In this document: piece by piece, positions 1 to 64,000 of the stretch | Layout of the letters: every line of letters starts with the position of its first letter | Position numbering within the stretch: the stretch's first letter is position 1 | DNA from: a phage | Reading direction: 5' to 3' (one strand) | Sequence record: PZ534534.1 | DNA: 64,000 bases | Notes under the pieces: generated by a model | Databases searched by the model: none | Seen by the model: the letters and a program-made list of their open reading frames with translations, nothing else | Told to the model about the DNA's origin: nothing | Translations under genes and position numbers: made by a program

Positions 1-198
1 CCTATGCCTAGCAGAGGGGTTGATGATGTAAGGATAGCAAACCGTTTTAAAACCACCTACAGAGAGTCAAGAGTCTACCCTGGACATGTGATGTGCTCTG
101 GTAACTACGCTTATAAACACCCTTATCAAGGTGATTACTGGACAGGTGCTATCCAAAAACTTGTAAATGGTCAATGGATCACTATATCTTATGCTTAA
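1..198 (+). CDS. hypothetical protein, C-terminal fragment (5' end lies upstream of window)
   Basis: Open frame runs from position 1 with no upstream stop; ends at TAA 196-198. No motif recognised. Confidence 0.3.
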   Translation, partial: PMPSRGVDDVRIANRFKTTYRESRVYPGHVMCSGNYAYKHPYQGDYWTGAIQKLVNGQWITISYA

Positions 199-209
199 AA
201 AGAGGGTAA

Positions 210-476
210 ATGAAACTAACTCAGTTTTTATGGGGACTGGTTGCGGCATCTGATGACCCTACGAAAGTGTCCCAATCTAAGCTATGGTCGAACATAGGCA
301 TGGCGGTGATGACTGGGGGGTTTATTCATATGGGGGATAATGATACGCTTCCTGAATGGTATGCGTGGATATACGCGCCTTCAGTAGCTTGCCCCCAGCT
401 TATTAGCAAATTCATCTCGCTCCGGTGGGGTTGCCAGCACCCTGACCACGTTAAAAACGAAGAGCAAAAAGCTTAA
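210..476 (+). CDS. hypothetical protein (88 aa)
   Basis: ORF with AGAGGG Shine-Dalgarno-like sequence upstream of ATG; same strand as fibre genes. No motif recognised. Confidence 0.45.
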   Translation: MKLTQFLWGLVAASDDPTKVSQSKLWSNIGMAVMTGGFIHMGDNDTLPEWYAWIYAPSVACPQLISKFISLRWGCQHPDHVKNEEQKA

Positions 477-485
477 GGAGAAATC

Positions 486-2231
486 ATGGCGCAAGACATG
501 ACAAGCTTTGAGCAGGCGGTAGATCAAGTAATTGTTGATTCTGAACGTTTGCACCTGATTGTCAACGGTAACGCTGTGGATGAAGTTGTCGTAGAGGATG
601 GGACCACCATCCCTACGGTACGAAAAGCCATGCTTGACACCCTTTATTTTAAAACGCCACCGATCCCTTGGGCGTATGGTGCATCCACAACAGTTTTTAA
701 CCAGCTGTACGAGTTTAAAGGGGACACAGGCCCTCAGTGGTGGTACGCTCCCGCAGCATCAAAATCTAACCCGGTTAGAATGCCAGCAGATCCTTCACAA
801 TCTCCAAACTGGAGATTATATACCGATTCTGCAGTAATGGCAAAATACTACGCAAAACTTAACAGTCCGAGGTTCGAAGGTGACCCGCGAGTACCTACGC
901 CTCCAATGGACGACAAATCCGAGTCTATAGCAAACACAGAGTTTGTTGTTGACTATGTGGATAGCATATTTGAAGCCATGGAGGGAATGAAAGTTACTGT
1001 AGGATCTTTGGTGGTAAAAGGTCTTACAGAACTTGCTAACACTATAGTTGGTGGCACACTCACCTTACATGGGCCTGTTAATGGAGCAGATTCTACTGCA
1101 CGCTTCAGGAACCTAATCCTCACGGCAAATACTTCTACACTTACTTTTGCGTGGAGTGATCCTAAGCATGCAGACTGGAGAAGCACAGAGCTGCAACCTC
1201 ATGAAGTGTCCACCCACAGGGTTATAGCTGACACTATAACTTCTGGGAAACCAGTGGCTAATAATAACGATGTGCATTTTGATGGTCTAGGTAATAACTT
1301 TTTTGACTACGTGTACATTCGTGGTAATGCCATGAAGGCAGCAACCGAACCGACATTGCAGGTAGATGGAACCACCAGGGTTAAGAACCTTGAGGTGACA
1401 GGCACTGTTACAGGGATAACCTACTCTGTCGATGGCACCATGATTTACCCTAGCTATATTGAAAGCACGGGGGACGCATTAATAAATGGTGATTTAGAAG
1501 TTGGCGGATCTGTAGTTATTCGAGGTACAGCCTCTATCCAAAACATAGCTCTGAATACCCTAAGAGTCAATGAGCGTGCAACTTTTGAAGGGGAAGGGCT
1601 TACAGCCAACAAAGGTGTAATTACCGAGCTGACAACCACTACTTTAACTGCAACAACTGCAAACTCTGAAAACTGCAACGTTACCAGAAACTTGCAGGTA
1701 AATGGAGATGTTAGTTTAAACGCAGCAGGGACGGGCACCACCTACCTTCACAACCTTGAAATATCCGGCACAGTGACTGGGTGGCTGCCAGACTTCTCTA
1801 ATGTCAACTTTGTTTGTAATGGCATTAACTCCAGTGGCAAGATAACCACCTCTCAAGAAATTGAGGCGGGTAAAACCATTACTGCCCCTACTTTCCACGC
1901 AGGAAAGGTAGATTTTGATTTAGAGGAGGTTGACGCGTCCAGTGGGACATGGACACCTAACGGGCAGGCCAGTATGTATGTTGTCCACGCGAAAGGGGAT
2001 TTTACAATAGGACAATGGCCTGGTACATCAGCGGAAGATAAACCTTATCCATTCACTGCGGTTATCTATGTCATTCAGGATGCTGTAGGTCACAACGTGA
2101 CTTTGCACGATAAGTATGCTATCCTGTCGGCAACGCCTGTTATTAATAACAAGGCTAATAGTGTTACCTTGCTGCAATTAACATATTGTGGTGTTGGTGA
2201 TATCGTAGACGTAGTAATTGCACAACGTTAA
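486..2231 (+). CDS. putative tail fibre / structural protein (581 aa)
   Basis: AAGGAG RBS 6 nt upstream of ATG. Thr/Gly/Asn-rich beta-strand repeats (TGTVTGITYSVDG, TTTTLTATTAN) typical of fibre/adhesin proteins; lies directly upstream of giant fibre gene. Product is inference. Confidence 0.55.
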   Translation: MAQDMTSFEQAVDQVIVDSERLHLIVNGNAVDEVVVEDGTTIPTVRKAMLDTLYFKTPPIPWAYGASTTVFNQLYEFKGDTGPQWWYAPAASKSNPVRMPADPSQSPNWRLYTDSAVMAKYYAKLNSPRFEGDPRVPTPPMDDKSESIANTEFVVDYVDSIFEAMEGMKVTVGSLVVKGLTELANTIVGGTLTLHGPVNGADSTARFRNLILTANTSTLTFAWSDPKHADWRSTELQPHEVSTHRVIADTITSGKPVANNNDVHFDGLGNNFFDYVYIRGNAMKAATEPTLQVDGTTRVKNLEVTGTVTGITYSVDGTMIYPSYIESTGDALINGDLEVGGSVVIRGTASIQNIALNTLRVNERATFEGEGLTANKGVITELTTTTLTATTANSENCNVTRNLQVNGDVSLNAAGTGTTYLHNLEISGTVTGWLPDFSNVNFVCNGINSSGKITTSQEIEAGKTITAPTFHAGKVDFDLEEVDASSGTWTPNGQASMYVVHAKGDFTIGQWPGTSAEDKPYPFTAVIYVIQDAVGHNVTLHDKYAILSATPVINNKANSVTLLQLTYCGVGDIVDVVIAQR

Positions 2232-2243
2232 TATATATCTAAC

Positions 2244-2267
2244 CGCTCCTGACGGGGCGGTTTTCTT
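2244..2267 (+). terminator. rho-independent terminator
   Basis: Hairpin CCGCTCC-TGAC-GGGGCGG followed by TTTTCTT, immediately after stop of 486..2231. Confidence 0.6.
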
Positions 2268-2281
2268 ATCTGGAGAACACA

Positions 2282-5200
2282 ATGCTTCCAATCCCTTTGC
2301 TAAAACTTGGTCGTCATTTCCTCGATAAGAGGGGTGGAATTAAGGAACTTGCTGTTCTGTCATACCCAATAGACAACAGTGATGGTACAAGCAACACAGT
2401 ATCCTATGTAAATAGCTTAGCTATACTTTTTGATGATGGTCAGCTTAATATTACTGGCTATAATAGGTTCGGAGAGTGTCGGACTGGAGATCTTGATACA
2501 ATAAACTATCCTAATGAGGCAGCTTGGAACGTAGACCATGTTTGGAGAGCTGACCGTGCATTTGTAATCCGCACATTCGATAATAAATTTTTCTATATTG
2601 GTTGCACAGCTGGTCTTATCGGATCGGAGGCAGCAGGTGGAAACGATGTTTGTGTCAGAGAGTGGACACCTTTGCCGGAACAGATCGTAACAGGGTTGCA
2701 TTTGGACACCCATCCTGAGAGACTTGTTGAAGTAATGGGTGGCGTAAACAATACCGTGTGGGTAATTGCTGCACCAGAGGCTGATGGTATGCTTCACCTG
2801 TACGGCTCTGGCAATAATACTTACGGCTCTCTTCATGTTGACAAAAGTCAACACGCTACTCCAGTTAAGATCGGTGAAACATCTGAAAGTCCAGAGACAG
2901 GTCCTTGGAAAAATCCAAGAATTAATTGTGAAGTTCATGACAACTCGGTTATTTTTGGTGGTCCTAACGGATTCTGGATTGCAGGTTACGACTTTCTGAG
3001 AAATAACAGTAGAAACGACCTTGTTTGGCCTCCTGTGCAGATTACTCGTAACGATTTGAGGGGCATTCCTGCAGATGAGGAGTGGAAAGGGTTTATGTGT
3101 GGTCCTAACGGGGCAGTAATTGCTACACAGAGGATGCATAGACCCGATGACCAGCAGCTTGTTAACGTATTTTATGGTCAAAACATTTGGGGAGATGATA
3201 CATGGCGGGAACTGAATATCACCTACACCCATGAGGTAATGATGGCTCGTGGGTACGGCACAAGTGGCATTTTCTTCAATAATGGCACTAAGCAGTATCG
3301 TGGGTTCTCTCGCAACTTATGTAATGATATTGGTGCACAATCTGCAAACAATAGTCCTAGGGCCGATTTTATCCACTATCAAGCTCTTGCTACAGCTAAA
3401 TATGTTGAGCAACGCCTGCCAGTCAGCTGGACAGAGAGTGTTTATTTCCAAGGCATCCACAGAGAAGGTTTCTTAGGTACCTTTACTGTTGTTAATGGTA
3501 AACTTTGGTGGTCAGGTATCCCAAGGGGAAGTTTTACAGGATCTAATAACCTCTTTGGCGGCAGACTTAACAGCCAAGGGTTCACAGAGATTCCGGAGAA
3601 TTGGTATAAAAATGTCCCGGTAGACAGTTGGGGTGTTGAGGATATTTTCGACGTTAACGGTGTTAGCAGCGTTAGCAATATTTACATTGGTGACACGGTC
3701 AAGATGAAATTGAAGCCTCAGCCAGAGGGGGCTACGTTCATTATTGACAAGATTGAACTGGTAAATGCTGCAGGCACGGTTGTTACAGATGCAAATTACC
3801 AATTCTCCACCAACTGGAACCACGGAGGGGCCAATGAAGTTGTTGTCACCCAGTATAACAGAAATGTTAACAGACGTGGCCTGTACTCTGTAAAAATAAC
3901 CTATCATGACAAGCATGGCACAGGCAGAACCCATACGACAAGGACTTTGAACTGGAACACCATAGTTCCTGCGTACCCGTCTGATGGTAAATGGCATACT
4001 GTCGGTAGAAACAAACAGTTCCATGTTAATGATACTGTATACTTTGGGCTGAATGGGACCCAGCCTGCAGTAGAAGGGGATACATCGTATATGGTCAGAC
4101 TCCACAGAATGGATGCTGGATCAGTCACTTATGATGTGACCCAAGAGATCTACGATCAAAGACGCGCCACGTATGACAATATTGTGAAAACACAAGCCTT
4201 GTGGGAGTTCAATCCTAATGGCAAGGGTGGTAAAATGTTGCAGGTTAATGAGCAGAACGGAACGTCGTTGACTGTTCACGAACACCCAGACCCTTGGCCT
4301 GATCCTGGAAAACCTCACCCAGGAGCTCGTACACTGAAAATTGTCAGCCATGATGCAGGGTATTTCGGAATACGCTGGGAAGCTACAGTAAGATATGTCG
4401 ACGGGACAACAAACAACATAGGGATTACACTTGGCGGCACTAGTGAAGATAACTCGCTGAAAATTGCCTACACGCCCAGAGGTATCTCTATTGATAATAT
4501 GGATGTTGTTCGCAATGGTTACGGCGATGTGAATGTCAAAGTTACTCTTGGCGAACATCTTGGTGGGGAAAGGATCATCATGTATGCCTTTGATCATGAT
4601 CCACGCACCAATGGAACTTATGCAAATCAGGCATGGAGTTACCTGATAAATGCACCTGAGCCGAATACTAAAGAGTTCTACTATGGTATGAAGCGAGATG
4701 TGTGCAAGAAAACAGGAACACATGACTGGATTGCTATCTGCGTTAAAGATGAGCGCACAGCTTGGGATGAGCCTGTTAACAGATGGTTCATAGGTATTCC
4801 TACCAGAAGTGATAAGTATGTCGCAGAATATATTGTATGCATGGGCGGTACCAACCTAAACATGTGTTGGAACGAAGATGTAAACAAATACTCTGATTAT
4901 GACTATATGAGGGATTACTCTTGTAATTTGTGGTTTAACCAAACTACAGGTTACCCTCCAAGACAGGCGAGAGTAAACCCTGCAATCTTCACAGACACGC
5001 AGGTTTTCTTGACAAAACAGGCCAACGAGGTCCAGACCTTCAAGAACAAATACGACCCTAATAAGTGGTTCTATAACTGCTATGGGGCATTTTTCTGGGG
5101 ACCTGGAGAATTACCTGGTGGTGGCTCTTGTTTTGAGGCTGCAACTTACGCCAGTGACAGATTTATGGGCCAGGTCAAGAAATACAAGATAATTCCAGGG

Positions 5201-7909
5201 CCTGAAACTTTAGGCAACGCTGTCGACCCCTATATCATCATGAGTGATCTAAGATCGAACATGGATGGAACATCCATATCTATGCAAGTTCCGGTAACAA
5301 ACGGATACAAGCGTGTTGTGATGATCATTAAGTGCGATCTGATAGGTAAGCAAGTTCTTGCAGAGAACGGAACTTCCACCCACCTATTTGAGACTGCTCT
5401 GCACTATCAGTTTGCTGATTCACCTTTTGCAGGGGATAAGAGAATATCTGACACAGACGCTGTGCGATGCAAGAAATTTATGCTAGGTGGTGGGTGGTGG
5501 TGGTATGAATTTGACTTAACAGACAAATTCACCGACACGTCTAAAGTAGTGACGGGGCTTCGTCTAGACCTTGGCGAAAACATGCACAAAAGTGTTTGTG
5601 ATGGCACCTACGGTGACCCAACAATCTACTTAAAGTATGTCTCTTTTGAGCACCCAGAGGATGTTGTTTATGGTCCAAAACTGAGACTGTTTGGCAATTG
5701 GATTGCTAAAGACAGGGTAGGTATGGGCAAGAAGGTAAGAGGCTTCTTAATAGATGCCGGTACAGAGGACATGCTAGTCAATGCAGTGTGGCCTGAATTA
5801 CCTGGGACTCAGTGGAACAACTCAGCCAAATCTATAAACTGGTTCAATATCCACAGGGCTATGTGGACAACCAACTGTTACCTGTGGAAAGAGCTGAATG
5901 ACGGCGCTTTCGGGTTCACAGGCGGCAGAAGAATGGCAATCATTTGCTGGACAACGTTGCAAAGATGTTATGACCATGACTACGAGATTGGAGGTAGGGC
6001 ATGGAAAAATATTAGGGATAGAATCATAACCAACTTTGCAGATCCTAACGGTGGTGGAGCGTATGGCTTCGACTGCAGCAGGCTCATCCATTTGAACGGA
6101 TCCTCTGCCTACAAGAAAGAAGGTTACTCTGGGTCTATGATAGAATGGGGCCTGGTGAAAGATGCTCGCGTGCTGATGGGTCAACAACTTGCTGCTGCAA
6201 TAGGTCCTAATGCAGTGCAATCTGTTAAACCTGCGTGGTTTGATATCCCATTGTGGTCATCCGGTACACCAGGAACTGCTGCAATCAACCCTACCACGGG
6301 GGATCTGGAAATCTCTTGGGAGGACTTGAAGCAGGTTGGAGGCTGGGATAAAACAGGGTATCAGGTCCAGTGGTGGAGGGCTGATGGATCTTTAGCCGCT
6401 GATGAGTTTGTTAAGGACAATTTCTACACCATGTCCTCTGCAAAAGCACAGGAATTGTTCGGTCAGGCAACTCCGTCAACGATCACCATGTCTATGTGCT
6501 GTAAAGACAACAGGACTGGAGCTTTGGGGCCAAGGGTTGCTAAAGTTTTCTCAGGTATTAAATGGAATCTACCTGTCCAAAGTATTTCATGGAAGCAAAT
6601 AGGTGATAACAAGCTGCTGGTTACCCCTGCCTGTCAGTTCAACGCAACTCTTAACGTTGATCCTGCTGTTGCGGCAAACTCAGCTAAAGCTTCTGACTTC
6701 TCTGTGTCTAACACTGCTATGGCAGATGTGAGGAAGATTGACACGCTGAACGCCAGAATTACCTGTAAAAACACTTATGGCACATTCCAAATCATCAACA
6801 ACTTCACAGATGCTGATTCTAAGGTAGTGAGGACAGCAAGCCAGACTCTGAGTTTAGGAACTCTGGCCTATGCGGCACTGATCACCGAACAGTCGGCAAC
6901 ACTCCAAGGAGGCGGTGTAGGCAAGTCCATTGCAACACCTGTGTGGAAGCCAAATGAGTGGGTTGTGTTTGATTTGACTGTGGACTTCTCCAGCGATAAT
7001 AACTGGACATGGGTAAGGAATTGTTTGTCACAGTTGATGGGCGGTCCAAGCTCCGTTAGTGATAGTCACGACTCTACTGACCCGAGTGTGTTCCAGGTAG
7101 GTAAAACTCACCCAGAGACTGGAGAAACGTTGCCTGACAGGAAGTATGCGTTGGTTTGCATCTCTTACGGGAAGGCAGATGTCACATTCTCAGGGACACA
7201 CACTTATAACGGAACTTACAACTTCTCAAGGAAGTATAGTCTCAAAGCAGGGAACATTATAGACGAGGTCGGTGTGCTGTATAATCCGGGCAACGGCATA
7301 GGGATTGTGGGCGGTAAACTGCAGATGCAGGAACCTTCTATCACCCCTTCCAACGTATCCGGGATTAGAAAGACTTGGGAAAGTAGTAATACCAACATTG
7401 CAACAGTGGATGCCACCACAGGGCTGGTAACATTTAAAGCTACTGGGAATGTCACCATAAAGTTTGTAGTTAGAGATGATGCAGGCCGCAAAACGTCTTC
7501 AACATCGTTTACTGTCAGACAGATGGCACCTCAGTGGTTTATTTGGGAAGGAAATCCTCTTGACGGGGCTTACCCTAGACCTGCAGGAACGTCCAATATG
7601 AGGGTCTTTACCGGTCCGGTCATGAACAATCCGACCACAACCACCAACCCTACATTTTTTGGTGCTTACATACCTGAAATTATTGGCCTACCAAGGAACC
7701 AGATACAACTGCTTTTCGGAGCAGGTGTTGATGGTCTAGCCACTTTTGGGTACAGTGACAACATTGATGCAGCCAGAAGCTCGGGTTGGATTGGATTTAA
7801 GTTTCAGTGGAACCCTGGTGGTAGAACATTAGGTGTTGCAAGCATAGGTGTTATGCTACCTGGTAACCAGCAATACCATCTCGAAGCTTATACAAACTTC
7901 CCTAGTTAA
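2282..7909 (+). CDS. giant tail fibre / host-recognition protein (1875 aa) with C-terminal bacterial Ig-like (BIG2-type) domain
   Basis: Single uninterrupted 5.6-kb ORF, GGAG RBS. C-terminal segment ...NVSGIRKTWESSNTNIATVDATTGLVTFKATGNVTIKFVVRDDAGRKTSSTSFTV matches the BIG2 Ig-like pattern (established family knowledge). N-terminal Gly/Asn repeats (LYGSGNNTYGSLHV) resemble RCC1-like propeller blades (weak). Tail-fibre role is inference. Confidence 0.6.
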   Translation: MLPIPLLKLGRHFLDKRGGIKELAVLSYPIDNSDGTSNTVSYVNSLAILFDDGQLNITGYNRFGECRTGDLDTINYPNEAAWNVDHVWRADRAFVIRTFDNKFFYIGCTAGLIGSEAAGGNDVCVREWTPLPEQIVTGLHLDTHPERLVEVMGGVNNTVWVIAAPEADGMLHLYGSGNNTYGSLHVDKSQHATPVKIGETSESPETGPWKNPRINCEVHDNSVIFGGPNGFWIAGYDFLRNNSRNDLVWPPVQITRNDLRGIPADEEWKGFMCGPNGAVIATQRMHRPDDQQLVNVFYGQNIWGDDTWRELNITYTHEVMMARGYGTSGIFFNNGTKQYRGFSRNLCNDIGAQSANNSPRADFIHYQALATAKYVEQRLPVSWTESVYFQGIHREGFLGTFTVVNGKLWWSGIPRGSFTGSNNLFGGRLNSQGFTEIPENWYKNVPVDSWGVEDIFDVNGVSSVSNIYIGDTVKMKLKPQPEGATFIIDKIELVNAAGTVVTDANYQFSTNWNHGGANEVVVTQYNRNVNRRGLYSVKITYHDKHGTGRTHTTRTLNWNTIVPAYPSDGKWHTVGRNKQFHVNDTVYFGLNGTQPAVEGDTSYMVRLHRMDAGSVTYDVTQEIYDQRRATYDNIVKTQALWEFNPNGKGGKMLQVNEQNGTSLTVHEHPDPWPDPGKPHPGARTLKIVSHDAGYFGIRWEATVRYVDGTTNNIGITLGGTSEDNSLKIAYTPRGISIDNMDVVRNGYGDVNVKVTLGEHLGGERIIMYAFDHDPRTNGTYANQAWSYLINAPEPNTKEFYYGMKRDVCKKTGTHDWIAICVKDERTAWDEPVNRWFIGIPTRSDKYVAEYIVCMGGTNLNMCWNEDVNKYSDYDYMRDYSCNLWFNQTTGYPPRQARVNPAIFTDTQVFLTKQANEVQTFKNKYDPNKWFYNCYGAFFWGPGELPGGGSCFEAATYASDRFMGQVKKYKIIPGPETLGNAVDPYIIMSDLRSNMDGTSISMQVPVTNGYKRVVMIIKCDLIGKQVLAENGTSTHLFETALHYQFADSPFAGDKRISDTDAVRCKKFMLGGGWWWYEFDLTDKFTDTSKVVTGLRLDLGENMHKSVCDGTYGDPTIYLKYVSFEHPEDVVYGPKLRLFGNWIAKDRVGMGKKVRGFLIDAGTEDMLVNAVWPELPGTQWNNSAKSINWFNIHRAMWTTNCYLWKELNDGAFGFTGGRRMAIICWTTLQRCYDHDYEIGGRAWKNIRDRIITNFADPNGGGAYGFDCSRLIHLNGSSAYKKEGYSGSMIEWGLVKDARVLMGQQLAAAIGPNAVQSVKPAWFDIPLWSSGTPGTAAINPTTGDLEISWEDLKQVGGWDKTGYQVQWWRADGSLAADEFVKDNFYTMSSAKAQELFGQATPSTITMSMCCKDNRTGALGPRVAKVFSGIKWNLPVQSISWKQIGDNKLLVTPACQFNATLNVDPAVAANSAKASDFSVSNTAMADVRKIDTLNARITCKNTYGTFQIINNFTDADSKVVRTASQTLSLGTLAYAALITEQSATLQGGGVGKSIATPVWKPNEWVVFDLTVDFSSDNNWTWVRNCLSQLMGGPSSVSDSHDSTDPSVFQVGKTHPETGETLPDRKYALVCISYGKADVTFSGTHTYNGTYNFSRKYSLKAGNIIDEVGVLYNPGNGIGIVGGKLQMQEPSITPSNVSGIRKTWESSNTNIATVDATTGLVTFKATGNVTIKFVVRDDAGRKTSSTSFTVRQMAPQWFIWEGNPLDGAYPRPAGTSNMRVFTGPVMNNPTTTTNPTFFGAYIPEIIGLPRNQIQLLFGAGVDGLATFGYSDNIDAARSSGWIGFKFQWNPGGRTLGVASIGVMLPGNQQYHLEAYTNFPS

Positions 7910-7924
7910 CAGGAGGCAAATAAA

Positions 7925-7952
7925 AAGGGGCCAGACGGCCCCTTTCTTTTTA
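7925..7952. terminator. bidirectional rho-independent terminator between convergent genes
   Basis: GGGGCC-AGAC-GGCCCC hairpin flanked by A-tract upstream and TTTCTTTTT downstream; lies between + gene ending 7909 and - gene ending 7956. Confidence 0.7.
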
Positions 7953-7955
7953 TAA

Positions 7956-8156
7956 TTAGTAATATTCCCAACACGACCCATCTTCAGACGGCTGGACACG
8001 CTTACCTTCATGATCGACATAGGTGTAACCACAGCCTTCACAGATAACAGGGGCCGCATAACCTTCCTTCCACTGGTCCTCTGTGATCAGTCCTTTCAGA
8101 TCTCCGCAGTCACGACCAAACAACTCTTCAGAACAATCTTTGCAAAAATCAGCCAT
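7956..8156 (-). CDS. small Cys-rich hypothetical protein (66 aa)
   Basis: ORF with CxxC...CxxC spacing (CKDCSEE...CEGCGY), possible zinc ribbon; first gene of minus-strand block. Confidence 0.45.
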   Translation of the reverse strand: MADFCKDCSEELFGRDCGDLKGLITEDQWKEGYAAPVICEGCGYTYVDHEGKRVQPSEDGSCWEYY

Positions 8157-8159
8157 TTC

Positions 8160-8606
8160 TCAGTCCTCGCATTTAACAAATTTTTCTACAGATCCACCAA
8201 GCACAGCTTGTTGTTTAATGGCACTTTCTTCATCATAGTGGATAGATTTATGTTCCGTACCTCCAAACTTACCTGTGTGGAAGGTGTGCACCCAAATCTC
8301 TTTAGGAAGGGATTTATTCTCTTCCTCCACCAACTCCCACATACCCCACAAGTGATCTGCGATATCTCTGATGAAATATCCCTCACCGAGGTTTGTATTC
8401 ACACTATAAGCTGATTCGTGATCTCCGCAAATATAACGGAAGGCAGTGTACTCTTTACCTGGTGTGAAGTGAGTGTCCATTAGTATAGCTGTTAAAGAAT
8501 AAGGGTCTCGAAAGCCTAAGAACTTTAGTTTAACAATTTCGACATTTACATCCGCAAGATTATCCATGACGATCTCCTCTGTTCGGTTGGTGAGATAATC
8601 ATACAT
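8160..8606 (-). CDS. hypothetical protein (148 aa)
   Basis: ORF tightly packed with neighbours on minus strand; no motif recognised. Confidence 0.5.
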   Translation of the reverse strand: MYDYLTNRTEEIVMDNLADVNVEIVKLKFLGFRDPYSLTAILMDTHFTPGKEYTAFRYICGDHESAYSVNTNLGEGYFIRDIADHLWGMWELVEEENKSLPKEIWVHTFHTGKFGGTEHKSIHYDEESAIKQQAVLGGSVEKFVKCED

Positions 8607-8731
8607 AGATCTGGTGTTGGTGTCAAGTTTAATTTTAAGCGATTCTGGGGGGGTATTTTGTTCAGGAGGGTAATCACACAGGGTAGGGCAATTTATGAAG
8701 GCACAGGCCTCGTTTGAGGCCTTAAAATAGG

Positions 8732-9112
8732 TTATGACGCTTTGACGTAGCGCTCTGACAAAGCTGGGAAGCCAAAAGCAGTACCTATACTACCGTATGC
8801 TACCCACCATTGAAGTTCATCGTGACACCATTTTCCGATCAGGAAGGTGCTGGGGTAGCGGGTCAGTATTTTGGCATAAGCTTTAGGGTCTGCATCCTCT
8901 GGGATAATGATACTTGGAACATCTTTGTTATGACCACAGCAGCAGTTTAGAGTTTTCAATCCTGCCGCCCATAGACTCATGATAGGCTTAGCCATGCACT
9001 TATCAAGGCACACACGTTTTTTGCCGTCACGGAGCTTTTTAGGCACATCAACGATAACATTTTGATGCTTGGCACCTTTCACTTTCCAATTATAGGATTT
9101 ACACTTGCACAT
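8732..9112 (-). CDS. hypothetical Cys-rich protein (126 aa)
   Basis: ORF; N-terminal CKCKSYNWKVKG and CCCGHNKD cysteine cluster; function unknown. Confidence 0.45.
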   Translation of the reverse strand: MCKCKSYNWKVKGAKHQNVIVDVPKKLRDGKKRVCLDKCMAKPIMSLWAAGLKTLNCCCGHNKDVPSIIIPEDADPKAYAKILTRYPSTFLIGKWCHDELQWWVAYGSIGTAFGFPALSERYVKAS

Positions 9113-9139
9113 TTAATCAGTCTCCATCTAGAAAGCAAT

Positions 9140-9313
9140 ACTTTACTTAAAATCTTTGTCACCTATTACGATTGCACGAATCCACTCATTGTGATGTTCA
9201 ATGGCGGTAAGGTGTAACATAATGCAGTGATTGTCATTACCAAACACGGTGCGGTAAGCTTTAGCAGCACCATGATATAACTTCCACATCAGGTAATGAT
9301 ATCTTCGCCTCAT
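9140..9313 (-). CDS. small hypothetical protein (57 aa), absent from ORF track
   Basis: ATG overlaps stop of upstream gene in ATGA arrangement (translational coupling); translated MRRRYHYLMWKLYHG... by hand. Confidence 0.3.
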
Positions 9314-9789
9314 GGCTCTTTCTCCGGTTCAGGATCTGGGTAATCTTCAATAATAAAGGGCCATCCGTTCCGCTTAGCCTCAGACTTGTACTCAATCTCC
9401 TTCATTGCAAACTCTAACTGATTCTTAGCCGGAATACATGCCGGAGAATCATCAATCCAGATATCTGGGTAGATATCAAACTGCGCCAAGTAGGCTGCCT
9501 TCTGCACACCGCCTGTGTAGAACACACCAACATCGAGCTCCTTGCGCCAATACTCAATGTCTACATTGTCTTGAGTAATGAATCGGAAAGTCACAAGGTA
9601 GACTGTCCACCCCTCCTTCTTCAGATCCCTGATCAGGCGGGAGAAGATGAAAGGGCTCGCATTAAACGTTCCATCAAAGTCGATGGCAATGATGTGTGTG
9701 CCGTGGCGAGTCTCGTATGGATTGCTTGTGGTAAGATTACTGTAGTTAAAAGGAACTTCTTCCCCGCAGTAGCTGTAGTCCATATTCAC
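9310..9789 (-). CDS. HAD-superfamily phosphatase (possible nucleotidase)
   Basis: HAD motif I IAIDFDGT (DxDxT), motif II VYLVTFR, motif III Lys (GGVQKAAY), motif IV DIWIDDS read in translation. Substrate is inference. Confidence 0.6.
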   Translation of the reverse strand: MNMDYSYCGEEVPFNYSNLTTSNPYETRHGTHIIAIDFDGTFNASPFIFSRLIRDLKKEGWTVYLVTFRFITQDNVDIEYWRKELDVGVFYTGGVQKAAYLAQFDIYPDIWIDDSPACIPAKNQLEFAMKEIEYKSEAKRNGWPFIIEDYPDPEPEKEP

Positions 9790-10061
9790 ACCTTCTCGTT
9801 GATAAATTTACGGGCGGTTTGGTGGGTTGTTTCTGCTGTCTTCAGAATGATATTAATTTTATTGTCAAGATCATTCATCTCTGCAGTTAGTTCAGGAATC
9901 TCTCCGGCATGCATAGTGAAATCATACATAGACATGCCCAGAATCTCATTGATGCGACGGTTGCATTCTGCAGCACGCTGGTTCATTTTCCAAGCTAACA
10001 CCAAAGCCTCCTGCGTAGCCTCTAGTGCAAAATCTAATACGTCGGCCTCTTCTTTCGTCAT
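9786..10061 (-). CDS. hypothetical protein (91 aa)
   Basis: ORF with 4-nt overlap to downstream gene; no motif recognised. Confidence 0.5.
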   Translation of the reverse strand: MTKEEADVLDFALEATQEALVLAWKMNQRAAECNRRINEILGMSMYDFTMHAGEIPELTAEMNDLDNKINIILKTAETTHQTARKFINEKV

Positions 10062-10120
10062 CTCAGTCTCTCCTGTTGTATTGTTGTTGGTAGGTGCATG
10101 AATACCTTATAACTCACCTT

Positions 10121-10651
10121 TTATTCAAACTGTAATAGCAAGTCCACTACCGCGCTAGGTCTGTCAACAAATTCCCCAGGTCCACATGCCCACAGAGGGT
10201 ATCCGTCTACATACCGCCAAATCCAACCTGCGGTGTGGAGTTCGAGCAGGGCAGTGCCGTCCTTACTGTCAACCACTCTTTCCCACAGTGTCGGGCAGCG
10301 AAGCTTGAGGACCGGATCACCTCCCTTATACCCGTCCATGTAGATACCCATTGCAAAGTTCAGCATCATCTTTTTGTGCACTGATCTCTTACTGAGGGTG
10401 CTCATCACTTCCTCTTTGTGAATGTTTGTAAGCTTCTCTTTGGCTACCCGCAGATCGTTGCAACCATTGTTCAGCAGATCTTCCAGACACTTGATCCGAA
10501 GGTCGTGAATGTCTTTGTCGTGTACCGTTGGCACAGGGTCGTAGCGGTATAGCACTGTTGATACAAGGTTGCTCGGGTGTGGGTCTGACAGCAACCCATA
10601 CCCAATGTCTCTGTCAAGCTTTCCTGTGTTGTAAGCCACATTGACCGCCAT
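10121..10651 (-). CDS. hypothetical protein (176 aa)
   Basis: ORF in minus-strand array; no motif recognised. Confidence 0.5.
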   Translation of the reverse strand: MAVNVAYNTGKLDRDIGYGLLSDPHPSNLVSTVLYRYDPVPTVHDKDIHDLRIKCLEDLLNNGCNDLRVAKEKLTNIHKEEVMSTLSKRSVHKKMMLNFAMGIYMDGYKGGDPVLKLRCPTLWERVVDSKDGTALLELHTAGWIWRYVDGYPLWACGPGEFVDRPSAVVDLLLQFE

Positions 10652-10653
10652 GA

Positions 10654-10899
10654 CTATAGCTCCACTAGCAAAGTGCTTTCAAAGTGCCGTTCATGCAGAC
10701 CGTTGTAAGGGACCACTTCCACAACACCATCACGGACATACGGGGCCATCATAGTGGTATAATCTCCAAACGGGTTGGTATTGTCACTAACCACAACCAC
10801 CTTCTGCCCTTCCTTGGCAGAGTGCCAAATAGATCTGCACTTCATCAGGTGTTCTAGAGCTCCAGGTAAAATTTTGTTACGTTCTTTACGGGTCTTCAT
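10654..10899 (-). CDS. hypothetical protein (81 aa)
   Basis: ORF, 2-nt spacing to next gene. Confidence 0.45.
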   Translation of the reverse strand: MKTRKERNKILPGALEHLMKCRSIWHSAKEGQKVVVVSDNTNPFGDYTTMMAPYVRDGVVEVVPYNGLHERHFESTLLVEL

Positions 10900-11345
10900 A
10901 ACAGGTATAGCTCCTTATGAAAGTGGTCTTTTAATTTCTCACTGAGAAACTTCTTGATACCTTCCTCTAAAGTGTTTTCGATGTAGTCCAGCTTAACTGC
11001 TTCGATGGACATATCATAGATTGCCAGCTCTAAGCTGTCAAGTCCCATCATAGCATGAACCATAAGATTTTCATCTTCAGATACATTCAGGGGACTTCCT
11101 ATAACATCTGTAGGTAGGATAGTTTCCCAATTATTCTGAGCGGTAGTTCTCCCGCCATCTACTTTACGGCGCAGTTCGAATGTGTTCTTAGTGTAGAACA
11201 CTTCATAAGAAACGATACGACTGTCACTCTCATAATAGACGAAGTTCAGGTAGGATCCTAGCCGCAGTCGGCAAACTTCCACCCCAAACCATTGTTTCTT
11301 ATAAGAATTCAGGCTAATGCTGTCGCATTCACGTTTGCTCAACAC
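10896..11345 (-). CDS. hypothetical protein (149 aa)
   Basis: ORF overlapping downstream gene by 4 nt. Confidence 0.5.
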   Translation of the reverse strand: MLSKRECDSISLNSYKKQWFGVEVCRLRLGSYLNFVYYESDSRIVSYEVFYTKNTFELRRKVDGGRTTAQNNWETILPTDVIGSPLNVSEDENLMVHAMMGLDSLELAIYDMSIEAVKLDYIENTLEEGIKKFLSEKLKDHFHKELYLL

Positions 11346-11361
11346 GGTTATCTCCTTTTTG

Positions 11362-11595
11362 TTAATCTTCGTAAATCAGGATTTCTGCTTTAGGTTTTCG
11401 TGCTTTCAGGTCCAGCTCTATCCAGTGCACCATAGCTGTTTCAAGAAAAACAGCCTGTATGCATCCGTCTTCAGCGTGCCCTACCAGCATAACAAGATCT
11501 TCACCTTCATCATCTGCATCACGAACATACAAAATCTCTCCAGATTCAAAGTCTTTCACAACCTGATTGCTGGATAATTTACGAATTTTTGCCAT
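11362..11595 (-). CDS. hypothetical protein (77 aa)
   Basis: ORF in array. Confidence 0.45.
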   Translation of the reverse strand: MAKIRKLSSNQVVKDFESGEILYVRDADDEGEDLVMLVGHAEDGCIQAVFLETAMVHWIELDLKARKPKAEILIYED

Positions 11596-11596
11596 A

Positions 11597-11860
11597 TCAG
11601 AAACCCTCTAAAAAGCTCTTGTAGAAAATAATCTCAGTATCCACACCAGTCACAATCTTGTCGTTCCTGATTTCATCTGTAAGATAGGTGTCAAAACGCA
11701 GCACCTGTGTGGTATTGTCACACATCCACTCGGCTGTGACCATGGCAAAAATCTTAGCATCTTCATTATCCGGTGTGAATGTTACCACCTCACCGCATTT
11801 AAACTTTTCGATAGGTTGCGTGTTAGCTTTTGGTTCTGCAATAGTGATTTTTGTAGTCAT
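11597..11860 (-). CDS. hypothetical protein (87 aa)
   Basis: ORF in array. Confidence 0.45.
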   Translation of the reverse strand: MTTKITIAEPKANTQPIEKFKCGEVVTFTPDNEDAKIFAMVTAEWMCDNTTQVLRFDTYLTDEIRNDKIVTGVDTEIIFYKSFLEGF

Positions 11861-12126
11861 TACTCTTCCTTCATAGTTTCACCAAATACTTCGATACGAG
11901 CGTCAAGCTCTGTTGCTTTCAGCTCCCCAACAAAATCTTTCAGTTCTTTCTCGTCAAGATCGTATGCCCACACACAAGATGAGCATGCAGATTTCACGAT
12001 TAGCAGTGTAGATACACGGCCTGACTCTGTAATCATGCTCACAATGGTTCCTACAGGGAACGTGTTGATAGCTTTTTTAACTGGGCGTTCAGCTTTAATT
12101 ACTACCTCTGTTGCCATAAATACCAT
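11860..12126 (-). CDS. hypothetical protein (88 aa)
   Basis: ORF in array. Confidence 0.45.
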   Translation of the reverse strand: MVFMATEVVIKAERPVKKAINTFPVGTIVSMITESGRVSTLLIVKSACSSCVWAYDLDEKELKDFVGELKATELDARIEVFGETMKEE

Positions 12127-12132
12127 CCTCTC

Positions 12133-13614
12133 TTACTTAGCGTACTCGATTAATTCCACAGTTTTCCCAAAGCTCGGGATATAATTTTTATTATACCCTT
12201 CGGTGAGAACCCATAAAGTATCGTACTTTTTCCACTTGTTGTCAACAGCCTTTTGTTCAAAGTTATGCTCAAAGTAGAGGTCGGTAAGGACGATGACATC
12301 TTTTGCATTCGGTATGTTAGCATCCAGATACTCGAACACGCAGGCGGCTGTTGTGCCCCATGTTGAGTGGACCTCATAGTTAATCATCTCATCGATGTTA
12401 CCGCGAGTGTATACTTTAACCTCTCCAACCTCCGTTGACCAACAGAACATAGTAACCTTAAACTCTTTATACAAATTGCACAACCCGGTGATCTCATTGA
12501 ACATTTTCTTTAAAGTTCTTTGTGAGATCGACCCAGAAACGTCTAAAGCCACTACAATATCTATAGTGTTTTCCGGATTACGACCAGGAACAATAACGTG
12601 TTGATTCTTGTTTATAGCTCCAACTTTTCGCATTGTGGTGGTCAAAGACCCAGATCGGCGACCAGGTTTTCTGTAGGTTAACTCAGCCTTTCTTTTAGAT
12701 AACATACGTTGCTTAATAATATCTATATAATTGATTACAGGCTTGCCTCTGTTTTTGACAAACTCGCGCACCGCCTCGGGGCAACGACCTCCTGAAGCTT
12801 GCATTGCTGCTTCCAACATGTCACCAGAGTCCTGCATGGCCTGATCTTTGTCAGATTGACTGATTACTGGTTGCGGCTGATCATACCCCATAGCCTTTCC
12901 AAGATCATCACTAGTGCCACCGTTCCCGCTCATGTGATCATCGGTTTGTCGTTTATCTCCTTGGGAGTTCTCACCTTTACCGTTCTTACTTTTACCGCCA
13001 TTCTGATCTCTTTGTTTATCAAGAACTGCATAGACGTTCTCAGCAATCCATCCATGAAACCTCATGTCGCAGTAGCAATTAGCTAAGAAGCCAAAAGGCT
13101 TACCTTTTACGAACTCAGTGCTTTTCCCCTTCGGGAAGAAAACACAAGGAGGCTTGCTAAAGTCAACCACAAGACCTGTGTTGATAACGTGATCACAAGC
13201 AATATTGAACAGTTCCGGCTCAAAGCTTTTACCACGGACCAGATGATCACAGATAATATGCCCCACCTCATGTGACAGAAGAAAGGCCACCTCTTTCACA
13301 GATTTTGGGGAATAGAAAACCTCAGCCATCTCAAACTGCTTGTCAGTCAGAGATGCTTTAAGAATGGTTTTACGCTCATCCGCCAACCCCATAATGAACT
13401 CAGGGCTGTAGTAGATGCGTTTATGGTCGGTTGCCATGGTGGAGCACCATGTGTGGTTTTCTACGAACTGCAACCCTGACAGTAGTGTGCCATAAAACGG
13501 CAGCTTTTCAAGGAGATACATACGTGCAGCCTGCAACATTCTCAGGGCATCATCTTTCTGCGAGGCAATGATTTCTGAACTTCTGCTATCCATTAAAACT
13601 CCAGAAGGGGCCAT
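12133..13614 (-). CDS. vWA-domain protein with N-terminal HExxH metallopeptidase-like domain
   Basis: HExxH motif LLSHEVGHIICDH in N-terminal half; vWA MIDAS motif VALDVSGSIS (DxSxS) in C-terminal half. Architecture resembles metallopeptidase-vWA partners of MoxR ATPases (established family knowledge). Confidence 0.65.
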   Translation of the reverse strand: MAPSGVLMDSRSSEIIASQKDDALRMLQAARMYLLEKLPFYGTLLSGLQFVENHTWCSTMATDHKRIYYSPEFIMGLADERKTILKASLTDKQFEMAEVFYSPKSVKEVAFLLSHEVGHIICDHLVRGKSFEPELFNIACDHVINTGLVVDFSKPPCVFFPKGKSTEFVKGKPFGFLANCYCDMRFHGWIAENVYAVLDKQRDQNGGKSKNGKGENSQGDKRQTDDHMSGNGGTSDDLGKAMGYDQPQPVISQSDKDQAMQDSGDMLEAAMQASGGRCPEAVREFVKNRGKPVINYIDIIKQRMLSKRKAELTYRKPGRRSGSLTTTMRKVGAINKNQHVIVPGRNPENTIDIVVALDVSGSISQRTLKKMFNEITGLCNLYKEFKVTMFCWSTEVGEVKVYTRGNIDEMINYEVHSTWGTTAACVFEYLDANIPNAKDVIVLTDLYFEHNFEQKAVDNKWKKYDTLWVLTEGYNKNYIPSFGKTVELIEYAK

Positions 13615-13626
13615 TGGCCCCTGTCA

Positions 13627-14670
13627 TTATTTAACGTGTTTGAAAATACCTGCCAACTCGGTCATTGTCATGCGGGTGGTCTTCATAAGATCTGTCATAG
13701 CTTTCTCCATAATTGGAGATACTACCATAAAGTTTCCTTTAGTGAAACCTTTATTCCAGTCGGTCACCAACAGGGGTTTAAGTCCAGCTCCAAGACGTTC
13801 ACCAGTTAAAGCACAGCATTTGCGAATATACGAACTCTTAAATTGGCTGAATGACAGATCAACTTTCATACCTACATCGTAGAACGTTTGACAATAGAAA
13901 GTGTAAGCTTTGGCAATCTCAACATCATCAGGTAGTGCAGGAACCTCTTCTGTAAGCTCCTCTTCGACCTCCTGAGTCTCTTTTTCCTCTTCATGCACCT
14001 GTTGCGTCATTTCTTCAATCTCTTCTGTGATAGGCTCGTTTACAATGTCGGAAATGTGCTTCTTGGGTGCACGATAAGTAACTTTAGACATCGGTAGCAT
14101 ATCTTCCTCCTCTTCTTCGTCAAAGAGTGCTAGTTTATCCTCTTCCGTTCCATATTGCAAGATGAAATCTTCAAAAGTATAATCACCTTTCAATTTCTCC
14201 ATACGCTCTTCGCTCAGGTGGAGCATCATCTGCTGGACAATTTTTCGATCAGTTTCGTCTTTAATCAAGACTGCAGTCTTTTTATCTACCAGACAGTCCT
14301 TTAGAGAGTTGCATCTCAATCCCACCACACAACAGTTATCAGCCGCATAAGGACCTTCATCATCTATCCGCTCCAGAGATGGGTAGAAAGGATTCCCCAG
14401 CCCGTTTTCATCTGTGTGCATGTCAAAAGGTATAAGGGTATAGTCGCATACTCCATCTCCTAAAAGTTTTTTACCAAATAGGAGGTATTCTTCCCATGAC
14501 AGGTCGAACTCTATATCTCGTTTCCGTGCGTTATTCTGTTTGCGTCTATATTTTTTGAGCAAGCGCTCTAACTCTTCTGGTGTATAATATTTTTCAAGAT
14601 TCATGAGTCGTCTCTCGTGCTCTGTAAGTGAAGAAATCGTATCAATTGTCTCAACAGATGTCAACATCAA
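13627..14670 (-). CDS. putative His-Me finger (HNH-like) endonuclease-domain protein with acidic C-terminal extension
   Basis: N-terminal region ...GDGVCDYTLIPF...SLERIDDEGPYAADNCCVVGLRCNSLKD resembles the DRID-type HNH pattern; Glu-rich middle; internal ATG preceded by GAGGAGG lies in a 29-bp inverted repeat shared with gene 15935..16291. Confidence 0.4.
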   Translation of the reverse strand: MMLTSVETIDTISSLTEHERRLMNLEKYYTPEELERLLKKYRRKQNNARKRDIEFDLSWEEYLLFGKKLLGDGVCDYTLIPFDMHTDENGLGNPFYPSLERIDDEGPYAADNCCVVGLRCNSLKDCLVDKKTAVLIKDETDRKIVQQMMLHLSEERMEKLKGDYTFEDFILQYGTEEDKLALFDEEEEEDMLPMSKVTYRAPKKHISDIVNEPITEEIEEMTQQVHEEEKETQEVEEELTEEVPALPDDVEIAKAYTFYCQTFYDVGMKVDLSFSQFKSSYIRKCCALTGERLGAGLKPLLVTDWNKGFTKGNFMVVSPIMEKAMTDLMKTTRMTMTELAGIFKHVK

Positions 14671-14677
14671 AAACGTG

Positions 14678-14706
14678 TTGACTTTACTCTAACTCCACAA
14701 TATAGT
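14678..14706 (+). promoter_or_regulatory. sigma70-type promoter (TTGACT-17-TATAGT)
   Basis: Read directly in divergent intergenic region upstream of 14747 gene. Confidence 0.55.
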
Positions 14707-14746
14707 GCACCCATTCGAAAGAAAACTAACATAGGAGCACTTACTT

Positions 14747-15646
14747 ATGGCAAATCTTAACAGTTTTAGTACGCGGTGGAAACAGGACATAACAACCAAT
14801 CTTTCAGCTGGGGACATCCTTTCTGCAATTTACGAGGCTTTAGATGATAAAGCTACTTCAAAAGCGGTTTGTACCAACCCATTAATTCCTATAGTGATGA
14901 AGGTTATTGAGCGTAGATTGGTATCTGGGTCTGATAAGTGGACATATTTAGATAATGAAGGACACACCTATTCCAATGGGTATGTCGATATAAAAGTAGA
15001 ATACGCGGTATCATACCGCCGGAGCGGTTCTGTAACTTTCAACTTCTCTGGAGGTTTTCGATCTCTGGCTACCTCACCTTTTGTTTCCTCAGAGGAGAAG
15101 TATGAGCTGCCATTTCTTTGGATGATGGCTAACGCGACAGGAAAAACCCCCGTTAGCATCCGAGTAAAATACAACTACAACGGATCTAGTAAGATCTATG
15201 CCGAAAGTGTCTCAGCAAGTTTTTATTTTGTGATGGGGGATGGAATCCTCAAACATATAAAGATGTGCGATATGCATGATGTTATAAATGAAGTGACTGA
15301 TAAGAATGTTCTAGTGAAAGACCTCAACAATTTTTATACACCTGGAGACTATTACGTCAGCCGTCCGCTGTGCATCTTTAATGCCGCACACCCTCTAGGT
15401 GAGTATTTGATCGCCAATAGCGATATTGCCAATAACCGCTTCGAGGTAGCAAGAGTTCAGAATGAGGTATTGACATCTTGCAAGAGCGGTGATAAGTTTA
15501 CCGAAGAAGAGATGGGTGTTTTAGAAATGATGGGATATAAGTGTAGCCTTTGGGTAGATGAGGTGTTTAATGATTGCATCTATGGACAGGATATTTACCC
15601 ATTAAAGAAGTATACTGATACAAGTTTAATTTATGCGAGGGTTTGA
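14747..15646 (+). CDS. hypothetical protein (299 aa)
   Basis: ORF with GGAG RBS; first gene of long plus-strand block. Confidence 0.6.
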   Translation: MANLNSFSTRWKQDITTNLSAGDILSAIYEALDDKATSKAVCTNPLIPIVMKVIERRLVSGSDKWTYLDNEGHTYSNGYVDIKVEYAVSYRRSGSVTFNFSGGFRSLATSPFVSSEEKYELPFLWMMANATGKTPVSIRVKYNYNGSSKIYAESVSASFYFVMGDGILKHIKMCDMHDVINEVTDKNVLVKDLNNFYTPGDYYVSRPLCIFNAAHPLGEYLIANSDIANNRFEVARVQNEVLTSCKSGDKFTEEEMGVLEMMGYKCSLWVDEVFNDCIYGQDIYPLKKYTDTSLIYARV

Positions 15647-15921
15647 CTATGATGAAGGCATGTGGTAATGTATATTACGTCGGTGAACATGTTCAGGCAG
15701 ACAGTGTGTGGAAATCTATTAAGTCCACCACTGACGATGCCTTTCTGAGTGGACTATGTTTCCCCAATCCGGGAGACATCCTCCCTCATCCTGGAGATTT
15801 TGTTGTCAACAAGATGGACGGTTATACCGTGTGCCTGATGGTTGAAAAAATCTTTTTAGACACTAGACACAATCACCGTCTTGTGTTAAAATTTCAAGAA
15901 TGTAAAATGACAATTGCCTAA
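15643..15921 (+). CDS. hypothetical protein (92 aa)
   Basis: ORF overlapping upstream stop by 4 nt. Confidence 0.5.
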   Translation: MTMMKACGNVYYVGEHVQADSVWKSIKSTTDDAFLSGLCFPNPGDILPHPGDFVVNKMDGYTVCLMVEKIFLDTRHNHRLVLKFQECKMTIA

Positions 15922-15934
15922 GGAGACCTTACCG

Positions 15935-16291
15935 ATGTCTAAAGTTACTTATCGTGCAGCTATTTACTGCAATGAACACCCAATCAATAATGATGGTCAC
16001 TGCCTTTTTAAAGAAAATCAATTGGGCTGTATTGTCCTCCCTGATGAAGGGGAAGGTTATCTGATTGCATTGACAGGGTTTGAACCTAAGGCTCTGGAAG
16101 CCAATCTGGACTACCTGGTAGAAGAGGGTGCTGCAGACCTGGTTGCCAATGGCCTCTCCATAAGCCTTGACGAAGTAGAGCGCTTCATGGGCAATTACCG
16201 TGTAGTGCGTGAGTTTACTATCGAGGTGGAAACTCCCGAGTGGGGTAGCCATGAAACTAATGCCGAAGAAAAAGAAGAGGAGGTAGAATAA
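15935..16291 (+). CDS. hypothetical acidic protein (118 aa)
   Basis: ATG with AGGAGA RBS 8 nt upstream (track start 15914 is TTG in same frame); N-terminus MSKVTYRA lies in 29-bp inverted repeat. Confidence 0.5.
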   Translation: MSKVTYRAAIYCNEHPINNDGHCLFKENQLGCIVLPDEGEGYLIALTGFEPKALEANLDYLVEEGAADLVANGLSISLDEVERFMGNYRVVREFTIEVETPEWGSHETNAEEKEEEVE

Positions 16292-16548
16292 TGAAAGTGC
16301 AGATCTTGACTAATGCCGAGAAGATGTTTATTGAAGATACACCTTTTGAAGCTGGTGAGCTACAGTTCGTTTATTTTGTTGACTTAGATAAGGTGTTTCC
16401 TGCACTGAATCTAGGTTTGGATGAAGTTCCTCATAAGGTTTTGTGCCAAGTTGTTCGTGCCTTAGCGGCAGAGGGGGAGTTCCACACCCTTCAAGATGTC
16501 CAGACCTACGGGTATCTTGAACTACAACGAGAAGAAGAGGTGGACTGA
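16291..16548 (+). CDS. hypothetical protein (85 aa)
   Basis: ORF; ATGA overlap with upstream gene. Confidence 0.5.
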   Translation: MKVQILTNAEKMFIEDTPFEAGELQFVYFVDLDKVFPALNLGLDEVPHKVLCQVVRALAAEGEFHTLQDVQTYGYLELQREEEVD

Positions 16549-16550
16549 TA

Positions 16551-16931
16551 ATGGCTCAGTGGAAGACAACAGTTGACCTTCATGATCAGTGGTTAGGACG
16601 CATCACTGAAGACGGGAAGCTAGTGGAGTGGGACAATAAGCATGTTAGCGAGTTGGCAAGTATTGTGGCTGGCAAGTTACGCTCCAAGTTCCCTGAACAA
16701 CTGGATCCTGATAGTTCAAAGTTCGATCCTGAGTTAGAGGATGTTGTATACTACTTCGACACCGTTGATGACTACGACGCGTGGTTTGCAGCACGGGAGC
16801 TTTACCCACAAGGCTCTGCTATGCGCCAGATGGAAGAAGATTATCCTCCGTGTGAGCAATTCAATAGTGCAATGACTTGCCTCTATGATTGGGCAGATAA
16901 GAACCTTGTCTGGATTCGGACTGCATTTTAG
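16551..16931 (+). CDS. hypothetical protein (126 aa)
   Basis: ORF in array. Confidence 0.5.
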   Translation: MAQWKTTVDLHDQWLGRITEDGKLVEWDNKHVSELASIVAGKLRSKFPEQLDPDSSKFDPELEDVVYYFDTVDDYDAWFAARELYPQGSAMRQMEEDYPPCEQFNSAMTCLYDWADKNLVWIRTAF

Positions 16932-16975
16932 TGGGCAGGAATGGCGGCAAGGATGCTGCTTAAGGAGTAGTAGAG

Positions 16976-17245
16976 ATGTTATACCAGCAATATGAACTTC
17001 GTGCAGAAAAAGAGTTAAATTTTGACAAAGATATTCACAGATATTATTATGGGAAAGTTAGAGGGCAAGCAAGAAAGTGTACTCCAACACTCTTTTATGC
17101 CAGCAGACGACTAGCGCCAGAAGAGGCAACAGCAGAAAGGGTTGCGTACAACTGGAGAGTCACGTATGATATTGACAGATTCGATGTGATATCTGTTTTG
17201 GAAAACTTTGAAAACACTTACACACAAGTAGAGGACTTTTACTAA
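16976..17245 (+). CDS. hypothetical protein (89 aa)
   Basis: ORF; stop overlaps start of next gene. Confidence 0.5.
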   Translation: MLYQQYELRAEKELNFDKDIHRYYYGKVRGQARKCTPTLFYASRRLAPEEATAERVAYNWRVTYDIDRFDVISVLENFENTYTQVEDFY

Positions 17246-18429
17246 TGTCAAGAAACGTATTCGAAAGTGGTCAAATCACTGTCCGTGAGTTGCCAGCTAT
17301 TATTCAGTTTGCCCAACGTCATAGCCGATCTGTCCTAATTTTGGGACCAATGGGTGTGGGTAAAAGCCAGGTGATGAAGCAGATCGCTGATAATATGTTC
17401 GGTGAGCGAGATGACAACCTTGTTGACGTGCGACTGTCAGATAAAGATCCTGCCGACTTATCTGGGCTACCTATCCCTGTAGAAGCGGATGGAACTACAC
17501 GTACAGTGTTTGCAATTCCAGAATTTTGGCCTGCGGATCCTGACTGGAGCGGAATTATCTTTCTGGATGAGCTCACTCATGCAGATAACTACCTGCAAAA
17601 GGTTGCAATGCAAATTATGCTTGACCACAAGTGCGGCACCTATGCATTCCCTAAAGGTTCTGTTTTTGTGGCTGCGGGTAACCGTTCTACAGATGGTGCG
17701 GTTCTTTCGGCGCTCGAAGCCCCTCTGGCTAACCGTTTTATCATTGTAGAGGTTACAAGCAATGCAGAGGTGTTTATTGAGGACTACGCATTCCTCAACG
17801 GGGTTCACTCCTCTGTAATTGGGTATCTGAAAAGAGTTCCATCAGCTATTGATAATTATGAGGCTATGGCTGAGATTAATTGTCCATCTTTTGCCACACC
17901 ACGATCTTGGGTTGCTGCATCTGACATCTTGCACGATTTTGACAGCGGTATTATTTCTGACGCTATGGCCCGTGTTCTTCTACAAGGTGCTATTGGTCAC
18001 ACTGCAGCGGTAGAGATCTGGACTTACCACACCAAGAAACGTAATTTACCGGAAATCGGTCGGATTATGGCAGGTGGCTGCAAAGAATACGTAGGTCCTA
18101 AGCAGCCAGACATTTTGTGGATTCTTGGATCTGAAGGTTGTATCGCTATTCGCAATATGATGGAAAATGCAAGTATCTCAGACGAAGATCTTGTCAGCTG
18201 CGTGGCAAACTTCCTCGATTTCCTTTGGGAAAACTTCAAGGACGAGAACCGAGATTTTGTATTCTCAGTCTTTATGGCGATGATGAAACCTAATGCCTTA
18301 GGAAATGCCTTGCTTATCGGTAAAGGGCGTGACAAGATTGTTGCTCAGCTGATCAAAGCATACCCAAACCTGATGAAGATTGTAAAAGAGTTTGGTGAAG
18401 AGTTTAGCGCCATTTTGGCTAAAGCTTAA
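17245..18429 (+). CDS. MoxR-like AAA+ ATPase (AAA_5 type)
   Basis: Walker A LILGPMGVGKSQ and Walker B IIFLDELTHAD, then FVAAGNRSTDG arrangement typical of MoxR/CbbQ-type ATPases. Functional partner of vWA protein is inference. Confidence 0.65.
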   Translation: MSRNVFESGQITVRELPAIIQFAQRHSRSVLILGPMGVGKSQVMKQIADNMFGERDDNLVDVRLSDKDPADLSGLPIPVEADGTTRTVFAIPEFWPADPDWSGIIFLDELTHADNYLQKVAMQIMLDHKCGTYAFPKGSVFVAAGNRSTDGAVLSALEAPLANRFIIVEVTSNAEVFIEDYAFLNGVHSSVIGYLKRVPSAIDNYEAMAEINCPSFATPRSWVAASDILHDFDSGIISDAMARVLLQGAIGHTAAVEIWTYHTKKRNLPEIGRIMAGGCKEYVGPKQPDILWILGSEGCIAIRNMMENASISDEDLVSCVANFLDFLWENFKDENRDFVFSVFMAMMKPNALGNALLIGKGRDKIVAQLIKAYPNLMKIVKEFGEEFSAILAKA

Positions 18430-18439
18430 GGGGGGTTGT

Positions 18440-18820
18440 ATGGCTAAAGTAGGTAAGCGGGGAAACTACCTGGTGGTATTGACCGAGGAGCCGGAGAAGG
18501 AGTACGAATGCAGCTCCACTTGCGTGATCGATATCCGAGAAAAAGATGTAGATGAAGTCTGGTTTAAAATATTGGACGCTTGCGATAGCAGTGATTATTT
18601 CTTCATTTATGTCAACGATAAGGCTGGATTCTTCCATGACGACGGAGAGTTGCCGTATGAAATCTATGAACTTGTAGAGGCTTGCCATCGTGGAGATGCG
18701 GAGTTGTTTGGCCTACGGCTGAAAAGCGGTAAATTCTTCTATCAAGATGAGTGCATGAATCTTCATAACTTTGTAGAGGGAACTTGCAACGATGGAGAGA
18801 TTTTGGCACACTACGATTAA
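18440..18820 (+). CDS. hypothetical protein (126 aa)
   Basis: ATG with GGGGGG RBS (track start 18392 overlaps previous gene). Confidence 0.5.
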   Translation: MAKVGKRGNYLVVLTEEPEKEYECSSTCVIDIREKDVDEVWFKILDACDSSDYFFIYVNDKAGFFHDDGELPYEIYELVEACHRGDAELFGLRLKSGKFFYQDECMNLHNFVEGTCNDGEILAHYD

Positions 18821-18828
18821 TTTCTAAG

Positions 18829-18860
18829 ACCTCCCCCGCTTCGGCGGGGATTTTCTATTT
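18829..18860 (+). terminator. rho-independent terminator (UUCG tetraloop)
   Basis: CCCCGC-TTCG-GCGGGG hairpin followed by ATTTTCTATTT. Confidence 0.7.
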
Positions 18861-18869
18861 GGAGTCATT

Positions 18870-19370
18870 GTGAAAATTAAGATCTTTGCTATTATTTTGA
18901 GCGCACTTTTATCGCTGCCTGTTGTTGCAGCACCAAAACAAAAAGTATATCATACTTGCAAGCCATCAGATACTAAGGAAAACATTCTGGCATGCAATAT
19001 CTACAGGGAAGCTAGAGGAGATGGCACGATGGGTATGCTGGCATCTGGGTTTGCCACACTAAACAGGAAATCCCACCCTAAATACCCAGACACTATAAGA
19101 AAGATTGTCTACCAACCTAACCAGTTTTCGTGGACAAACCACGGCAAAACTTTTAAGGTGACAGAAAAAGATTCATGGGATCACGCTAAAAGTCTTGCAA
19201 AGATGCTTCTAAAGGTCTATAATAACAACCATGTTGCATACATGGCTATGGACATAACAGGTGGAGCAACACACTACCATACAACCAAAGTACGACCGAA
19301 ATGGGCAAAAAAGATGCAGAGGACAGCTCAATTCGGGAGCCATATCTACTACAAGGAGCGCAATAAATGA
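18870..19370 (+). CDS. secreted SleB-type cell-wall hydrolase (Hydrolase_2 family), candidate lysis enzyme
   Basis: GTG start after GGAG RBS; N-terminal signal peptide MKIKIFAIILSALLSLPVVAAP; EARGDG...LNRK...YPDTI...VYQPNQFSW matches conserved core of SleB-type hydrolases. Confidence 0.65.
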   Translation: MKIKIFAIILSALLSLPVVAAPKQKVYHTCKPSDTKENILACNIYREARGDGTMGMLASGFATLNRKSHPKYPDTIRKIVYQPNQFSWTNHGKTFKVTEKDSWDHAKSLAKMLLKVYNNNHVAYMAMDITGGATHYHTTKVRPKWAKKMQRTAQFGSHIYYKERNK

Positions 19371-21349
19371 TTGTAAACAGTAATGAAACTAAAGCGGTAC
19401 TAACCGGGAATATGGAGGTCACCAGGGGCTCAATTTCTCTGAACAAAGAGACTTTTGGGCTAATCATTAAAGGGATTTACGAAGATAAGGTGCTGGCAAG
19501 CTGCCGTGAACCAATCTTCAATGCCGTGGACTCCCATGTTGAGTCTGGACGGGGTGATGTACCGATCATTATTCACTCTCCTACAGACCTTGAACCATAC
19601 TTCTTTGTGCAGGACGTTGGATTGGGCATGTCAGAAGAGATGGTCCGCAACACTTTCATGAATCTCGGGGAGTCAACCAAGCGCAACAGCAACGCTCTGG
19701 TAGGTAATAAAGGTGTTGGTTCAAAGGCTCCGTTCAGTATGGTGGACACTTTCGATGTTATCAGTGTGCACAATGGTGTTGAAAGCACATATCTATTGTT
19801 CTTGGATCAGGGTATCCCAAACGTTACCAAGATCCGTGAGCGGAAGACTGAAGAGCACAACGGGGTAAAAGTTCAGTTCCATGTTAAGAAAGAGCATGTC
19901 CTGAAATATCGCACTGCTATTGCGTCATGCCTACGCTATGCAAAGTTTCCGTTTACCGTTACCGACCCTATGACCAGTAAGATGCTGGAAGGTGATAAGG
20001 TTGAGGCGCAGTATCACTACGAGAAGGATGGTTGGAAAATGACCATCCTGAAAGGTTATACCAGCTCTGATGAGAGCCGTGTGGTGATGGGACACCAACC
20101 TTACCGCTCTAAGTTTCTGGAAACATTGACAGACTACCCTGCAATCTGTGTAGAGATCCCTATCGGGGATTGCAATATTAACCCTGGGCGCGAATGGACC
20201 ATAGAGGGGCACGACGATGGTGGATTCCAAGAGCGTCTGGAGGCTTTTGTCAAAGAGGGTATCCGTCTTCGTGGGGCAGAAGTTGTTGCGGAATTGGAGA
20301 CAGCAAAAACATCCTCAGAAGCACGTGAGATGATGAAGAACAGTGGAGTGTTCGGGCACATCTTCGGTAAGAATTTTATGTGGGACAGATGGGAAGAAAC
20401 AGGGCTTGGCGACTTAGGCGATTGTGAAATTTTCGCTGGAGGCTTAAATAAAGGCCGCATAGGCTATGCTCGTTACGGAAAGTCGGAGTTCTTACGAGGT
20501 GTATACCTTGTATTTAACGACGGAGATGGCAAATATAACCGAAATAAGTGTAACTATTTAAGCGAAATCACCGGACGCAACGTTTTCTATTGCCGGAATA
20601 CGGATCTAGTGAAAGAGTTTAAAGAGGCGGCACACCATCCGTTCTTTGCAGATACTGTCAAATTGTTATCAGAGCTCCCTCGCCGACCTGCGAAGAAAGG
20701 TGAAACAAAAACTCATTACGAGCCAGGTTATTGGGTTAAAAAGCTTGAGAAGGATGGTTACTTCCGTCGTGAACGTATTACTAAGGCAGAGTTCAAGAAG
20801 ATTAAGCACTGCATTCCTTATGAAGGTGATATCCAACGTGGAAGTTGTTGGCTGGGACAGCTGAGTAACATCTACCAGCAAAATTATGACCGTGTGCGTG
20901 CGGCACTCCAGATTCCTGAAGGGGAAGACCTGTACCTGGTATCAGAATCCCGTCTGCTTTGGACTGATCCTGATTGCCAGTATGTTACAGAGAAAAATGT
21001 GGAACATTTGTTGAAAGAGGATGCTTGGAAATTCTTACTGACTCGCGCAGCAAATGAAACTTCATATGACAGCCTGTATAGACAATTAGGGAAAATTATT
21101 CCCATGCAAGATTTTGGAAATTATCGGCCACATTTCCACAAGTGGGAAGGTAACACCGCGTGGAAGCACAGTGAGCTAAATCATCGTGCCAAAATCTTAA
21201 TCGCCAACCGAGTTAAATGCGGGAAGGCCTATATTGCAAGATTGGAAAAGAAATACCCACTTTTGAAGCATGTAGGCTTGAAATATTGGGACACTCCTGC
21301 TATGATTGAATACCGTGAACTGATCGATACAAAGAATAACATCAAATAA
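19367..21349 (+). CDS. rIIA: rIIA-like protein with GHKL (Bergerat-fold) ATPase domain
   Basis: N-terminal VQDVGLGMSEEMVRNTFMNLGESTK...GNKGVGSKAPFSM fits GHKL G1/G2 boxes; size (660 aa) and position next to a second large gene fit phage rIIA/rIIB pairs. rIIA identity is inference. Confidence 0.45.
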   Translation: MIVNSNETKAVLTGNMEVTRGSISLNKETFGLIIKGIYEDKVLASCREPIFNAVDSHVESGRGDVPIIIHSPTDLEPYFFVQDVGLGMSEEMVRNTFMNLGESTKRNSNALVGNKGVGSKAPFSMVDTFDVISVHNGVESTYLLFLDQGIPNVTKIRERKTEEHNGVKVQFHVKKEHVLKYRTAIASCLRYAKFPFTVTDPMTSKMLEGDKVEAQYHYEKDGWKMTILKGYTSSDESRVVMGHQPYRSKFLETLTDYPAICVEIPIGDCNINPGREWTIEGHDDGGFQERLEAFVKEGIRLRGAEVVAELETAKTSSEAREMMKNSGVFGHIFGKNFMWDRWEETGLGDLGDCEIFAGGLNKGRIGYARYGKSEFLRGVYLVFNDGDGKYNRNKCNYLSEITGRNVFYCRNTDLVKEFKEAAHHPFFADTVKLLSELPRRPAKKGETKTHYEPGYWVKKLEKDGYFRRERITKAEFKKIKHCIPYEGDIQRGSCWLGQLSNIYQQNYDRVRAALQIPEGEDLYLVSESRLLWTDPDCQYVTEKNVEHLLKEDAWKFLLTRAANETSYDSLYRQLGKIIPMQDFGNYRPHFHKWEGNTAWKHSELNHRAKILIANRVKCGKAYIARLEKKYPLLKHVGLKYWDTPAMIEYRELIDTKNNIK

Positions 21350-21359
21350 GGAGACCAAG

Positions 21360-22565
21360 ATGATTTTCATCTACGAACATTTCAAAACCCGTAAAGAAGC
21401 ACGAGACCGCCGTGCAGAACTTGAGAAGAAGGGTTTCACATGTGCCATTGAGAAAGGCGACACAACCTGGACACTGGCAGTTGGTGCCCCAGAGTTGTTC
21501 GATCCTGACCGTGACAGCGTCTGCTACACCCGTGAGGATTTTGAAACCCGCGAAGAGGCCCGTTTATTTCGATACGGTCTGGAAGATAACGGTAAGTACG
21601 CCATGATCTTAGATTTAGGCGAAGGGTCCGTTAAACGTTGGGGCGTGGTATACCCACTGTGTGTTGTTCATGGTGTGGGGTTCACTGGGGTAGCAATCAA
21701 GTCAGAAGAACCTTTAGTAGAAGTCAAAGATCCGGTGCTGGAGGTGGTGAGCAGCGTATCTCAGCAACAGACTCGAAGTATTGAGCCTTTGGTAGTTATT
21801 TGTGGGGAACTCCTCCAGATCACCTGCAACGAAGGCATTTTTGAAATTCGCCGCAGCGAAAGTGAGGAAGTTTACCAGAAAGTCTTCGACCATATCTCTG
21901 TTCAGGAATATGATGAGGCAATTGGTGAAATCCTTGTCTGGCTGGAACGCAAGAATGAGTTCACCACACTTGCAGACAACCTGGTCATGAAAGATGGTAA
22001 GCTCTACTACTACGGTGTAGAGATGCGATCCACCATTGCAAAGAAAATTGAGAAAGATTATGCAGACGGAACACTGGATGACCGCTATGTGAAATTCCTC
22101 GTTCGCCTGCTGCGCAATCCTTCTGCAAAATCTGTAAACATGCTCTACGATTTTATGCAGGCCAACGATATCCAGATTGCAGAAGATGGTCGAATCATTT
22201 GCTACAAAGGGGTTCAGTTTAACGGCAGCAAGTGGGTGGATTGGCACAGTGGTAAAGTTCCACAATACCAGGGGGCTTTTGTATCCATGCCTCGTAACTT
22301 TGTAGAGGATGATCCGGAAGCTGCGTGCTCTTATGGCTTACACTGCGCCAGCAAAGAGTATGCAAAGAGCTACGGCACTGTAATGACTGTTATGGTTGAC
22401 CCTGCAGATGTGGTTAGTGTGCCATACCAACACAATAGCGCTAAGTGCCGTGCATGCCGCTATGAGATTGTGGTAGCTCCGGAAGCACGCAAAGATGGAG
22501 ACCCTATTGAATATGTAGTTGATCGTGACGGTAACACTATCGACATTCTTTACGAGGAGGCGTAA
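21360..22565 (+). CDS. hypothetical protein (401 aa), possibly rIIB-like by position
   Basis: Large ORF directly downstream of rIIA-like gene; no diagnostic motif recognised. Confidence 0.5.
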   Translation: MIFIYEHFKTRKEARDRRAELEKKGFTCAIEKGDTTWTLAVGAPELFDPDRDSVCYTREDFETREEARLFRYGLEDNGKYAMILDLGEGSVKRWGVVYPLCVVHGVGFTGVAIKSEEPLVEVKDPVLEVVSSVSQQQTRSIEPLVVICGELLQITCNEGIFEIRRSESEEVYQKVFDHISVQEYDEAIGEILVWLERKNEFTTLADNLVMKDGKLYYYGVEMRSTIAKKIEKDYADGTLDDRYVKFLVRLLRNPSAKSVNMLYDFMQANDIQIAEDGRIICYKGVQFNGSKWVDWHSGKVPQYQGAFVSMPRNFVEDDPEAACSYGLHCASKEYAKSYGTVMTVMVDPADVVSVPYQHNSAKCRACRYEIVVAPEARKDGDPIEYVVDRDGNTIDILYEEA

Positions 22566-23935
22566 TGGAAAAAGGGCAGTATGATGTAGGCACAGATGCT
22601 GCCCTCGTTGCAATCATGAGTGGTGAGAATGTCTTCGTTTCAGGACCTGCAGGTTGTGGGAAGACGTATCTCATCAACATGATCCAGTCAATGTATGGAG
22701 ACTCTTGCATAACGGTTGCCCCGACAGGGGTAGCCGCTTTAAACGTTAATGGAGCAACAGCACACCGAACCTTCGATCTTGCAGCAGGTGTGAGCATGGA
22801 GTCAGACTGGACCGCAATAAGGGCAAAAACAGCAAAGCCTTTGAAAAGCAAGGCATTTACCATCCTGATTATCGATGAAATCTCTATGATCCGTGCTGAT
22901 AAGTTTATAGAGATGGATAGGAAACTCCGCTTCCTTCGAAAAAATGACAAACCTTTCGGAGGCATACAGGTCATATTGTTTGGCGATTTTTACCAGGCAC
23001 CTCCTGTTGTCTCTTCTATGGAGAAGGAAGCCTACTTCAACTTCTACCATACGGACCTGTGTTGCTATACCGAATCTTGGAAAGAGCTTGACCTCCACAA
23101 CATAGCCTTAGTAGATCAGTTCCGACAGGAGTCTATTCGATTTGCCACAATGCTCAACTGTGTTCGTGAGGGTCGTCGCATAAAAGAGGTTGTAGCAGAA
23201 CTTAATGCTCGCTGTTACAAAGGCGGTGTACCAACAGACGCTCTCACAATTTGCGCCACCAACAAACAAGCAGAGGAAGTGAACAGAAGGTTCTATGATG
23301 CCATCAACGCCCCAGAGAAGGTATACACTGGTGAAATGAAGGGTAAGTTTCCCTCCACCCTGCCAGTTGAGCAGGAGATGAAGTTGAAAATTGGCATGAA
23401 AGTTATGATAACCGCCAACGATGTTGACCCGACGCACAAGGTACCTTATTATGTTAACGGAACACGTGCCACAATTGTTAAATTTAAGAACAAGGCGGTG
23501 GTGGTAGAGCTTGAAGATGGAACACAGGTTGACATAGAGCAGAGGTTGTGGGAGAATAACGAGTATAAGCCCTCTCAGAGATACAACATTGCAGAAAGGA
23601 AGATGGAGAAGTTTATAGAGAGGGTAGTGATTGGGTCATACAAGCAACTTCCTCTGAAATCTGGGTACGCCGTAACATCTCATAAAAGTCAAGGACTTAC
23701 GCTAGATTGTTACAACCTGGACCTTGGAAAGAACGGAGCTTTCTCTCCTGGGATGACGTATGTTGCTTTGAGTCGGGTTAAGACAATACAAGGAATAAAC
23801 TTGTTGCGTCCACTAAGAGAAGTTGACATTATTGTTGACCCGCGAGTCGTAGAGTTTTACAATACAACATTCCCTGACTTAGACAAAATTGTCAGGAAAG
23901 ATTTTGAAACCAGAGCAGAAGAGGGGGACGTATGA
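22565..23935 (+). CDS. dda: Dda/RecD/PIF1-like SF1B DNA helicase
   Basis: Walker A VSGPAGCGKTYL, motif II ILIIDEISMI, and C-terminal VTSHKSQGLTLD...YVALSRV motifs characteristic of RecD/Dda family. Confidence 0.7.
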   Translation: MEKGQYDVGTDAALVAIMSGENVFVSGPAGCGKTYLINMIQSMYGDSCITVAPTGVAALNVNGATAHRTFDLAAGVSMESDWTAIRAKTAKPLKSKAFTILIIDEISMIRADKFIEMDRKLRFLRKNDKPFGGIQVILFGDFYQAPPVVSSMEKEAYFNFYHTDLCCYTESWKELDLHNIALVDQFRQESIRFATMLNCVREGRRIKEVVAELNARCYKGGVPTDALTICATNKQAEEVNRRFYDAINAPEKVYTGEMKGKFPSTLPVEQEMKLKIGMKVMITANDVDPTHKVPYYVNGTRATIVKFKNKAVVVELEDGTQVDIEQRLWENNEYKPSQRYNIAERKMEKFIERVVIGSYKQLPLKSGYAVTSHKSQGLTLDCYNLDLGKNGAFSPGMTYVALSRVKTIQGINLLRPLREVDIIVDPRVVEFYNTTFPDLDKIVRKDFETRAEEGDV

Positions 23936-24273
23936 GTTTGTGGAGAAATATCGTTAACTACGTGTGTGGCAATCCGACTCCTGAAGAGAAGAATGTTGTG
24001 ATTCACGATTTTACTAAAAGATCTCGTGAAAAAGATCTACTGCTAACAAAGGTGACTGATAAAGATCCTGCAGTAGGAGACTGGGCAGGTTTTGCGTTTA
24101 CATCGGACAAATACACCTTTAACAAAGGTGACTACCTTGTTGTAGATTTTAACGAAGACATTGAGGGTGCTGGACCTTACTATCAAACCCTTATTGTTGC
24201 AGGGTGTGTTAATCTCTCTGCAGGCATGCACAGTTTGATTCTTTTTGAGCTTGACTCTGAAGACCTTGAGTAG
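23932..24273 (+). CDS. hypothetical protein (113 aa)
   Basis: ORF overlapping upstream stop. Confidence 0.5.
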   Translation: MSLWRNIVNYVCGNPTPEEKNVVIHDFTKRSREKDLLLTKVTDKDPAVGDWAGFAFTSDKYTFNKGDYLVVDFNEDIEGAGPYYQTLIVAGCVNLSAGMHSLILFELDSEDLE

Positions 24274-24334
24274 TAAGGTGTGAGTATAAAGGGGAGGCAC
24301 TCCTCCCCACAAAAACTAAGGAGAGCACCAAACG

Positions 24335-25660
24335 ATGAGTAAAACCAAATTAGAACTTACCTGGATAGGTAAAAACGAGCGCAAAAAGTTAGAGCCGCAC
24401 ATTTTGTTAGAAGATTCTAGCAAATCTTACCACAGCCAGAAGGTGACCGAAAACGATATTTTTGATAATAAACTGATTTTTGGAGATAACTTATTAGCAT
24501 TGAAGGCGCTAGAGCAAGAGTATGCATGCAAAGTGAAGTGTGTTTACATAGACCCACCATTCAATACCGGGAGGGCTTTTGAGCACTACGATGATAGCCT
24601 GGAGCATTCCATTTGGCTGGGCTTAATGAGGGATAGGTTAGAAATAATTCGTAATCTTCTGAGTGATGATGGGGTAATATTCGTTCACTTAGATGGTTGC
24701 GAAATGGCGTATTTAAAAGTTTTGATGGACGAGATTTTTGGTCGTGCAAATCAGTTAAATACCATCTCGATGACCACAAATTCCCCTTCAGGATTTAAGG
24801 CAACAGGAGCCACAGTTTTCTCCACAGCAAACTTTTTGCTTGTATATGCAAAAGATCGCAACCAGAAACCGCTTAACAAAATCTATATACCTAAAGGGTA
24901 TGATACAGGATATAACAAATACCTATTAAACCCGGATGACCATTATAAAAATTGGACGTGGTGTGGTATTGCCGATGCGTTTGCAAAGGCCAATGGCTAT
25001 AAAGATGCAAAAGAAGCCAAGAAAAAACTGCCTGACACATTCGATGATGAATTAGCACAATTCGCAATTGATAATGCAGAACGTGTATTTCAATCTGTTG
25101 CAATTGGTGGTGGTGCTAAAATAAAGAGAAAAGAAACTATCGAGAAGTCAAAGAAAGACAGGGATAAGGTTTATGTACATCCAAATGAGGATGTTGAAGG
25201 ATTTTATATCGCAAATGGTAGGCAAATGGTCTTTTACTCCAACAGGCTTTTGGAAATTGACGGTGAGATGCAGCCTGCGGAACTAATAACTGATGTTTGG
25301 ACAGATATTAGTTGGAATGGAATAGCAAATGAAGGTGGCGTTAGTTTCAAAAATGGTAAAAAACCAGAAGCGCTTTTGAAGCGGATTTTCGAGATGTGTA
25401 CGCGAGAAGGCGATTTGGTATTGGATTCATTCGGTGGTTCGGGAACTACTGCTGCTGTAGCTCACAAAATGAAAAGACGTTGGATCTTGATCGAACTGGG
25501 TGATCATTGTCATACCCATATTATTCCGCGCTTGGAAAAAGTGATCGATGGCGAAGATCAAGGTGGTATTTCTAAGTCTGTAAACTGGCAAGGTGGTGGT
25601 GGCTTCCGTTATTACAAACTTACCCCGGCCTTAATTGCGAAAGATATGTCTGATCAATAA
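24335..25660 (+). CDS. DNA methyltransferase, N6-adenine/N4-cytosine class (beta-type motif order)
   Basis: Catalytic motif IV VYIDPPFNTG precedes AdoMet motif I VLDSFGGSGTT (beta-class order). Target base and site unknown. Confidence 0.7.
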   Translation: MSKTKLELTWIGKNERKKLEPHILLEDSSKSYHSQKVTENDIFDNKLIFGDNLLALKALEQEYACKVKCVYIDPPFNTGRAFEHYDDSLEHSIWLGLMRDRLEIIRNLLSDDGVIFVHLDGCEMAYLKVLMDEIFGRANQLNTISMTTNSPSGFKATGATVFSTANFLLVYAKDRNQKPLNKIYIPKGYDTGYNKYLLNPDDHYKNWTWCGIADAFAKANGYKDAKEAKKKLPDTFDDELAQFAIDNAERVFQSVAIGGGAKIKRKETIEKSKKDRDKVYVHPNEDVEGFYIANGRQMVFYSNRLLEIDGEMQPAELITDVWTDISWNGIANEGGVSFKNGKKPEALLKRIFEMCTREGDLVLDSFGGSGTTAAVAHKMKRRWILIELGDHCHTHIIPRLEKVIDGEDQGGISKSVNWQGGGGFRYYKLTPALIAKDMSDQ

Positions 25661-25673
25661 AGAGTACAATCAA

Positions 25674-25979
25674 ATGATGAAACGTTATAAACCATACACT
25701 TTTGAAATCGATTTCGAACTTGACGATATGTTTACTGTAGAAGCTCAGGCAGTTGTCCAGTTGCCAGACCCGGAGTGCCGTGATTCTGATGTTGACTATT
25801 ACGGATTTAGACAAATTACCGATGTGCATGTTTACCACAACGGTGAAGAGGTGGACTTCCACCAACTGCCAAACGATTTGCGACACTCAATTTACAAACG
25901 TGCAGCCCGTGAACTAGAGTCCTATCTGGATGCAGCGACGACAGCAGCTGCATTTGCTGAAGAAGTGGGAGGTTTCTGA
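25674..25979 (+). CDS. hypothetical protein (101 aa)
   Basis: ATG chosen downstream of MTase stop; track start 25635 is TTG in same frame. Confidence 0.45.
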   Translation: MMKRYKPYTFEIDFELDDMFTVEAQAVVQLPDPECRDSDVDYYGFRQITDVHVYHNGEEVDFHQLPNDLRHSIYKRAARELESYLDAATTAAAFAEEVGGF

Positions 25980-26377
25980 TGATTACAGGTGTGAAGATTA
26001 TCCAATACCACTTAACTAAATTGGAAGATGCTGAAAAAGAGCTTGCAGAAGTTCTGAATAGTGGATATACTTTGCTATCATGCGCCTGCTCAGATACCTA
26101 CGCTGTGTGGACACTTATCCGGAAGGAAGAGCCTGCGGGGATCTTGGTGCCAAACCCTAAGATCATTAGTGAGGTGGATGACTATGCTCAGGACGGCCTG
26201 CCAGAAGGCTGGGAAGTATGGGAAGGTGGTGAAAACCCTGCACCAGGTAAGTGGGTAAAATACAAACTACGTAGCGGTGCACAGTACGCTGACTACTCTG
26301 ATGACCTGGATTGGAGTCATTCTTCACCAGGATCATCTGCAAGTTCATATGATATCATAGCTTTTCAGGAAGAATAA
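25979..26377 (+). CDS. hypothetical protein (132 aa)
   Basis: ORF in array. Confidence 0.5.
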   Translation: MITGVKIIQYHLTKLEDAEKELAEVLNSGYTLLSCACSDTYAVWTLIRKEEPAGILVPNPKIISEVDDYAQDGLPEGWEVWEGGENPAPGKWVKYKLRSGAQYADYSDDLDWSHSSPGSSASSYDIIAFQEE

Positions 26378-26389
26378 GGAGATAGTGTT

Positions 26390-26872
26390 ATGTCAGATTT
26401 TATGTGGAAAGTAGGTTACGCAGCTCCTGAAATGTGTGAGGCTTGCTTTGTGAAAATAGGCCGCGAGGATATCGACAAAGTGATCCTTAAGTTTCGTGAT
26501 GTGGCTGTGATCGGCAACCGAGTGCTTAAGCACTTAAAGAATCTGAAGCTCACTAAAAAGAAGTTCTTCGGACTTTTCGAAGAGAAAGTTGATGCTTGGA
26601 CCCATTGCATCCAGGAAGCTAAATCTCACTACAGTGCTATCGTTACTCCAGAACGGGTAGCCAAGATGGAAGGATTCATCAACAGCACAGAATTTGAGTG
26701 TCTGAAAGCTGCACTCGATAGTTATCCGAAATGCCTCAAGCACTTGGACAAGTATGTAGAAAAGGATGGGGAAATGTATCTCACCCTGGACGCATACTAT
26801 GAGATGCAAGAAATTTTAAATTTAGATTTGACATTGGTATCCACCGAGTATACAATAGGTATCCGGGTTTAA
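26390..26872 (+). CDS. hypothetical protein (160 aa)
   Basis: ORF with GGAG RBS. Confidence 0.55.
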   Translation: MSDFMWKVGYAAPEMCEACFVKIGREDIDKVILKFRDVAVIGNRVLKHLKNLKLTKKKFFGLFEEKVDAWTHCIQEAKSHYSAIVTPERVAKMEGFINSTEFECLKAALDSYPKCLKHLDKYVEKDGEMYLTLDAYYEMQEILNLDLTLVSTEYTIGIRV

Positions 26873-26877
26873 CACTA

Positions 26878-26906
26878 GGCCCTGCCCGAAAGGGTGGGGC
26901 TTTTTG
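26878..26906 (+). terminator. rho-independent terminator (GNRA loop)
   Basis: GCCCTGCCC-GAAA-GGGTGGGGC hairpin followed by TTTTTG; near-identical copy at 39174. Confidence 0.6.
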
Positions 26907-26923
26907 CATTAGGAGACAGCAAA

Positions 26924-27688
26924 TTGAAATTCATCTACAAAGAACACTACCACAAAGGTGTTGTGTGGAGTCTATTTGACGGGTCTGGTGGTGCAGTTAT
27001 TGACTGGGCAAAAGCTGGGTACCTGTGCCTGTGCTTTAATGCAGAAGGTGCTGACCACGGCAGTTATGCAGAGGTGATAACCGATCATCCTAACATTCAC
27101 TATGTGGATTATTGGATTGACCCATGGTTCCCTCAAGAAACTTTTTGCATGTATCCAGCTCCAGACTTTATTCTTGCATTTCCTCCGTGCACGCATTTAG
27201 CGGTATCAGGAGCTGCACACTTTAAGAAAAAGCTGGCTAAGGACCCACTGATCCAAATTAATGCTGTAAAGGATGCTCGGGTTGCGGAAGAGTTGGGAGA
27301 GATTTACGATTGCCCGTGGCATGTAGAGAATCCTGTAGGTGTTATGTCCACACTGTGGCGCAAACCTGATTACCGTTTTCACCCTTCGGATTATGGCGGG
27401 TATTTACCGGAAGATGATGTAAATCCATGGTTTCCTGAATTTATAGCTCCACGTGATGCCTATCCAAAAATAACTTGCGGCTGGATAGGTAATGGATTTA
27501 TAATCCCAGCCACAAAACCTGTCCCGCAAATAGTTGACGTGGTTAGCGGGTATTCCATGCAACACGCCAAGCTGGGTGGAAAGAGTGCAAGAACGAAGAT
27601 GATTCGAAGCCTCACACCACGTGGCTGGGCAAAAGCCGTATTCTTAGCAAACGAGCCTGTAGTAAGGAGCAGAATTAATGGGAAGTAA
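26924..27688 (+). CDS. DNA cytosine-5 methyltransferase
   Basis: Motif I SLFDGSGG (FxGxGG), motif IV FPPCTHLAVSG (PC dipeptide), motif VI HVENPVG (ENV) read in order. Start set to TTG 26924 after AGGAGA RBS because track start 26894 (GTG) lies in terminator hairpin. Confidence 0.6.
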   Translation: MKFIYKEHYHKGVVWSLFDGSGGAVIDWAKAGYLCLCFNAEGADHGSYAEVITDHPNIHYVDYWIDPWFPQETFCMYPAPDFILAFPPCTHLAVSGAAHFKKKLAKDPLIQINAVKDARVAEELGEIYDCPWHVENPVGVMSTLWRKPDYRFHPSDYGGYLPEDDVNPWFPEFIAPRDAYPKITCGWIGNGFIIPATKPVPQIVDVVSGYSMQHAKLGGKSARTKMIRSLTPRGWAKAVFLANEPVVRSRINGK

Positions 27689-29756
27689 ATTTATGGCATC
27701 TGCATACAACCGTTTCGGTGAGCCAAACCCGGTTGCAACAAGATACAAAAGTGGGGGTAGTATGAAACGAGACTATCGTGATGAAAAAGAGGTTGAAACT
27801 GTAGAGACTGTTTTAGAAAATACTAAAATTGTCCCTGTCCCACAACAAAATATCGGTCTGATGGCTGCACAATATTTTGGTGTGCGATCAGCATTGTCCC
27901 AAGAAGATGGTGTGACAGTCACTGCAACATATTTCCCATATTACGACCGCTACGGAAATCTGTCCGGTTTCAAAAAGCGTGACTGGACTAAGCCGAAAGA
28001 GCAGAAAGGGCACTGGTCTGTAGTAGGCATAGTGAAGGCTAACTCCCAGATGTTTGGTCAAAAGCTGTGTGCATCTTCCAACAACCGTAAGCAGATTAAC
28101 GTTTGTGAGGGAGAAGGTGATGTTATTGCAGCATGGCAGGCTGCATATCAGATACAAGTAAAAGGGATTCTCACCAACGCTAAAGCCCCGGCAAAAGTGA
28201 AGCAGTGGGCTAAAGAGGTCCAGGACGGGATCGACGCAGTTATCAACGGTGGTGATCTGGCAGGAAAACCCTGCCTACCTTTTGTTGGAATTAACTGTGG
28301 ATGTGCAAACGCAGTAGATACTTTTGCAAACAATGAGAAATTTATCCGTAGCTACGGAACAGTGGTCCTTGCAATGGACAACGATGCAGCTAACGAGATA
28401 GAGAAGCAAAAACACGTTATCAAAGGTGTTGAAGCCACACATAATATCGCAGCATTTTTGATGGCTGATAACGTTTACCACGTGGAATATCCTGGCGAGG
28501 TAAACGACCCTGATGGTGTAAAAGATATCCGTGACATGCTGAAGGCTAAAAAGCTGGAAGATATTGTAAACATGTTCCGGCATCCTGTTAAGTATGTGCC
28601 GGATGCTGTGTCGGATTTAGAAGACTTCTCTATCGAATCTTTGCGGAAAAAGACTTCCAACGGGGTAGATATCAGCGCAGAGTTCCCAAAACTGCAAAAA
28701 ATGCTGAAAGGCTTGCACAAAGGGACACTTGTAATGCTTACAGGTCCATCAGGAGGCGGTAAAACAACTGTAGCTAAAAAACTGGAACACTGTATTGCAA
28801 GATACCTAATGGACCCGACATGTCCAAAGGCTGATGATTACGAAGAGGATGATCGTCTATGCATGATTCATCTTGAGGAGGACCCAGAGGAAGCAATTAA
28901 CTCCTTGTATGCAAACCAGTTAGGGTTTGATGTTAAAGAGTTTGTTGAAGATCCTAGCCAGTTTTTAACTGATCAAGAACACGCAGAGATTCACCAATCA
29001 TGGGCAAAAGCTGGAAAAATCAAAGTGTTCAAACATTTCGGATCTATTCCGGTGGACGAGTTGATTACCAAGCTTAAGCAAATGGTTTGCCTGTACCATT
29101 GCCGTTATATTGTGCTGGATCACCTGTCCATGGTAATTTCAGGGCTTAATGTTAAGGATGAGCGAAAAGAGCTGGACATGGCTATGACCCAACTGGCTGC
29201 GTTTTGTAAGCAGTTTAACGTGTTTATCCTAGTGATCGCTCACCTCAAACGTACAGAGATTGTGCCTCCTAAGGACAAGGATGGTAACCCGTTACCTTTC
29301 TGGTATCCTGTGCGAAAAGAGAATTTGCGAGGATCGGCTGGGCTTGAACAGTTGAGTTGGGTAGTCATAGGTGTTGAGGCTGAAGAAATGGTAGATCGTT
29401 CTCGTGGTCGTGTCCGTTTAGTAGGTCTTAAAAACCGTCCAGCAAAAACATTGGGTATTGCGGATACTTTGGTTATGGACCCACATACAGGTAAGTTCCA
29501 TGATGCCAGTAATTGGTACTGGGACAAAGAAATGCAGATGTTTACAGACGGAGAAGGTGGGGAGGTTGTTTGGAGACCTCAGGCCATGTTTGAGGACCAA
29601 GAGCATGCAGTTGTAGAAACACCTATGGGCAAGGTTGTAGCTGATAAGGTTGTAACTCCTACTATTAAGCCTGTTGACACGCAGGAAGACCTCCAGTACG
29701 ATGATCCATCTTCTGATCCGGTCCCCGGTTTTGAAGATGATGAAACACCTTTTTAA
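27678..29756 (+). CDS. primase-helicase (TOPRIM primase plus DnaB-like helicase, T7 gp4-like)
   Basis: TOPRIM motifs NVCEGEGDVIAAW and VVLAMDNDAANE in middle; helicase Walker A MLTGPSGGGKTT and Walker B YIVLDHLSM in C-terminal half. No N-terminal zinc ribbon seen. Confidence 0.65.
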   Translation: MGSKFMASAYNRFGEPNPVATRYKSGGSMKRDYRDEKEVETVETVLENTKIVPVPQQNIGLMAAQYFGVRSALSQEDGVTVTATYFPYYDRYGNLSGFKKRDWTKPKEQKGHWSVVGIVKANSQMFGQKLCASSNNRKQINVCEGEGDVIAAWQAAYQIQVKGILTNAKAPAKVKQWAKEVQDGIDAVINGGDLAGKPCLPFVGINCGCANAVDTFANNEKFIRSYGTVVLAMDNDAANEIEKQKHVIKGVEATHNIAAFLMADNVYHVEYPGEVNDPDGVKDIRDMLKAKKLEDIVNMFRHPVKYVPDAVSDLEDFSIESLRKKTSNGVDISAEFPKLQKMLKGLHKGTLVMLTGPSGGGKTTVAKKLEHCIARYLMDPTCPKADDYEEDDRLCMIHLEEDPEEAINSLYANQLGFDVKEFVEDPSQFLTDQEHAEIHQSWAKAGKIKVFKHFGSIPVDELITKLKQMVCLYHCRYIVLDHLSMVISGLNVKDERKELDMAMTQLAAFCKQFNVFILVIAHLKRTEIVPPKDKDGNPLPFWYPVRKENLRGSAGLEQLSWVVIGVEAEEMVDRSRGRVRLVGLKNRPAKTLGIADTLVMDPHTGKFHDASNWYWDKEMQMFTDGEGGEVVWRPQAMFEDQEHAVVETPMGKVVADKVVTPTIKPVDTQEDLQYDDPSSDPVPGFEDDETPF

Positions 29757-29814
29757 TGTTTAACAAAGAGTGGGAGGGGTAGTACAACCGCCTCCCCTTT
29801 AAGGAGAACACTTT

Positions 29815-30549
29815 ATGAACGAGTTCAGAGACCACTGTGTAGCCAACCACCTGTGGTCAGAGATACTGGAGTATGACGGTCAAAATCTTTTTTGGAAGAT
29901 AGACATTCTGGCAGGTAGCGGTGTAGGATATGTTAAAACTTCAGCAGGCTCCAGAGCTGACAAGGGGCAAGATGCTGATGGCAGGCCTGTAGTTAGTCTA
30001 GGAAAGCATTGCACTAAAGGTGCCCACGTCATAATCTGGGAAATGTTTAACGGCCCTGTACCGGAAGGGTATGAGGTTGACCACATCAAGGAGATAAGGG
30101 AAACAGGTGGTGTGGCTGATAACAGTATTCAAAATTTGCAACTACTCGAGCCCACAGATAACAAAAAGAAAAGTTGCAAGATACCTCGTAGCAACAACAA
30201 ATCTGGCAGGGTCGGGGTGCACTATTCTGAAGAAAGAGATGCATGGATAGCTCAAGGCACAGACTCTGTAGGGGAAAGGGTCTGGCTAGGCCAGTACAGA
30301 ACTTTTGAAGAGGCAGAGTGGGCAAGAAAGTTCTTCGAAGATAATGGTTTTTCGCACAAGAGTGGAAGAGCCGTGCAGTATAATAATACCAGCGGTTGCT
30401 CAGGGGTGAATTGGGATAAAACCCATGAAAGATGGGTAGCCAGAATTTATGTAGATGGTAAAAGGAAATGCCTTGGGTATTTCAAGAATAGGGACGATGC
30501 AATAGCTGCAAGAAAGAATGCTGAGAAGAAACAGGAGGGGACAGTATGA
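29815..30549 (+). CDS. HNH homing endonuclease with AP2 DNA-binding domains
   Basis: HNH core GYEVDHIKEIRETGGVADNSIQNLQLL; two AP2-like segments (GVHYSEERDAWIAQ..., GVNWDKTHERWVARIYVDGKRKCLGYFKNRDDAIAARKNAE). Free-standing between primase-helicase and DNA polymerase. Confidence 0.65.
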   Translation: MNEFRDHCVANHLWSEILEYDGQNLFWKIDILAGSGVGYVKTSAGSRADKGQDADGRPVVSLGKHCTKGAHVIIWEMFNGPVPEGYEVDHIKEIRETGGVADNSIQNLQLLEPTDNKKKSCKIPRSNNKSGRVGVHYSEERDAWIAQGTDSVGERVWLGQYRTFEEAEWARKFFEDNGFSHKSGRAVQYNNTSGCSGVNWDKTHERWVARIYVDGKRKCLGYFKNRDDAIAARKNAEKKQEGTV

Positions 30550-32969
30550 GTAATTGGTGCTTCGATCTGGAGGCCTCTGGGCTTTTGGAAGACCCAGATC
30601 TTTATTATCACTGCGGTCTGTTTAAAGAGCTGAATAAGAACCGTTTTATGCTGTTCCTTCCTCTAAATGACCGCACACACTACTCCGAGGAGGATATAGA
30701 AAAGGCCAAGAACTTCATTCTGGCAAAGAAAACTCTTTATAAAGATTTTGAAGTTCGCATAGCAGATTTTTCGGAGTTGGAAGGTTGGCTTACAGGCAAT
30801 TCCGACTGGTCACCAACAGCTTTGAACTGCCATAACTGCTACAGTTATGACTTTATGCTGATGGAAAGATTATCCGGTATTCATTTTGATATGTTCCGTG
30901 ATCCTAAATGCATGGGGACTATCAACGACCACCAGGTTAACCTGTTTGATACGTTGGCGATGAGTCGAATTTTGTGGCCTGATCGCCCTTTACCAAAAGG
31001 TTGTCCGGACTCTGTATTCAACCCGGTTACTAAGAAAATGCAGCCTGTTGGTCCTCACGGCCTTATGGCATGGGGCTACGCCCTTGGTAACCAGAAAGTT
31101 CAAATTGATGACTGGCGCGATCTTCCGTTGTGGAAGTATGTGGATCGTGTATTCGAGGACGTTATCATCCAGGAGCTGCTCTGGAAAGAGCTGGTAGCGG
31201 AATCAAAAGGTGTATTCTACGGCAAATCTGACATGCAGAACTTTATGTACGATCCTGCCAAAGAGAAGCCGAAAGGGTTCAAGAAGATCACCTGGAAGAA
31301 CGCATTACGCCGAGGCATGCTGCAGCACTTCCTGATGGAGCTGCAGGCCCGTCAGGGTGTGTATTTCGACATAGACGGGGCTATTGCTTTACGTGACCGC
31401 TGTGATGCGTGGATGAAAGAGATCGCTGATCGTGTTGAACCTCAACTTCCTTTAAAAGAGTTATCAATATCTCAGCGGCCTAAATTCCCTGAAAAGCCGT
31501 TCAACCAAGATGGGACAATTTCCAATAATGGCTGGAAATGGTTAAAAGATAAGCTTGGCTACCCTGTAGACATGAGCGCTTTAGAGTTCAAAGCCCCACC
31601 TAAGCGAGCATTTACCTCTACAGGAGATGTCAGTAAGATAGGGATAAAATGGTGTGAAGAGATGGGCTGCAAAGACCCCGATAAGATGGCTGATTTCTTG
31701 AGAGGCTATATTAAGGGCACCTCCACACCACAACCTTTACCTAAAGAGCTAATGGATCAGGCAATAAGTGATCTACAGCAGAAGCGAATGCCGGACTGCA
31801 AGATACCTATGAAAATCAGCAACCAGGACGACATTAAGCGATACCTGATCAGTGCTGGTTGGCTTCCGACAATGTGGAGAACTAAGGATGTAACTAAAGA
31901 CAGCAAGAAGAAAGCTCTACCTGATGCAGATGTTGATGCACGAGTATATGCATATATGGACGAGCTTTTAGAGTCAGAGTATTGTGACCTGATTATCAAC
32001 TTCTGGAACAAAACTGATGCTAAGTTCCAGACAACCGTGCACAAGTTCCGAAGCTTTCCTAACTCCGAAAGGATTAAAAAGGAAGTATTCGGGAAAATAC
32101 GTAGAAAAGCTAGGGCACTTATTACTTCTCCGCAACTGAAAGATACGTTTGGACACCTATGCCCGAATCTTGAAAAATTGAACGGAGAGATGGCTAAAGA
32201 TATCGTCTTGTGGTTATCATTGCGAAACCGCAGATCGGTCCTTGATCCAATCAAGGAGGATAAGGTTGATACTGGTCTTCTTAATCACCCACGTTTGAAG
32301 ATTGACCATAAGCTTCCTGCTAAAAGTTCTGGGTTAACAAACACTTCACGACAGAAACACAGTATTTGTGCAAACATGCCTAAACCATCTCCTAAAGTGG
32401 TTATGGGTAAAGAGATGCGTAGTCTGTGGGGTGTTCCTCCTGGATACTTTCAGATCGGTATTGACGGGTCCAACTTAGAGCAGCTTATCGGGGCTTGGGG
32501 TGCCTTTGAGTTCGACAACGGCTTGTATTATGATGTTGTAAGTAACGGGGACGCACACCAAAACAATGCTGAGGCATATACAAAAGTAGCAGGCAGAGAG
32601 GTGTCTCGTAACGACGGTAAACCTATCACGTATGGGGTTATGTACGGGGCACAAAAAGATAAAGTTGCAGATATGCTGGACATCTCTCCAGAGTTGGGAC
32701 AAAGGGTAATCGATGCACTTTGGGATGCCAACCCTGGTCTTAAGGGGCGTAAAGAGGATCTGGAGAAATTCTGGGAAGCAACGGGTAAGAAGTTTATCTA
32801 CTCTTTTGATGGTCATGCTATCTGGACCCGATCTAAACACTCTTTACTTAATGCATACCAACAGAATGGTGGTGCATCGCTGTGTGACTTAGTTGGGATA
32901 CTCATGCACCACCAAATGGTGAAGCGTGGGTGGTACGATGAAGGTGTCCGTCGTATTATCTATTACCAT
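30546..32969 (+). CDS. DNA polymerase, family A (T7 gp5-like), exon 1
   Basis: Exo I motif FDLEASGL at N-terminus; motif B RNDGKPITYGVMYG; FDGHAIWTRSKHSLLNAYQQNGGASLCDL parallels T7 gp5 segment before motif C; frame ends ...IIYYH then stop, inside motif C. Confidence 0.75.
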
Positions 32970-33812
32970 AAATAACATTGTGGCTTCATAGAGTGATCTA
33001 TGTCGAATAACCTCTTTAATTGACGGGAAAGCTAAGTTGACTTTTACACCTGAGTATGGTAAAAGCTCAATATGCTAATCCGCAGCGAAGACTAAAGGGG
33101 TGTAGTTAAAATGGCTAGAACAGCTGATTATCACGGGTATACCGTGTTTGATGATGGAACAATACCTTTATCGAAACGTGATCATACAACAATGTTTTGT
33201 TTTGATAATGGTAGAGGTTACCTTTGCGTAACCATGCTAATCGAGGGGAAGCAGTGCACAAAAGGTGTCCACCACCTGGTTGCTGAATGCTTTGTATCAA
33301 ACCCGGATCCTGAAAGGCTCACATGGGTGAACCATAAGGATGGGAATAAGTACAACAATGCATACTGGAACCTGGAATGGACCACCCCTGGTGGAAATAT
33401 CAAGCACGCCTATGATAATGACCTCAGAGTAAGGCCAGTTGGTGAGTATAATGCCAACGCTGTGCTGACAGAAGATGAGGTAATAGAGATTTGCGAACTG
33501 TTGCAGAGTGGTCTACGACAATGCGAGATTAGGGATCTTGGATATCCTTATGAGACCGTCAGGGCTATAAAGCAAAGAAGACAGTGGAAACATATCTCTA
33601 AAAACTACACCTGGTAGTAACGTTCAGAGACTATCGAAAGCATAGCTCCAACACAGGTTGGTGTGAAGAAGCGAGTAGAGTAGGCCAGCAAGTGCGGTCG
33701 AAATGGGAGGTGCCTTGTTACCAAGGCAGTGAGGTAGTCCGATCCATACAGGAAACTGTATGGCTATGCACGTAATGGTGCGGGGTAGCTTAACGACCTA
33801 CCTGAACAGATG
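32970..33812 (+). mobile_element. group I intron interrupting DNA polymerase motif C
   Basis: Exon 1 ends in T (cat), intron ends in G (...cagatg). Joined exons read YYH|DEYQLQV, restoring YHDE motif C. P7-like CAGAGACTA and TAGTCCGA segments lie downstream of internal ORF. Boundaries +/- a few nt. Confidence 0.6.
33111..33617 (+). CDS. intron-encoded HNH homing endonuclease
   Basis: VHHLVAECFVSNPDPERLTWVNHKDGNKYNNAYWNLEW is a typical HNH_3 signature; ORF lies inside the intron. Confidence 0.65.
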   Translation: MARTADYHGYTVFDDGTIPLSKRDHTTMFCFDNGRGYLCVTMLIEGKQCTKGVHHLVAECFVSNPDPERLTWVNHKDGNKYNNAYWNLEWTTPGGNIKHAYDNDLRVRPVGEYNANAVLTEDEVIEICELLQSGLRQCEIRDLGYPYETVRAIKQRRQWKHISKNYTW

Positions 33813-34166
33813 GATGAGTACCAACTTCAGGTCCCTGACACGCCTAAGTATAAGACTGTGTACACCTTCGACACAATTGAAGAATTGGAAGCATTTAAGG
33901 CAGAGCAGGAAGCCAAACTTCATGTGTTCGACGGTCATAAGTACAAAAAGGCACGCAAGGATGAGGACGGAAACGAAGTGGTTGACAGAGACGGAAACAC
34001 GGTGTACGATCCTATCCTGAACGATGACGGAAAGCTTGAACTTATCTGGAGCCCTGTGGGTGAAATGGTGGTGCATTGCTTCTGGCAAGCTTCTAAAATG
34101 ATGGGAGTCCCGTTCCAGATCACAGGTGAATACTTGTGTGGTCGTAATTGGGGTGATTGTCACTAA
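33813..34166 (+). CDS. DNA polymerase, family A, exon 2 (C-terminal motif C region)
   Basis: Begins DEYQLQV and ends ...GEYLCGRNWGDCH, parallel to T7 gp5 C-terminus ...GKMGPNWAICH; same frame as exon 1. Confidence 0.65.
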   Translation, partial: DEYQLQVPDTPKYKTVYTFDTIEELEAFKAEQEAKLHVFDGHKYKKARKDEDGNEVVDRDGNTVYDPILNDDGKLELIWSPVGEMVVHCFWQASKMMGVPFQITGEYLCGRNWGDCH

Positions 34167-34215
34167 TGTAAACTATCAACACATGGAAGTGTTGTTGAGC
34201 AAAGAGGAGACTTTT

Positions 34216-34500
34216 ATGGTAGTAGAACCAACAAAAACATTTACATCCATGACTATTCCTGTTATTATGCAGGTGGAGTGTGTTCAGGTATCTCAAGTGT
34301 GGCCTGGCACCAAAATCCCAACAGGGCCTGATTTCTTTCAGGTTGGGAAAGTGTACAATGTCTGGAAGGCACCAGATTGTTACCCTTTCATTAAAGATGA
34401 CCGTGGAATGTTGTGGTATCTTGGAAATGATTTGACACTGCACCTTGGGAATGCTATTATTGCAGTATTCAGACTTAACAAGAAGGAGACCGATCAATGA
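34216..34500 (+). CDS. hypothetical small protein, paralog family 1
   Basis: ATG after AAGAGGAG RBS (track start 34126 would overlap polymerase exon 2). C-terminus FFQVGKVYNVWKAP...GMLWYLG shared with next two genes. Confidence 0.5.
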   Translation: MVVEPTKTFTSMTIPVIMQVECVQVSQVWPGTKIPTGPDFFQVGKVYNVWKAPDCYPFIKDDRGMLWYLGNDLTLHLGNAIIAVFRLNKKETDQ

Positions 34501-34724
34501 CAACTTTGGTTAAAGCTACTTTTGTAGAAGAAAAGATGACAGACCTGTCCTTCTTTAAAGAAGGAAAGACCTACGAGGTTTATTACGATAAAGATCGTGC
34601 AAACAAGATGATTAAAGACGAGGAAGGGATTGCCTGGTTTATCTCCCATCTGGCAAACGGTGAGTATCATATCTACGGAACCACCCTGCTTGCCAAGTTT
34701 GTAGCTGTTGAAGAGGACCTATGA
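34497..34724 (+). CDS. hypothetical small protein, paralog family 1
   Basis: FFKEGKTYEVYYD...EEGIAWFISH...YHIYGTTLLAKF pattern shared with neighbours. Confidence 0.5.
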   Translation: MTTLVKATFVEEKMTDLSFFKEGKTYEVYYDKDRANKMIKDEEGIAWFISHLANGEYHIYGTTLLAKFVAVEEDL

Positions 34725-34915
34725 AAGTAAAGTATCTGGCTGAGGGTATGAGTAGGTATTTCACCCTTGGTGAAGAATATTGGCCCTTTACAAGCAACGG
34801 CGATGTCTACGTGAAAGATAATTTCGGCACTCCGTGGTTTCTGCACTCTAATGGGCTGGGATACTCCATTTACTGTGGTGCAGTGAACAACACAACCCTT
34901 GCAGAGTTCGTTTAG
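34721..34915 (+). CDS. hypothetical small protein, paralog family 1
   Basis: YFTLGEEYWPF...FGTPWFLHSNG...YSIYCGAV pattern shared with neighbours. Confidence 0.5.
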   Translation: MKVKYLAEGMSRYFTLGEEYWPFTSNGDVYVKDNFGTPWFLHSNGLGYSIYCGAVNNTTLAEFV

Positions 34916-34925
34916 AGGAGGTAGA

Positions 34926-35297
34926 ATGTTAGTAAAAGGTACCCACACAGTCAAACAACGTATCGAAGTTGAGATCGATGACTGTGAGCTGAAGCATATT
35001 TTACGATCATGCTCCAACGTTTTGCTCCTCAGTATTCTCCAGGAGCGAGTGGAGAACGAGTTCTTAAATGCACTGGCAGGCCGCCCTGGTGACTTCTGTG
35101 TGCGTAAGCGTGGTGACAACAAGTCATGGCTGTGGGAGATAGACGCAGAATGGGATTACCACAAAAATGAGGGTATAGATGAGCCTATTCGTGAATTGAC
35201 AGACAAAGAGGTTCAGACGTACAATGAAGTTTGTCATTGGGCAACACGCCAACAAATTTACCTCGACCCTGTGTGGCTGATTGAAAATAGTCATTGA
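34926..35297 (+). CDS. hypothetical protein (123 aa)
   Basis: ATG after GAGGAGG RBS (track start 34899 upstream in same frame). Confidence 0.5.
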   Translation: MLVKGTHTVKQRIEVEIDDCELKHILRSCSNVLLLSILQERVENEFLNALAGRPGDFCVRKRGDNKSWLWEIDAEWDYHKNEGIDEPIRELTDKEVQTYNEVCHWATRQQIYLDPVWLIENSH

Positions 35298-35322
35298 CAA
35301 GAAGTAAGATTAGATATAAGAT
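35294..35322 (+). promoter_or_regulatory. sigma70-type promoter (TTGACA-17-TAAGAT)
   Basis: Read directly upstream of 35374 gene. Confidence 0.5.
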
Positions 35323-35373
35323 GCTTCACACAAACAGAGAGTTGATTTTTAAATAATTGAGGAGACTGCTAAA

Positions 35374-35628
35374 ATGAAAATCATGTTGAAACCAGCATGC
35401 GTTGCAAATGACCGAGCTTTTAAAGATTGCACGCTTGGTGCTATTTATGAAGCAGAGTTTTGTGAGAACCCTTTAGTAAAAGCCCTTTTGGAAGAAGGGG
35501 CTCCTTTATCACAAGAAGAGATTGATGAGCTGGAAAACTCAGCCCAGTGCCTTACCTTTAAAGATGATGAAGGAGATTCTGTCTGGTGCACCGTTAACGA
35601 AGTGGTTTTTGTAAAACCTGAACATTAA
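35374..35628 (+). CDS. hypothetical small protein, paralog family 2
   Basis: KP..AFKDCT...DDEGDSVWCT pattern shared with 35692 gene. Confidence 0.55.
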   Translation: MKIMLKPACVANDRAFKDCTLGAIYEAEFCENPLVKALLEEGAPLSQEEIDELENSAQCLTFKDDEGDSVWCTVNEVVFVKPEH

Positions 35629-35631
35629 TAC

Positions 35632-35660
35632 TTGACAAGAAAGATGGGGCCAGATATAAT
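35632..35660 (+). promoter_or_regulatory. consensus sigma70 promoter (TTGACA-17-TATAAT) with -10 embedded in GATGGGGCC/GGCCCCATC palindrome
   Basis: Perfect -35 and -10 hexamers with 17-bp spacer read directly; inverted repeat brackets the -10. Confidence 0.65.
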
Positions 35661-35691
35661 GGCCCCATCTAAGAAAAAGGAGACCATAGCA

Positions 35692-35952
35692 ATGACCAAA
35701 CAATATCAACGAATTAAAGCCAAGGTTAAGCCAGACTATCTGGAGAAGGACTCCGCTTTTCGGGACTGCACAGCTGACAAAGTTTACACAGGGGCCGTCC
35801 TGTTGAACGATAAACTTGAAGTAGATGTGCTGGGTAAAGAGGCCGTTATCGAGGATGACAACGGTGACTGTGTTTTCTGCACCACACGGGAGCTAGAAGT
35901 CTTAGAATACTTCGGTGAAATCTTCAACTCCTTAGACGACGAGGAAGCGTGA
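35692..35952 (+). CDS. hypothetical small protein, paralog family 2
   Basis: ATG after AAGGAG RBS; KPDYLEKDSAFRDCT...DDNGDCVFCT pattern. Confidence 0.55.
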   Translation: MTKQYQRIKAKVKPDYLEKDSAFRDCTADKVYTGAVLLNDKLEVDVLGKEAVIEDDNGDCVFCTTRELEVLEYFGEIFNSLDDEEA

Positions 35953-36341
35953 TGAAAAATATTTGGGATATTGATATCTTTGAAGCCTCTAAGCTTGACG
36001 GTGCTGATGGAGTTATTATGGTGTCTGATGGCAAGGCAACACTAACTTCCGGAGATATCATCTATGACTTGGACGAGCTGGCGCTTCTGAAATCTACCGG
36101 TAACACTTTAGAGGAGCGTCTTCAAGGCTTCGCCTTCAAAGAAGGCACAAATACCGCCATGATGTGCACCACACGGACAGTTCAGGTTGGTAACGGTGTC
36201 TATATGATCATTGCTGTGTGTCCTAAATTCAGCAACGTCAATAAAGATGATGCTGACGCTGTCAACGATGTGGTTGTTCTCTTCGTGGGTGACGCTATGG
36301 CAGATCTGATGAATGCAGGAGAAGCAGCAAATGAAGACTGA
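35949..36341 (+). CDS. hypothetical protein (130 aa)
   Basis: ORF overlapping upstream stop. Confidence 0.5.
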   Translation: MMKNIWDIDIFEASKLDGADGVIMVSDGKATLTSGDIIYDLDELALLKSTGNTLEERLQGFAFKEGTNTAMMCTTRTVQVGNGVYMIIAVCPKFSNVNKDDADAVNDVVVLFVGDAMADLMNAGEAANED

Positions 36342-36633
36342 AAACATCACCCCAGCAGGGTTTTTAAAAGTATACCGTGAACTGCTATATACTACAGAGG
36401 ACAGTGTTCTAGAGTATCCAGAATATCTTTTGCTGTATAAGTATCTGCAGGAGGCTGGTGAAAATCTGCCAGTTAGTGCAGAAGGTGGTCCAAACTGGAT
36501 ATACAGCGCATGGAGAAAGGTTGACATTCTCCCAGACCCAGGTAAAGATATGGTAGTTTGGCAGCTTATCAACAACATCGGGATTCCAATCTTTGATGAA
36601 GCTGTTAAAATCTATTTTGAACTTGACGATTAA
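36331..36633 (+). CDS. hypothetical protein (100 aa)
   Basis: ATG after AGGAGA RBS; 11-nt overlap with upstream gene. Confidence 0.45.
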   Translation: MKTENITPAGFLKVYRELLYTTEDSVLEYPEYLLLYKYLQEAGENLPVSAEGGPNWIYSAWRKVDILPDPGKDMVVWQLINNIGIPIFDEAVKIYFELDD

Positions 36634-36650
36634 TATCAGGAGACCTTAAG

Positions 36651-36896
36651 ATGGCTGAAGCAGTTGCTCGCGCAGGACAGAAAGTACGTTGTGTGGAAGT
36701 AGGTTTTGGTGGCAAAGGGTGTCAAAACTTGACTCAAGGTAAGGAATACGCTGTTATTTCTGGTGGTGGCGACGAGAGTATTGTGTTCGAGGACCACATC
36801 CTGGATGCTGAAAACTTTGAAATCTTTGACGACGATGGGGATCCGATCACCTGCCTGCTAGACGGGAATTGGGGAACTTTTGAAGTGATTGGCTAA
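36651..36896 (+). CDS. hypothetical small protein (81 aa)
   Basis: GGAG RBS; DDDGDPITC motif loosely related to family 2. Confidence 0.5.
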   Translation: MAEAVARAGQKVRCVEVGFGGKGCQNLTQGKEYAVISGGGDESIVFEDHILDAENFEIFDDDGDPITCLLDGNWGTFEVIG

Positions 36897-36979
36897 CAAA
36901 TACCTATTGTAATTTGCAGAAGGGGATGCTAAAATAGTGTCTCCTTCTATGTTGTTCAAATAAAATCGGAGATTCCATA

Positions 36980-37345
36980 ATGGAACAAATGAACGATCAA
37001 ACGTCGGTTGCAATGAACGAGCAAGAACAACCTCAAGAATTTTTCTTAGGGTTAAGTAAAGATCAAGTGTCTCTTTTGCTAGTGCTTTCTTCTTTCATGG
37101 GAAGACTTCAGGAGCTCACACAACAACCGGAGGCTGAACAATTATTTCAGGCTCTGCGTGAAGAAGAAAAATATCGTCGTTTGGACTATGCCTTAGGTTG
37201 GGTAGCTCAACAACGAGATATGCTAATGGCCCTCTCTGGGACTACAAGTTTTGCAATGGGGCTGTTGGCTCAAGTTCAGGACAAATTAATTCAAGCAGGG
37301 TTTGCACATACGGCAAACACTAACGAAGAACAAGGAGACAAATAA
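36980..37345 (+). CDS. hypothetical protein (121 aa)
   Basis: GGAG RBS; Gln-rich. Confidence 0.5.
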   Translation: MEQMNDQTSVAMNEQEQPQEFFLGLSKDQVSLLLVLSSFMGRLQELTQQPEAEQLFQALREEEKYRRLDYALGWVAQQRDMLMALSGTTSFAMGLLAQVQDKLIQAGFAHTANTNEEQGDK

Positions 37346-38571
37346 TGAGCGTTATTCAACAATTCGCTAACCCGATGAATCCGCGTGAAACTGTTTTACT
37401 GGCTCACGGCATGATTAAACGTGTCAGCATCAAGCCTATCAAAGGTGCTGATCCTACAACAGGTATTAAAACCACTGTGTGGCAAGGTAAGAAAATTGAA
37501 TCCAGCCACACCATCTCTTTACTGATTTCTGAACTGGATTCCTCTGATAACCTGCTTCAAGGTGGTGAAGAAGTTTGGATCAGCATGGGTGATAAGCTGC
37601 TTAAACCTGGTCATCAAGACTCTGTCTCTGTTAAAATTGATGACAAGTGGGAAACCGTAACGCCGGGATGGATCGTAAATATCCCTTTGAAGGCAAACGA
37701 GCATAACGGTAAGACCTATTACAAAGGCTCACTGGCTAAGATGGTCAAGCTGGGTGCAGGAGAGGCTCCAGCAGCGACTCAGCAGCAAAAACAGCAACAA
37801 GGTGCACAATCACAAGGCCAGAAGCAGAAACCTCAGCAGAATGCCAATCAGGACGTTTTACGCATCTATGGCGATGTGACTCAGATTGTTGGCAACGTGG
37901 TTACTGTTAATGACCACAAGATTGGCGAAGGTGCTATGGTTGTAACTGATGAGCAGCTTAAAGACCTGGTGGTAGGTGGTCGTGTTGCAGCCATTGTTGA
38001 CAAAGACACCGGAAACATTATCAGTGGTTTCAAAGCCTATCCCCCTAAGGCAGAGAACGGCACTCAAGGCTCTGGTGGCAAGCGTAAATCCTCTTACGAC
38101 CCTATTGGTGTGGAGACGGGACATAGCATCAACGCGTTGCAAATCATCCTGGATCGCGGGTTTAAGGTAGACGACCCACTAGGTGTGGCTAAAACACTGC
38201 ACGTAGTCACCATTGAGCTTAAGAAAGAGTATGCTCAAGCCACCAACCGAACCGAAGATGAAGTAGGTGCCAGTGTCGGTAATGCGGTGTTGAACGCTTG
38301 TCGCCGTATTGACAAGAAAACGAAAGTTGAGGATTTTGCAGCGGCAATTACTGCAGAAGCAAAAGATGTCTTGACTAATCTGGCTGAGCCGTTGTACGAT
38401 TGGATCAAGAACGGTGCTGGGTCCACTGACCATCAAGAACCTCAAGCTGCCAAGCAGGAAGCTGCTCCACAGCAAAACACTATAGACGCTCCTCCTGTAA
38501 ATGATGAGGAAGATGACCCGATGGATCAGAATCCGGCGCAGTATGAGTTCGATGACTCGATCCCTTTCTAA
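37345..38571 (+). CDS. putative ssDNA-binding protein with SSB-type acidic C-terminal tail
   Basis: Ends ...YEFDDSIPF, mimicking bacterial SSB C-terminal tip DDDIPF; Gln/Gly-rich linker QQQKQQQGAQSQGQKQKPQQ; location in replication module. OB fold not verified. Confidence 0.45.
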   Translation: MSVIQQFANPMNPRETVLLAHGMIKRVSIKPIKGADPTTGIKTTVWQGKKIESSHTISLLISELDSSDNLLQGGEEVWISMGDKLLKPGHQDSVSVKIDDKWETVTPGWIVNIPLKANEHNGKTYYKGSLAKMVKLGAGEAPAATQQQKQQQGAQSQGQKQKPQQNANQDVLRIYGDVTQIVGNVVTVNDHKIGEGAMVVTDEQLKDLVVGGRVAAIVDKDTGNIISGFKAYPPKAENGTQGSGGKRKSSYDPIGVETGHSINALQIILDRGFKVDDPLGVAKTLHVVTIELKKEYAQATNRTEDEVGASVGNAVLNACRRIDKKTKVEDFAAAITAEAKDVLTNLAEPLYDWIKNGAGSTDHQEPQAAKQEAAPQQNTIDAPPVNDEEDDPMDQNPAQYEFDDSIPF

Positions 38572-38579
38572 GGTCAGTT

Positions 38580-39158
38580 ATGAAATGCAAACGTTGTGGG
38601 GAGGACAAGGAGGCCTCCGACTTCTATACCAGCAACAAATCAACGTGCAAAGAGTGCTGTAAGAAGGCCAGCAGGGAGGCTGACCAATTTGCTAAAGACT
38701 CTTCAGAAAAAGGTGTAATACGTGTGTTGTACAAGACTCAAAAGTGCAACAGCAAGCAAAGAGGTCACCCTCCTCCGACTTACACCAAAAAAGAGTTTAA
38801 GGAGTGGCTATACCTGAACGGTTACAAAGAGTTGTATGATCAGTGGGTAGCCAGCGGATACGACAAAAGGAAAAAGCCTTCTTGTGACAGGATAGATGAT
38901 TTCAAAGGGTACTCTTTTGATAATATCCGTTTAACGACCTGGGGAGAAAATAAAGACAAGCAGACAGAGGATATTTTGTTACATAGAAGCACCAGCGGTA
39001 GACGGTGCAAAAATGTAAGGAGGTTGGACATGAATGGCAACGTTCTTAAAGAGTGGGTATCCCACAACTCTTGCAGCAGAGAAACCGGAATATATGTTGG
39101 TTACTACATTCATGAAAAAATTCCAGCTCCCGATGGATACCTCTATGAATACTTCTAA
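38580..39158 (+). CDS. putative endonuclease-like protein with N-terminal zinc ribbon
   Basis: N-terminal CxxC...CxxC (CKRCGED...CKECCKK); CDRIDDFKGYSFDNIRL resembles DRID-type His-Me finger motif. Weak. Confidence 0.35.
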   Translation: MKCKRCGEDKEASDFYTSNKSTCKECCKKASREADQFAKDSSEKGVIRVLYKTQKCNSKQRGHPPPTYTKKEFKEWLYLNGYKELYDQWVASGYDKRKKPSCDRIDDFKGYSFDNIRLTTWGENKDKQTEDILLHRSTSGRRCKNVRRLDMNGNVLKEWVSHNSCSRETGIYVGYYIHEKIPAPDGYLYEYF

Positions 39159-39173
39159 CATCTAGTTAACATA

Positions 39174-39203
39174 GCCCTGCCCGAAATGGTGGGGCATTTT
39201 TGT
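39174..39203 (+). terminator. rho-independent terminator (near-identical to 26878 copy)
   Basis: GCCCTGCCCGAAATGGTGGGGC hairpin followed by ATTTTTG. Confidence 0.55.
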
Positions 39204-39220
39204 ATAAGGAGATCTGAAAA

Positions 39221-39637
39221 ATGACATTAGAAGATATCATTGTTAAACCTGAGAACTATGACCAATACAACCTGTCAACTCAATCTGTAGACCTTGGATG
39301 CGCCACAGTCAGTGCATGGCTGGTTAACGGAAAAGAGCTGGATAAATGCTTAGAAGCTCACATGTCTATTAACAAGTTTCTGGATGAAAATACTCACTGG
39401 CTTGAAGGTGCAGGCGTATATGCTTCATGGTTGGAGAGTATGGGATTCGACTACCAATCTGAAGAGGGGTGGTGGAGCTATTTAGCTATCTGCCCAGAGA
39501 CGCTGCAATGCTTCATGAAATATTCTGAAGATTTGGAGTACCGGGCGGTGGTTGATAGTGCTATTGCCCGTTATAGCCGTAAACCTTTTTCCCACGACAT
39601 TAAAACTGTGGAAGAATTTGTTGAAGTTTTCTGTTGA
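39221..39637 (+). CDS. hypothetical protein (138 aa)
   Basis: ORF with AAGGAG RBS. Confidence 0.55.
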   Translation: MTLEDIIVKPENYDQYNLSTQSVDLGCATVSAWLVNGKELDKCLEAHMSINKFLDENTHWLEGAGVYASWLESMGFDYQSEEGWWSYLAICPETLQCFMKYSEDLEYRAVVDSAIARYSRKPFSHDIKTVEEFVEVFC

Positions 39638-39733
39638 CACAAGTTGAAAGGTGTGTAATTATAACTTCATAGAACGGGAGGACGTGATGAACGAAGAAAA
39701 CTGGGATGTATAACTAACAGGAGGCCACTGCCC

Positions 39734-39931
39734 ATGATTTATCGAATCCGTGTAAGAGAAGATGCACCAGGCTGTTACTTTGACTGGCGTGGGTGGTGGT
39801 TTCTCCACCCGATGGATGGACTCACAGATAGAATGCTGGATGCTGCCCTTTATACAGATACCGACATAGAATATAATCTCTATCTGAAGGACGGTATAGA
39901 TAACGGTCTATTTGAAGCAATTCCTGTGTAA
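39734..39931 (+). CDS. hypothetical protein (65 aa)
   Basis: ORF with AGGAGG RBS. Confidence 0.5.
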   Translation: MIYRIRVREDAPGCYFDWRGWWFLHPMDGLTDRMLDAALYTDTDIEYNLYLKDGIDNGLFEAIPV

Positions 39932-39999
39932 GAGACTGTGATAGCCATGTTTTATGATCTTCCTGTAGCACCACCACCTGTTGAACCCGGAGAACTAAG

Positions 40000-40425
40000 A
40001 TGATCTATGAAATGCCAAAACTGATTCGTGACGATGCCCAAAACGCTCACACCATTATTATGGGCAAACGCATGGATATTATTTGTCATAAAGATTTCTG
40101 GGAAGGAAGTTACTTCACAGAGTATTTTGGTAAACTGGACAATGGTCTGCTGATCCAGTTCTACACCGATGCGGAAAACAACATTCCCTGGGAGTTCGAA
40201 ACTGAAGATGTCCATAAACTTTTCACCTTCCTCGGTATTAAGGTTAAGGCCAAGTTTGAAGAAGGTGAGTGCGACGATTGTGGATTTTATGAGGTAACAG
40301 ATTTCTACCTTCCTAGCGGTAAGAACCTTTACTATGAAAGCCACTTCGGTAACTCCAATATGCCACAGTGCTGGACTGAGTTTTTTGAAATTGCGGAAGA
40401 GGAGCTGGCTTACCGTGATTATTGA
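40000..40425 (+). CDS. hypothetical protein (141 aa)
   Basis: ORF in array. Confidence 0.5.
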   Translation: MIYEMPKLIRDDAQNAHTIIMGKRMDIICHKDFWEGSYFTEYFGKLDNGLLIQFYTDAENNIPWEFETEDVHKLFTFLGIKVKAKFEEGECDDCGFYEVTDFYLPSGKNLYYESHFGNSNMPQCWTEFFEIAEEELAYRDY

Positions 40426-40873
40426 TACTGTAGAGGGAGATTTAATCTCCCTTTTTAAGAGTGGTGCTGGTCACCTGATCCACGGTTGTAACTGCTTCCA
40501 CACAATGGGCAAGGGTATAGCAAAACAGATTGCCCGTGAGTTTCCTCAAGCACTGTCAGCCGACAAAGAGACTAGATACGGTTGCCTAAGTAAACTGGGT
40601 GCGTTCTCCCGATGGGAGCACTTATCTCCGATAGGTATTGTCTACGGAATCAATCTATATACCCAGTTCTACCCAGGACCTAATGCTGAGTATTTCTCAA
40701 TCCTGAAAGGCTTTGAGCTAGTCAATGAAGTATTCAGCGGATCGACTTTACCATTCTACATCCCTAAGATCGGGTGCGGCATAGGCGGTTTGAAGTTGGA
40801 ACACGTAGAGGACGTTATTAACCTTGCCACTTTCGACATAGATATTGTCGTGGTGGAGTACAAAAAGTGTTGA
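40415..40873 (+). CDS. macro-domain-like protein (putative ADP-ribose binding/processing)
   Basis: GTG start after GAGGAG; N-terminal VEGDLISLFKSGAGHLIHGCNCFHTMGKGIAKQIAREFP resembles macro-domain core. Not HMM-verified. Confidence 0.45.
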   Translation: MIIDTVEGDLISLFKSGAGHLIHGCNCFHTMGKGIAKQIAREFPQALSADKETRYGCLSKLGAFSRWEHLSPIGIVYGINLYTQFYPGPNAEYFSILKGFELVNEVFSGSTLPFYIPKIGCGIGGLKLEHVEDVINLATFDIDIVVVEYKKC

Positions 40874-40927
40874 CGACCATCTTCTGAGGTGATATAGTTT
40901 CCACGACAACTAAGAGAGGAGAGCACT

Positions 40928-41098
40928 GTGGAGACTAAAATCTTAATTCTTGCTGTGGTAGATACAACCGAAGGAGCTATATTCGAATCTGCAGGAGGGT
41001 ATTTCTACCTACCATACGGAAAAAGAACTTCCGAGCCAAGTAAAGATTCAATCCTCAAAGTGTTCCCGTGTGCTTTCTGGCTGGAGATTTTGGTATAA
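40928..41098 (+). CDS. small hypothetical protein (56 aa), absent from ORF track
   Basis: GTG start after GAGGAG RBS; translated by hand. Confidence 0.25.
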   Translation: METKILILAVVDTTEGAIFESAGGYFYLPYGKRTSEPSKDSILKVFPCAFWLEILV

Positions 41099-41124
41099 GA
41101 TTGCAGAGGATTTGGGAGAGAATT

Positions 41125-41319
41125 ATGAGAAACAAGAAAGAACTTTACTCCGGTGAGTGGATCAACGATCAACAGGTGGGAGAGGTAACCTGCTTCCGAT
41201 GTTTTACCAGGTACAATCTTAAAACTGCACCAAAAAGTGTTCCAAAGACTGACGGTTACTACATAAAAGAACCTCATTGCCCAAAATGTAAATGCCGATT
41301 GTACTGGAGCAATCTGTAA
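41125..41319 (+). CDS. small zinc-ribbon protein (64 aa)
   Basis: ATG after GGGAGAG; CFRCF...CPKCKC four-Cys pattern. Confidence 0.5.
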   Translation: MRNKKELYSGEWINDQQVGEVTCFRCFTRYNLKTAPKSVPKTDGYYIKEPHCPKCKCRLYWSNL

Positions 41320-41323
41320 GAGG

Positions 41324-41352
41324 TTGACATCTGAAAACTGCAGTGTATAATA
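41324..41352 (+). promoter_or_regulatory. consensus sigma70 promoter (TTGACA-17-TATAAT)
   Basis: Perfect hexamers read directly upstream of 41383 gene. Confidence 0.65.
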
Positions 41353-41382
41353 TACGCATAAACTAACAGAGGGTGATGTATT

Positions 41383-41574
41383 ATGGTAATTTTTAACCGG
41401 GATGGTATCATAGTTAGACAGCACCCGTTCCTTGAATACTATCAAATTGAGCAATGGTGCTACGGGGATTGCAGTCACTCCTATGGGCAAAGTTGGGGAT
41501 ATCGTGCAGTTTTTGAATCCACAGACCTTGACAAAGTAAGACAGAAAGTTTTAGAACTTATTAACAACAAGTGA
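41383..41574 (+). CDS. hypothetical protein (63 aa)
   Basis: ORF downstream of consensus promoter, GAGGG RBS. Confidence 0.5.
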   Translation: MVIFNRDGIIVRQHPFLEYYQIEQWCYGDCSHSYGQSWGYRAVFESTDLDKVRQKVLELINNK

Positions 41575-41584
41575 GTATCGTGCC

Positions 41585-41917
41585 ATGGTAACATTGGAAA
41601 GACGTAAAGCTATCGCCGCCACACTGGCAGACATCTTTTGGGATTGCAACTTAAAAGATACCCGAAATTGTGGCGCATCTGTAGATGTATTATTCCCACG
41701 GCCTACTATTGTTGCAATGGGCAACCTGCTCGATGTGGTATATGGAGCATGGGACAAGGAAGGTGGATTCTATATCTGGCAACCTGACTACGGGACTTGG
41801 AAAGAGGTTAGTGGTTCTTCGGACTTCACTCCTGCAGTGGCTAAAATGGATGGCTGGAAAATCTATGTCGGTAACGACATGGAACTGAAAGGCGAAATTG
41901 TTTACTGGTTACCTTAA
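41585..41917 (+). CDS. hypothetical protein (110 aa)
   Basis: ORF in array. Confidence 0.5.
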   Translation: MVTLERRKAIAATLADIFWDCNLKDTRNCGASVDVLFPRPTIVAMGNLLDVVYGAWDKEGGFYIWQPDYGTWKEVSGSSDFTPAVAKMDGWKIYVGNDMELKGEIVYWLP

Positions 41918-41938
41918 GAAAGTCCAGGAGATAAAGTT

Positions 41939-42184
41939 ATGAACAAAGGGTGGACATTTGTAGACGGCGTTAAAAACATGCCTCTAGGAAAGTATATTGT
42001 AGCCATGGCAGATGAGAATGGCAAGGTTGATTTCGGAGTTTGCGAGGTTGTTCTTGCAGGATCTGGTGACTATGCTCACAAAACTGGGATAATTAACGGT
42101 CATTTCTACTTTGATTACAACCCTGTTGTGGCGTATATGGCTATGCCAGAGTTCGAGCTCCCAAAGGAAGGTGCAGATGTTTAA
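41939..42184 (+). CDS. hypothetical protein (81 aa)
   Basis: AGGAGA RBS. Confidence 0.5.
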   Translation: MNKGWTFVDGVKNMPLGKYIVAMADENGKVDFGVCEVVLAGSGDYAHKTGIINGHFYFDYNPVVAYMAMPEFELPKEGADV

Positions 42185-42374
42185 GCTTAAATCTGCATGG
42201 AACATCGCTGTGGGGGACGAGATCCGTATCCCAGGTGGAAAGACCATTATGAAAATATCTCGTATCGAGTACGAAGGTGATCGTGTATTTCATATCTTTG
42301 CAGAAGATGGTCGAGAAATTTATATACAGGCAGGCTCTCACATCTATATTCGTAAGAAAGGGGAGGACAAATGA
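42177..42374 (+). CDS. hypothetical protein (65 aa)
   Basis: ATG after AAGGAAGG overlapping upstream stop (track start 42111 in same frame). Confidence 0.45.
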   Translation: MFKLKSAWNIAVGDEIRIPGGKTIMKISRIEYEGDRVFHIFAEDGREIYIQAGSHIYIRKKGEDK

Positions 42375-42700
42375 CAGAGATCATCATTTCAACTGCAGGG
42401 TATGTATTCCTGACAATCATTGCGCTGGCTATTCTGGTGGCGGTGTATGGATTTGTTATCCTTCCTATTCTTGAGACATTTAGTTTGTGTCGGTGTTGGA
42501 GAAAAGCTTACGGTCCACAACCATGGAAGGACTGGCCCCACCTGGTGCGCTTAGCGTTCTCTTATGCTTACGATCACTCCAGTAGTGCATGCATAACCGG
42601 ATACCACGCCCACAACTGGAGCTGGGAAGGGTTGAGGAAATGGAATGTTACAAAGACCATACCTCTGCGCATGTACAAACCTAAAAACAAAGACAACTGA
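42371..42700 (+). CDS. membrane protein (109 aa)
   Basis: N-terminal hydrophobic segment IIISTAGYVFLTIIALAILVAVYGFVILPIL; GGGGAGG RBS. Confidence 0.5.
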   Translation: MTEIIISTAGYVFLTIIALAILVAVYGFVILPILETFSLCRCWRKAYGPQPWKDWPHLVRLAFSYAYDHSSSACITGYHAHNWSWEGLRKWNVTKTIPLRMYKPKNKDN

Positions 42701-42724
42701 TACTTGAAAATTCCTGGCATATCA

Positions 42725-43200
42725 AGTATAAGGGGGATTTCTAAAATGGATTTCCTCCTTTTGATATTTCACCGGGCTGGATATTTTAAAATTCTTAGAA
42801 AATCAGAAAATGGATCGAAAACTAAAATGGATTTTTCAGAGTAGGCGCGACAAGCTGAATAGCTCATCCTATCGTTTGCACCATATTCCAGACCACCATT
42901 ATAGATTTCCCACACATGCTAACCTCCCTCTACTAGAACTTCCTCCACTTACCCTTGACCTTCTATGGTAACAATCTAACCACTATCTTGAAGTTGCGGT
43001 GCAGCTTTCCAGGTACTCGATCTACTTTTCATTCCAGGGCTTGGATTTTCTGAAAATTTTTCTCGATAAATTTCTCAGTACTCGATCTGTTTTTCGTTTT
43101 CTGAATCGGATTTTCTGGAAATCGTTCCGGATCTCGACCTGAAATTTTTGGGGACGAAATCTATTTTTCGTTTTCAGAAATGGATTTTTAAAATTTCTAT
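42725..43200. repeat. iteron-like direct-repeat region (GGATTTTC[T/G]GAAA and TACTCGATCT...TTTTCGTTTTC units)
   Basis: At least six GGATTT(T/C)-containing units plus duplicated TACTCGATCT and TTTTCGTTTTC blocks in AT-rich gene-free DNA, read directly. Confidence 0.5.
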
Positions 43201-43665
43201 ATGGGAATATTTTATGGGGCACTGTTTTATAGGAAATTGTTACGGAGGGTAATTAGCATGCTAATTAAATTTATTAAATGCGAGGGATTCTTATTTAGAA
43301 TTTTGAATGATAATTATTCTCGTTTGCAGAATAACGGGCAGGCCCGGTGATTGTCTCCCGGCCCCTGCTGCCCCGGCTTGTTATTATAGTATCACACAGG
43401 ACAAAGAAGGCAAGGATTTTTTGCATAAATTTTTAAATGATAATGATAACCGTTCTCATTTTATGAAGCGCCCATCCCCGGTGGTTGTCTCCCCCGTCAC
43501 CGGTGCCTGCCGTCCTTTCGATAGGTATATTATGCCGCCTGGCGGGGCCGCTGTCAACACTTTTCAAAAAATTTTTCTAACCTGATGCGCTAACCGTTGC
43601 AACCTGGCGGGGCCAGCCTGGCAGGTCCGCACTATAAAGTAAACAGCTACAGAAGAGGTACAAAA

Positions 43666-43842
43666 ATGAAAGGTAATGCTACTCGCCTGGGAAATGTAGT
43701 GATTAATGATACGGAAGCTATCGCCCTGGTTGAAAAGGTTATGGCGGGAGCGTTGGAACATAAAGAAGAGTACGAAAAAAAATGGTGGTTAACCTGGCGG
43801 GGGGCGGCAGGTGGATTCTATCATAAAAATAATTTAAAATAG
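43666..43842 (+). CDS. small early protein (58 aa)
   Basis: ATG after AGAAGAGG RBS (track start 43597 lies in GC-rich repeat). Confidence 0.45.
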   Translation: MKGNATRLGNVVINDTEAIALVEKVMAGALEHKEEYEKKWWLTWRGAAGGFYHKNNLK

Positions 43843-43844
43843 TC

Positions 43845-43874
43845 GTTGACAACAAGGTTAATCATGGTATTATT
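43845..43874 (+). promoter_or_regulatory. sigma70-type promoter (TTGACA-18-TATTAT)
   Basis: Read directly; track ORF start 43846 falls inside this promoter. Confidence 0.5.
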
Positions 43875-43923
43875 ACCCTACAAGGTGAACAACACCGCAC
43901 TAACCAGTAAAGAGGATAAATTT

Positions 43924-44121
43924 ATGAACGCATACGGGATCAAAGTACGTCGCAACACTCGCCAGGTGGTCACCAATCAAGTGATTTGCCGGGTGGATGT
44001 AACCATTAACAACGGGCAAGGCCTTTATAAATTTCGTCGCGGTCATAGCTATACCCTGCAACAGCTTGATCGTTGCGCCCTGACAAAAGGACAGATCAAC
44101 CACTGGTTTAATAAAAAATAA
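43924..44121 (+). CDS. small early protein (65 aa)
   Basis: ATG after AAGAGGA RBS downstream of promoter. Confidence 0.5.
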   Translation: MNAYGIKVRRNTRQVVTNQVICRVDVTINNGQGLYKFRRGHSYTLQQLDRCALTKGQINHWFNKK

Positions 44122-44124
44122 GTA

Positions 44125-44153
44125 TTGACATATAGTCCGACACCAAATACACT
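44125..44153 (+). promoter_or_regulatory. sigma70-type promoter (TTGACA-17-TACACT)
   Basis: Read directly upstream of 44186 gene. Confidence 0.5.
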
Positions 44154-44185
44154 AAAAGCACAAAAGACACTAAGAGGATAAAATC

Positions 44186-44584
44186 ATGAAAACCACTACC
44201 TTTAATTTTGATAATGCGGACTTTTCTTTTTCTGATGTCAAGAACTGCCGCCGTGATCGTGGATTTTACAAGGCTTATAATCTGGTGGGCCTGGACGATG
44301 ACAATAATTTGCACGAAGTAGCTGAGATCCGGTATTATGCCGCCGCCAGCGGGAACACTCACTACTGCGTGTTTTGGATTCACGACAACAAGAACAATAA
44401 GTACGGTTATACTGGCGGCAAGGCGAGCGGTCACGGTTACGATAAAGCTAACGCAGCACTTGAGGGCGCATTAAATGCTATGGGGATCACTGCCGACGGC
44501 TGGATCTACGAAGAAGAGTTTTTGTCGGCACTTGCTGACCACCTGGGCTATAAAAAACACATTGTAACATGTGCCCACGAATAA
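44186..44584 (+). CDS. early protein (132 aa)
   Basis: AAGAGGA RBS. Confidence 0.55.
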   Translation: MKTTTFNFDNADFSFSDVKNCRRDRGFYKAYNLVGLDDDNNLHEVAEIRYYAAASGNTHYCVFWIHDNKNNKYGYTGGKASGHGYDKANAALEGALNAMGITADGWIYEEEFLSALADHLGYKKHIVTCAHE

Positions 44585-44668
44585 AAAATTATTGACACGC
44601 TGCAAAATTCAAGTAAACTATACACAAAAGGCGGGAATGTTTCCCGCCAACACAAAGGAAAAAAGATC

Positions 44669-45064
44669 ATGAATAAGAACGTACGCCGCATCATGAACGA
44701 ACTGGCAAACGATGAAAAAATTATTGATATGCATTTGGTCAACATTTGCCACCGTTGTGTAACATACAACAACCGCGCCGCGAAAGCGCGTGAGATGAAC
44801 GCAAAAGGCACCTTAAAGCCCTTTCAGGTGGTTGTAAAATCTATAACTAGCGCAGCAGGCCAGGCGCATGACCACAACAACGAGAGCGCTAATATTGATC
44901 CGTCTTACGTAATGAAACGGATCCGGACTTGCAAGAATAAAGAGCAGGTGTATAACGTCATAGATTGGCTGGACTCCCTGGGCGATGTGGTTTACAATAG
45001 GTTTTCTGCAGCTATTGAGATTCAGTTAGACAGGTTGGACGGGAAAGTACTGAAAACTTACTGA
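44669..45064 (+). CDS. early protein (131 aa)
   Basis: 5' leader hairpin GCGGGAA-TGT-TTCCCGC then ACACAAAGGA RBS. Confidence 0.55.
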   Translation: MNKNVRRIMNELANDEKIIDMHLVNICHRCVTYNNRAAKAREMNAKGTLKPFQVVVKSITSAAGQAHDHNNESANIDPSYVMKRIRTCKNKEQVYNVIDWLDSLGDVVYNRFSAAIEIQLDRLDGKVLKTY

Positions 45065-45065
45065 G

Positions 45066-45111
45066 TTTATTTTTAGATGGCCTTGACTCCAGGGCCATCA
45101 ATAAAGTAAAC
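45066..45111 (+). repeat. conserved about 46-bp regulatory element, copy 1 (UP-like A/T tract + GATGGCC-TTGACTCCA-GGCCATC palindrome + AATAAAGTAAAC)
   Basis: Near-identical copies at 45688 and 49405; palindrome contains TTGACT. Confidence 0.6.
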
Positions 45112-45144
45112 TAACCACAGTTGAGCGGAAAGGGGGGCTTAAAG

Positions 45145-45264
45145 ATGAGTACTACACGCCAGCACACAAAGGTAACTATTATCGTTTGCATCATTGGGTA
45201 CATCCTGGCGCAAATGTTGATGGGTAGCGCCAACGGTGTCGCAAAATTTTTCTTAAACTTTTAA
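45145..45264 (+). CDS. small hydrophobic peptide (39 aa), absent from ORF track
   Basis: ATG after AAAGGGGGG RBS; IIVCIIGYILAQMLMG hydrophobic core; translated by hand. Confidence 0.35.
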   Translation: MSTTRQHTKVTIIVCIIGYILAQMLMGSANGVAKFFLNF

Positions 45265-45292
45265 TTGACAAGCTAACTTAAATCGATATAAT
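45265..45292 (+). promoter_or_regulatory. sigma70-type promoter (TTGACA-16-TATAAT)
   Basis: Read directly; followed by AAACGGGAAAACTTCCC leader hairpin. Confidence 0.55.
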
Positions 45293-45343
45293 AAGCACAT
45301 AAACGGGAAAACTTCCCAGAATACACAAAAGGAGAAAAACACC

Positions 45344-45685
45344 ATGACTACTATGACCGCCGCAGAAAAAGCTATGCAGATCGCTGAACTGAAAAAACAG
45401 ATCGCAGACCTTGAGAATAAGATCGATAACTTTGAAATCGACGAGGACAAGTACGACGAAAACTATGATGAATGGTTAGACGAGATCTACGGCGAAATTA
45501 TGATCGGAAACATTTCTTTTCTTCCGTCGCGTATCCTCAAGGAGTTAGATCCTATCGCTTACCGCTGCGGATTTAGCGACTACATCGACAGCCTGGATAT
45601 TGAGGACGATGAAGAATACCAGGAATTGCAGACAGAGCTGGAAGAAATGAAAGAAGAGCTTTCAGAGCTGGAAGAAAACGAGTAA
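45344..45685 (+). CDS. acidic coiled-coil early protein (113 aa)
   Basis: AAAGGAGAAAAAC RBS; heptad-like Glu/Leu-rich sequence. Confidence 0.55.
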   Translation: MTTMTAAEKAMQIAELKKQIADLENKIDNFEIDEDKYDENYDEWLDEIYGEIMIGNISFLPSRILKELDPIAYRCGFSDYIDSLDIEDDEEYQELQTELEEMKEELSELEENE

Positions 45686-45687
45686 AA

Positions 45688-45733
45688 TTTATTTTTAGAT
45701 GGCCTTGACTCCAGGGCCATCAATAAAGTAAAC
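45688..45733 (+). repeat. conserved about 46-bp regulatory element, copy 2
   Basis: Identical core to copy 1. Confidence 0.6.
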
Positions 45734-45772
45734 TTTACACTGTTAACACTGAACTAATGAGGAGTTAAAACC

Positions 45773-46018
45773 ATGGCAGCACTAATCACAAAATATTATG
45801 CGCCCACCAACACCAAAAGCGCCCGTATCATGGTAAAAGGCTTCGGACGTAAAAAGGTTTACACCTGGGATTATGCCTTAGACACGGAAGACAACTACAC
45901 CAACGCGATGACCGATTTTATTAATGATCTGAACACGCGGATCTTGACAAATTATAAAATTACCGATATTGCCTATATAGGGGAAGGCGGGATCTGTTTT
46001 GTCGGTATCGTCAAATAA
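45773..46018 (+). CDS. early protein (81 aa)
   Basis: TIR GGAGTTAAAACCATGGC identical to that of 50019 gene. Confidence 0.55.
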   Translation: MAALITKYYAPTNTKSARIMVKGFGRKKVYTWDYALDTEDNYTNAMTDFINDLNTRILTNYKITDIAYIGEGGICFVGIVK

Positions 46019-46093
46019 GCTGTTTTTTCGGTGGTCCTGGTAGCAGGGCCATCTATAAAGACAGTTTATCAACACAATGAAAGGAGAAAGTAC

Positions 46094-46447
46094 ATGATCA
46101 GCGGGGCAAGTTTTATTATTGGCGCTATTGCTACGGCTTTAATTGTAAACAAGATCCAATCTAAAAACGAAAAAGAGAGCAACGCGCTCACAGAATACCC
46201 ATTTTGGGTATTCAACGACAATGAAGACTACATTATCAAGTACAAGAATGAGAAGGGCGACCAGGTAACACCGCGACCGATCCCGGCTTACAAAATGCAG
46301 GAAACACTATACCGCCTAAAGGCTGGGGGCGCAAAAATTGTAGACTTTTGGGGATACGATCACACAGATCAGGAAGTTATAAAGCGCCGTATCCGGGCTA
46401 TTCAGGCCAATATTGAAGTTAGCAAGGGGGGAATATATGAAAATTAA
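46094..46447 (+). CDS. membrane-anchored early protein (117 aa)
   Basis: ATG after AAGGAGAAAG; N-terminal TM helix ISGASFIIGAIATALIV (track start 46031 lies in upstream palindrome). Confidence 0.5.
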   Translation: MISGASFIIGAIATALIVNKIQSKNEKESNALTEYPFWVFNDNEDYIIKYKNEKGDQVTPRPIPAYKMQETLYRLKAGGAKIVDFWGYDHTDQEVIKRRIRAIQANIEVSKGGIYEN

Positions 46448-46634
46448 TTTCGAGAAAATTGTAAAGCGCCCTCATGATTCCGAAGAGCTGCCAGAACGCC
46501 GCCAGCGTAACAATAAACTGAATAAGCCAAAAAGGTTTGGGAAGATCTGGCGTAATCATTATGATCGTAAATTGCCCGGCCTACTTTTGGAACGTGAACG
46601 ACAGGCAGAACGATACCGCCATAAAGACAAATAA
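46437..46634 (+). CDS. small basic early protein (65 aa)
   Basis: ATG after AAGGGGGG; Arg/Lys-rich. Confidence 0.45.
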   Translation: MKINFEKIVKRPHDSEELPERRQRNNKLNKPKRFGKIWRNHYDRKLPGLLLERERQAERYRHKDK

Positions 46635-46641
46635 CAACCAA

Positions 46642-46672
46642 CGCCCCGCCATTGTGCGGGGCTTTTTATTTC
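46642..46672 (+). terminator. rho-independent terminator
   Basis: GCCCCGC-cattgt-GCGGGGC hairpin followed by TTTTTATTT. Confidence 0.7.
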
Positions 46673-46792
46673 TATCCTACGAATAGCGCCCCTGGTTGGC
46701 CCTGTAAGCGCCAAAAAGGCCCCCACCTATGCAATCGCCCCCTTTAACCTGAAAACATCGCCCAAGGCCGTTTTATGGCGTTAAAAATATCA

Positions 46793-46820
46793 TTGACATC
46801 GTCAACAGGTTAGCTATACT
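46793..46820 (+). promoter_or_regulatory. sigma70-type promoter (TTGACA-16-TATACT)
   Basis: Read directly. Confidence 0.55.
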
Positions 46821-46852
46821 AACCACATCAAAGAGAGAAAGGAGTAAACGCC

Positions 46853-47113
46853 ATGCGTAAATTAAAAAATTTTGATAAAGTTGATGTTGTCCTGAATAAT
46901 TTTTACTACTGCAACAACAAGGCTATTTGGTGGCGTGATAGTTCCACCGATAAAGTCAAGGCGCGCTTTCTCCAGGGGCACTGGCAAGGCCGCCCAGTGA
47001 TTAAAATCATGGGGCAATTGGTAGCGTTTAAAAATTGCCGCCGTGTTGATGACGTTGAGGAGATTTTAAACATTTTGCGCCACAATAATTTAAAAAATAG
47101 TGTTGACAAGTAA
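46853..47113 (+). CDS. early protein (86 aa)
   Basis: AAAGGAG RBS. Confidence 0.55.
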   Translation: MRKLKNFDKVDVVLNNFYYCNNKAIWWRDSSTDKVKARFLQGHWQGRPVIKIMGQLVAFKNCRRVDDVEEILNILRHNNLKNSVDK

Positions 47114-47129
47114 ATCTTGATAAGTATAC
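47102..47129 (+). promoter_or_regulatory. sigma70-type promoter (TTGACA-16-TATACT) overlapping end of upstream gene
   Basis: Read directly; followed by AAACGGGAAAACTTCCCG leader hairpin. Confidence 0.55.
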
Positions 47130-47187
47130 TTAAACACGTAAACGGGAAAACTTCCCGCCACTAACAAAGAAAACAGGAGAAAATATC

Positions 47188-47811
47188 ATGACCACCGTTA
47201 ACATTACCACAGGTTACAATTTATCTTTCGACGTGCTGACCGACGAACAAAAAGAAAAAGCCATTGAAATGGTACGCGAAAGAGAAGAACACAGCGGGGA
47301 TGACTTTTTTGCAGAAAGTGTAATTGAACACTACAAAGAATATATCTTTCCAGAGTACGGCCTTGAAGATACCGAAGTACATTGGTCCGGCTTTTGGTGC
47401 CAGGGTGACGGCGCTTCAATCAGTGCTGAAAACGTGGATTTAGAAAAATTTTTGCGTAAAGTAAAGGCCCTGACCAAGTTCCGATCAATTCGTCACTTGT
47501 TCGGCACAATGCACGATGGCGAGTTATCAGCCAGTGTTGAACGCGACAAGTACAGCCATTACAGCCATGAAAACACTGTAAGCGGATACATTGATACCAC
47601 CTGGCTAGATCTGACCGCCAAACAAGAAAACAAAGTGGAAGACCTGGAAGAGCTGATCACCGAGACGGTACGGGAGCTATCCCGCAAGGTTTACGTAGAC
47701 CTGGAGGGGGCCTATCTTGAACAATTCACTACCGAAAACCTGATCGGCCTTATCGAGGCCAATGATTGGCGGTTTGATGTGGATGAAGATGGCGAGATGA
47801 CTTTTTCATAA
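47188..47811 (+). CDS. early protein (207 aa)
   Basis: ACAGGAGAAAA RBS; acidic. Confidence 0.6.
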   Translation: MTTVNITTGYNLSFDVLTDEQKEKAIEMVREREEHSGDDFFAESVIEHYKEYIFPEYGLEDTEVHWSGFWCQGDGASISAENVDLEKFLRKVKALTKFRSIRHLFGTMHDGELSASVERDKYSHYSHENTVSGYIDTTWLDLTAKQENKVEDLEELITETVRELSRKVYVDLEGAYLEQFTTENLIGLIEANDWRFDVDEDGEMTFS

Positions 47812-47901
47812 ATAAAGTGTTGCAATAACCTAAAAACCTGCTATATTAAAACTCAAGGGGGCAAGACGTTTGCCCCCACACAAAACAAAGAGGAAAACAT
47901 C

Positions 47902-48282
47902 ATGAAAAACACTACTAAAGCTATTGACACCGTTATGTTTAACCTGGTTACCTTTCGCGAGGATATGAAAGATCTTCCGCGTGAAACAGTGTGCGACCAT
48001 ATCGAAAACTATCGCAAACTAATCAAAGAGTTGCCTTTAAAACGTGATCAGTATGCGGCTAACGCCATGCTTAATGCCATGATCAAAAAGATGATCCAGT
48101 GTGATTTAACTCTAGCCTATGATTATGCGGGTGGTCGTTTTGCAGTATACAATCAGCCCGTGCCCGGTATGAGCACCACCGAAGAATTGCACGCGCTCAA
48201 TCTAAAACAAGACGTGTGGGATAGTATGCCTCGCGTGGTGGTATGGGTAGAAAGCGGAAAGATTTACGGCGATAATTTTTAA
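47902..48282 (+). CDS. early protein (126 aa)
   Basis: Leader hairpin GGGGGCAAGACGTTTGCCCCC + ACACAAAACAAAGAGGAAAAC RBS. Confidence 0.55.
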   Translation: MKNTTKAIDTVMFNLVTFREDMKDLPRETVCDHIENYRKLIKELPLKRDQYAANAMLNAMIKKMIQCDLTLAYDYAGGRFAVYNQPVPGMSTTEELHALNLKQDVWDSMPRVVVWVESGKIYGDNF

Positions 48283-48291
48283 TCAGGTAAC

Positions 48292-48316
48292 AGGCGGCAT
48301 ATTTGCCGCCTTATTG
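48292..48316 (+). terminator. rho-independent terminator
   Basis: GGCGGCA-tat-TGCCGCC hairpin followed by TTATTGTT. Confidence 0.6.
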
Positions 48317-48346
48317 TTAATCAGAACTGTAAAAGAGGTACATAGA

Positions 48347-48718
48347 ATGGAATTTATTATTTTGGCTGTATTGGTTGCCTTGTTTAACGCCTGGATCGCT
48401 GGCAAGATGGGAAGATCCGCCTTTTTATGGTTTATTATATCTATTTTCCTGGGGGTGGTTGCAACTATTGTATTGGTTATCCTTGCAATTGTTGACAAGG
48501 GGAATAATAGAAAGGGTAAAGTATTTTCAGACCTGTACGACGCTCAAACGTTTGTCAACGCCTATTATAGTGATCTTCCAGTCTCCCTACGTTGCAGCCT
48601 TGCACAACAGGTTTTCGATGAAGCTAAAACCAGAGATCACGCCCATGAGATTTGTTTAACTGAGGCGGATCGCTTATTTGAGAGGAATAGAAAATATGTG
48701 GGCCAGCCGTTTAAATAA
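48347..48718 (+). CDS. membrane protein (123 aa, two predicted TM segments)
   Basis: ATG after AAAAGAGG; MEFIILAVLVALFNAWIAG and FLWFIISIFLGVVATIVLVILAIV hydrophobic segments. Confidence 0.5.
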   Translation: MEFIILAVLVALFNAWIAGKMGRSAFLWFIISIFLGVVATIVLVILAIVDKGNNRKGKVFSDLYDAQTFVNAYYSDLPVSLRCSLAQQVFDEAKTRDHAHEICLTEADRLFERNRKYVGQPFK

Positions 48719-48937
48719 TACCACGTTAATTAATCCATTTAGTGAAGATTTGAGGCCAGCCGCCTGGCGGGATGGATTCAATAATGAAAGCTTTATTTTC
48801 AGGCCTGATCTTAAGGAATTTTATAACAATGGATCGAACAACGACAGAGATAATTTTTCTTGTAATGTGCGTGGTGATAATACTCCTGGGGGCCATTGCA
48901 AACCACGTCACTACTAACAGGAGGAAAGGGGGAGACG

Positions 48938-49057
48938 ATGACACCCAAGGATAAGCCCCGCACCGATAAGGCGCGCCGTGTTATGGTATGGCTGGAGATC
49001 ATCGCCCTTGAAATATTGTTAGGCGTAGGGATGTATTTTATCGCTGTACGCACCTGA
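48938..49057 (+). CDS. small membrane peptide (39 aa), absent from ORF track
   Basis: ATG after AGGAGGAAAGGGGGAG RBS; C-terminal TM WLEIIALEILLGVGMYFIAV; followed by terminator. Confidence 0.4.
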   Translation: MTPKDKPRTDKARRVMVWLEIIALEILLGVGMYFIAVRT

Positions 49058-49061
49058 TAAC

Positions 49062-49090
49062 GGCCCCCGATCCCTGGGGGCCTAACTTTT
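49062..49090 (+). terminator. rho-independent terminator
   Basis: GGCCCCC-gatccct-GGGGGCC hairpin followed by TAACTTTTC. Confidence 0.55.
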
Positions 49091-49113
49091 CAAAAAATTT
49101 TTCTTCCGGGGTG

Positions 49114-49141
49114 TTGCAATCCGGTCCAGAATATGGATAAT
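49114..49141 (+). promoter_or_regulatory. sigma70-type promoter with extended -10 (TTGCAA-16-TGGATAAT)
   Basis: Read directly; same AATATGGATAATA block recurs at 49951. Confidence 0.5.
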
Positions 49142-49201
49142 AACAATCAACGGGGAGACACTCCCCCACCACATAGACAAAGTTCCAAAAGGAGAAACAA
49201 A

Positions 49202-49402
49202 ATGAGCAACAATATCCGCGTTATTAACTTCAAAAAAGAAGAAAAAATTGCTGTGCTGGTTGATGGTCAAGAAATATTCAAGGGGTATTATGAAGATCAT
49301 CAGGTGGCGATCAGTATTACCCGCGTGATTGGTTATCATAATTTCTACCCCCAAGGCGCTGAGGCAGCAGTTAAACGAATCAAAGAGATTGTAGGCCTGT
49401 AA
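49202..49402 (+). CDS. small early protein (66 aa)
   Basis: ATG after AAAGGAGAAAC (track start 49133 upstream in same frame). Confidence 0.5.
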   Translation: MSNNIRVINFKKEEKIAVLVDGQEIFKGYYEDHQVAISITRVIGYHNFYPQGAEAAVKRIKEIVGL

Positions 49403-49404
49403 AA

Positions 49405-49450
49405 TTTATTTTTAGATGGTCTTGACTCCAGGACCATCAATAAAGTAAAT
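49405..49450 (+). repeat. conserved about 46-bp regulatory element, copy 3 (compensatory variant GATGGTC...GACCATC)
   Basis: Same element as copies 1 and 2, with paired substitutions that preserve the inverted repeat. Confidence 0.6.
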
Positions 49451-49493
49451 TTAAACCCTGTTAAAATAATCAGTGCAAAAAGGAGCAATGATC

Positions 49494-49793
49494 ATGTTTA
49501 TACCCGCCAATAATCTTTATTTCTTTGATGGTCAGATCGTAGACGGCGTGGAAGTTGAGATCACTGGATGTCAAGGCGGCCAGGTAATGATCTTCCGCAA
49601 TAGTGCATTTAACGATCAATTCATTACAATGACCATGGAAGTCAAAAAGCTGGACGATAAGAAGACACTCATTGACTATTCCGTGAAAGATCATCCAGAC
49701 TACCACATGATCTATGGTGATTTGTGCATTGTTGACCGTGACAAGGTGGGCGGCATTGTGATCGCTATTGTGAACGATGTTTTCTCTGAATAA
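49494..49793 (+). CDS. early protein (99 aa)
   Basis: ATG after AAAAGGAG. Confidence 0.5.
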   Translation: MFIPANNLYFFDGQIVDGVEVEITGCQGGQVMIFRNSAFNDQFITMTMEVKKLDDKKTLIDYSVKDHPDYHMIYGDLCIVDRDKVGGIVIAIVNDVFSE

Positions 49794-49933
49794 TTCCAGC
49801 AAATGATGCAAAATAAGGCCCATGGCAGGGCCTGCAGCGATATAATCACATAAAGGCTATGCGGTTGCATGGCCTTTATTATTTTGGCGCTACAGCGGCC
49901 CCCAAGGCGCTTAAAAAATTTTTAAAGAAGTAC

Positions 49934-49961
49934 TTGCATCAAGCCCTACAATATGGATAAT
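49934..49961 (+). promoter_or_regulatory. sigma70-type promoter with extended -10 (TTGCAT-16-TGGATAAT)
   Basis: Read directly upstream of 50019 gene. Confidence 0.5.
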
Positions 49962-50018
49962 AGGACGTGTCAGGGGGGCGGCCCCCAATCATTAACCGGA
50001 TAGATAGGAGTTAAAACC

Positions 50019-50303
50019 ATGGCTATTGTTACCGTTGGCGATGTAGTAGAAATGGAAGCAAAATACTTAAAAGCGGGTATGCATATCCTACGCAACGATC
50101 TTGAACTAGTCCTGACAATGGTTGACTATAATCCCGGTCAGGATTATCCAAGCATCGACTACTTTTTTGAGTATGTCGATGAAGAGCTAAAAGAGGATGA
50201 GGCCTATTGCGGTGAGTTCTGCAACTTCTTTTGTCCTGATGAGGTTGTAAAAGTTATCTATCAACCTGGCGTACCTTTCCCGCTGCATGCTATCAACAAA
50301 TAA
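50019..50303 (+). CDS. early protein (94 aa)
   Basis: AGGAGTTAAAACCATGGC TIR. Confidence 0.55.
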   Translation: MAIVTVGDVVEMEAKYLKAGMHILRNDLELVLTMVDYNPGQDYPSIDYFFEYVDEELKEDEAYCGEFCNFFCPDEVVKVIYQPGVPFPLHAINK

Positions 50304-50358
50304 ACCTGGCGGGGCCGAAAAGGCCCCCAATTATGAAAATAAAGAGAGGCAAATCATC

Positions 50359-50478
50359 ATGATGGAACAAATTAAACGCACCGAGGCTATTAATGGCAAC
50401 GTGATCTATTTTGTCAGCAATAACGAAAAAGGCGTACCCTATGCGGCGGTAATAGTACAACCTGACGGCGATTATTAG
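50359..50478 (+). CDS. small early peptide (39 aa)
   Basis: ATG after AGAGAGG downstream of GGGGCC-GAAAA-GGCCCC hairpin (track start 50287 upstream in same frame). Confidence 0.35.
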   Translation: MMEQIKRTEAINGNVIYFVSNNEKGVPYAAVIVQPDGDY

Positions 50479-50663
50479 TTTACTGTGTACGGCGCTTATT
50501 CTTTTGGGCGTCCGGTGCATGATAGAATTTTGAAAGTAGCGAACCCTACCGGGAAAAATATCACAGCAGAAAAATTTTTTGAAAATAGTTGACATGACCA
50601 TATAAGACTGTAGTATATAAATCAAAGGGGCAAGCCCCACCAACCACAAAGAGGATAAAAATC

Positions 50664-50843
50664 ATGGCTATTATTGCAAAGACTGAGATCGTAGGCTTGG
50701 ATTCTATTCTCCTCGCATATGAGGAAGCTATAGAAATGTATGTGGTTTCCTATGGTGAGTATATCCGTGAATATAAATCTATTGATCTGGCTTTTGAATG
50801 TTATATTCGCCAGGTTAATAAAGCGTACGATGATTATCGTTAA
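50664..50843 (+). CDS. small early protein (59 aa), absent from ORF track
   Basis: Leader hairpin GGGGCAAGCCCC + ACCACAAAGAGGATAAAAATC RBS + ATG; TTGACA promoter at 50589. Confidence 0.5.
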   Translation: MAIIAKTEIVGLDSILLAYEEAIEMYVVSYGEYIREYKSIDLAFECYIRQVNKAYDDYR

Positions 50844-50933
50844 AATAGTTTGAAAACAAACAACCATCTTACAAAGCATAATACATAAGGCGGTGGAATG
50901 GTCCGCCACCTGGAACAAGAAGAGGAAAACAAG

Positions 50934-51038
50934 ATGAAACAGAAATTAATTGATGCGGTGATCCTAGCTATTGCCCTGGGTATTGGCCTGATTGCAACCA
51001 TGTCTAATATGATCTTGTCTTCCAACGGTATCGGGTGA
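50934..51038 (+). CDS. small membrane peptide (34 aa), absent from ORF track
   Basis: AAGAAGAGGAAAAC RBS; hydrophobic AVILAIALGIGLIA. Confidence 0.35.
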   Translation: MKQKLIDAVILAIALGIGLIATMSNMILSSNGIG

Positions 51039-51047
51039 GGTTGGCAA

Positions 51048-51263
51048 ATGATCACTAACAAAACAGGCAAAACAGAATTTTTACGCAACTTACAGATCGG
51101 CAAGCCTGAGATCTGGTATTGCACTAAAACACCACGTGACGAAATGAAAGACTTCACCGCCACGCTGCAACGGGTAAAGATATCCATCACGCAGAAAAAG
51201 GCCTTATTAGTGGTGGAAGGTGAGATCCCCCAAACCGTTGTTATAGTTGAGCGTACAGCATAG
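51048..51263 (+). CDS. small early protein (71 aa)
   Basis: GAGGT RBS. Confidence 0.5.
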   Translation: MITNKTGKTEFLRNLQIGKPEIWYCTKTPRDEMKDFTATLQRVKISITQKKALLVVEGEIPQTVVIVERTA

Positions 51264-51354
51264 TTTAATTTATACCGATACCCGAAAATTAACCAACAAA
51301 GCATAAACAGGCGGTTACCGCCGCCTTAAACGTAGCAGAAAGAGGATAGACACA

Positions 51355-51639
51355 ATGAAAAAGATGATCGCAGTGGTTGCCCTAGTTGTTGGACTTAATG
51401 CGCCTGTAATGGCCAAAGAGCTGGCAAAAGAGGTTAATCTAACGGATATTCATGCCGTCAATCGAATCGGGGTTACTTATCGCTTATGCCTTGCCACTAA
51501 AACTTTTAAGGACGGCACAACAGAGTACTACGGATTCGAGGGTGTCCGGTGCGGTGAGCTTGCTCGCGACCTTAAGGAAGATCCAGACCTGGAAGATCTG
51601 CCCATCACCGTAAACGGTAAAGCTTACGTAAACCGTTAA
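51355..51639 (+). CDS. secreted small protein with signal peptide (94 aa)
   Basis: AAAGAGGA RBS; N-terminal MKKMIAVVALVVGLNAPVMA signal-peptide-like segment. Confidence 0.55.
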   Translation: MKKMIAVVALVVGLNAPVMAKELAKEVNLTDIHAVNRIGVTYRLCLATKTFKDGTTEYYGFEGVRCGELARDLKEDPDLEDLPITVNGKAYVNR

Positions 51640-51641
51640 CC

Positions 51642-51776
51642 ATGAGAAAGATAATCATCACCTTGGGGATTGTGGTGGCAATATTGGCGCTCTTTCCCCT
51701 TATGGTTAGGTATGTGCTGATCGGTATTGTCCTGGTAGTCAGTGATCTATTGGAAACGGTTGGCACCTTGTTTTAA
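51642..51776 (+). CDS. small membrane peptide (44 aa), absent from ORF track
   Basis: ATG 2 nt after upstream stop (coupled); two hydrophobic stretches. Confidence 0.3.
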   Translation: MRKIIITLGIVVAILALFPLMVRYVLIGIVLVVSDLLETVGTLF

Positions 51777-51788
51777 AGAGCGGTAAAA

Positions 51789-51980
51789 ATGAATATCGAA
51801 CAAGTTAGAAAGGTATTGGCGGTACTGCGTTATCATAATCATAGAAAGGTTATAGACGATCCTGATTATGTTGATTCAAGTCTGGAAGGGGATACACTGC
51901 AAGCCATAAGCAACATGCAAGAATTGCTAAAGCGCATGACAGAGAAAAACCGACCGGACTACATAGGCGAAAAAATATAA
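51789..51980 (+). CDS. small early protein (63 aa)
   Basis: ORF from track; weak terminator-like hairpin follows. Confidence 0.45.
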   Translation: MNIEQVRKVLAVLRYHNHRKVIDDPDYVDSSLEGDTLQAISNMQELLKRMTEKNRPDYIGEKI

Positions 51981-52192
51981 TATTTATAAACTACAAAACA
52001 GGGCTTGCAATGGTCCTGTTTTTTGTTATACTTGTTTCACGGCAGGCACCTGGCGACAGGGGGAGACAATCACCGGGTGTGCCTGCTATATAAAAACTAT
52101 AAAAACCGTTGACATCTGCCAGGTGGTGGGGTAGCATTTATCTCGAAGGGGGCAAAAGCGCCCACACAACAACCGGAAGAGAGGAAAACGCC

Positions 52193-52465
52193 ATGTTAAG
52201 CTGGATTAACCAAGAAGTTGAATCACGTTTTAATGCTATTTGGGATCTCATCGAAAAAGAGGACGGAACATCAAGCCCTTATCTCAATAATCTTGAATTC
52301 CATTTCGTGGAAGCGATGAACGCAGAACATGATCACGAAGGTGGTGCGGATGAATTCGCTAAAGGATATGGCTTCAACAATGCCAACGAAATGATCGAGG
52401 CGGTTGTACTCCAGGCTGAGGAAGATTATCAATTAAAAACGCTTGAATTCTGCCGCCGTAAGTAA
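52193..52465 (+). CDS. early protein (90 aa)
   Basis: ATG after GGAAGAGAGGAAAAC preceded by leader hairpin (track start 52109 lies in promoter). Confidence 0.5.
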   Translation: MLSWINQEVESRFNAIWDLIEKEDGTSSPYLNNLEFHFVEAMNAEHDHEGGADEFAKGYGFNNANEMIEAVVLQAEEDYQLKTLEFCRRK

Positions 52466-52525
52466 TAAGATAATGACACGGGCCAAAAGGCCCACTAATC
52501 AGAACCACACAAAGGGAGAAAGAAA

Positions 52526-52744
52526 ATGACAACCCGTAAAATTAAAGTTGTTTGCATTGAATCGACTGGGGGCGCTTTTGTAGTTGGTCAGGAATATAAT
52601 GCGGTTTTAATGGGTACGGATTGGAAGGTTAAAGGCCTTAATGGTTACGAGTACGGCACTACTTGCGGCTTGCGTGGTCGAATCGGATACGTGAGTTTAG
52701 ACAATAAAGAAAAATTTGTTTTCGACACCCTTGTGAGTAAATAG
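52526..52744 (+). CDS. small early protein (72 aa)
   Basis: Leader hairpin GGGCCAAAAGGCCC + CACACAAAGGGAGAAAG RBS. Confidence 0.55.
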   Translation: MTTRKIKVVCIESTGGAFVVGQEYNAVLMGTDWKVKGLNGYEYGTTCGLRGRIGYVSLDNKEKFVFDTLVSK

Positions 52745-52822
52745 CATGAATTGCTAAAAACTGATCTGCGAACTGCTGTATTATCAACTAATCAAAACGA
52801 ACCACATAAAGAGGAAAACATC

Positions 52823-53086
52823 ATGAAACGTCTGGATCAGCTTAAATTAGTTCAGTACATGGCCTACAGAATTCTTGAAGTCCAAAAAGGTAGCAAAAAA
52901 GAGGTTTGCGAGAAAGCTTATAAGATCTTTACTCGCAAAAAAGATGACTGGATGCTACGCCAGACCAAAAAATCCGATATCCTGGGGTACCTGGAAGAAG
53001 AGATCCGGCTTGAAGAGCAAGAAGAGATCCGCCGTAGTGAGGCAGATTATCAGGCAGCTTGGGAAAACTGGATGAGCAACAAATAA
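52823..53086 (+). CDS. early protein (87 aa)
   Basis: ATG after CATAAAGAGGAAAACATC (track start 52751 upstream in same frame). Confidence 0.5.
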   Translation: MKRLDQLKLVQYMAYRILEVQKGSKKEVCEKAYKIFTRKKDDWMLRQTKKSDILGYLEEEIRLEEQEEIRRSEADYQAAWENWMSNK

Positions 53087-53152
53087 TACAACAAGTTACA
53101 TGGTCAGGGGCAATAAAGCCCCTTGATCACATAAAAATTATGCTATCCTTGG

Positions 53153-53181
53153 TTGACAGGGATCGGCAGTTTTGCTATATT
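53153..53181 (+). promoter_or_regulatory. sigma70-type promoter (TTGACA-17-TATATT)
   Basis: Read directly upstream of 53232 gene. Confidence 0.55.
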
Positions 53182-53231
53182 CTTTTTTGAAGGGAAGTTG
53201 TAAGAAAATTAACTGAGAGGTAAAAAACACC

Positions 53232-53651
53232 ATGAACATTAAATCTGATAATCCGGCATATAGCTTTGATAACGCTTTTTGTCACGGTCCGGCGGCGAAA
53301 GGATTCGAAATCGATGGTAAACTAATTATTGTCAATGTTGACGGGGAAGAGGTTGCAGTATATCCGGTGGCGGACGTTAAAAGCCGTCTACAATGCCGCA
53401 TGGATGTTACCGCCTATCAGCTTGATCCGGTCCGCATAGTTGCCCTGGTCCTGGAAGAAGAAATTAAAGCCATGCACCATAGCAACAGATTTATTGGTGA
53501 CGCGCAGGATAATATGAAAGTATGCCGCCATAAAGTTAATGAAGTGCTTAAAGAGTACGGTTATAAAGATCTTATGATCAAACGTGAGGAAAAATTCCGC
53601 TACCGTAACGACCTGGCAAATCGGATTTTTGAAATATACGAATCATTATAA
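53232..53651 (+). CDS. early protein (139 aa)
   Basis: GAGAGG RBS; last gene of plus-strand early block. Confidence 0.55.
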   Translation: MNIKSDNPAYSFDNAFCHGPAAKGFEIDGKLIIVNVDGEEVAVYPVADVKSRLQCRMDVTAYQLDPVRIVALVLEEEIKAMHHSNRFIGDAQDNMKVCRHKVNEVLKEYGYKDLMIKREEKFRYRNDLANRIFEIYESL

Positions 53652-53670
53652 TTTTTTAACTGAATTATCA

Positions 53671-53699
53671 AGGGGCTTAGGCCCCTTTCTTTTTGTCTG
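53671..53699 (+). terminator. rho-independent terminator
   Basis: AGGGGC-tta-GCCCCT hairpin followed by TTCTTTTTG. Confidence 0.7.
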
Positions 53700-56098
53700 C
53701 TCTTCTCCTACCATAAACGGCCCTACCTGGCAAGTGGAATAATTGACTAGCTATTAATCCCACACACTGTACAAATATACATGGAAAATAACTATTGCAT
53801 AATTTTTCATTGTGTGGTAGCAAGGCCATTTTTGCCCGTTTTCTCTCCCAAAATTGCACGTAATGCCGCTATTGCATAAATTTTAACCTGATGCATATCT
53901 TCAATATCTTGTCAACAAATAAAAATTCTTATAAGTCATACACTTACACAACATCGAAAGCGTGTCCTATGCGAAAAATCGAGTATAACTATAGCCGCCA
54001 GATTTCAGAATTTACGTACGCTCACCATTCTATAGCTTGCTAAGTATTTATTCCAACCATAGAATAACGGAATAGTCAATACCTGCATAAAATAATTATT
54101 CGTTTAAATTGCATAACATAAATCAGCTCAGGTGTCAACATTTTTCGTAAACAGTCCGAAATTGTCACGGCAAGTTATCATAAGCAGAGAAATCTTTAGT
54201 CGTCTAATGTTTACTGTACGTTACTATACTAACTGGAATCATTAGATGACTAACAGAAAGATAAGAAATAATTAATAATGTAATTGTTTTACCTGTAACA
54301 ATAAGGCAACTATGCAAACGAATGGCATGGCGCGACGGAGTCGCGACATAATATAAAAGCAGTAACCATCACCCCCGTGATAGTTTGTCTGCAAACTATT
54401 AATCAGATCATAGTTGCCTTGTATTTAGTTAATCATGACATAACAAGCAAGGCAACTATAGATCTGCTAATAGTTGCCCTGCTTTTATATTATGTCATAT
54501 ATTATTAACTTGTTAATTGTTAACTTGCTAATTGTTTTCATGCAAACGAATGTCATGGCTTATCATATCTGTGTAAACTGTCAAGGTGTAAACAGTCTAT
54601 GCGGGAACAATCTATACGTGAACAGTGAAACATGAAATAATAACAGTCGTTATTGTGCCATATTGTGTCCGGTGTGTCAGACAAGTTTTTCTCCTCTTTG
54701 TCAAGTGCTGCATGAAAAATTTACAAACTGGTATGGTAGCATTTTTGCGGCCCTGTTTACATTCAGCGATGTATGTATAATCCTTGTTGTGTGGGCGTTT
54801 AGACGTCTAGACGGTTGGAAGTCTGCAGGTCAATATCTAATCTATTGGCTGCTAACTATATCCCACACAAATAGTAAGAAATATGATTGTTATATGCGTA
54901 AACTGTAACTCATGTTATCAATCCCTGTATGTATCGCCAGTGGTGCGCATAATGGGTATTATGTTAAATTGCCCGTAATGATAACTATTCTCACAATGAT
55001 AGGTATTCTCATTCACCCCCACAAGATAGGTTGCAAATGTTGTGCCACTGTGTGAACGGCCTCACCTATTAATTTGCCTCACTGCCTCGATATTTGAGAA
55101 TTATTATAAGAATGAGAAGTATTCCCATTTCGTCCGCCTGGCAGCACTCCAGTCGCTACCGCTCATGACAGGGCAGAACTAGACCCTCTTCAGATATTTC
55201 TGGCTGACTCTTCAGGTCTGTGTGGGAAAAGCCAACCTCTCCGGCGGGGAAGGGGAGGTCAATTAAAAAATTTACGTGGTGTATGAAGCGCTCTTCAGGT
55301 AAGGCATGTGTTATGGGATGAAACCCTCTTCAGGCAATGATATTTGTGGGTGTGATATTTGCTGGAAAGCCAGATATGACGGGACTCCCGGCGGGGCAGG
55401 GGTAGTACAGACAAGGAAAATGTGGGGATGTGGTGGGAGTAAATTGATCAGACAGGTAGAGTATGGAATATGTTACAGGTATGTTAAATAGGGAGGCTGA
55501 ATATCTGTAAGATTTGTGTGTAAAATCAAAGACTTAAGTGGTGTTGTGGTATTTTCTATAAATAATTCAAGTTTAATAGGTAATATTTGTCTCTATCCGC
55601 CTTGTGTGGTAAACAGATTCAGATGAGATTGGTTTACAAGTGTATACATAATATACAAATTAAAGATACAAGAAACCCCCCTCCCCCTTCGGCTACCATT
55701 CACCTTTTCCTCTGACTGGTACTTAAACACTTATTCAGACTCTTCAGGTTATCACCCATATATCATATGGCAGTGACTGGTGTCCTCCGGCCACTCTTTC
55801 GTCACCCGTCCGCTTCGCCATGCTAATGCCATAGCCAATGGTTCGGTTGTTCACCCTGTTCACTCAGGTGTATCTCCATACCCCTTCAAACCGAAGAGAA
55901 CAGAAAACCCGAATTACTCGGTAAAAGAAAAGAGAAGAACTTAATTTTATCAGGATAGGCAAGAATGTCAAGGCATGACTGCTCACTAAACAAGCAAACA
56001 GTCATGTGTGGGAGGTAAGTGATTGTGGTGGTAGGAAATTTAGTTGAAAGATGTGTTATAGGTGCTTCCAGCACTTTAGCCGGGCAGCTAATTGTGTG
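53700..56098. other. 2.4-kb gene-free strand-switch region with nested palindromes and iterated motifs (candidate replication origin / regulatory hub)
   Basis: No convincing ORF on either strand; inverted repeats, direct repeats and six CTCTTCAGG copies read directly. Confidence 0.5.
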
Positions 56099-56395
56099 TC
56101 AGTCCAGCGGTTCATCCTCTACTTCACTGAAATCAATATTCATGGTCTCTTCCCAACCATCGATCTCAGCACAAGAGTGGAGTTCTTTAGGGTTTACTCC
56201 CAAAGCCTCAGCAACAGAGTCTATATTTAACACCTCTGGCAGGTATGATTCATCGAATTCAAGGTAAATCAGGCCACGAGTGTTGTCAGCCCCACCAAAT
56301 ATTTCTATCTTCATAAAATCTCCTCTGGGAATGAGAGTGTGAACAGGGTTTTATACGTTCCAATGCACAAGAATTATACACGTTTGCCTCTTCAG
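55186..56395 (+). repeat. six dispersed copies of CTCTTCAGG-type motif, all in same orientation
   Basis: Copies at about 55186, 55208, 55291, 55326, 55740, 56387, read directly. Confidence 0.5.
56099..56314 (-). CDS. small acidic protein (71 aa)
   Basis: GAGGAG RBS 6 nt upstream on minus strand. Confidence 0.5.
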   Translation of the reverse strand: MKIEIFGGADNTRGLIYLEFDESYLPEVLNIDSVAEALGVNPKELHSCAEIDGWEETMNIDFSEVEDEPLD

Positions 56396-56435
56396 GCCAT
56401 GCTTTAGCATGAGGAACCTGTGTGGGCTCGGTGCT

Positions 56436-56648
56436 TCATAGTCTACCACCTCTGAACTCTTCGTGCTCAGGCATAATAGAGAACCAGATATCTACGATGT
56501 CCTCCCACGTCAGGTCATCAGCCTCAGGATCTGTCTGGGACGAAGATGAAGAGTCCTCAGAATCTAAGTTTTCCTCTTTAACTGGCTCATCCAAGGGACA
56601 TATGGTCACTCCTTCGGATGTCTCTTCAGATGCATGTGTGTTGATCAT
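56436..56648 (-). CDS. small acidic Ser/Glu/Asp-rich protein (70 aa)
   Basis: ORF with GGGTGGA RBS. Confidence 0.45.
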   Translation of the reverse strand: MINTHASEETSEGVTICPLDEPVKEENLDSEDSSSSSQTDPEADDLTWEDIVDIWFSIMPEHEEFRGGRL

Positions 56649-57008
56649 GTTCCACCCGTGAGTATTCCGGCAACAGCCGCTATGGACGTAATGATCATCA
56701 GGATCACCACTAAAACTTCGGACAATGTTCTCATTGTGTACTCCATATTCTACAAACTATGTGTGGATACTATCACTGGATCGGTAATGTGTCAACAGAA
56801 ACGCCGCGAGGGTTTGGTTAAAATCCGAGCGTATGGTGATTTGGGTCAAAACGGACGTGCGTTCTCGCTACGCTCGAAAGAGAGATTTGTTTGTAGGAAG
56901 CTCTTAAACGCTCTGTAACGAGATTATCTGTCCAAGGTATGCAATCGTGCACCAGATAAAGAAAAGGACGCCACAGAGCGTCCTAGGTGTCTTAAATTTG
57001 ATATTTTG

Positions 57009-57320
57009 CTATACCCATGAGGGCTTATCAAGGTTGGAGTAGCTGAAAGGTGTCAAAAGGTGACTGTCAAAATCTCTCAAACTATCCAAATCTTTTTCCT
57101 CGTCCTGACACCATCTGTGCCTACATTTATTGTTGTAGTGCATAGAATGCATAGCGTTCTGCAACTTAACAGGCACAAGTGATTCAGGAGTAGATAGTAT
57201 TGTTGGGTATGCCAGAACCACCTCAAACAGTGGAAACACATCGAAACTAAAGTCTACCTCTGCAGAGGTTGATGGCATGTAAGAGTATTTAGCCGCCTTT
57301 GTAGACATAATCCACCTCAC
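57009..57320 (-). CDS. hypothetical protein (103 aa)
   Basis: ORF overlapping upstream gene by 4 nt. Confidence 0.5.
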   Translation of the reverse strand: MRWIMSTKAAKYSYMPSTSAEVDFSFDVFPLFEVVLAYPTILSTPESLVPVKLQNAMHSMHYNNKCRHRWCQDEEKDLDSLRDFDSHLLTPFSYSNLDKPSWV

Positions 57321-57643
57321 ACAGGTTTGATAATACCTTTACCGAATAACTCTTCGTATCTAATCTTATCCGGATCCCACTCCTGGATAATTTCGAAGAC
57401 AATATCCAACCCTGGGATAATCACTTCTCCAGTGTCGAGCTTAGCAAGAACAAAACCGGAGGGTTGAATGGTTTCCCAGTTGCGCCGATTGGAATAGAAG
57501 ACCTCGAAAATATCGCCGACCTTTATCTGTTGATCAAGATGTTCAAGATTCTCTTTCATATAGACGCAGCGGATTTTTCGTGCAGGCCATAGACCACCTG
57601 CATCACGTTCATTCAATTCTTTTACAGTGATAGGTATACCCAT
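57317..57643 (-). CDS. hypothetical protein (108 aa)
   Basis: ORF in array. Confidence 0.5.
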   Translation of the reverse strand: MGIPITVKELNERDAGGLWPARKIRCVYMKENLEHLDQQIKVGDIFEVFYSNRRNWETIQPSGFVLAKLDTGEVIIPGLDIVFEIIQEWDPDKIRYEELFGKGIIKPV

Positions 57644-57670
57644 CTCAAATCTCCTTCATAGATAGTAAAA

Positions 57671-57696
57671 AGAGGGGTCCAAGCCCCTCTTTTTGT
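57671..57696. terminator. bidirectional rho-independent terminator
   Basis: AGAGGGG-tccaag-CCCCTCT hairpin flanked by A-tract and T-tract; lies just 3' of minus-strand gene 57699..58004. Confidence 0.65.
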
Positions 57697-57698
57697 CA

Positions 57699-58004
57699 TT
57701 ATTCTACAGAGCGTTTGAACAGAATGTCTGCCTCGGACATGTGCTCAACCTCTTCTTCGATTTTAGCTCGACGTTTTTCAGCCTCATAGCGAATATCGAA
57801 CTCGGTAGCCACCAGAGATTTGATGAATTTAGGAGAATACAGGTGATCCTGCTTCTCAACGAGAATGATATCCTTGATGGCATCTTTCAGATCTTTAATC
57901 TGAAGTTGGAGTTCCACCAGTTCTTCGATTGTTTTGCGAAGGCGATCACGCTCTGCAGTGTCAGAAGGAAGAGAGGTGAACAGTTCAACTTTAGATTTAG
58001 CCAT
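57699..58004 (-). CDS. coiled-coil protein (101 aa)
   Basis: Glu/Lys/Leu-rich heptad-like sequence. Confidence 0.5.
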   Translation of the reverse strand: MAKSKVELFTSLPSDTAERDRLRKTIEELVELQLQIKDLKDAIKDIILVEKQDHLYSPKFIKSLVATEFDIRYEAEKRRAKIEEEVEHMSEADILFKRSVE

Positions 58005-58032
58005 AGTAAGAGTCTCCTTATGTTGTTTTAAA

Positions 58033-58284
58033 TTAACGTTCTACAAAAATACCGTTTAGTTCAATAACCAGGAATTTCTGGTCTTCACTGTCGTCTCGTG
58101 CCAGCACCTCACAGACGTATCGGTCATCTCCATCATCATCGCAGTCAAATACAAGACTGAGGACTTTATCATGATAAACCTTCGCCACTACCGCCTCGTA
58201 AGTATTGCCGATTGTGAATCCAAGATAATCTCCGATGCATTTGACAACAACATGGTCGCCAGCATTCAAGTCAATCTTCGTCAT
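58033..58284 (-). CDS. hypothetical protein (83 aa)
   Basis: ATG after AAGGAG RBS (track start 58350 upstream in same frame). Confidence 0.5.
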   Translation of the reverse strand: MTKIDLNAGDHVVVKCIGDYLGFTIGNTYEAVVAKVYHDKVLSLVFDCDDDGDDRYVCEVLARDDSEDQKFLVIELNGIFVER

Positions 58285-58439
58285 TACTGCGCTCCTTGGG
58301 TAATAATACTGTATGTAAAACTTTAACCAGAGATGTGAATAACGCCCCAAAACACACCGATAGCGCTAAAACAGACAAGGCCATCATTAAAGCTTCAGTA
58401 AAATCAGTCACTCCTCACCTCTTGTTAGTCACTATACTG

Positions 58440-58703
58440 TCATTTATCCTTGCCGTCAAGAACTTTTTTAAATCTTTCAGGGATATCGCCTGTTCTTAGA
58501 TAGCTCATGACCTCACAAGGTTCCCACTTGAATTTCTTACAAAGCAGGGCGGCTGAGATTGTTTCATTGCGAAAAGAAAGGATATTAATATCCCATTCTG
58601 AGAACCCCAACTTCCGAAGGGTAGCTACAGAAATCCTCACCGCAACCCAGCAGCAAAAACATGCAACAAACGCCACTGCTATAACCCACATCAGGATGTT
58701 CAT
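58440..58703 (-). CDS. membrane protein (87 aa)
   Basis: N-terminal TM MNILMWVIAVAFVACFCCWVAV. Confidence 0.5.
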   Translation of the reverse strand: MNILMWVIAVAFVACFCCWVAVRISVATLRKLGFSEWDINILSFRNETISAALLCKKFKWEPCEVMSYLRTGDIPERFKKVLDGKDK

Positions 58704-58792
58704 ACAAGCACCTCACTGAAATACAAGACACAGTGTTAAGGTTACTGACCAGCAAATAATTAGCAGGACCATTGCAACCTTGGCAAGATTTA

Positions 58793-59080
58793 TCATAGTG
58801 CCTCTAAGATTTCATATCCTTCAGGTCGAAATACAAGCCACTCCGTGGCTCCGTTTGGTCGATACGCTTTATACAGAACAACCTGATCTCGGCACATGCA
58901 CATGGCTACATAGTTTTCATCCACACCTGCAGCCTGCATTGCATCTTCTTCTCCGGCAACTGCTTTGCTTACAACTTCCTTGGTAGGCAGGTGTGCGATC
59001 AGCTCGTCACCATCATTAATTCCAAAATGACTGAGTTCTCCATTGGTATCTTTAATCTTAATCTTAACCAGATCTTTCAT
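58793..59080 (-). CDS. small acidic protein (95 aa)
   Basis: ORF in tandem array. Confidence 0.5.
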   Translation of the reverse strand: MKDLVKIKIKDTNGELSHFGINDGDELIAHLPTKEVVSKAVAGEEDAMQAAGVDENYVAMCMCRDQVVLYKAYRPNGATEWLVFRPEGYEILEAL

Positions 59081-59409
59081 TAGTCTTTCTCCAGGTTCAA
59101 AGGTCCTAAGATTTCATATGCTAGATTAGAAGTTACCAGAGGGTCTTCTGCATCTTTAGTATTGTACCACCCGTGAATAACCAGAGTCCCACTTTGTTTC
59201 ATATCCAACTGGAACTGTTCTGCAGTTTCCTCATCCATCTCTAAGATCTCCATGAGGTATTTGATGTTAGGAAGGTATGCAGCTGTTACAGTTCCCTCCA
59301 CCAAACCTTCGGGCCAACCTACATCCGGATGACAAGTAGGAACCAGATTAGTCAGCTTAATAGTGTACGCTTTTTCTGCACGAGCCTTCAGTAACGGGTC
59401 AATCTTCAT
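59080..59409 (-). CDS. small acidic protein (109 aa)
   Basis: ORF in tandem array; 1-nt overlaps. Confidence 0.5.
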   Translation of the reverse strand: MKIDPLLKARAEKAYTIKLTNLVPTCHPDVGWPEGLVEGTVTAAYLPNIKYLMEILEMDEETAEQFQLDMKQSGTLVIHGWYNTKDAEDPLVTSNLAYEILGPLNLEKD

Positions 59410-59759
59410 TATTCGTCCTCCTCTTCGGTGCCTGCTTCCAGTAATAAGTTAAGAATATCTTCTGCACAAGGTTCATAGAACTCTTGGCCTTCATTATCGA
59501 TGATTTTGTAGTCATCTCCACGAATAATCAGGGGATCACTCTCAAAATTATCGAGACCTTTAACAACGACAACACGATCGATTGCCATCATTGTAAGAAC
59601 TTTATCGACATCTTCCTCTGCTACACCATACTGCAGCAGAATGTCTTTGGTAGGAGGAACAGCATCCACCACAACGCCGTTACCAAAACCTTCTGGAAGT
59701 TTAGCTAAAATATCTTCCGGAACCACATTCACATCAAAACCGGTAATTTCTACTTTCAT
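59409..59759 (-). CDS. small acidic protein (116 aa), paralog family C
   Basis: MKVEITGFD... and acidic tail; resembles 59760 and 61184 genes. Confidence 0.5.
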   Translation of the reverse strand: MKVEITGFDVNVVPEDILAKLPEGFGNGVVVDAVPPTKDILLQYGVAEEDVDKVLTMMAIDRVVVVKGLDNFESDPLIIRGDDYKIIDNEGQEFYEPCAEDILNLLLEAGTEEEDE

Positions 59760-60020
59760 TTACAGCACCTCTTCGTCAACTACTTCATAAAAATGGCCTG
59801 GGATTGCAATAGCGTTCTCACCTTCACCTACAAACACAGTTCCGTCAAGAATCAACATCATAAGAATTTCTGTAATATCCTCTTCCGGAACGTTGCCAAA
59901 ACCTTTAATCAGCTCGTAGGTTGGAATATTTACCTCTAAGATGTCACCATCTTTAGAACGGAAATCAACACCGTCCTGAATCTCTGCCGTTTCAAGGTTT
60001 TTCAATTTAATCTTCATCAA
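59760..60020 (-). CDS. small acidic protein (86 aa), paralog family C
   Basis: MMKIKLKNL...GEGENAIAIPGHFYEVVDEEVL parallels 61184 gene ending ...GNGEELIVTPDVYEIVEE. Confidence 0.5.
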   Translation of the reverse strand: MMKIKLKNLETAEIQDGVDFRSKDGDILEVNIPTYELIKGFGNVPEEDITEILMMLILDGTVFVGEGENAIAIPGHFYEVVDEEVL

Positions 60021-60096
60021 TCGGTCTCCTGTCTTGTTAAGATGAAGGTATTATTTCACACAGGGTTGGCGTTGTCAACACCTGTGTGCAAGAAAA

Positions 60097-60492
60097 TTAC
60101 TGAAACAGTGCGGATAAATTACCTTCTGGTGGGAACTTATCTGCCAAAAACGGTGTTAGCACAGTAGCCTTCTGAAGATCTGGGGTCCACTCGTTGTTCA
60201 GAACATCCCAGTAGTACGCAATGTTGCTGTGTGGGTGCCGCATTACGAACTTTTTCCCTTCGTAGTCATCTGAAACCTCTACAGAAGAAATAACAACAGA
60301 ATCTTCAAGGGTTTCTTCATAGAAAGATCCGCCTTCAAATTTCCAACGAGATGCAAGAGCCCCTGCCTTGAACGCTGCAGATAACGGACTGTCGGCAAGA
60401 ACATACATTTCTTGCACTCTGTCGCTGCGATCTTTGCTTCTTACGTTGTATACAGTATCTGAGCTATACTCAACACGGTATAGGCTTACCAT
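60097..60492 (-). CDS. hypothetical protein (131 aa), paralog family B
   Basis: Shares ...HPHSNIAYYWDVLNNEWTPD... with 62304 gene (...HPDSRVKHYWNARTKTWTPF...). Confidence 0.55.
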   Translation of the reverse strand: MVSLYRVEYSSDTVYNVRSKDRSDRVQEMYVLADSPLSAAFKAGALASRWKFEGGSFYEETLEDSVVISSVEVSDDYEGKKFVMRHPHSNIAYYWDVLNNEWTPDLQKATVLTPFLADKFPPEGNLSALFQ

Positions 60493-60824
60493 TACCGCAC
60501 CTCCTCAATAACTTCCACATCTGAACCTACCACAAATGCAAAAGGACAGGTTTCATGAAAGACATCCGGATCGCCGCCAAGCTTGCTAACAATCTCTCCA
60601 CCACTAATAAACACAAGCTCACCGATATTCATCAGATTGCTGAAATAGTACCCATAATGATTAAAGAATGCAGCAGGGTCAGGTAGACTAGTAGCCTCAA
60701 GCACTACATCAGTTGAGGTTACTTTCTTATCATAACCTCTCGCCTTTTGAGATGCAAGATCTGCAGAATCCTCAGGCGACCGGAGATGCACAGGAATTGT
60801 TTCACCAATAAAGCGTACTTTCAT
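60492..60824 (-). CDS. hypothetical protein (110 aa), paralog family A
   Basis: ATG chosen (MKVRFIGE...) by analogy to paralogs; shares ...ISGGEIV...VVGSDVEVIEEV with 62704 and 62948 genes. Confidence 0.5.
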   Translation of the reverse strand: MKVRFIGETIPVHLRSPEDSADLASQKARGYDKKVTSTDVVLEATSLPDPAAFFNHYGYYFSNLMNIGELVFISGGEIVSKLGGDPDVFHETCPFAFVVGSDVEVIEEVR

Positions 60825-60828
60825 ATTA

Positions 60829-61092
60829 TCACCCAACAACCATAGCTTCAAAAGGGGTCATGAACGAATAAACGGCATCATCATCTGCTTCAGGGAATGC
60901 TCCCAAAGACTTCATGTCTGAGCCCTTGACAAATACAAGGTTTTGATCAAAAGCTTCTTGAGGATCAATCCGATACATATTCCGTAGAATATCGCCTACC
61001 TCCTCATCAAGAGGTGAGTATGCTGTGCACGTTTTTCCGATCAAGCTTTGAGAATCAGGGTATCCACCTGAAGTTTTAAAATAAACAATCAT
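60829..61092 (-). CDS. hypothetical protein (87 aa)
   Basis: ORF in tandem array. Confidence 0.5.
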   Translation of the reverse strand: MIVYFKTSGGYPDSQSLIGKTCTAYSPLDEEVGDILRNMYRIDPQEAFDQNLVFVKGSDMKSLGAFPEADDDAVYSFMTPFEAMVVG

Positions 61093-61183
61093 ATAGTATC
61101 ACCTCTGGTAAGAGATTGGGATTCCTTTCCCACAAATAATTACAAACCTTCCTTATCGAGGAAGTATGCTAATCCAAGCAGGA

Positions 61184-61453
61184 TTATTCCTCTACAATCT
61201 CATACACATCCGGAGTTACAATCAACTCTTCTCCGTTACCCGGTGCAACAAACACCACCAGACCTTCAGGTGTGTGCTTTTTAGCCATCTCGATGACATC
61301 TTCTCGCAGAGCTGGCTCCATCAGATCAAAACCTTCACCCAAGGCATCACGAACCACCTTCATGTAGTCCACTGGTTGTGCTTCAACAATCATGCCTTCA
61401 ACCAGTCCACAGTTTTTGTCTGCCAGCTCAGTTTTGAATAATTTAATTTTCAT
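61184..61453 (-). CDS. small acidic protein (89 aa), paralog family C
   Basis: MKIKLFKTEL...YEIVEE. Confidence 0.5.
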   Translation of the reverse strand: MKIKLFKTELADKNCGLVEGMIVEAQPVDYMKVVRDALGEGFDLMEPALREDVIEMAKKHTPEGLVVFVAPGNGEELIVTPDVYEIVEE

Positions 61454-61590
61454 TTAGAGGTCTCCTCAATTATTTGATATCAATAGCCGTAACCTAACAC
61501 ATTAACTACAACTGCGATTGCAAACATAATTTCAAAGCATGCAATCTCTACACTTGGGACTAATTTCTTAATCACGCCCATTGTAGCACC

Positions 61591-61908
61591 TCATTCTCCA
61601 AAGTCAATCTTTACTTTTCCTTTCCCTTTACCTTTCTTTCCACCACATTTAGCCAGCTGACGTGCTGCAACATCTACCATACGGTCAGTTGCCTCGTAAG
61701 CATCACTGCCTTTAGCTTTGGCAATAACTTCTTTTCCAGAAGTGTCAAAAATGAACGCCATAACTTCCTGGTGATCATTTTCAACTTTTACACTTACACG
61801 TGCATGATTTACAGAAGGATGTAGACGCTCCAGTTTTGACATTTTGTGGGAAATGAAAGACACCATACCTTCGGTGATTTCTACGTTGCCAGTGATCTCA
61901 ATTTGCAT
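61591..61908 (-). CDS. hpf: ribosome hibernation promoting factor / RaiA (YfiA) family homologue
   Basis: MQIEITGNVEITEGM...KLERL...VSVKVEN...AKAKGSDAYEATDRMVDVAARQLAK parallels E. coli HPF (MQLNITGNNVEITEAL...KLEQY...VVLKVEK...AEGQDMYAAIDGLIDKLARQLTK) along full length; Lys/Gly tail. Recalled alignment, not computed. Confidence 0.7.
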   Translation of the reverse strand: MQIEITGNVEITEGMVSFISHKMSKLERLHPSVNHARVSVKVENDHQEVMAFIFDTSGKEVIAKAKGSDAYEATDRMVDVAARQLAKCGGKKGKGKGKVKIDFGE

Positions 61909-61995
61909 AACGTGCTCCTCTCAAGGAAGGGAGAATAACAACCATCTCTCTTTGAAAACAATAATACTATAGCTGAAGCGTTGTGTCAACAGTTT

Positions 61996-62286
61996 TTACA
62001 GCTTGTTGTCGATAGTATCTAAAATATCTACAGCAAGATCTGCCATTTTTCGAACATACTCTGCAAACTCAACAGGATCCTTGATCAAAGAATTCACAGG
62101 GTCGTACCCTAGAGCGTTCAAAATGGCTGCAGCATCTACAACCTTTTCATCATTTGCAAAGATCTCTCCGTCAAACTTATAGGTCCATTTTGAGTCAATC
62201 TTGGCAGGGCATGGTTGGTACATGCTTGTTACACCATCGTCTTTAACCTCTCCTGCGTTATCAATATTCAGAACTAAATCCATCAT
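61996..62286 (-). CDS. hypothetical protein (96 aa)
   Basis: ORF in tandem array. Confidence 0.5.
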   Translation of the reverse strand: MMDLVLNIDNAGEVKDDGVTSMYQPCPAKIDSKWTYKFDGEIFANDEKVVDAAAILNALGYDPVNSLIKDPVEFAEYVRKMADLAVDILDTIDNKL

Positions 62287-62303
62287 AGTGGCACCTCACT
62301 GTT

Positions 62304-62702
62304 TCAGTTTAGCTTTTCTTCAACAACCCCATAGCTCGGGGCAGAGTCAAGAGCTTTTTGGTTTAAAAGTGGTGTAGCAGAATCTGCAAACGGTGTCCAA
62401 GTTTTTGTTCTGGCATTCCAGTAATGCTTCACTCTGGAATCTGGATGCACTATAACAAAAACTTTTTCACTTGTCAACACATTAATTTCTTCTGCACCTT
62501 TGCTGATAATTTCTCCGTCATAGCCACCAGTCTGGTACCCTTCGTACCATGTTCTTGCATAGGCATAGCCAGCCTGCCAGCATGCAGCCTCCTCCGAGGT
62601 GGAGACTACGTAGAAGTCTTTCTCAAATTCTGGAATACGTCCTTGCTTTACGCTCCAAGCTCCGCGAATTTTCATTGTTACTTTGAAAAGCTTGTTCTTC
62701 AT
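62304..62702 (-). CDS. hypothetical protein (132 aa), paralog family B
   Basis: See 60097 gene. Confidence 0.55.
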   Translation of the reverse strand: MKNKLFKVTMKIRGAWSVKQGRIPEFEKDFYVVSTSEEAACWQAGYAYARTWYEGYQTGGYDGEIISKGAEEINVLTSEKVFVIVHPDSRVKHYWNARTKTWTPFADSATPLLNQKALDSAPSYGVVEEKLN

Positions 62703-62703
62703 A

Positions 62704-62958
62704 CTACCGCTCTACAATCTCTACATCTGTTCCTACACCGAAGGCATAGTAATGTTCTTCCTCAAAGTAATACTTGGGGACACCAGCTTTGATCAGATCT
62801 GACCCGCGAATAAATACCACACAGTGTGATACAGTGGAATGCTTCTGACGCACAGGATCGTTGTCAGGCAACCATTCGAAGTATGCCGCAGGTACGACCT
62901 TTCCTTTCAGGAAGGATTGTCCCAAGTAGACGTTAGAGTCAAGAATTTTAACCTTCAT
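62704..62958 (-). CDS. hypothetical protein (84 aa), paralog family A
   Basis: MKVKILDSNVYLGQ...IRGSDLIKAG...GTDVEIVER. Confidence 0.55.
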   Translation of the reverse strand: MKVKILDSNVYLGQSFLKGKVVPAAYFEWLPDNDPVRQKHSTVSHCVVFIRGSDLIKAGVPKYYFEEEHYYAFGVGTDVEIVER

Positions 62959-63175
62959 GATCGTCCTCCACTATCTCCACATCCTCTCCTAGGGCAAAGT
63001 TGTAGGTCCACTGACTGTCAAAGCATTCCTGAGATGCGCCAGCGGCAATAAGAGCTGACCCTTTTATTTTTAAAAGGTCAGGGTAATCTTTATTAGGAAC
63101 AGCGGTAAACACTTTTCCAACCAAAGGCTCTTGACCAATATAGAAGCTTGAATCTAAAACTTTAACTTTCATCAA
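62948..63175 (-). CDS. hypothetical protein (75 aa), paralog family A
   Basis: MMKVKVLDSSFYIGQ...IKGSALIAAG...GEDVEIVEDD. Confidence 0.55.
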   Translation of the reverse strand: MMKVKVLDSSFYIGQEPLVGKVFTAVPNKDYPDLLKIKGSALIAAGASQECFDSQWTYNFALGEDVEIVEDDHEG

Positions 63176-63459
63176 CGGTCTCCATCAGGTGGTTGTGGGA
63201 CGTAAACACTGTTACGAATATCGTCCGCAGTATAGTAATAAGTGTCTCCAACCCTATCTCTGGCTGCAATGTACTCTGCTATACCAATAAGTGCCATTGA
63301 TTTGGTGGCGTATCTTCCCAACTCGTTAGCTCCCCAGTAGAATTTAGACCAATAGGGAATAAGACCGAACAAATATACCTTTTGACGAACTTCCCAGTAA
63401 GTGCCTTTCCCGACAAGTTTAAACTCAACTTCACCACTGTTAACCTTTTTCATTATCAA
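63172..63459 (-). CDS. hypothetical protein (95 aa)
   Basis: ORF in tandem array. Confidence 0.5.
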   Translation of the reverse strand: MIMKKVNSGEVEFKLVGKGTYWEVRQKVYLFGLIPYWSKFYWGANELGRYATKSMALIGIAEYIAARDRVGDTYYYTADDIRNSVYVPQPPDGDR

Positions 63460-63752
63460 TCTCCCTCCACCGTGGTTGGATTGTCAGTAAGAAATTGAGC
63501 ATTGGCTGGAGGAACGCCTGACATTTTCCACACAACCATAAGTTTGTAACCAGGCACTCTATTAAGTGCAGATCGAGTAGAGTTTGTGCACGTATACTTT
63601 CTCTTTCCAAACCCGTTCTCCATCATAATCCAGTACCCAGTATCTTTGTCACCAGGTATTGGTAGACCACATTCATCAACCCACTGAATGGACCACGGCA
63701 CGATGGCTACAGCTTTATATTTAAACTTTTTAAACCACTCAAAAAGTTTCAT
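63456..63752 (-). CDS. hypothetical protein (98 aa)
   Basis: ORF in tandem array. Confidence 0.5.
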   Translation of the reverse strand: MKLFEWFKKFKYKAVAIVPWSIQWVDECGLPIPGDKDTGYWIMMENGFGKRKYTCTNSTRSALNRVPGYKLMVVWKMSGVPPANAQFLTDNPTTVEGD

Positions 63753-63755
63753 AAT

Positions 63756-63845
63756 TCAGCCTCGCATAGACATAATCACTATAAACAGGCAAACAATGAA
63801 TCCGAATGCCACGCCACCCATAAACGTTAATATTGATGCAATCAT
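63756..63845 (-). CDS. small hydrophobic peptide (29 aa), absent from ORF track
   Basis: ATG overlaps stop of upstream partial gene (TGACTATGA); MIASILTFMGGVAFGFIVCLFIVIM hydrophobic; translated by hand. Confidence 0.3.
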   Translation of the reverse strand: MIASILTFMGGVAFGFIVCLFIVIMSMRG

Positions 63846-63847
63846 AG

Positions 63848-64000
63848 TCAATCAGCCTCGCTTGGCAACTCTTCTACCTTAACATGCCGAAAAGTGTTAC
63901 CGTAATGGTTGATCCATGACATCAGCTCGCTTTCTTGCTCTTCCTCTGGGATGAACTCTCGAATGCTGACAAGTTTTAAGAAAACCCAATCACAATCTGC
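63848..64000 (-). CDS. hypothetical protein, C-terminal fragment (5' end beyond window)
   Basis: Minus-strand frame open from window edge to TGA at 63848-63850. Confidence 0.35.
   Translation of the reverse strand, partial: ADCDWVFLKLVSIREFIPEEEQESELMSWINHYGNTFRHVKVEELPSEAD

Follow-up and report, generated by a model that had tools for sequence, protein, structure and literature searches.

Paralogous mini-proteins downstream of the Vequintavirus DNA polymerase are an old, fixed gene set under purifying selection

Introduction

Among phage gene products without a known function, small "hypothetical" early proteins make up the largest block, and more and more of them turn out to trigger or inhibit bacterial immunity. 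A row of tiny genes behind a phage DNA polymerase raises the question of how its members are related, whether their tandem arrangement reflects ongoing diversification, and what they might do. The row studied here lies in a 64,000-nt stretch of DNA (record PZ534534.1; hereafter the window), which belongs to a Vequintavirus, an rV5-like E. coli myophage with 95–97% nucleotide identity to I29, FFH2, and rV5. A preliminary description had recognized two families of tandem mini-proteins, here F1a–c and F2a/b, and had taken their arrangement as a sign of diversifying selection. A literature search did not find a functional study of these Vequintavirus genes.

Results

Organization of the mini-gene block

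The accessory-gene block between the DNA polymerase and the SSB-region genes is conserved and transcribed rightwards from sigma-70-type promoters, its genes being co-oriented with polymerase and SSB. All five mini-gene ORFs are found on the plus strand, each preceded by an AGGAG-type ribosome-binding site; the ATG of F1a starts 8 nt after AGAGGAG. The features in the window are as follows:

34216–34500, plus strand: F1a, 94 aa, phrog_12922; family 1
34497–34724, plus strand: F1b, 75 aa, phrog_12623; family 1
34721–34915, plus strand: F1c, 64 aa, phrog_12802; third family-1 paralog
35294–35322, plus strand: sigma-70-like promoter before F2a, TTGACA-17-TAAGAT, 10/12
35374–35628, plus strand: F2a, 84 aa, phrog_12544; family 2
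35632–35660, plus strand: sigma-70 consensus promoter before F2b, TTGACA-17-TATAAT, perfect
35642–35670, plus strand: inverted repeat, GATGGGGCC / GGCCCCATC; conserved
35692–35952, plus strand: F2b, 86 aa, phrog_11936; second family-2 paralog
35952–36341, plus strand: 129-aa protein, phrog_8284; tentative, marginal superfamily member
36651–36896, plus strand: 81-aa protein (W81), phrog_4927; robust further member of the family-1 superfamily
58033–58284, minus strand: 83-aa protein, phrog_12851, …GDHVVVKCIGDYLGFTIGNTYEAV…FDCDDDGDDRYV; probable further member

The five mini-genes occur in about 116–118 of about 119 Vequintavirus records, which, together with dN/dS values of 0.01–0.17, indicates that they are real genes. 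Stop-start overlaps (ATGA) connect F1a, F1b, and F1c on both sides of F1b, the F1a stop overlapping the F1b start, and thereby imply translational coupling; the stop of F2b and the start of the following gene likewise overlap (TGATG). A Pfam scan of ten block ORFs found no family except DUF7238 in the 106-aa ORF, and every PHROG match is labeled "unknown function".

The preliminary description had assigned each family-2 gene its own consensus promoter. This holds for F2b, whose perfect promoter retains both hexamers in 8 genomes; the F2a element scores only 10/12, though it corresponds to P220, a sigma-70 promoter according to the rV5 annotators. The -10 box of the F2b promoter falls within the inverted repeat at 35642–35670, which varies from genome to genome by compensatory and G-U-type changes and lacks a U-tract. 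An equivalent hairpin was not found at the F2a promoter, and the two promoter regions share no repeated cassette sequence beyond CTTGACAAGAA.

Two families of paralogs

Paralogy was assessed by Smith-Waterman (SW) local alignment scores against 500 shuffles per pair. Within family 1, F1a and F1b align with a score of 65 versus 21.8 +/- 3.7 for shuffled sequences (z 11.8, 0/500) and F1b and F1c with a score of 52 (z 6.1, 0/500), while F1a and F1c reach 35 (z 2.6, 13/500) and are thus connected only transitively. F2a and F2b align with a score of 85 (z 11.6, 0/500). With alignments this far above shuffled sequences, the two proposed tandem sets of paralogs directly downstream of the polymerase are borne out. 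The proposed family-1 motif agrees with the invariant alignment columns (F, G, Y, D, G, W), except that its "IYG" element is absent from F1a; the family-2 motifs agree with the invariant columns D, A, F, D, C, Y, N, D, D, G, D, V, C, and T. In F2a, these motifs are separated by an insertion of ~30 residues that is predicted to be helical. A metal-binding reading of family 2 was rejected, as only two Cys are conserved and CxxC pairs do not occur.

A domain superfamily extending beyond the block

At least four block products, F1a, F1b, F1c, and W81, are ancient paralogs of one ~60-residue domain with the consensus x-G-x-x-x-x-C...F-T-x-G-K-E-Y-x-V...h-x-D-D-x-G-x-x-W. With the F1 profile as query, exhaustive HMMER searching of 1.84 billion representatives gave only 10 matches, among them the multi-repeat proteins P0078–P0081 (E 8e-8 to 1e-4). 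Elsewhere among phages, this domain is found on its own, as 2–6 tandem copies per polypeptide (4 in P0078, 5–6 in P0079), or fused to DUF3310 (P0080, with 2 copies). The superfamily comprises PHROGs 12922, 12623, 12802, 4927, 3523, and others, and has no Pfam model. Its membership was tested by hhalign in a non-circular manner, the profile leaving out the family under test. The foreign repeats match F1 with a probability of 97% (E 5e-11), and a profile without W81-type sequences matches the W81 family with 94.7% (E 6e-8, 54 columns; score 38.4 versus a shuffle maximum of 15.1). W81, which carries an insertion between its two motifs, is also tied in by PHROG cross-links.

Paralogy reaches past the coordinates first described, robustly at 36651–36896 and with decreasing strength at two further ORFs. 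The minus-strand ORF at 58033–58284 is a probable member, retrieved by hmmsearch with an A5 profile excluding that ORF (E 0.0012 in 1,881 sequences) and also backed by its PHROG assignment (phrog_12851). For the N-terminal half of the 129-aa protein, membership is marginal: residues about 50–80 resemble the second half of family 2 (…FKEGTNTAMMCTTRTVQV), and its hhalign score of 18.6 compares with a column-shuffle maximum of 18.4. A 12-nt sequence, TGCACCACACGG, is common to positions 35878 and 36165. A natural chimera of F2b and the 129-aa gene (P0064) is seen elsewhere on one contig; its presence in the alignment accounts for a 75% hhalign match between family 2 and the 129-aa protein, which becomes marginal without P0064 and was discarded as an artefact.

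When the F1, F2, and superfamily profiles were run as word-indexed searches against 5.8 billion proteins, nearly all matches were Vequintavirus orthologs or relatives of phrog_4927. Among 50,697 phage records, tblastn with F1b and F2a as queries gave nothing above noise outside Vequintavirus. Downstream of the polymerase in 4MG, KB57, CR3, and W70, BLAST and HMM searches found no F1 or F2 members; the block is represented there by homologs of the 123-aa and 106-aa neighbours only.

A predicted small beta-barrel with a fold-level tie to Gp54

The confident prediction for F1b is a small beta-barrel of six strands, in which the connection between beta1 and beta2 is long and carries a short helix in its loop. 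In F1a, the putative small beta-barrel domain occupies the C-terminal two thirds, the N-terminal segment being extended. F1b is the one paralog whose model carries the fold assignment.

In structure, the F1b model strongly matches only one entry, the Gp54 crystal structure from Escherichia phage Bas11 (PDB 9AXB; complex 9ERV). Gp54 is the second trigger of CapRelSJ46, a fused toxin-antitoxin defence protein (Zhang et al, Nature 2024, PMC11578894). The model displays the six-stranded small beta-barrel and the prominent beta1-beta2 loop of this rare fold. A Foldseek search against the PDB gave no significant match and did not retrieve 9AXB, and a sequence/profile search of the PDB yielded no match. 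We do not claim homology to Gp54: the Gp54-family profile does not score above shuffles against F1 or the superfamily, with hhalign scores of 10.5 and 9.9 for A5 and A3 against a 7-sequence Gp54-family alignment, within the column-shuffle distribution. The link suggested by the model is at the level of fold only.

Family 2 as a probable divergent branch

F2a and F2b are probably a divergent branch of the F1 superfamily with an inserted segment and a conserved Cys pair. The foreign repeats match F2 by hhalign at 53.7% (E 1.3e-4), with a score of 25.6, where shuffles averaged 8.3 and reached at most 11.8. The broader superfamily profile aligns both motifs in the correct order (prob 52–58%, E about 1e-4), and its score of 25–26, against shuffle maxima of 11.8–16.4, lies about 8–10 sd above 200 and 60 column shuffles. 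Moreover, F2a and one P0079 repeat have the same Cys(beta1)-16-Tyr spacing and align with an SW z of 3.7. AlphaFold2 modelled F2a at low confidence (pLDDT 52), and the model was left out of the fold search; its secondary-structure order nevertheless matches the barrel, inserted helices aside. Since this model is unusable, membership of F2 rests on the hhalign probability of ~54%. The match covers 33–36 columns and includes the acidic DDEGD patch, which is possibly convergent.

Alternatively, F2a/F2b may not be homologous to the F1/W81 barrel at all, the G-x-x-Y and D-D-x-G-D patches having arisen by convergence or chance. This reading of two unrelated families, doubtful yet quite possible, is consistent with the direct hhalign comparison of F1 and F2, which is not significant (prob 2%, 12 columns), with the insignificant HMM-to-sequence values of F2 against the superfamily profile (E 0.56 and 3.8), with the lack of a confident fold for F2a, and with the invariant D-C-T and C-T motifs that F2 carries as its own.

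Old, single-copy genes under purifying selection

Gene-wide pairwise dN/dS (NG86) among 8 close Vequintavirus genomes is 0.012 for F1a, 0.17 for F1b, 0.10 for F1c, 0.11 for F2a, 0.09 for F2b, and 0.21 for W81, compared with 0.05 for the polymerase C-terminus and 0.02 for the SSB-region gene. All copies are thus under purifying selection. Every paralog is single-copy and syntenic in 8/8 genomes, so that the proposed comparison of synteny and copy number among relatives revealed no variation. DNA-level similarity between the paralogs was not found (protein identity 19–37%), which places the duplications before the genus. With gene-wide dN/dS in the range of the flanks, a constant copy number, and no DNA similarity, the step from tandem arrangement to diversifying selection is not supported: tandem mini-paralogs do not imply such selection, and the Vequintavirus set is old, fixed, and constrained.

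We therefore judge it very unlikely that these are arms-race genes, that is, recent tandem duplicates still diversifying to escape or counter host defences. Few genes of the region are as constrained as F1a, which is 98–100% identical across 8 genomes, and the near-universal presence of the mini-genes likewise speaks against this reading. In its favour, F1b and W81 are the most variable genes of the block (83–97% identity), truncation or frameshift affects F2a in a few genomes (JLBYU08, Alma; truncated variants P0062, P0065, and P0070), the P0064 chimera exists, and the structural analog Gp54 of Bas11 escapes CapRel via point mutations (PMC11578894).

Discussion

All members are acidic (net charge -0.4 to -13.5, pI 4.0–6.5), and superfamily relatives sit in the replication modules of unrelated phages. 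Our best guess is that the mini-proteins act as acidic protein-binding accessory modules; for the block as a whole, we consider it rather likely that ancient small-barrel paralogs, with F2 probably included, serve as non-structural modules of this kind. The proteins would be produced early or mid-infection and would act as small protein-binding modules, each paralog having possibly specialized after duplication for a different partner, such as a host factor, a defence protein, or a replisome-associated protein. Joint action is probable for the coupled F1a–c trio and parallels the polypeptides with tandem repeats known from other phages. With Gp54 of Bas11 as the analogy, bacterial immune sensors could also recognize such barrels.

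The genomic setting also lends itself to a replisome or nucleic-acid role, in which SH3/Sm/Tudor/OB-like barrels would modulate phage DNA replication through binding to DNA, RNA, or a replication protein. Nucleic-acid binding is known for many SH3-like small barrels, the block sits between the DNA polymerase and the SSB-region genes, the multi-repeat P0079 has a DnaB-type helicase on one side and a Toprim primase on the other, a Prim-Pol is encoded downstream of P0078, and P0080 is fused to DUF3310, a domain with the PHROG label nucleotide kinase. We consider this role unlikely, because the acidity of all members argues against direct nucleic-acid binding, because early and middle phage regions routinely mix accessory and replication genes, which makes position weak evidence, and because the sister genera (4MG, KB57, CR3, W70) carry the same replication genes without the block.

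That the mini-proteins are virion-associated decoration or minor structural proteins is highly improbable. Relatives do cross-match phrog_14592 ("virion structural protein"), and a 78-aa structural neighbour in Vequintavirus isim is labeled "putative minor capsid protein"; however, the cross-matches are weak (1e-7 to 1e-3), the labels are untested annotations, and sigma-70 promoters precede the genes, which belong to the early/replication region and share the orientation of polymerase and SSB.

A bolder extension of the accessory-module reading, which we rate as decidedly unlikely, would unite the F-T-x-G-K-E-Y ... D-D-x-G barrel and the Gp54 fold in a large unrecognized superfamily of phage "bait or adaptor" mini-domains, whose conserved hydrophobic core strands would be captured by bacterial immune sensors (e.g., the CapRel pseudo-zinc-finger). 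The Vequintavirus array (the translationally coupled F1a–c, W81, F2a/b, and others) would then consist of subfunctionalized paralogs that form a hetero-oligomer, equivalent to the multi-repeat polypeptides, and that inhibit or decoy host defence or replication factors.

About a dozen PHROGs of "unknown function" now form one domain family, with a fold-level tie to the only solved example, the immune trigger Gp54 of Bas11. This provides a handle in the form of a testable fold, conserved motifs, and a natural paralog set in a well-studied group (rV5, BASEL Vequintavirinae).

Comparison with known systems

For T4-type phages, Arbiol et al. reportedly described in 2010 PeSL (promoter-early stem-loop) cassettes in hyperplastic small-ORF regions. 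The Vequintavirus block resembles these in its row of small non-essential ORFs with strong sigma-70-like promoters and in the pairing of the F2b promoter with a conserved stem-loop. In contrast to PeSLs, the -10 box lies inside the Vequintavirus stem, a U-tract is lacking, and the block is not plastic, its gene content being fixed across the genus.

SH3-like small beta-barrels (SH3, Sm, Tudor, KOW, FeoA, PliC) are also among the closest known systems. T7 Ocr shares with the mini-proteins its small size and acidity and, presumably, non-essentiality and early expression, but is a helical DNA mimic of unrelated fold; it exemplifies phage proteins of this size and charge that act as inhibitor of one defence and trigger of a second (analogy in PMC11578894).

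Gp54 differs from F1 in belonging to another PHROG (phrog_7421) without significant sequence or profile similarity, and the beta2-beta3 hairpin of F1b is five residues longer. Further, Gp54 is a single gene in a siphovirus, whereas Vequintavirus carries a tandem array. Even close Gp54 homologues (Bas10, Bas5, Bas8, SECphi27) fail to activate CapRelSJ46 (PMC11578894). Gp54 resembles F1 and F2 as an acidic, non-structural phage mini-protein of similar size (66 versus 64–94 aa), and shares with F1b the register F-K-x-G ... G-x-x-W, its F21/G24/G40/W43 corresponding to F20/G23/G44/W47 of F1b (SW z 3.2, a value that only F1b reached against Gp54). Moreover, in the phage genus of Gp54, the F1/W81-superfamily proteins bas10_0043, 0050, and 0065 adjoin Gp54.

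Tandem mini-proteins downstream of the DNA polymerase

By sequence, the phage is a Vequintavirus: positions 33700-37000 share 95–97% DNA identity with more than 100 rV5-like coliphages (I29, FFH2, rV5, several BASEL phages). Sixteen ‘Campylobacter phage’ records (MG0656xx; host Campylobacter jejuni) also match the region of this E. coli Vequintavirus at 95–97% identity; these probably carry wrong host labels or represent contaminant phages. The five mini-protein ORFs of the preliminary description, three of family 1 (F1a to F1c) and two of family 2 (F2a, F2b), are present at the coordinates assigned to them.

Gene order from the DNA polymerase to the SSB region
30546-32975, +, DNA polymerase, first piece
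33111-33617, +, HNH ORF
33810-34166, +, DNA polymerase, C-terminal piece
34216-34500, +, F1a
34497-34724, +, F1b
34721-34915, +, F1c
34926-35297, +, 123-aa protein (phrog_6273)
35374-35628, +, F2a
35692-35952, +, F2b
35952-36341, +, 129-aa protein
36313-36633, +, 106-aa protein (DUF7238)
36651-36896, +, 81-aa protein (W81)
from 36980, +, two genes, annotated SSB in one record

One record labels the 123-aa protein a ‘putative DNA stabilization protein’. Its conservation, like that of the 106-aa DUF7238 protein, extends further than that of F1 and F2. Downstream of the polymerase, both Seunavirus 4MG and Mydovirus KB57 encode homologs of the 123-aa protein, and 4MG alone encodes one of the 106-aa protein.

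Paralogy within each family is borne out by Smith-Waterman scores well above those of 500 shuffles per pair. None of the 500 shuffles reaches the real score for F1a-F1b (z 11.8), F1b-F1c (z 6.1), or F2a-F2b (z 11.6), while F1a-F1c yields a z of only 2.6; thus, the F1 trio is connected via F1b. The motifs described for each family recur as invariant columns in alignments including orthologs, namely F, G, Y, D, G, and W in F1 and D-x-A-F-x-D-C ... Y ... N ... D-D-x-G-D-x-V-x-C-T in F2.

Diversifying selection, as suggested earlier, is unsupported at the gene level. Across seven additional Vequintavirus sequences, either genomes or contigs (JLBYU08, two from IMG/VR, ECP26, S127 BCL3, rV5, HMD-6), each block gene occurs once and in unchanged order, and tblastn finds full-length F1b in 118 and F2a in 116 of ~119 records. 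Pairwise NG86 dN/dS amounts to 0.012 (F1a), 0.17 (F1b), 0.10 (F1c), 0.11 (F2a), and 0.09 (F2b), with 0.05 for the polymerase C-terminus and 0.02 for an SSB-region gene as reference, and no DNA-level repeats were found between paralogs. Hence, the duplications are old and have become fixed, and purifying selection retains each copy. Frameshifts or truncations affect F2a in JLBYU08 (73 aa; L001, 7675-7930), Alma (50 aa), and a few contigs (proteins P0062, P0065, P0070), in genomes that are otherwise intact, which suggests that F2a is dispensable in the laboratory.

A phage-specific domain family

Word-indexed searches across 5.8 billion proteins, and tblastn against phage genomes, returned almost no relatives outside Vequintavirus, and exhaustive HMMER of the F1 profile against 1.84 billion cluster representatives yielded ten proteins only. 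The matches from other phages include two single-domain proteins. Further, the F1 domain is repeated four times in P0078 (346 aa), five or six times in P0079 (571 aa), twice in P0081, and twice ahead of a DUF3310 domain in P0080; IMG/VR contig L008 encodes additional single-domain members. The common domain reads approximately h-K-x-G-D-x-h-K-C ... F-T-x-G-K-E-Y-x-V ... h-x-D-D-E-G-x-x-W/h ... F-x-h (superfamily alignment A5). No Pfam model matched it, and its members fall into numerous PHROGs of unknown function (12922, 12623, 12802, 4927, 3523, 3249, 16833, 12851, others).

For profile-profile tests, the tested family was excluded from the query to avoid circularity. A profile of foreign repeats (from non-Vequintavirus phages) matches F1 with 97% probability (E 5e-11). 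Moreover, a profile purged of all W81-type sequences recovers the family of the 81-aa protein (94.7%, E 6e-8, 54 columns; real score 38, column-shuffle maximum 15), which makes the ORF at 36651-36896 the fourth block member. Outside the block, 58033-58284 (-; phrog_12851) is a probable fifth member (E 0.0012 with a profile not containing it), and 52526-52744 (+) and 8160-8606 (-) give weak matches (E 0.09-0.17). All three bear a G-x-x-Y-x-A/V ... D-D-D-G-D type motif.

Family 2 is a fairly likely member of the same superfamily. Direct F1-F2 profile comparison is not significant (2%), and the superfamily HMM gives F2 a poor score. A broader profile matches F2 with 52-58% probability (E ~1e-4), aligning F-x-D-C-T-x-G-x-x-Y and then h-x-D-D-x-G-D-x-V-x-C, with an F2a insertion between them. 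This match scores 25-26 compared to 8.1 ± 2.0 (maximum 16.4) in 200 column shuffles; shuffle scores for the foreign-only profile are 8.3 ± 1.6. A low-confidence F2a model displays the strand order of the F1 barrel plus two inserted helices.

The likeness of the 129-aa protein to F2 is marginal (score 18.6, shuffle maximum 18.4). F2b (35878-35889) and this next gene (36165-36176) share the identical 12-nt stretch TGCACCACACGG, encoding C-T-T-R. P0064, from one metagenomic contig, is a 131-aa in-frame chimera of the F2b N-terminus and the C-terminus of the 129-aa protein, joined exactly at C-T-T-R, which implies a 287-bp deletion by microhomology recombination. The support that the chimera seems to lend reflects recombination at TGCACCACACGG, and the chimera is not necessarily evidence for homology of the two proteins.

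Predicted fold

The AlphaFold2 model of F1b, calculated from the F1 alignment (pLDDT 92, pTM 0.80), comprises six strands and a short helix within the long β1-β2 connection. Gp54 of phage Bas11 is a six-stranded small β-barrel (crystal structure 9AXB). This non-essential small protein of unknown function triggers the defence by direct binding to the pseudo-zinc-finger antitoxin domain of CapRelSJ46, and Gp54 itself partly unfolds in the process (PMC11578894). In the best local alignment of F1b with Gp54, whose sequence was obtained via the Bas10 ortholog bas10_0057, F-K-x-G and G-x-x-W are in register (z 3.2). Profile comparison with a seven-member Gp54-family alignment performs no better than shuffles, and Foldseek against the PDB did not retrieve the Gp54 entry. 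Thus, the relation is a predicted shared fold rather than demonstrated homology. Against viral predicted structures, Foldseek finds dozens of uncharacterised Drexlerviridae and Vequintavirinae mini-proteins (TM 0.7-0.8). Bas10 itself (phage IsaakIselin, Drexlerviridae; L015/L016) encodes at least three F1/W81-superfamily proteins (bas10_0043, the C-terminal half of bas10_0050, bas10_0065).

Promoters and genomic surroundings

As read from its promoters, the array is expressed with the replication genes from sigma-70-type promoters. The consensus promoter ascribed to each family-2 gene is perfect for F2b (35632-35660, TTGACA-17-TATAAT); that of F2a (35294-35322) matches at only 10/12 positions, though the rV5 authors marked it as promoter P220. 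Across the window, 12 near-consensus promoters (≤1 mismatch) compare with 0.54 expected from shuffles. An inverted repeat, GATGGGGCC/GGCCCCATC at 35642-35670, surrounds the -10 box of the F2b promoter. Its arms co-vary across eight genomes (e.g. GATAGGACC/GGTCCTATC in rV5), and intermediates of the G-U type occur on the + strand; no U-tract is present at the repeat. The repeat may act in read-through transcripts, as an element for RNA processing or stability, or it may be an operator; together with the promoter, it is reminiscent of the PeSL cassettes of T4-type phages.

The stretch interrupting the polymerase gene (32960-33762, +) looks like a group I intron with an HNH homing-endonuclease ORF. 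Rfam RF00028 aligns over its full model length with E 1.2e-4 and 29.4 bits, which falls short of the gathering score (50). The polymerase is a single unbroken ORF in ECP26, S127 BCL3, and contig L007, and is split by a gap of only ~320 bp lacking the HNH ORF in JLBYU08, rV5, and HMD-6. By sequence motifs, two free-standing HNH-type endonuclease-like ORFs lie directly upstream of the polymerase (29815-30549, +) and after the SSB-region genes (38580-39158, +), which with the intron ORF gives three in 10 kb.

Possible function of the array

The array is ancient and fixed: its paralogous, acidic mini-proteins are constrained and are built on one phage-specific small β-barrel domain, predicted to be Gp54-like. 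ATGA overlaps at F1a/F1b and F1b/F1c imply translational coupling of the trio; F2b overlaps the next gene by TGATG. This coupling and the two to six repeats per chain elsewhere suggest that tandem paralogs may act jointly. All block proteins are acidic (pI 4.0-6.5, net charge down to -13.5), which disfavours direct nucleic-acid binding. The mini-proteins would serve as protein-binding accessory modules with paralog-specific partners among host, defence, or replisome proteins. Multi-repeat relatives in unrelated phages occupy the same type of neighbourhood, the replication module, between DnaB and a Toprim primase or upstream of a Prim-Pol; this shared position is weak evidence, because accessory genes are common there.

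More than 100 genomes list the block genes as hypothetical, and our literature search found no description of the paralogy, the wider domain family, or the fold link to Gp54. The object itself is of a common kind: accessory phage proteins of small size whose fold is already solved. By analogy with Gp54, the mini-proteins are possibly targets of immune sensors.

What the first reader, a model, noticed from the sequence alone, without database searches (positions are those of the whole stretch)
37345..38571. 408-aa protein ending in a bacterial-SSB-like DDSIPF tail
The C-terminal YEFDDSIPF closely mimics the E. coli SSB tip (DDDIPF) that recruits host replication and repair proteins, and a Gln/Gly-rich linker precedes it. 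The protein is about twice the size of classical SSBs, suggesting an extra domain. Mimicry of the host SSB tip could hijack SSB-interacting proteins.
Basis: partly seen in the sequence, partly recalled or inferred. Interest (0 to 1): 0.45.

Follow-up and report, generated by a model that had tools for sequence, protein, structure and literature searches.

The report
Unrecognised SSB of rV5-like phages

Summary
Window 37345-38571 (+) encodes a 408-aa protein ending YEFDDSIPF; E. coli SSB ends MDFDDDIPF. The window is a Vequintavirus (rV5-like) coliphage. The gene lies about 3 kb downstream of the phage primase-helicase and family-A DNA polymerase, and this order recurs in four further loci holding distant homologues. 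A fully annotated relative lists no SSB.

AlphaFold2 gives three folded domains:
- a 62-residue mini-OB-like domain;
- a very confident four-helix domain with no solved homologue.

Disordered linkers join them, and a disordered tail (net charge -12) carries the tip. The family has 238 clusters at 50% identity and no Pfam or NCBIfam model; its PHROG (4477) is labelled unknown function. Nearly all full-length members end in acidic-[ILV]-P-F, and some match the last 12 residues of E. coli SSB.

Best reading: this is the phage's own replicative SSB, a new architectural variant of a known kind. A few GenBank records already call it a putative SSB. Host hijacking is plausible but untested. Some sister alleles, and some canonical phage SSBs, cap the IPF tip with a conserved 15-residue extension of unknown function.

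The parts
37345..38571 (+). Gene for the 408-aa SSB-like protein (PHROG 4477; ortholog of Bas51 bas51_0089, JLBYU08_126, PVP-SE1 gp39, phi92 gp156, ESCO5 gp225)
37332..37337 (+). Shine-Dalgarno-like AAGGAG, 7 nt before the ATG. The upstream ORF's TAA (37343-37345) overlaps the ATG by 1 nt, which suggests translational coupling (inferred).
   Evidence: (junction sequence)
37345..37761 (+). Residues 1-139: N-terminal all-beta domain, predicted SSB-type OB fold (OB1). Basic (pI 9.1). Family-conserved aromatics W78 and W102 and basic K97 are candidate ssDNA contacts (inferred).
37762..37854 (+). Residues 140-170: disordered Gln/Gly-rich linker 1
   Evidence: pLDDT 25-35; 71% Q/G/P/A
37855..38040 (+). 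Residues 171-232: small beta domain with strand-strand-strand-helix-strand-strand order (mini-OB-like). Absent from the 270-305-aa members of the family.
38041..38094 (+). Residues 233-250: short basic disordered linker 2
38095..38415 (+). Residues 251-357: four-helix domain, the most conserved and family-defining module (motifs D..G...GH..NA and VGASVGNAVLNA). Function not assigned.
38416..38568 (+). Residues 358-408: disordered acidic tail (net charge -12)
   Evidence: pLDDT 30-48; charge
38542..38568 (+). Residues 400-408: YEFDDSIPF, an SSB-Ct-type tip (E. coli SSB: MDFDDDIPF)
   Evidence: hhalign aligns only this tip to EcSSB
36980..37345 (+). Upstream 121-aa ORF (PHROG 7310, unknown function) whose stop overlaps the SSB-like gene's start. 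Present in the L006 lineage (27% identity, E 4e-10). Also labelled 'putative SSB' in JLBYU08, with no support found here.
27678..29756 (+). Context: DnaB-type primase-helicase (T7 gp4-like), same strand; itself ends in an acidic ...FEDDETPF tail
   Evidence: Bas51 annotation
30546..34166 (+). Context: family-A DNA polymerase gene, interrupted by a group-I-intron-like element carrying an endonuclease ORF (33111-33617)
   Evidence: Bas51 'joined' CDS
38580..39158 (+). Downstream free-standing endonuclease gene (PHROG 1035 'endonuclease VII'/HNH-like), followed by a terminator-like hairpin at 39174-39195

Best explanation

Shown:
- The ORF, its tail and the family-wide conservation of that tail.
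- The predicted domain structure.
- The gene's position in the replication module.
- No SSB is listed in a fully annotated relative.

Inferred mechanism:
- The basic N-terminal OB fold, possibly helped by the second mini-OB, binds ssDNA exposed at the phage fork.
- The conserved four-helix domain mediates self-association/cooperativity or a partner contact.
- The long flexible acidic tail presents a C-terminal D-D-S-I-P-F tip with a free Phe carboxylate. As in E. coli SSB and T7 gp2.5, this tip docks onto partner proteins and brings them to SSB-coated ssDNA.
- The partners would be the phage polymerase and primase-helicase, and/or host SSB-interacting proteins such as PriA, RecQ, ExoI, RecO and chi.
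For: (2) Tail. It is disordered, has net charge -12 and ends DDSIPF. Of the 203 family sequences held, 153 end in PF; 13 end MDFDDDIPF and 5 have EcSSB's last 12 residues. In L008 and L011 the identical peptide is encoded with synonymous differences, so selection acts on the peptide.
(3) Charge layout. OB1 is basic (pI 9.1) and has conserved aromatics W78 and W102.
(4) Context. The order helicase/primase-helicase, then DNA polymerase, then a few small ORFs, then this gene is seen in the window and in L008, L009 and L095. In L009 the polymerase identity is only presumed. The ESCO5 locus starts at the polymerase and shows polymerase, small ORFs, then this gene. These homologues are only about 30-35% identical to the window protein.
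(5) No alternative. Bas51's full 236-feature annotation has a polymerase, primase-helicase, helicase, ligase and exonucleases but no SSB.
(6) Independent annotators labelled the 98%-identical JLBYU08 ortholog and the ESCO5/9/37 homologues as (putative) SSB.
(7) Precedent for the logic. N4/DUF669 SSBs were inferred in the same way (PMC4889955). The tail functions of EcSSB and T7 gp2.5 are described in PMC5928155, PMC7145534 and bioRxiv 10.64898/2026.02.22.705581.
Against: There is no experimental ssDNA-binding data.

There is no sequence-level link to any SSB family:
- Pfam finds nothing consistent in 140 members.
- NCBIfam and PHROG SSB models touch only the C-terminal 30-40 residues, far below cutoff.
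- hhalign of the family OB1 profile against an EcSSB OB profile gives probability below 1%.

The most conserved module is the helical domain, whose function is unknown. A roughly 190-aa subfamily has only the mini-OB and helical domains, with no OB1 and no tail.

'No other SSB' rests on one curated annotation, not on an exhaustive structural screen of all the small ORFs.
Confidence: 0.75

Rival explanations
1. Decoy rather than SSB. The protein does not coat ssDNA. It uses the SSB-Ct-like tip mainly to titrate or redirect host SSB-interacting proteins (ExoI, RecQ, PriA, chi, Ung and others), shutting down host replication or repair or protecting phage DNA ends.
For: Some coliphage members have a tail identical to host SSB over 12 residues, kept by purifying selection. 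The extra helical domain has unknown function. There is no sequence homology to SSB OB domains.
Against: A confident, basic OB domain with conserved aromatics is retained across the family. The gene stays next to the polymerase and helicase genes in lineages from varied, partly unknown hosts. The phage would then have no SSB of its own despite encoding the rest of a replisome. A decoy would not need about 350 residues of folded domains.
Confidence: 0.07
2. A recombination mediator or single-strand annealing protein (RecO-like logic: an OB domain plus a helical domain), rather than the general fork SSB. It would act in recombination-dependent replication or repair of the phage genome.
Against: The RecO matches cover only 74-91 residues, consistent with the OB domain alone. 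The helical domain searched on its own does not retrieve RecO. RecO binds SSB tails rather than carrying one (PMC7913777 abstract). The annealing role does not exclude the SSB role; it may simply be an added activity.
Confidence: 0.1
3. A replisome organiser or helicase loader. The OB fold and helical domain tether the primase-helicase and polymerase without coating ssDNA stoichiometrically.
For: The helical domain is the family hallmark and has no assigned function. The gene is tightly syntenic with the helicase and polymerase genes. In Vequintavirus the primase-helicase also carries an acidic ...DDETPF tail.
Against: T7 gp4-type primase-helicases are not known to need a loader (own knowledge). 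There is no fold similarity to known loaders such as T4 gp59, DnaC or lambda P. The tail and OB layout is the classical SSB layout.
Confidence: 0.05

Closest known systems
E. coli-type bacterial SSB (Pfam PF00436 / TIGR00621), including phage copies such as HK620 SSB
   Different: No detectable sequence homology in the OB domain. At 408 aa it is 2.3 times longer. It has an added mini-OB-like domain and a conserved four-helix domain placed between the OB domain and the tail. The oligomeric state is unknown.
Phage T7 gp2.5
   Same: The SSB of a replisome built from a family-A polymerase and a fused primase-helicase. An OB fold plus an acidic tail whose C-terminal Phe is the docking residue (bioRxiv 10.64898/2026.02.22.705581, read). 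In Vequintavirus the primase-helicase also ends acidic-...PF; T7 gp4 likewise has an acidic tail ending in Phe (own knowledge).
Deinococcus/Thermus SSB (two OB folds per chain)
   Different: Here the second barrel is a 62-residue mini-domain that most family members lack. There is no sequence similarity. The helical domain is absent from those SSBs.
Phage N4 SSB / DUF669 group
   Same: The same kind of inference applies: a highly diverged OB, an acidic C-terminal tail, and presence in phages with no recognisable SSB (PMC4889955).
   Different: No member of this family matches DUF669 or any other Pfam model consistently. This is a different, unnamed family (PHROG 4477).

Membership tests
Bacterial SSB family (PF00436 / TIGR00621 / NF006533) | Significant match of the OB domain to the family HMM | tested here: not met
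   Pfam finds nothing for the window protein or any of 140 relatives. NCBIfam finds nothing for the window protein; P0053 matches only over residues 277-305 (the tail) at 23 bits against a cutoff of 260. hhalign of the family against EcSSB aligns only the 8-residue tip. The OB1 profile against an EcSSB OB profile gives probability 0.3%.
Bacterial SSB family (PF00436 / TIGR00621 / NF006533) | OB-fold ssDNA-binding core | tested here: met
Bacterial SSB family (PF00436 / TIGR00621 / NF006533) | Intrinsically disordered linker followed by an acidic tip ending in I/L-P-F at the extreme C-terminus | tested here: met
   Residues 358-402 have pLDDT below 50. The tail has net charge -12. The tip DDSIPF matches 5 of the last 6 residues of EcSSB and is conserved family-wide.
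Bacterial SSB family (PF00436 / TIGR00621 / NF006533) | Homotetramer (or dimer of two-OB chains) that wraps ssDNA; high-affinity, sequence-independent ssDNA binding | not testable with these tools
   Needs SEC-MALS or native mass spectrometry plus EMSA or fluorescence titrations.
T7 gp2.5-like SSBs (incl. DUF2815) | Sequence or fold match to gp2.5/DUF2815 | tested here: inconclusive
T7 gp2.5-like SSBs (incl. DUF2815) | Acidic tail with C-terminal Phe, in a replisome of family-A polymerase plus fused primase-helicase | tested here: met
   Tail. DnaB_C primase-helicase and DNA_pol_A lie upstream in the window. Helicase and polymerase genes also lie upstream in L008 and L095, and a Toprim protein plus a presumed polymerase in L009. 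Tail-polymerase binding was not tested.
T4 gp32-like SSBs | Match to the gp32 family; zinc-binding OB core | tested here: not met
   No Pfam, PHROG or PDB sequence match. No gp32 structure is among the top fold matches. No conserved Cys/His zinc cluster appears in OB1.
N4 SSB / DUF669 | Match to DUF669 | tested here: not met
   None of 140 members matches DUF669 at E <= 0.01.
PHROG 4477 (unknown function) | Full-length match to the PHROG profile | tested here: met
   E 1.1e-172 over 1-408 against profile positions 1-393 of 393. Short and distant relatives match the same PHROG.

The most novel reading that the evidence does not exclude
PHROG 4477 is a distinct, uncharacterised class of viral SSB. 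Its family-defining four-helix domain has no solved homologue and provides a new mode of cooperative assembly or partner recruitment. The state of its C-terminus works as a switch: either a free IPF tip identical or nearly identical to the host's, or the same tip capped by a conserved 15-residue extension that also occurs on canonical EcSSB-type phage SSBs. The switch would control access of host SSB-interacting proteins, or of SSB-sensing defence systems, to phage ssDNA.
Probability: 0.2. Interest if true: 0.65.

Novelty: new variant of a known kind. Interest (0 to 1): 0.4.

Why it matters
It fills a gap in the replisome of a large group of phages that are relevant to therapy and biocontrol: 359 deposited rV5, PVP-SE1, CR3, phi92 and ESCO5-type genomes carry the gene, and most annotate it as 'hypothetical'. 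It also defines a 238-cluster protein family that Pfam and NCBIfam do not cover and that PHROGs labels unknown function. Phage SSBs activate several bacterial defence systems (Retron-Eco8 and DARNA abstracts; AbpAB title), and SSB tails govern recombineering compatibility (ETfinder abstract). Knowing which gene is the SSB in these phages is therefore useful in practice. The four-helix domain and the extension beyond IPF are concrete new handles for SSB biochemistry.

Tried and rejected
- Sequence routes to a known family all failed: Pfam on the protein and on 140 relatives, NCBIfam, PADLOC, PDB sequence search with the protein, with the family profile and with the tail alone, and hhalign against EcSSB and against an 63-sequence EcSSB-type OB profile. 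I therefore do not file it as a member of PF00436.
- The marginal Pfam DCX2_DCDC1 hit (E 0.21) and the D7 salivary protein PDB hit (E 0.18) were dismissed as noise.
- I tested whether the 15-aa extension beyond IPF in sister alleles is a by-product of the overlapping downstream endonuclease gene, and rejected this. All four combinations of endonuclease present or absent and extension present or absent exist: window, L005, JLBYU08 and L006. Canonical SSBs also carry the extension with no overlapping ORF and with synonymous variation.
- I tested whether the tail was recently transferred from host ssb. Twelve identical residues with 6 of 12 codons differing argue for selection on the peptide, but the stretch is too short to exclude an old transfer.
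- The upstream 121-aa ORF, labelled 'putative SSB' in JLBYU08, has no Pfam or NCBIfam hit and an unknown-function PHROG, and it is not conserved in the phi92/ESCO5 lineage. I found no support for that label.
- Literature searches found no characterisation of this protein and no mention of the extension peptide.

Full report
OBSERVATION. The ORF is real and lies at the stated coordinates. Window 37345..38571 (+) is an ATG-initiated ORF of 408 codons ending ...NPAQYEFDDSIPF*, and the reverse strand is closed. An AAGGAG sits 7 nt upstream, and the stop of the preceding 121-aa ORF overlaps the ATG by one base (TAATG). I fetched E. coli K-12 ssb instead of relying on memory: it ends ...EPPMDFDDDIPF. 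The window tail matches 5 of its last 6 and 6 of its last 9 residues. It is the only one of the window's 347 stop-to-stop segments of at least 60 aa that ends [ILVM]PF.

WHERE IT IS. The window is a Vequintavirus (rV5-like) coliphage. The gene is 97-98% identical at the DNA level to phages nom, WalterGehring (Bas51), slur16, V18 and others, and 116 records match. In Bas51 the ortholog is bas51_0089, 'hypothetical protein'. It lies on the same strand as, and about 3 kb downstream of, the primase-helicase and the DNA polymerase. In the window the primase-helicase is 27678-29756 (DnaB_C/AAA_25). The family-A polymerase starts at 30546. It is split by a group-I-intron-like element that carries an endonuclease ORF. 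The full Bas51 annotation of 236 features lists a polymerase, primase-helicase, a second helicase, ligase, exonucleases, EndoVII and ribonucleotide reductases, but no SSB.

THE FAMILY. A word-indexed search gave 56 homologues down to 30% identity. An exhaustive HMM search with their alignment gave 238 clusters at 50% identity with E<=1e-3. tblastn finds the gene in 359 deposited phage genomes. All are large myoviruses of the rV5, PVP-SE1, CR3/phiTE, phi92 and ESCO5 groups. Most records say 'hypothetical', but JLBYU08 (98% identical), ESCO5/9/37 and one Klebsiella phage call it a (putative) SSB. The idea therefore already exists in annotation, though I found no paper that characterises the protein. 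All members tested fall in PHROG 4477, 'unknown function'. None of 140 members matches any Pfam family consistently. NCBIfam and PADLOC give nothing apart from sub-threshold matches to SSB models over the last 30-40 residues.

THE TAIL IS A FAMILY HALLMARK. Position -3 is I, L or V; positions -4 to -6 are mostly Asp; and 46 members end DDDIPF. Thirteen end MDFDDDIPF, and five have EcSSB's last 12 residues exactly. Among the 147 representatives from the exhaustive search, 109 end in PF; the rest are mainly fragments or end in LPW or LDF. In the phi92-type locus L008 and in ESCO5 (L011), the 12 identical residues are encoded with synonymous differences from E. coli ssb: 6 of 12 codons differ in L008. 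The peptide itself is therefore under selection.

STRUCTURE. AlphaFold2 on a 33-sequence alignment gave a mean pLDDT of 75.5. It predicts three well-folded domains joined by disordered segments:
- residues 1-139: an all-beta domain (pLDDT 82-93);
- residues 140-169: a disordered Gln/Gly-rich linker;
- residues 171-232: a small domain with strand-strand-strand-helix-strand-strand order (pLDDT 81-85);
- residues 237-250: disordered;
- residues 253-355: four long helices (pLDDT 87-96);
- residues 363-402: a disordered acidic tail.

- PriB, RPA and Stn1 follow.

Alignments of 79-86 residues must come from the 139-residue N-terminal domain, because the middle domain has only 62 residues. Foldseek is weak (E about 0.02) but agrees: D. 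radiodurans SSB is first, followed by RPA, phage DUF2815 and lactococcal phage p2 SSB. OB1 is basic (pI 9.1) and has family-conserved W78, W102 and K97; the tail has a net charge of -12. The middle domain has classical OB strand order and is probably a mini-OB. That assignment is inferred, and the domain is missing from the 270-305-aa forms that make up most of the family.

NO SEQUENCE HOMOLOGY TO KNOWN SSB CORES. hhalign of the 140-sequence family profile against EcSSB aligns only the eight-residue tip (DfDDDIPF, probability 82%). I also built an OB-only profile from 63 unique EcSSB-type phage SSBs retrieved from IMG/VR. Against it the family's OB1 and middle-domain profiles score below 1% probability. 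The protein works like an SSB in layout, but it fails the sequence test for membership of PF00436.

CONTEXT IS CONSERVED FAR BEYOND THE GENUS. The order helicase/primase-helicase, then DNA polymerase, then a few small ORFs, then this gene recurs in three distant loci:
- L008: phi92-like, 305-aa form;
- L009: 276-aa form, where the polymerase identity is only presumed;
- L095: 275-aa form.
The ESCO5 locus starts at the polymerase and shows polymerase, small ORFs, then this gene. These homologues are only about 30-35% identical to the window protein.

INTERPRETATION. The evidence has five strands: an SSB-like OB fold, the classical basic-core and acidic-IPF-tail layout, conserved placement next to the polymerase and helicase genes, no SSB listed in a curated relative, and independent annotators reaching the same call. 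Together these make 'the phage's own replicative SSB' the best explanation, at a confidence of about 0.75. Kazlauskas et al. applied the same logic to N4/DUF669 SSBs (PMC4889955).

What the tail binds is inferred. In E. coli the tip recruits many genome-maintenance proteins (PMC7145534; PMC5928155). In T7 the acidic tail and its terminal Phe contact the phage polymerase and helicase-primase (bioRxiv 10.64898/2026.02.22.705581). The replisome here is T7-like (PolA plus fused primase-helicase), and the Vequintavirus primase-helicase itself ends ...FEDDETPF, which hints at phage-internal tail docking. The 12 of 12 identity with host SSB in phi92/ESCO5-type phages hints at host partners. Both may hold.

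The SSB and OB prediction and the 'extra domain' inference are supported. The rival readings (pure decoy, RecO-like mediator, replisome organiser) are each less likely, for the reasons given under their entries.

A SIDE FINDING WORTH FOLLOWING. About 10% of family members do not stop at IPF. These include common Vequintavirus alleles: 32 phage records carry the extended junction and 18 carry the window-type junction. They continue with a conserved peptide of about 15 residues, such as APVGLQYGKSRIHAL, SPVGLQYGKHRVYIL or AYAGLQYATHAIHCLY. This is not a side-effect of the neighbouring endonuclease gene, because all four combinations of endonuclease and extension occur.

Ten of the 63 unique canonical EcSSB-type phage SSBs carry the same kind of extension: DDDIPF-APIGLPYPRHAIYVI or DDDIPF-APVTLPFPRHAIHAI. 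In those genes no ORF overlaps the extension, and the variation within each subtype is mostly synonymous. A full-text search for the peptide found nothing relevant. Structural work on E. coli SSB-Ct complexes indicates that the free carboxylate of the last Phe is needed for canonical docking (own knowledge). On that basis the extension should change what the tail can bind. Its function is unknown.

VERDICT. The feature is real and correctly observed. It is most likely the unannotated SSB of rV5-like phages: a new architectural variant (OB, mini-OB, novel four-helix domain, bacterial-type SSB tip) of a well-known kind of protein. Interest is moderate at 0.4. It is useful for annotation and for work on defence triggers, and it leaves two open biochemical questions: the helical domain and the capped tail.

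Noticed in passing
L005 4228-4272 (sister allele of the window gene); L006 9171-9218; canonical phage SSB loci L013, L015, L019, L047, L048, L053, L063, L064, L071, L082 (last 15 codons). Not present in the window allele, which stops at 38571.: A conserved extension of about 15 aa follows the IPF tip: IPF-A-[PY]-x-x-L-[PQ]-[YF]-x-x-[HS]-x-I-[YH]-x-[LI]. It occurs in about 10% of this family and in 10 of 63 unique canonical EcSSB-type phage SSBs. It is under purifying selection in its own frame and is independent of the downstream endonuclease gene. It removes the free Phe carboxylate. Its function is unknown, and the searchable literature does not mention it.
   Followed up: partly
window 27678-29756 (last 8 codons, about 29730-29753): The DnaB-type primase-helicase ends in an acidic ...PVPGFEDDETPF tail, and Bas51's does too. 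Distant relatives end ...EGSY or ...PNKDF. This recalls T7, where both gp4 and gp2.5 have acidic tails ending in Phe that dock on the polymerase.
   Followed up: partly
window 38550-38640 and 38580-39158: A free-standing endonuclease gene (PHROG 1035, HNH/EndoVII-like) sits 8 nt after the SSB-like gene. The junction is the only stretch that cannot be aligned between the window allele and the L005 allele (88 nt against 143 nt). JLBYU08 lacks the endonuclease gene altogether. The 3' end of this gene therefore looks like a homing or recombination hotspot.
   Followed up: partly
window 36980-37345: A 121-aa helical-looking ORF (PHROG 7310, unknown function) has a stop that overlaps the SSB-like gene's start. 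It is homologous to the ORF in the same position in L006 (27% identity, E 4e-10). The phi92/ESCO5 lineage has an unrelated 130-aa ORF there instead. JLBYU08 annotates it as 'putative SSB'; I found no support for that.
   Followed up: partly
P0126, P0167, P0182, P0186, P0189, P0190 (L093 1545-2117 for P0126): A subfamily of about 190-200 aa consists only of a mini-OB-like domain plus the four-helix domain, with no N-terminal OB domain and no acidic tail. The helical domain can therefore work without the SSB-type tail.
   Followed up: partly
window 32960-33762 (intron-like), 33111-33617 (endonuclease ORF), inside the polymerase gene 30546-34166: The family-A DNA polymerase gene is interrupted by a group-I-intron-like element (Rfam RF00028, 29.4 bits, E 3e-05, below the gathering score) that carries an endonuclease ORF. 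This matches the two-piece 'joined' polymerase CDS in Bas51.
   Followed up: partly
alignment A1: P0040-P0043 compared with P0010-P0035: The gene is a mosaic. P0040-P0043 have a clearly different N-terminal OB domain, yet their linker and middle domain are nearly identical to those of other alleles. Different C-terminal tail types (PQQNTVDAPP... and DPGTLENPQ...WDWDESIPF) are shuffled among backbones. This points to domain-wise recombination within the gene.
   Followed up: no
phage records MG0656xx: Between 16 and 21 records named 'Campylobacter phage', with host given as C. jejuni, are 97-99% identical to E. coli rV5-like phages across this gene. This suggests mislabelled hosts or contaminated lysates in that submission set.
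   Followed up: no

What the first reader, a model, noticed from the sequence alone, without database searches (positions are those of the whole stretch)
40415..40873. Macro-domain-like protein in the early/replication region
The N-terminal HGCNCFHTMGKGIAKQI segment resembles the ADP-ribose-binding core of macro domains. Macro domains reverse ADP-ribosylation or bind ADP-ribose derivatives, so a phage copy could counter NAD-dependent or ADP-ribosylating host defences, or regulate phage ADP-ribosyltransferase activity. The motif match is from memory and short.
Basis: inference. Interest (0 to 1): 0.5.

Follow-up and report, generated by a model that had tools for sequence, protein, structure and literature searches.

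The report
Phage macrodomain enzyme, T4 Tk.4/AdfM homologue
This small gene of an rV5-like E. coli phage really does encode a macro-domain (ADP-ribose-processing) enzyme, but it belongs to an already annotated phage family whose T4 member (Tk.4/AdfM) was recently shown to protect the phage from the DNA-ADP-ribosylating DarTG2 defence, so it is a sound but ordinary finding.

Summary

It is 69% identical to RB49 Tk.4 and 39% to T4 Tk.4. A 2025 preprint showed that deleting T4 tk.4 sensitises T4 to DarTG2 and named it AdfM.

The family keeps Asn26 but has an invariant Gln84 where DarG and TARG1 have the catalytic Lys. SCO6735, a proven thymidine-ADP-ribose DNA hydrolase, has the same Asn/Gln pair.

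Best reading (about 0.55): an early, dispensable orphan 'antitoxin' that removes DarT2 ADP-ribose from phage ssDNA.

Main rival: an ADPR-1''-phosphate phosphatase like phage Adpp. Adpp-context homologues share the active site, but this phage has no NARP1 partner genes.

No direct test exists for any rV5-like phage. Novelty is low.

The parts
40415..40873 (+). Macro-domain protein gene (152 aa), homologue of T4 Tk.4/AdfM, in PHROG 335.
40481..40522 (+). Codons 23-36, H-G-C-N-C-F-H-T-M-G-K-G-I-A: the first ADP-ribose-binding loop. It contains His23 and Asn26 (which aligns with DarG N22 and SCO6735 N27) and the GxG phosphate-binding turn.
   Evidence: G24, N26, G34 and A36 are invariant in 62 homologues, and H23, C27 and M31 are at least 90% conserved. 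The loop aligns with the same loop of DarG, SCO6735, BT1257, TARG1 and Poa1p.
40652..40666 (+). Codons 80-84, N-L-Y-T-Q. The invariant Gln84 occupies the position of the catalytic Lys of TARG1 (K84) and DarG (K80), and aligns with Gln85 of SCO6735.
   Evidence: N80 and Q84 are invariant, and Y82 and T83 are at least 90% conserved. HMMER alignments to 5m3i (..PTKK..), 4j5r (..ITKK..), 5e3b and 2afc (..NMIGQ..) are. The SCO6735 Q85A and N27S mutants are inactive on ADPr-dT DNA (PMC9411070).
40763..40792 (+). Codons 117-126, P-K-I-G-C-G-I-G-G-L: the second, glycine-rich ADP-ribose diphosphate-binding loop. The position of the TARG1 catalytic Asp125 is Gly here.
   Evidence: P117, G120 and G125 are invariant, and I119 and G122 are at least 90% conserved.
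40399..40425 (+). Translation-initiation context: a GAGGAG run, a 10-nt spacer, a GTG start, and an 11-nt overlap with the stop of the upstream 141-aa ORF (40000-40425). Translational coupling is likely.
   Evidence: Read directly from the sequence. The same overlapping arrangement is annotated in I29, rV5_ev168, Bas54 and Bas57.
39634..39877 (+). Two sigma70-like promoter matches (39634-39662 and 39849-39877) upstream of the three-gene run that ends with the macro gene. These are candidate early promoters only.
   Evidence: Consensus scan: each matches 10 of 12 positions. The region holds 16 sites against 9.6 +/- 3.1 in shuffles. This is not evidence of function.

Best explanation
The gene encodes a stand-alone, catalytically competent macrodomain of the TARG1/DarG/Poa1p ('ALC1-like') class. 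It is the Vequintavirus counterpart of T4 Tk.4 (AdfM).

Proposed mechanism. The gene is probably transcribed by host RNA polymerase with the other small early genes and is dispensable in defence-free hosts. The enzyme binds the ADP-ribose moiety through its two glycine-rich loops (residues 23-36 and 117-126). It hydrolyses the C1''-N glycosidic bond of ADP-ribose that the host toxin DarT2 attaches to thymidines in single-stranded phage DNA. This restores replicable and transcribable DNA, so the protein acts as an orphan antitoxin against DarTG2 abortive infection.

Chemistry. It should not use the Lys nucleophile of TARG1 and DarG. Asn26 would hold the invariant Gln84 against the distal ribose while a positioned water does the chemistry, as proposed for SCO6735.

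What is shown here: the gene, the fold, the family, conservation of the binding loops and the Asn/Gln pair, the absence of partner genes, and dispensability of the Bas54 orthologue.

What is shown by others for homologues only: the anti-DarTG2 phenotype (T4 Tk.4) and ADPr-dT-DNA hydrolysis by a Gln-type macrodomain (SCO6735).

What is inferred: that this protein has the same substrate and role.

For: The only defence-system model matched in PADLOC is DarG, over its macro part only (39.7 bits; T4 Tk.4 gives 36). The NCBIfam best hit is antitoxin_DarG, profile positions 3-141.

Orthology. The protein is 69% identical over its full length to RB49 Tk.4, which sits in the same vs-tk.4-...-tk position as T4 tk.4. 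It is 38.6% identical (E 1e-38) to T4 Tk.4, against 44% for RB49 versus T4. It groups with RB49 Tk.4 at 92-100% bootstrap.

Genetics in the family. Deleting T4 tk.4 specifically sensitises T4 to DarTG2, and tk.4 was the single significant hit of a genome-wide screen (bioRxiv 10.1101/2025.11.20.689424).

Active site. T4 Tk.4 and this protein share H23/N26/N80/Q84. SCO6735 has the same Asn27/Gln85 pair, hydrolyses DarT-made ADPr-thymidine DNA, protects from DarT, and is inactivated by Q85A or N27S (PMC9411070).

Accessory character. The Bas54 orthologue bas54_0092 tolerates insertions at 31 of 31 TA sites. One natural rV5-like genome carries a 498-bp deletion that destroys the gene. Both fit a conditionally useful counter-defence gene.

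The gene is an orphan: no DarT, ART, NADAR, sirtuin or NARP gene is present in the window.
Against: No rV5-like phage or protein has been tested against DarTG2, and no literature links Vequintavirinae to DarTG2.

The T4 evidence is a preprint. It is genetic only, and no biochemistry on any Tk.4-type protein was found.

Identity to T4 Tk.4 is only 39%, and the tree node joining the rV5/RB49 clade to T4 Tk.4 has 37% bootstrap.

Homologues with the same catalytic residues sit inside NARP1 operons (Thalassavirus, Pakpunavirus). One of that group is a proven ADPR-1''P phosphatase, so the active-site signature does not discriminate between substrates.

The catalytic Lys that defines DarG and PhiKZ AdfM is absent. 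The loop after Gln84 lacks the Lys residues that help SCO6735 bind DNA, and the protein is mildly acidic at pI 5.9. That last point is weak, because the biochemically validated PhiKZ AdfM has pI 5.05.

In the one Bas54 clinical-isolate comparison retrieved from the HIDEN-SEQ supplement, bas54_0092 was not conditionally essential (log2FC +0.42, q = 1). The other Bas54 comparisons were not examined, and that strain's defence content is unknown to me.
Confidence: 0.55

Rival explanations
1. ADPR-1''-phosphate phosphatase (Adpp/Poa1p-like). The enzyme removes the 1''-phosphate from ADPR-1''P made by RES-domain NADases (aRES defence, RES toxins) or by RNA-repair side reactions. It would either detoxify that metabolite or feed ADP-ribose to NAD+ salvage.
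For: The protein is in the same PHROG (335) as the NARP1-associated macro proteins. It is 34% identical to them and shares the same H/N/N/Q residues. Bennett gp178 lies between the PRPS-like Adps and the Namat gene, and Henu5 gp73 lies next to Namat. Bennett is a Thalassavirus like phage Gary, whose Adpp converts ADPR-1P to ADPR in vitro and is required to beat aRES. Poa1p is among the top sequence and fold matches, and its His23 and Ser30 align with His23 and Thr30 here. Several GenBank records already call the gene 'phosphatase' or 'Poa1p-like'.
Against: The published benefit of Adpp depends on Adps and Namat. Neither is present in the window or in the complete genome of the close relative rV5_ev168: tblastn gives no hit at E<=1 with a working positive control, and there is no annotation and no Pfam hit. 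The NARP1-context proteins form a separate cluster with a slightly different signature (NxYGQ and GCGLAGG, against NLYTQ and GCGIGG here). The nearest tested relative by sequence is T4 Tk.4 (118 bits against 64-75 bits for the NARP1-context proteins), and its phenotype is anti-DarTG2.
Confidence: 0.17
2. A house-keeping ADP-ribose metabolite hydrolase serving the phage's own NAD-consuming enzymes. For example, it could deacetylate O-acetyl-ADP-ribose, or clear ADPr by-products made by the SIR2-family protein that rV5-like phages encode next to a polynucleotide kinase/phosphoesterase/ligase (RNA-repair-like) cluster.
For: rV5_ev168 encodes a SIR2-family protein at 67742-68503, beside a PNK/3'-phosphatase, a phosphoesterase and a ligase. 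TARG1-class macrodomains hydrolyse O-acetyl-ADP-ribose: PDB 4j5r is named O-acetyl-ADP-ribose deacetylase 1. Iyer et al. argue that phage macro domains mostly act on soluble ADPr derivatives and that most viral sirtuins belong to RNA repair (PMC9503650).
Against: The sirtuin cluster is about 50 kb away and outside this window, and it is not co-located with the macro gene. T4 and RB49 have the macro gene without a reported sirtuin. No co-variation was tested. The T4 phenotype is defence-specific, and T4 tk.4 is dispensable on K-12 (45 of 46 TA sites disrupted).
Confidence: 0.08
3. An eraser of ADP-ribose on proteins or RNA. It would reverse host or phage ADP-ribosyltransferase marks, either as a counter to other ART-based defences or as a regulator of a phage ART.
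For: TARG1 and SCO6735 both also de-ADP-ribosylate proteins. The macro fold is generic for such erasers.
Against: No ART domain is detectable among 108 ORFs of the window, and none is annotated in rV5_ev168. The TARG1 Lys84/Asp125 dyad used for Glu/Asp-linked protein ADPr is absent, replaced by Gln84 and Gly. No phenotype of this kind is known for any family member.
Confidence: 0.08
4. A non-catalytic ADP-ribose binder or sponge, or a direct DarT-binding inhibitor, rather than a hydrolase.
For: The canonical catalytic Lys and Asp are missing. Catalytically dead SCO6735 still inhibits DarT by interaction (PMC9411070). ICP1 AdfB works by binding DarT (PMC11481870).
Against: Asn26 and Gln84 are invariant across 62 diverse homologues, as expected for catalysis; in SCO6735 the same two residues are essential for hydrolysis. 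A family member, Adpp, is a proven enzyme. The C-terminal DarT-binding domain of DarG is absent: the protein is 152 aa and matches only positions 3-142 of the DarG models.
Confidence: 0.05

Closest known systems
T4 Tk.4 = AdfM (anti-DarT factor, macrodomain), with its RB49/Krischvirus orthologue
   Same: It is a stand-alone macrodomain of about 150 aa in the same PHROG (335). It is 38.6% identical to T4 Tk.4 and 69% to RB49 Tk.4 over the full length. The HGCNCFHTMG, NLYTQ(F/Y)xPGPN and P(K/R)IG(C/A)GIG motifs are the same. It is a small dispensable gene overlapping its upstream neighbour in an early-type gene array.
   Different: The genomic neighbourhood differs. T4 and RB49 have vs upstream and tk downstream. 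Here unrelated small ORFs flank the gene, and only the downstream Zn-ribbon ORF is shared with RB49. The anti-DarTG2 phenotype is shown only for T4.
SCO6735 (Streptomyces coelicolor) and BT1257 (PDB 5e3b, 2afc, 2fg1): Gln-type ALC1-like macrodomains
   Different: Identity is only 22-26%. These are cellular proteins, not phage proteins. SCO6735 has a longer, Lys-containing mobile loop after the Gln that aids DNA binding, and here that loop is 'FYPGPNAEY'. SCO6735 is basic (pI 9.7) against pI 5.9 here.
DarG2 antitoxin macrodomain (Mtb and T. aquaticus DarG, PDB 5m3i, 5m31, 5m3e) and PhiKZ gp104 AdfM
   Different: The catalytic Lys (DarG K80, PhiKZ K78) is Gln here. There is no C-terminal DarT-binding domain. 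The protein scores 39 bits against the 250-bit NCBIfam cut-off. PhiKZ gp104 is 37% identical to Mtb DarG but only 20% to this protein, and it scores 133 bits on the PADLOC DarG model against 40 here.
Adpp (NARP1-AP ADPR-1''P phosphatase, Vibrio phage Gary) and yeast Poa1p
   Different: No Adps or Namat partner genes are present. The NARP1-context proteins form a separate sequence cluster. Poa1p has Ser, not Gln, at position 84, plus a 20-residue insertion.
Human TARG1/OARD1
   Same: It is the top Foldseek match (E 1.7e-9, TM 0.78). The size is the same (152 aa), and the two ADPr-binding loops are shared.
   Different: The Lys84/Asp125 catalytic dyad is absent (Gln84 and Gly). Identity is about 25%.

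Membership tests
Macro domain superfamily (Pfam PF01661) | Profile match at or above the curated gathering score. | tested here: met
   25.5 bits against a cut-off of 22, E 1.4e-5. Most homologues carry precomputed PF01661.
Macro domain superfamily (Pfam PF01661) | Three-layer alpha/beta/alpha macro fold with a mixed six-stranded sheet. | tested here: met
Macro domain superfamily (Pfam PF01661) | Conserved ADP-ribose-binding loops (N-x6-G-x-G-[IV]-A and a second Gly-rich loop). | tested here: met
   N26, G32, G34, I35, A36 and P117, G120, G122, G125 are present and invariant or nearly invariant in 62 homologues. ADP-ribose binding itself was not measured.
TARG1/OARD1-type terminal ADP-ribose protein glycohydrolase | Catalytic Lys84/Asp125 dyad. 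| tested here: not met
   The Lys position is the invariant Gln84, and the Asp125 position is Gly.
DarG2 antitoxin (NCBIfam NF048014, PADLOC DarG) | Full-length equivalog score, with an N-terminal macrodomain plus a C-terminal DarT-binding domain, encoded next to darT. | tested here: not met
   39.4 bits against a cut-off of 250, with only profile positions 3-141 of 338 matched. PADLOC DarG positions 4-142 of 329 are matched. The protein is 152 aa. No DarT or other ART is in the window.
DarG2 antitoxin (NCBIfam NF048014, PADLOC DarG) | Catalytic Lys80 and Asn22. | tested here: not met
   Asn is kept (N26), but Lys80 is replaced by Gln84 (residue roles from PMC5179494).
SCO6735/BT1257 Gln-type macrodomain hydrolases | Gln at the K80/K84 position, held by the first-loop Asn, with no acid/base residue nearby. 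| tested here: met
SCO6735/BT1257 Gln-type macrodomain hydrolases | Hydrolysis of thymidine-linked ADP-ribose on ssDNA. | not testable with these tools
   This needs an in-vitro assay with a DarT2-modified oligonucleotide.
Phage Tk.4/AdfM (T4-type) family | Full-length homology to T4 Tk.4 with the family signature motifs. | tested here: met
   38.6% identity, E 1e-38 and 118 bits to T4 Tk.4; 69% to RB49 Tk.4. Both hit PHROG 335, at E 9e-58 here and 1e-65 for T4. The motifs are shared. The bootstrap for the node joining the rV5/RB49 clade to T4 is only 37%.
Phage Tk.4/AdfM (T4-type) family | Required for phage growth on DarTG2-expressing hosts. | not testable with these tools
   Shown only for T4. 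No data exist for Vequintavirinae.
Adpp of the NARP1-AP pathway | Encoded in or next to an Adps (PRPS-like) plus Namat (NAMPT-like) operon. | tested here: not met
   tblastn finds no Adps or Namat homologue at E<=1 in the window or in the whole rV5_ev168 genome, and the positive control works. There are no such Pfam domains and no such annotation.
Adpp of the NARP1-AP pathway | ADPR-1''-phosphate phosphatase activity. | not testable with these tools
   This needs LC-MS with purified ADPR-1P. Active-site residues are shared with the NARP1-context homologues, so the activity cannot be excluded.

The most novel reading that the evidence does not exclude
T4-type AdfM (anti-DarTG2) and Adpp (ADPR-1''P phosphatase against RES NADases) may not be two enzyme families. 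They may be one Gln-type phage macrodomain with one active site (His23/Asn26/Asn80/Gln84) that cleaves whatever leaving group sits on C1'' of ADP-ribose, whether thymine in DNA or phosphate. On that reading this single 152-aa early protein would blunt two unrelated NAD+-based defences, and genomic context (NARP1 present or absent) would decide which benefit is selected. In the papers I searched and read, I found none that links the two activities or notes that T4 Tk.4 lacks the DarG catalytic lysine.
Probability: 0.3. Interest if true: 0.55.

Novelty: already known. Interest (0 to 1): 0.25.

Why it matters
The gene is a routine, correctly recognised macro-domain gene. Near-identical copies are already labelled as such in GenBank, and its family has a published (preprint) counter-defence role. 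It matters in three practical ways.

- It predicts that rV5-like therapeutic phages are intrinsically resistant to DarTG2-type defence. It also predicts that natural deletion variants, like the one in Logan run ERR11560567, are not.
- The rV5/T4 proteins carry Gln where DarG has its catalytic Lys. The 'DarG-like' mechanism assumed for T4 AdfM therefore probably follows the SCO6735 route instead.
- The same active site occurs in the NARP1-associated phosphatase Adpp. This raises the testable possibility of dual specificity.

Tried and rejected
- **NARP1 partners.** The two large minus-strand ORFs at 12133-14670 looked like Namat and Adps by size. They turned out to be a DUF2201 metallopeptidase/VWA protein and an ORF with no Pfam hit. 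A whole-genome tblastn was also negative.
- **Synteny with T4.** The upstream 141-aa ORF is not a Vs homologue, and no flanking ORF matches T4 neighbours. Only the downstream Zn-ribbon ORF matches RB49 ORF090c.
- **Charge and pI as a DNA versus small-molecule discriminator.** This was uninformative, because the validated DNA enzyme PhiKZ AdfM is acidic too.
- **Phylogeny to assign AdfM versus Adpp.** Shallow clades are solid, but deep nodes have under 40% bootstrap, so the tree only weakly favours the Tk.4 side.
- **Active-site residues as a discriminator.** Rejected, because the AdfM-type and Adpp-context proteins share them.
- **First literature search for 'Tk.4'.** It failed on a term-length error, and a second search was swamped by 'macrophage' papers.
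- **ICP1 AdfB.** I considered it as a macrodomain mimic. The paper describes a DarT-binding antitoxin mimic rather than a macro hydrolase, so I did not use it as a homologue.
- **Model geometry.** I could not measure the Asn26-Gln84 distance in the model because coordinates are not exposed to the script machine.
- **ATG at 40334 as the start.** Rejected, because it overlaps the upstream gene by 92 nt and no homologue carries that extension.

Full report
**1. What is at the coordinates**

Window 40415-40873 (+) is a 459-nt ORF encoding 152 aa.

The mechanical ORF list starts it at an ATG at 40334, but the real start is the GTG at 40415. That GTG follows a GAGGAG run by 10 nt and overlaps the stop codon of the upstream 141-aa ORF (40000-40425). 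Every homologue begins at the equivalent MII(D/K)TV. The identical 459-nt CDS is annotated in phages I29 (I29_188, 'macro domain protein'), rV5_ev168, Bas57 and Bas54.

The window is an rV5-like myophage (Vequintavirus). The stretch 39000-42500 is 90-99% identical to 120 phage records.

**2. It is a macro domain**

- Pfam Macro (PF01661) scores 25.5 bits, above the curated cut-off of 22.
- PHROG 335 ('phosphatase') matches at E 9e-58.
- A profile of 62 homologues hits solved macrodomains at E 3e-16 to 1e-14.
- An AlphaFold2 model built on that alignment has pLDDT 95.5 and pTM 0.90.
- Foldseek puts TARG1, Poa1p and DarG macrodomains on top, with TM 0.75-0.78.

The protein therefore belongs to the TARG1/DarG/Poa1p ('ALC1-like') class. 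GenBank records of near-identical genes already say 'macro domain protein', 'phosphatase', 'Poa1p-like family protein', or 'T4-like protein with Macro domain, T4 GC 1557'.

**3. Family and orthology**

tblastn finds homologues in 2,731 of 50,697 phage records.

| Comparison | Identity | Source |
|---|---|---|
| This protein vs RB49 Tk.4 | 69% | |
| This protein vs T4-like Tk.4 | 39-44% (T4 itself 38.6%, E 1e-38) | |
| This protein vs Cba120 | 43% | |
| This protein vs Felix O1 | 33% | |
| This protein vs Thalassavirus and Pakpunavirus homologues | 34% | |
| RB49 Tk.4 vs T4 Tk.4 | 44% | |

RB49 tk.4 occupies the same vs-tk.4-...-tk slot as T4 tk.4. The rV5-like protein is therefore about as far from T4 Tk.4 as a bona fide positional orthologue is.

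In a neighbour-joining tree the rV5 clade joins RB49 Tk.4 with 92-100% bootstrap. Deeper nodes, including the link to T4 Tk.4 (37%), are weak.

The macro gene and the 64-aa zinc-ribbon ORF at 41125-41319 are shared with RB49 (tk.4 plus ORF090c) at 69-74% DNA identity. This indicates exchange of a small module between Krischvirus and Vequintavirus lineages.

**4. What is known about the family**

(a) A genome-wide transposon screen of T4 found tk.4 as the single gene needed on a DarTG2-expressing host. A clean knock-out became DarTG2-sensitive, and the gene was named adfM (bioRxiv 10.1101/2025.11.20.689424). T4 tk.4 is otherwise non-essential, with 45 of 46 TA sites hit.

(b) An independent 'AdfM', PhiKZ gp104, removes DarT2 ADP-ribose from DNA in vitro (PMC13309987). 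It is a different, Lys-type, DarG-like protein. It is 37% identical to Mtb DarG and 20% to the window protein, and it scores 133 bits on the PADLOC DarG model against 40 here.

(c) In Vibrio phage Gary (Thalassavirus) a macro protein between Adps and Namat, named Adpp, dephosphorylates ADPR-1''P. This lets NARP1 rebuild NAD+ despite the RES-domain defence aRES (bioRxiv 10.64898/2026.01.28.702374). The congeneric Bennett gp178 sits between the PRPS-like and phosphoribosyltransferase genes and is 34% identical to the window protein. Pakpunavirus Henu5 gp73 is in a similar context.

All of these proteins fall in PHROG 335.

**5. Active site**

Across 62 homologues G24, N26, G34, A36, N80, Q84, P117, G120 and G125 are invariant. 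H23, C27, M31, Y82, T83, I119 and G122 are at least 90% conserved. These residues map to the two ADP-ribose-binding loops and the strand-end motif NLYTQ.

HMMER and MAFFT alignments place Gln84 at the position of the catalytic Lys of TARG1 (K84) and DarG (K80). The TARG1 Asp125 position is Gly.

The same Asn/Gln arrangement ('H.CN' and 'NMIGQ') occurs in SCO6735 and BT1257. SCO6735 hydrolyses DarT-made ADP-ribosyl-thymidine DNA and protects Streptomyces from DarT. It is inactivated by Q85A and by N27S, which led its authors to propose a water-mediated mechanism in which Gln positions the distal ribose (PMC9411070).

T4 Tk.4 has the same residues, and so do the NARP1-context proteins. Two conclusions follow. 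T4-type AdfM proteins are mechanistically SCO6735-like rather than DarG-like. The catalytic signature alone cannot tell an AdfM from an Adpp.

I verified my recalled reference sequences. Poa1p is 100% identical to 6lfq. TARG1 numbering reproduces K84 and D125, and Poa1p numbering reproduces H23, S30 and F152.

**6. Context**

The gene is an orphan. Among 108 ORFs of 60 aa or more in the window, no ART, NADAR, sirtuin, Nudix, PRPS or phosphoribosyltransferase domain is found. The size-suggestive ORFs at 12133-14670 are a DUF2201/VWA protein and an ORF with no Pfam match.

tblastn with Adps-like and Namat-like proteins finds nothing in the window or in the complete rV5_ev168 genome, while the positive control works. 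rV5-like genomes do carry a SIR2-family gene beside a PNK/phosphoesterase/ligase cluster, but it is about 50 kb away and outside the window.

The macro gene lies about 7.4 kb downstream of the DNA polymerase on the same strand, in a long array of small ORFs with sigma70-like promoters. This fits early expression, but timing was not measured.

**7. Dispensability**

The Bas54 orthologue (bas54_0092; the locus is 94.7% identical at DNA level) tolerates transposon insertions at 31 of 31 TA sites on E. coli K-12. In the one clinical-isolate comparison I retrieved it was not depleted.

One natural rV5-like genome (Logan ERR11560567_708, 135.5 kb) has a 498-bp deletion (window 40165-40662) between two 'QFY'-coding repeats. 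The deletion fuses the upstream ORF to the C-terminal 67 residues of the macro protein and removes both the first binding loop and Asn80.

Both observations fit a conditionally useful accessory gene.

**8. Interpretation**

The best-supported reading (about 0.55) is an orphan-antitoxin-type ADP-ribosylglycohydrolase that strips DarT2 ADP-ribose from thymidines in phage ssDNA. Three facts support it:

- The closest experimentally probed relative by sequence is T4 Tk.4.
- The only defence-system profile it matches is DarG.
- The Asn/Gln active site is proven for exactly this reaction in SCO6735.

The main rival (about 0.17) is ADPR-1''P phosphatase activity as in Adpp and Poa1p. It cannot be excluded biochemically. 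It lacks its published rationale here, because NARP1 is absent.

Minor rivals are clearing of sirtuin or RNA-repair ADPr by-products, protein or RNA de-ADP-ribosylation, and non-catalytic binding. The two leading activities may coexist in one enzyme (the novel case, about 0.3).

**9. Verdict**

The gene is a member of an already annotated and recently characterised phage family, so novelty is low.

The one point beyond the literature I read is that T4-type AdfM and Adpp share a Gln-type, lysine-less active site with SCO6735. This is a mechanistic nuance worth a bench test rather than a discovery.

No experiment exists for any rV5-like phage, so the assignment to DarTG2 remains an inference.

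Noticed in passing
window 38572-39152 (ORF 38580-39158, +): This endonuclease gene is annotated 'endonuclease VII' or 'putative homing endonuclease' in relatives. It is present in this phage and some relatives but cleanly absent from others. Matches from naswa, magaca and APECc02 begin at query position 154, and Logan contig L016 jumps from 38571 to 39153. That pattern fits a mobile homing-endonuclease insertion. It had no Pfam hit at E<=0.01. The Bas54 copy is non-essential.
   Followed up: partly
window 41125-41319 (+): This 64-aa CxxC...CxxC zinc-ribbon ORF (PF23903 in the orthologue) is 78% identical to RB49 ORF090c, the gene immediately after RB49 tk.4. DNA identity is 69-74% across the macro gene and the zinc-ribbon ORF. 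This suggests a two-gene module exchanged between Krischvirus and Vequintavirus. Homologues occur in 300 phage records. Whether it works with the macro protein is unknown.
   Followed up: partly
window 40165-40662, compared with L016 1501-1866: A natural 498-bp deletion in an rV5-like metagenomic genome (Logan ERR11560567_708) lies between two short 'QFY'-coding repeats. It creates a 121-aa fusion of the upstream ORF's N-terminus with the macro C-terminus, which is a likely loss-of-function allele.
   Followed up: yes
window ~53900-57000, especially 54296-54496: This stretch of about 3 kb has no convincing ORF and lies close to the switch from the plus-strand to the minus-strand gene block. 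It probably corresponds to the ~2-kb insertion-free intergenic region reported for Bas54. It has no Rfam match. It holds a cluster of ATAGTTGCC-type direct and inverted repeats, including a perfect 18-nt inverted repeat at 54345-54362/54479-54496. It is a candidate origin or regulatory region.
   Followed up: partly
window 41324-41351 (+): A perfect sigma70 consensus promoter match, TTGACA-16 nt-TATAAT (12 of 12), lies just after the zinc-ribbon ORF. Another good match with an extended -10 TG is at 40870-40898, right after the macro stop codon.
   Followed up: no
window 17245-18429 (+) and 12133-13614 (-): The window holds a MoxR-type AAA ATPase (only weak Pfam AAA hits; 'MoxR ATPase' in rV5_ev168) and a DUF2201 metallopeptidase plus VWA-like protein. 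The Bas54 MoxR gene (bas54_0063) was reported as an anti-defence gene against a predicted system, DS-28. Orthology to this ORF was assumed from annotation and not checked.
   Followed up: no
window, ORFs not individually located: Pfam hits among window ORFs include a ribosome hibernation factor (Ribosomal_S30AE, E 4e-13), a T7 gp1.1-like protein (Phage_1_1), an HNH_3 + AP2 endonuclease, a PIF1-like helicase and an N6/N4 DNA methylase. The phage-encoded S30AE homologue is unusual enough to deserve a look.
   Followed up: no
search result: Sixteen records named 'Campylobacter phage' (host C. jejuni) are at least 90% identical to this E. coli rV5-like locus, and several carry a 100%-identical zinc-ribbon ORF. 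These records are probably mislabelled or contaminant genomes.
   Followed up: no
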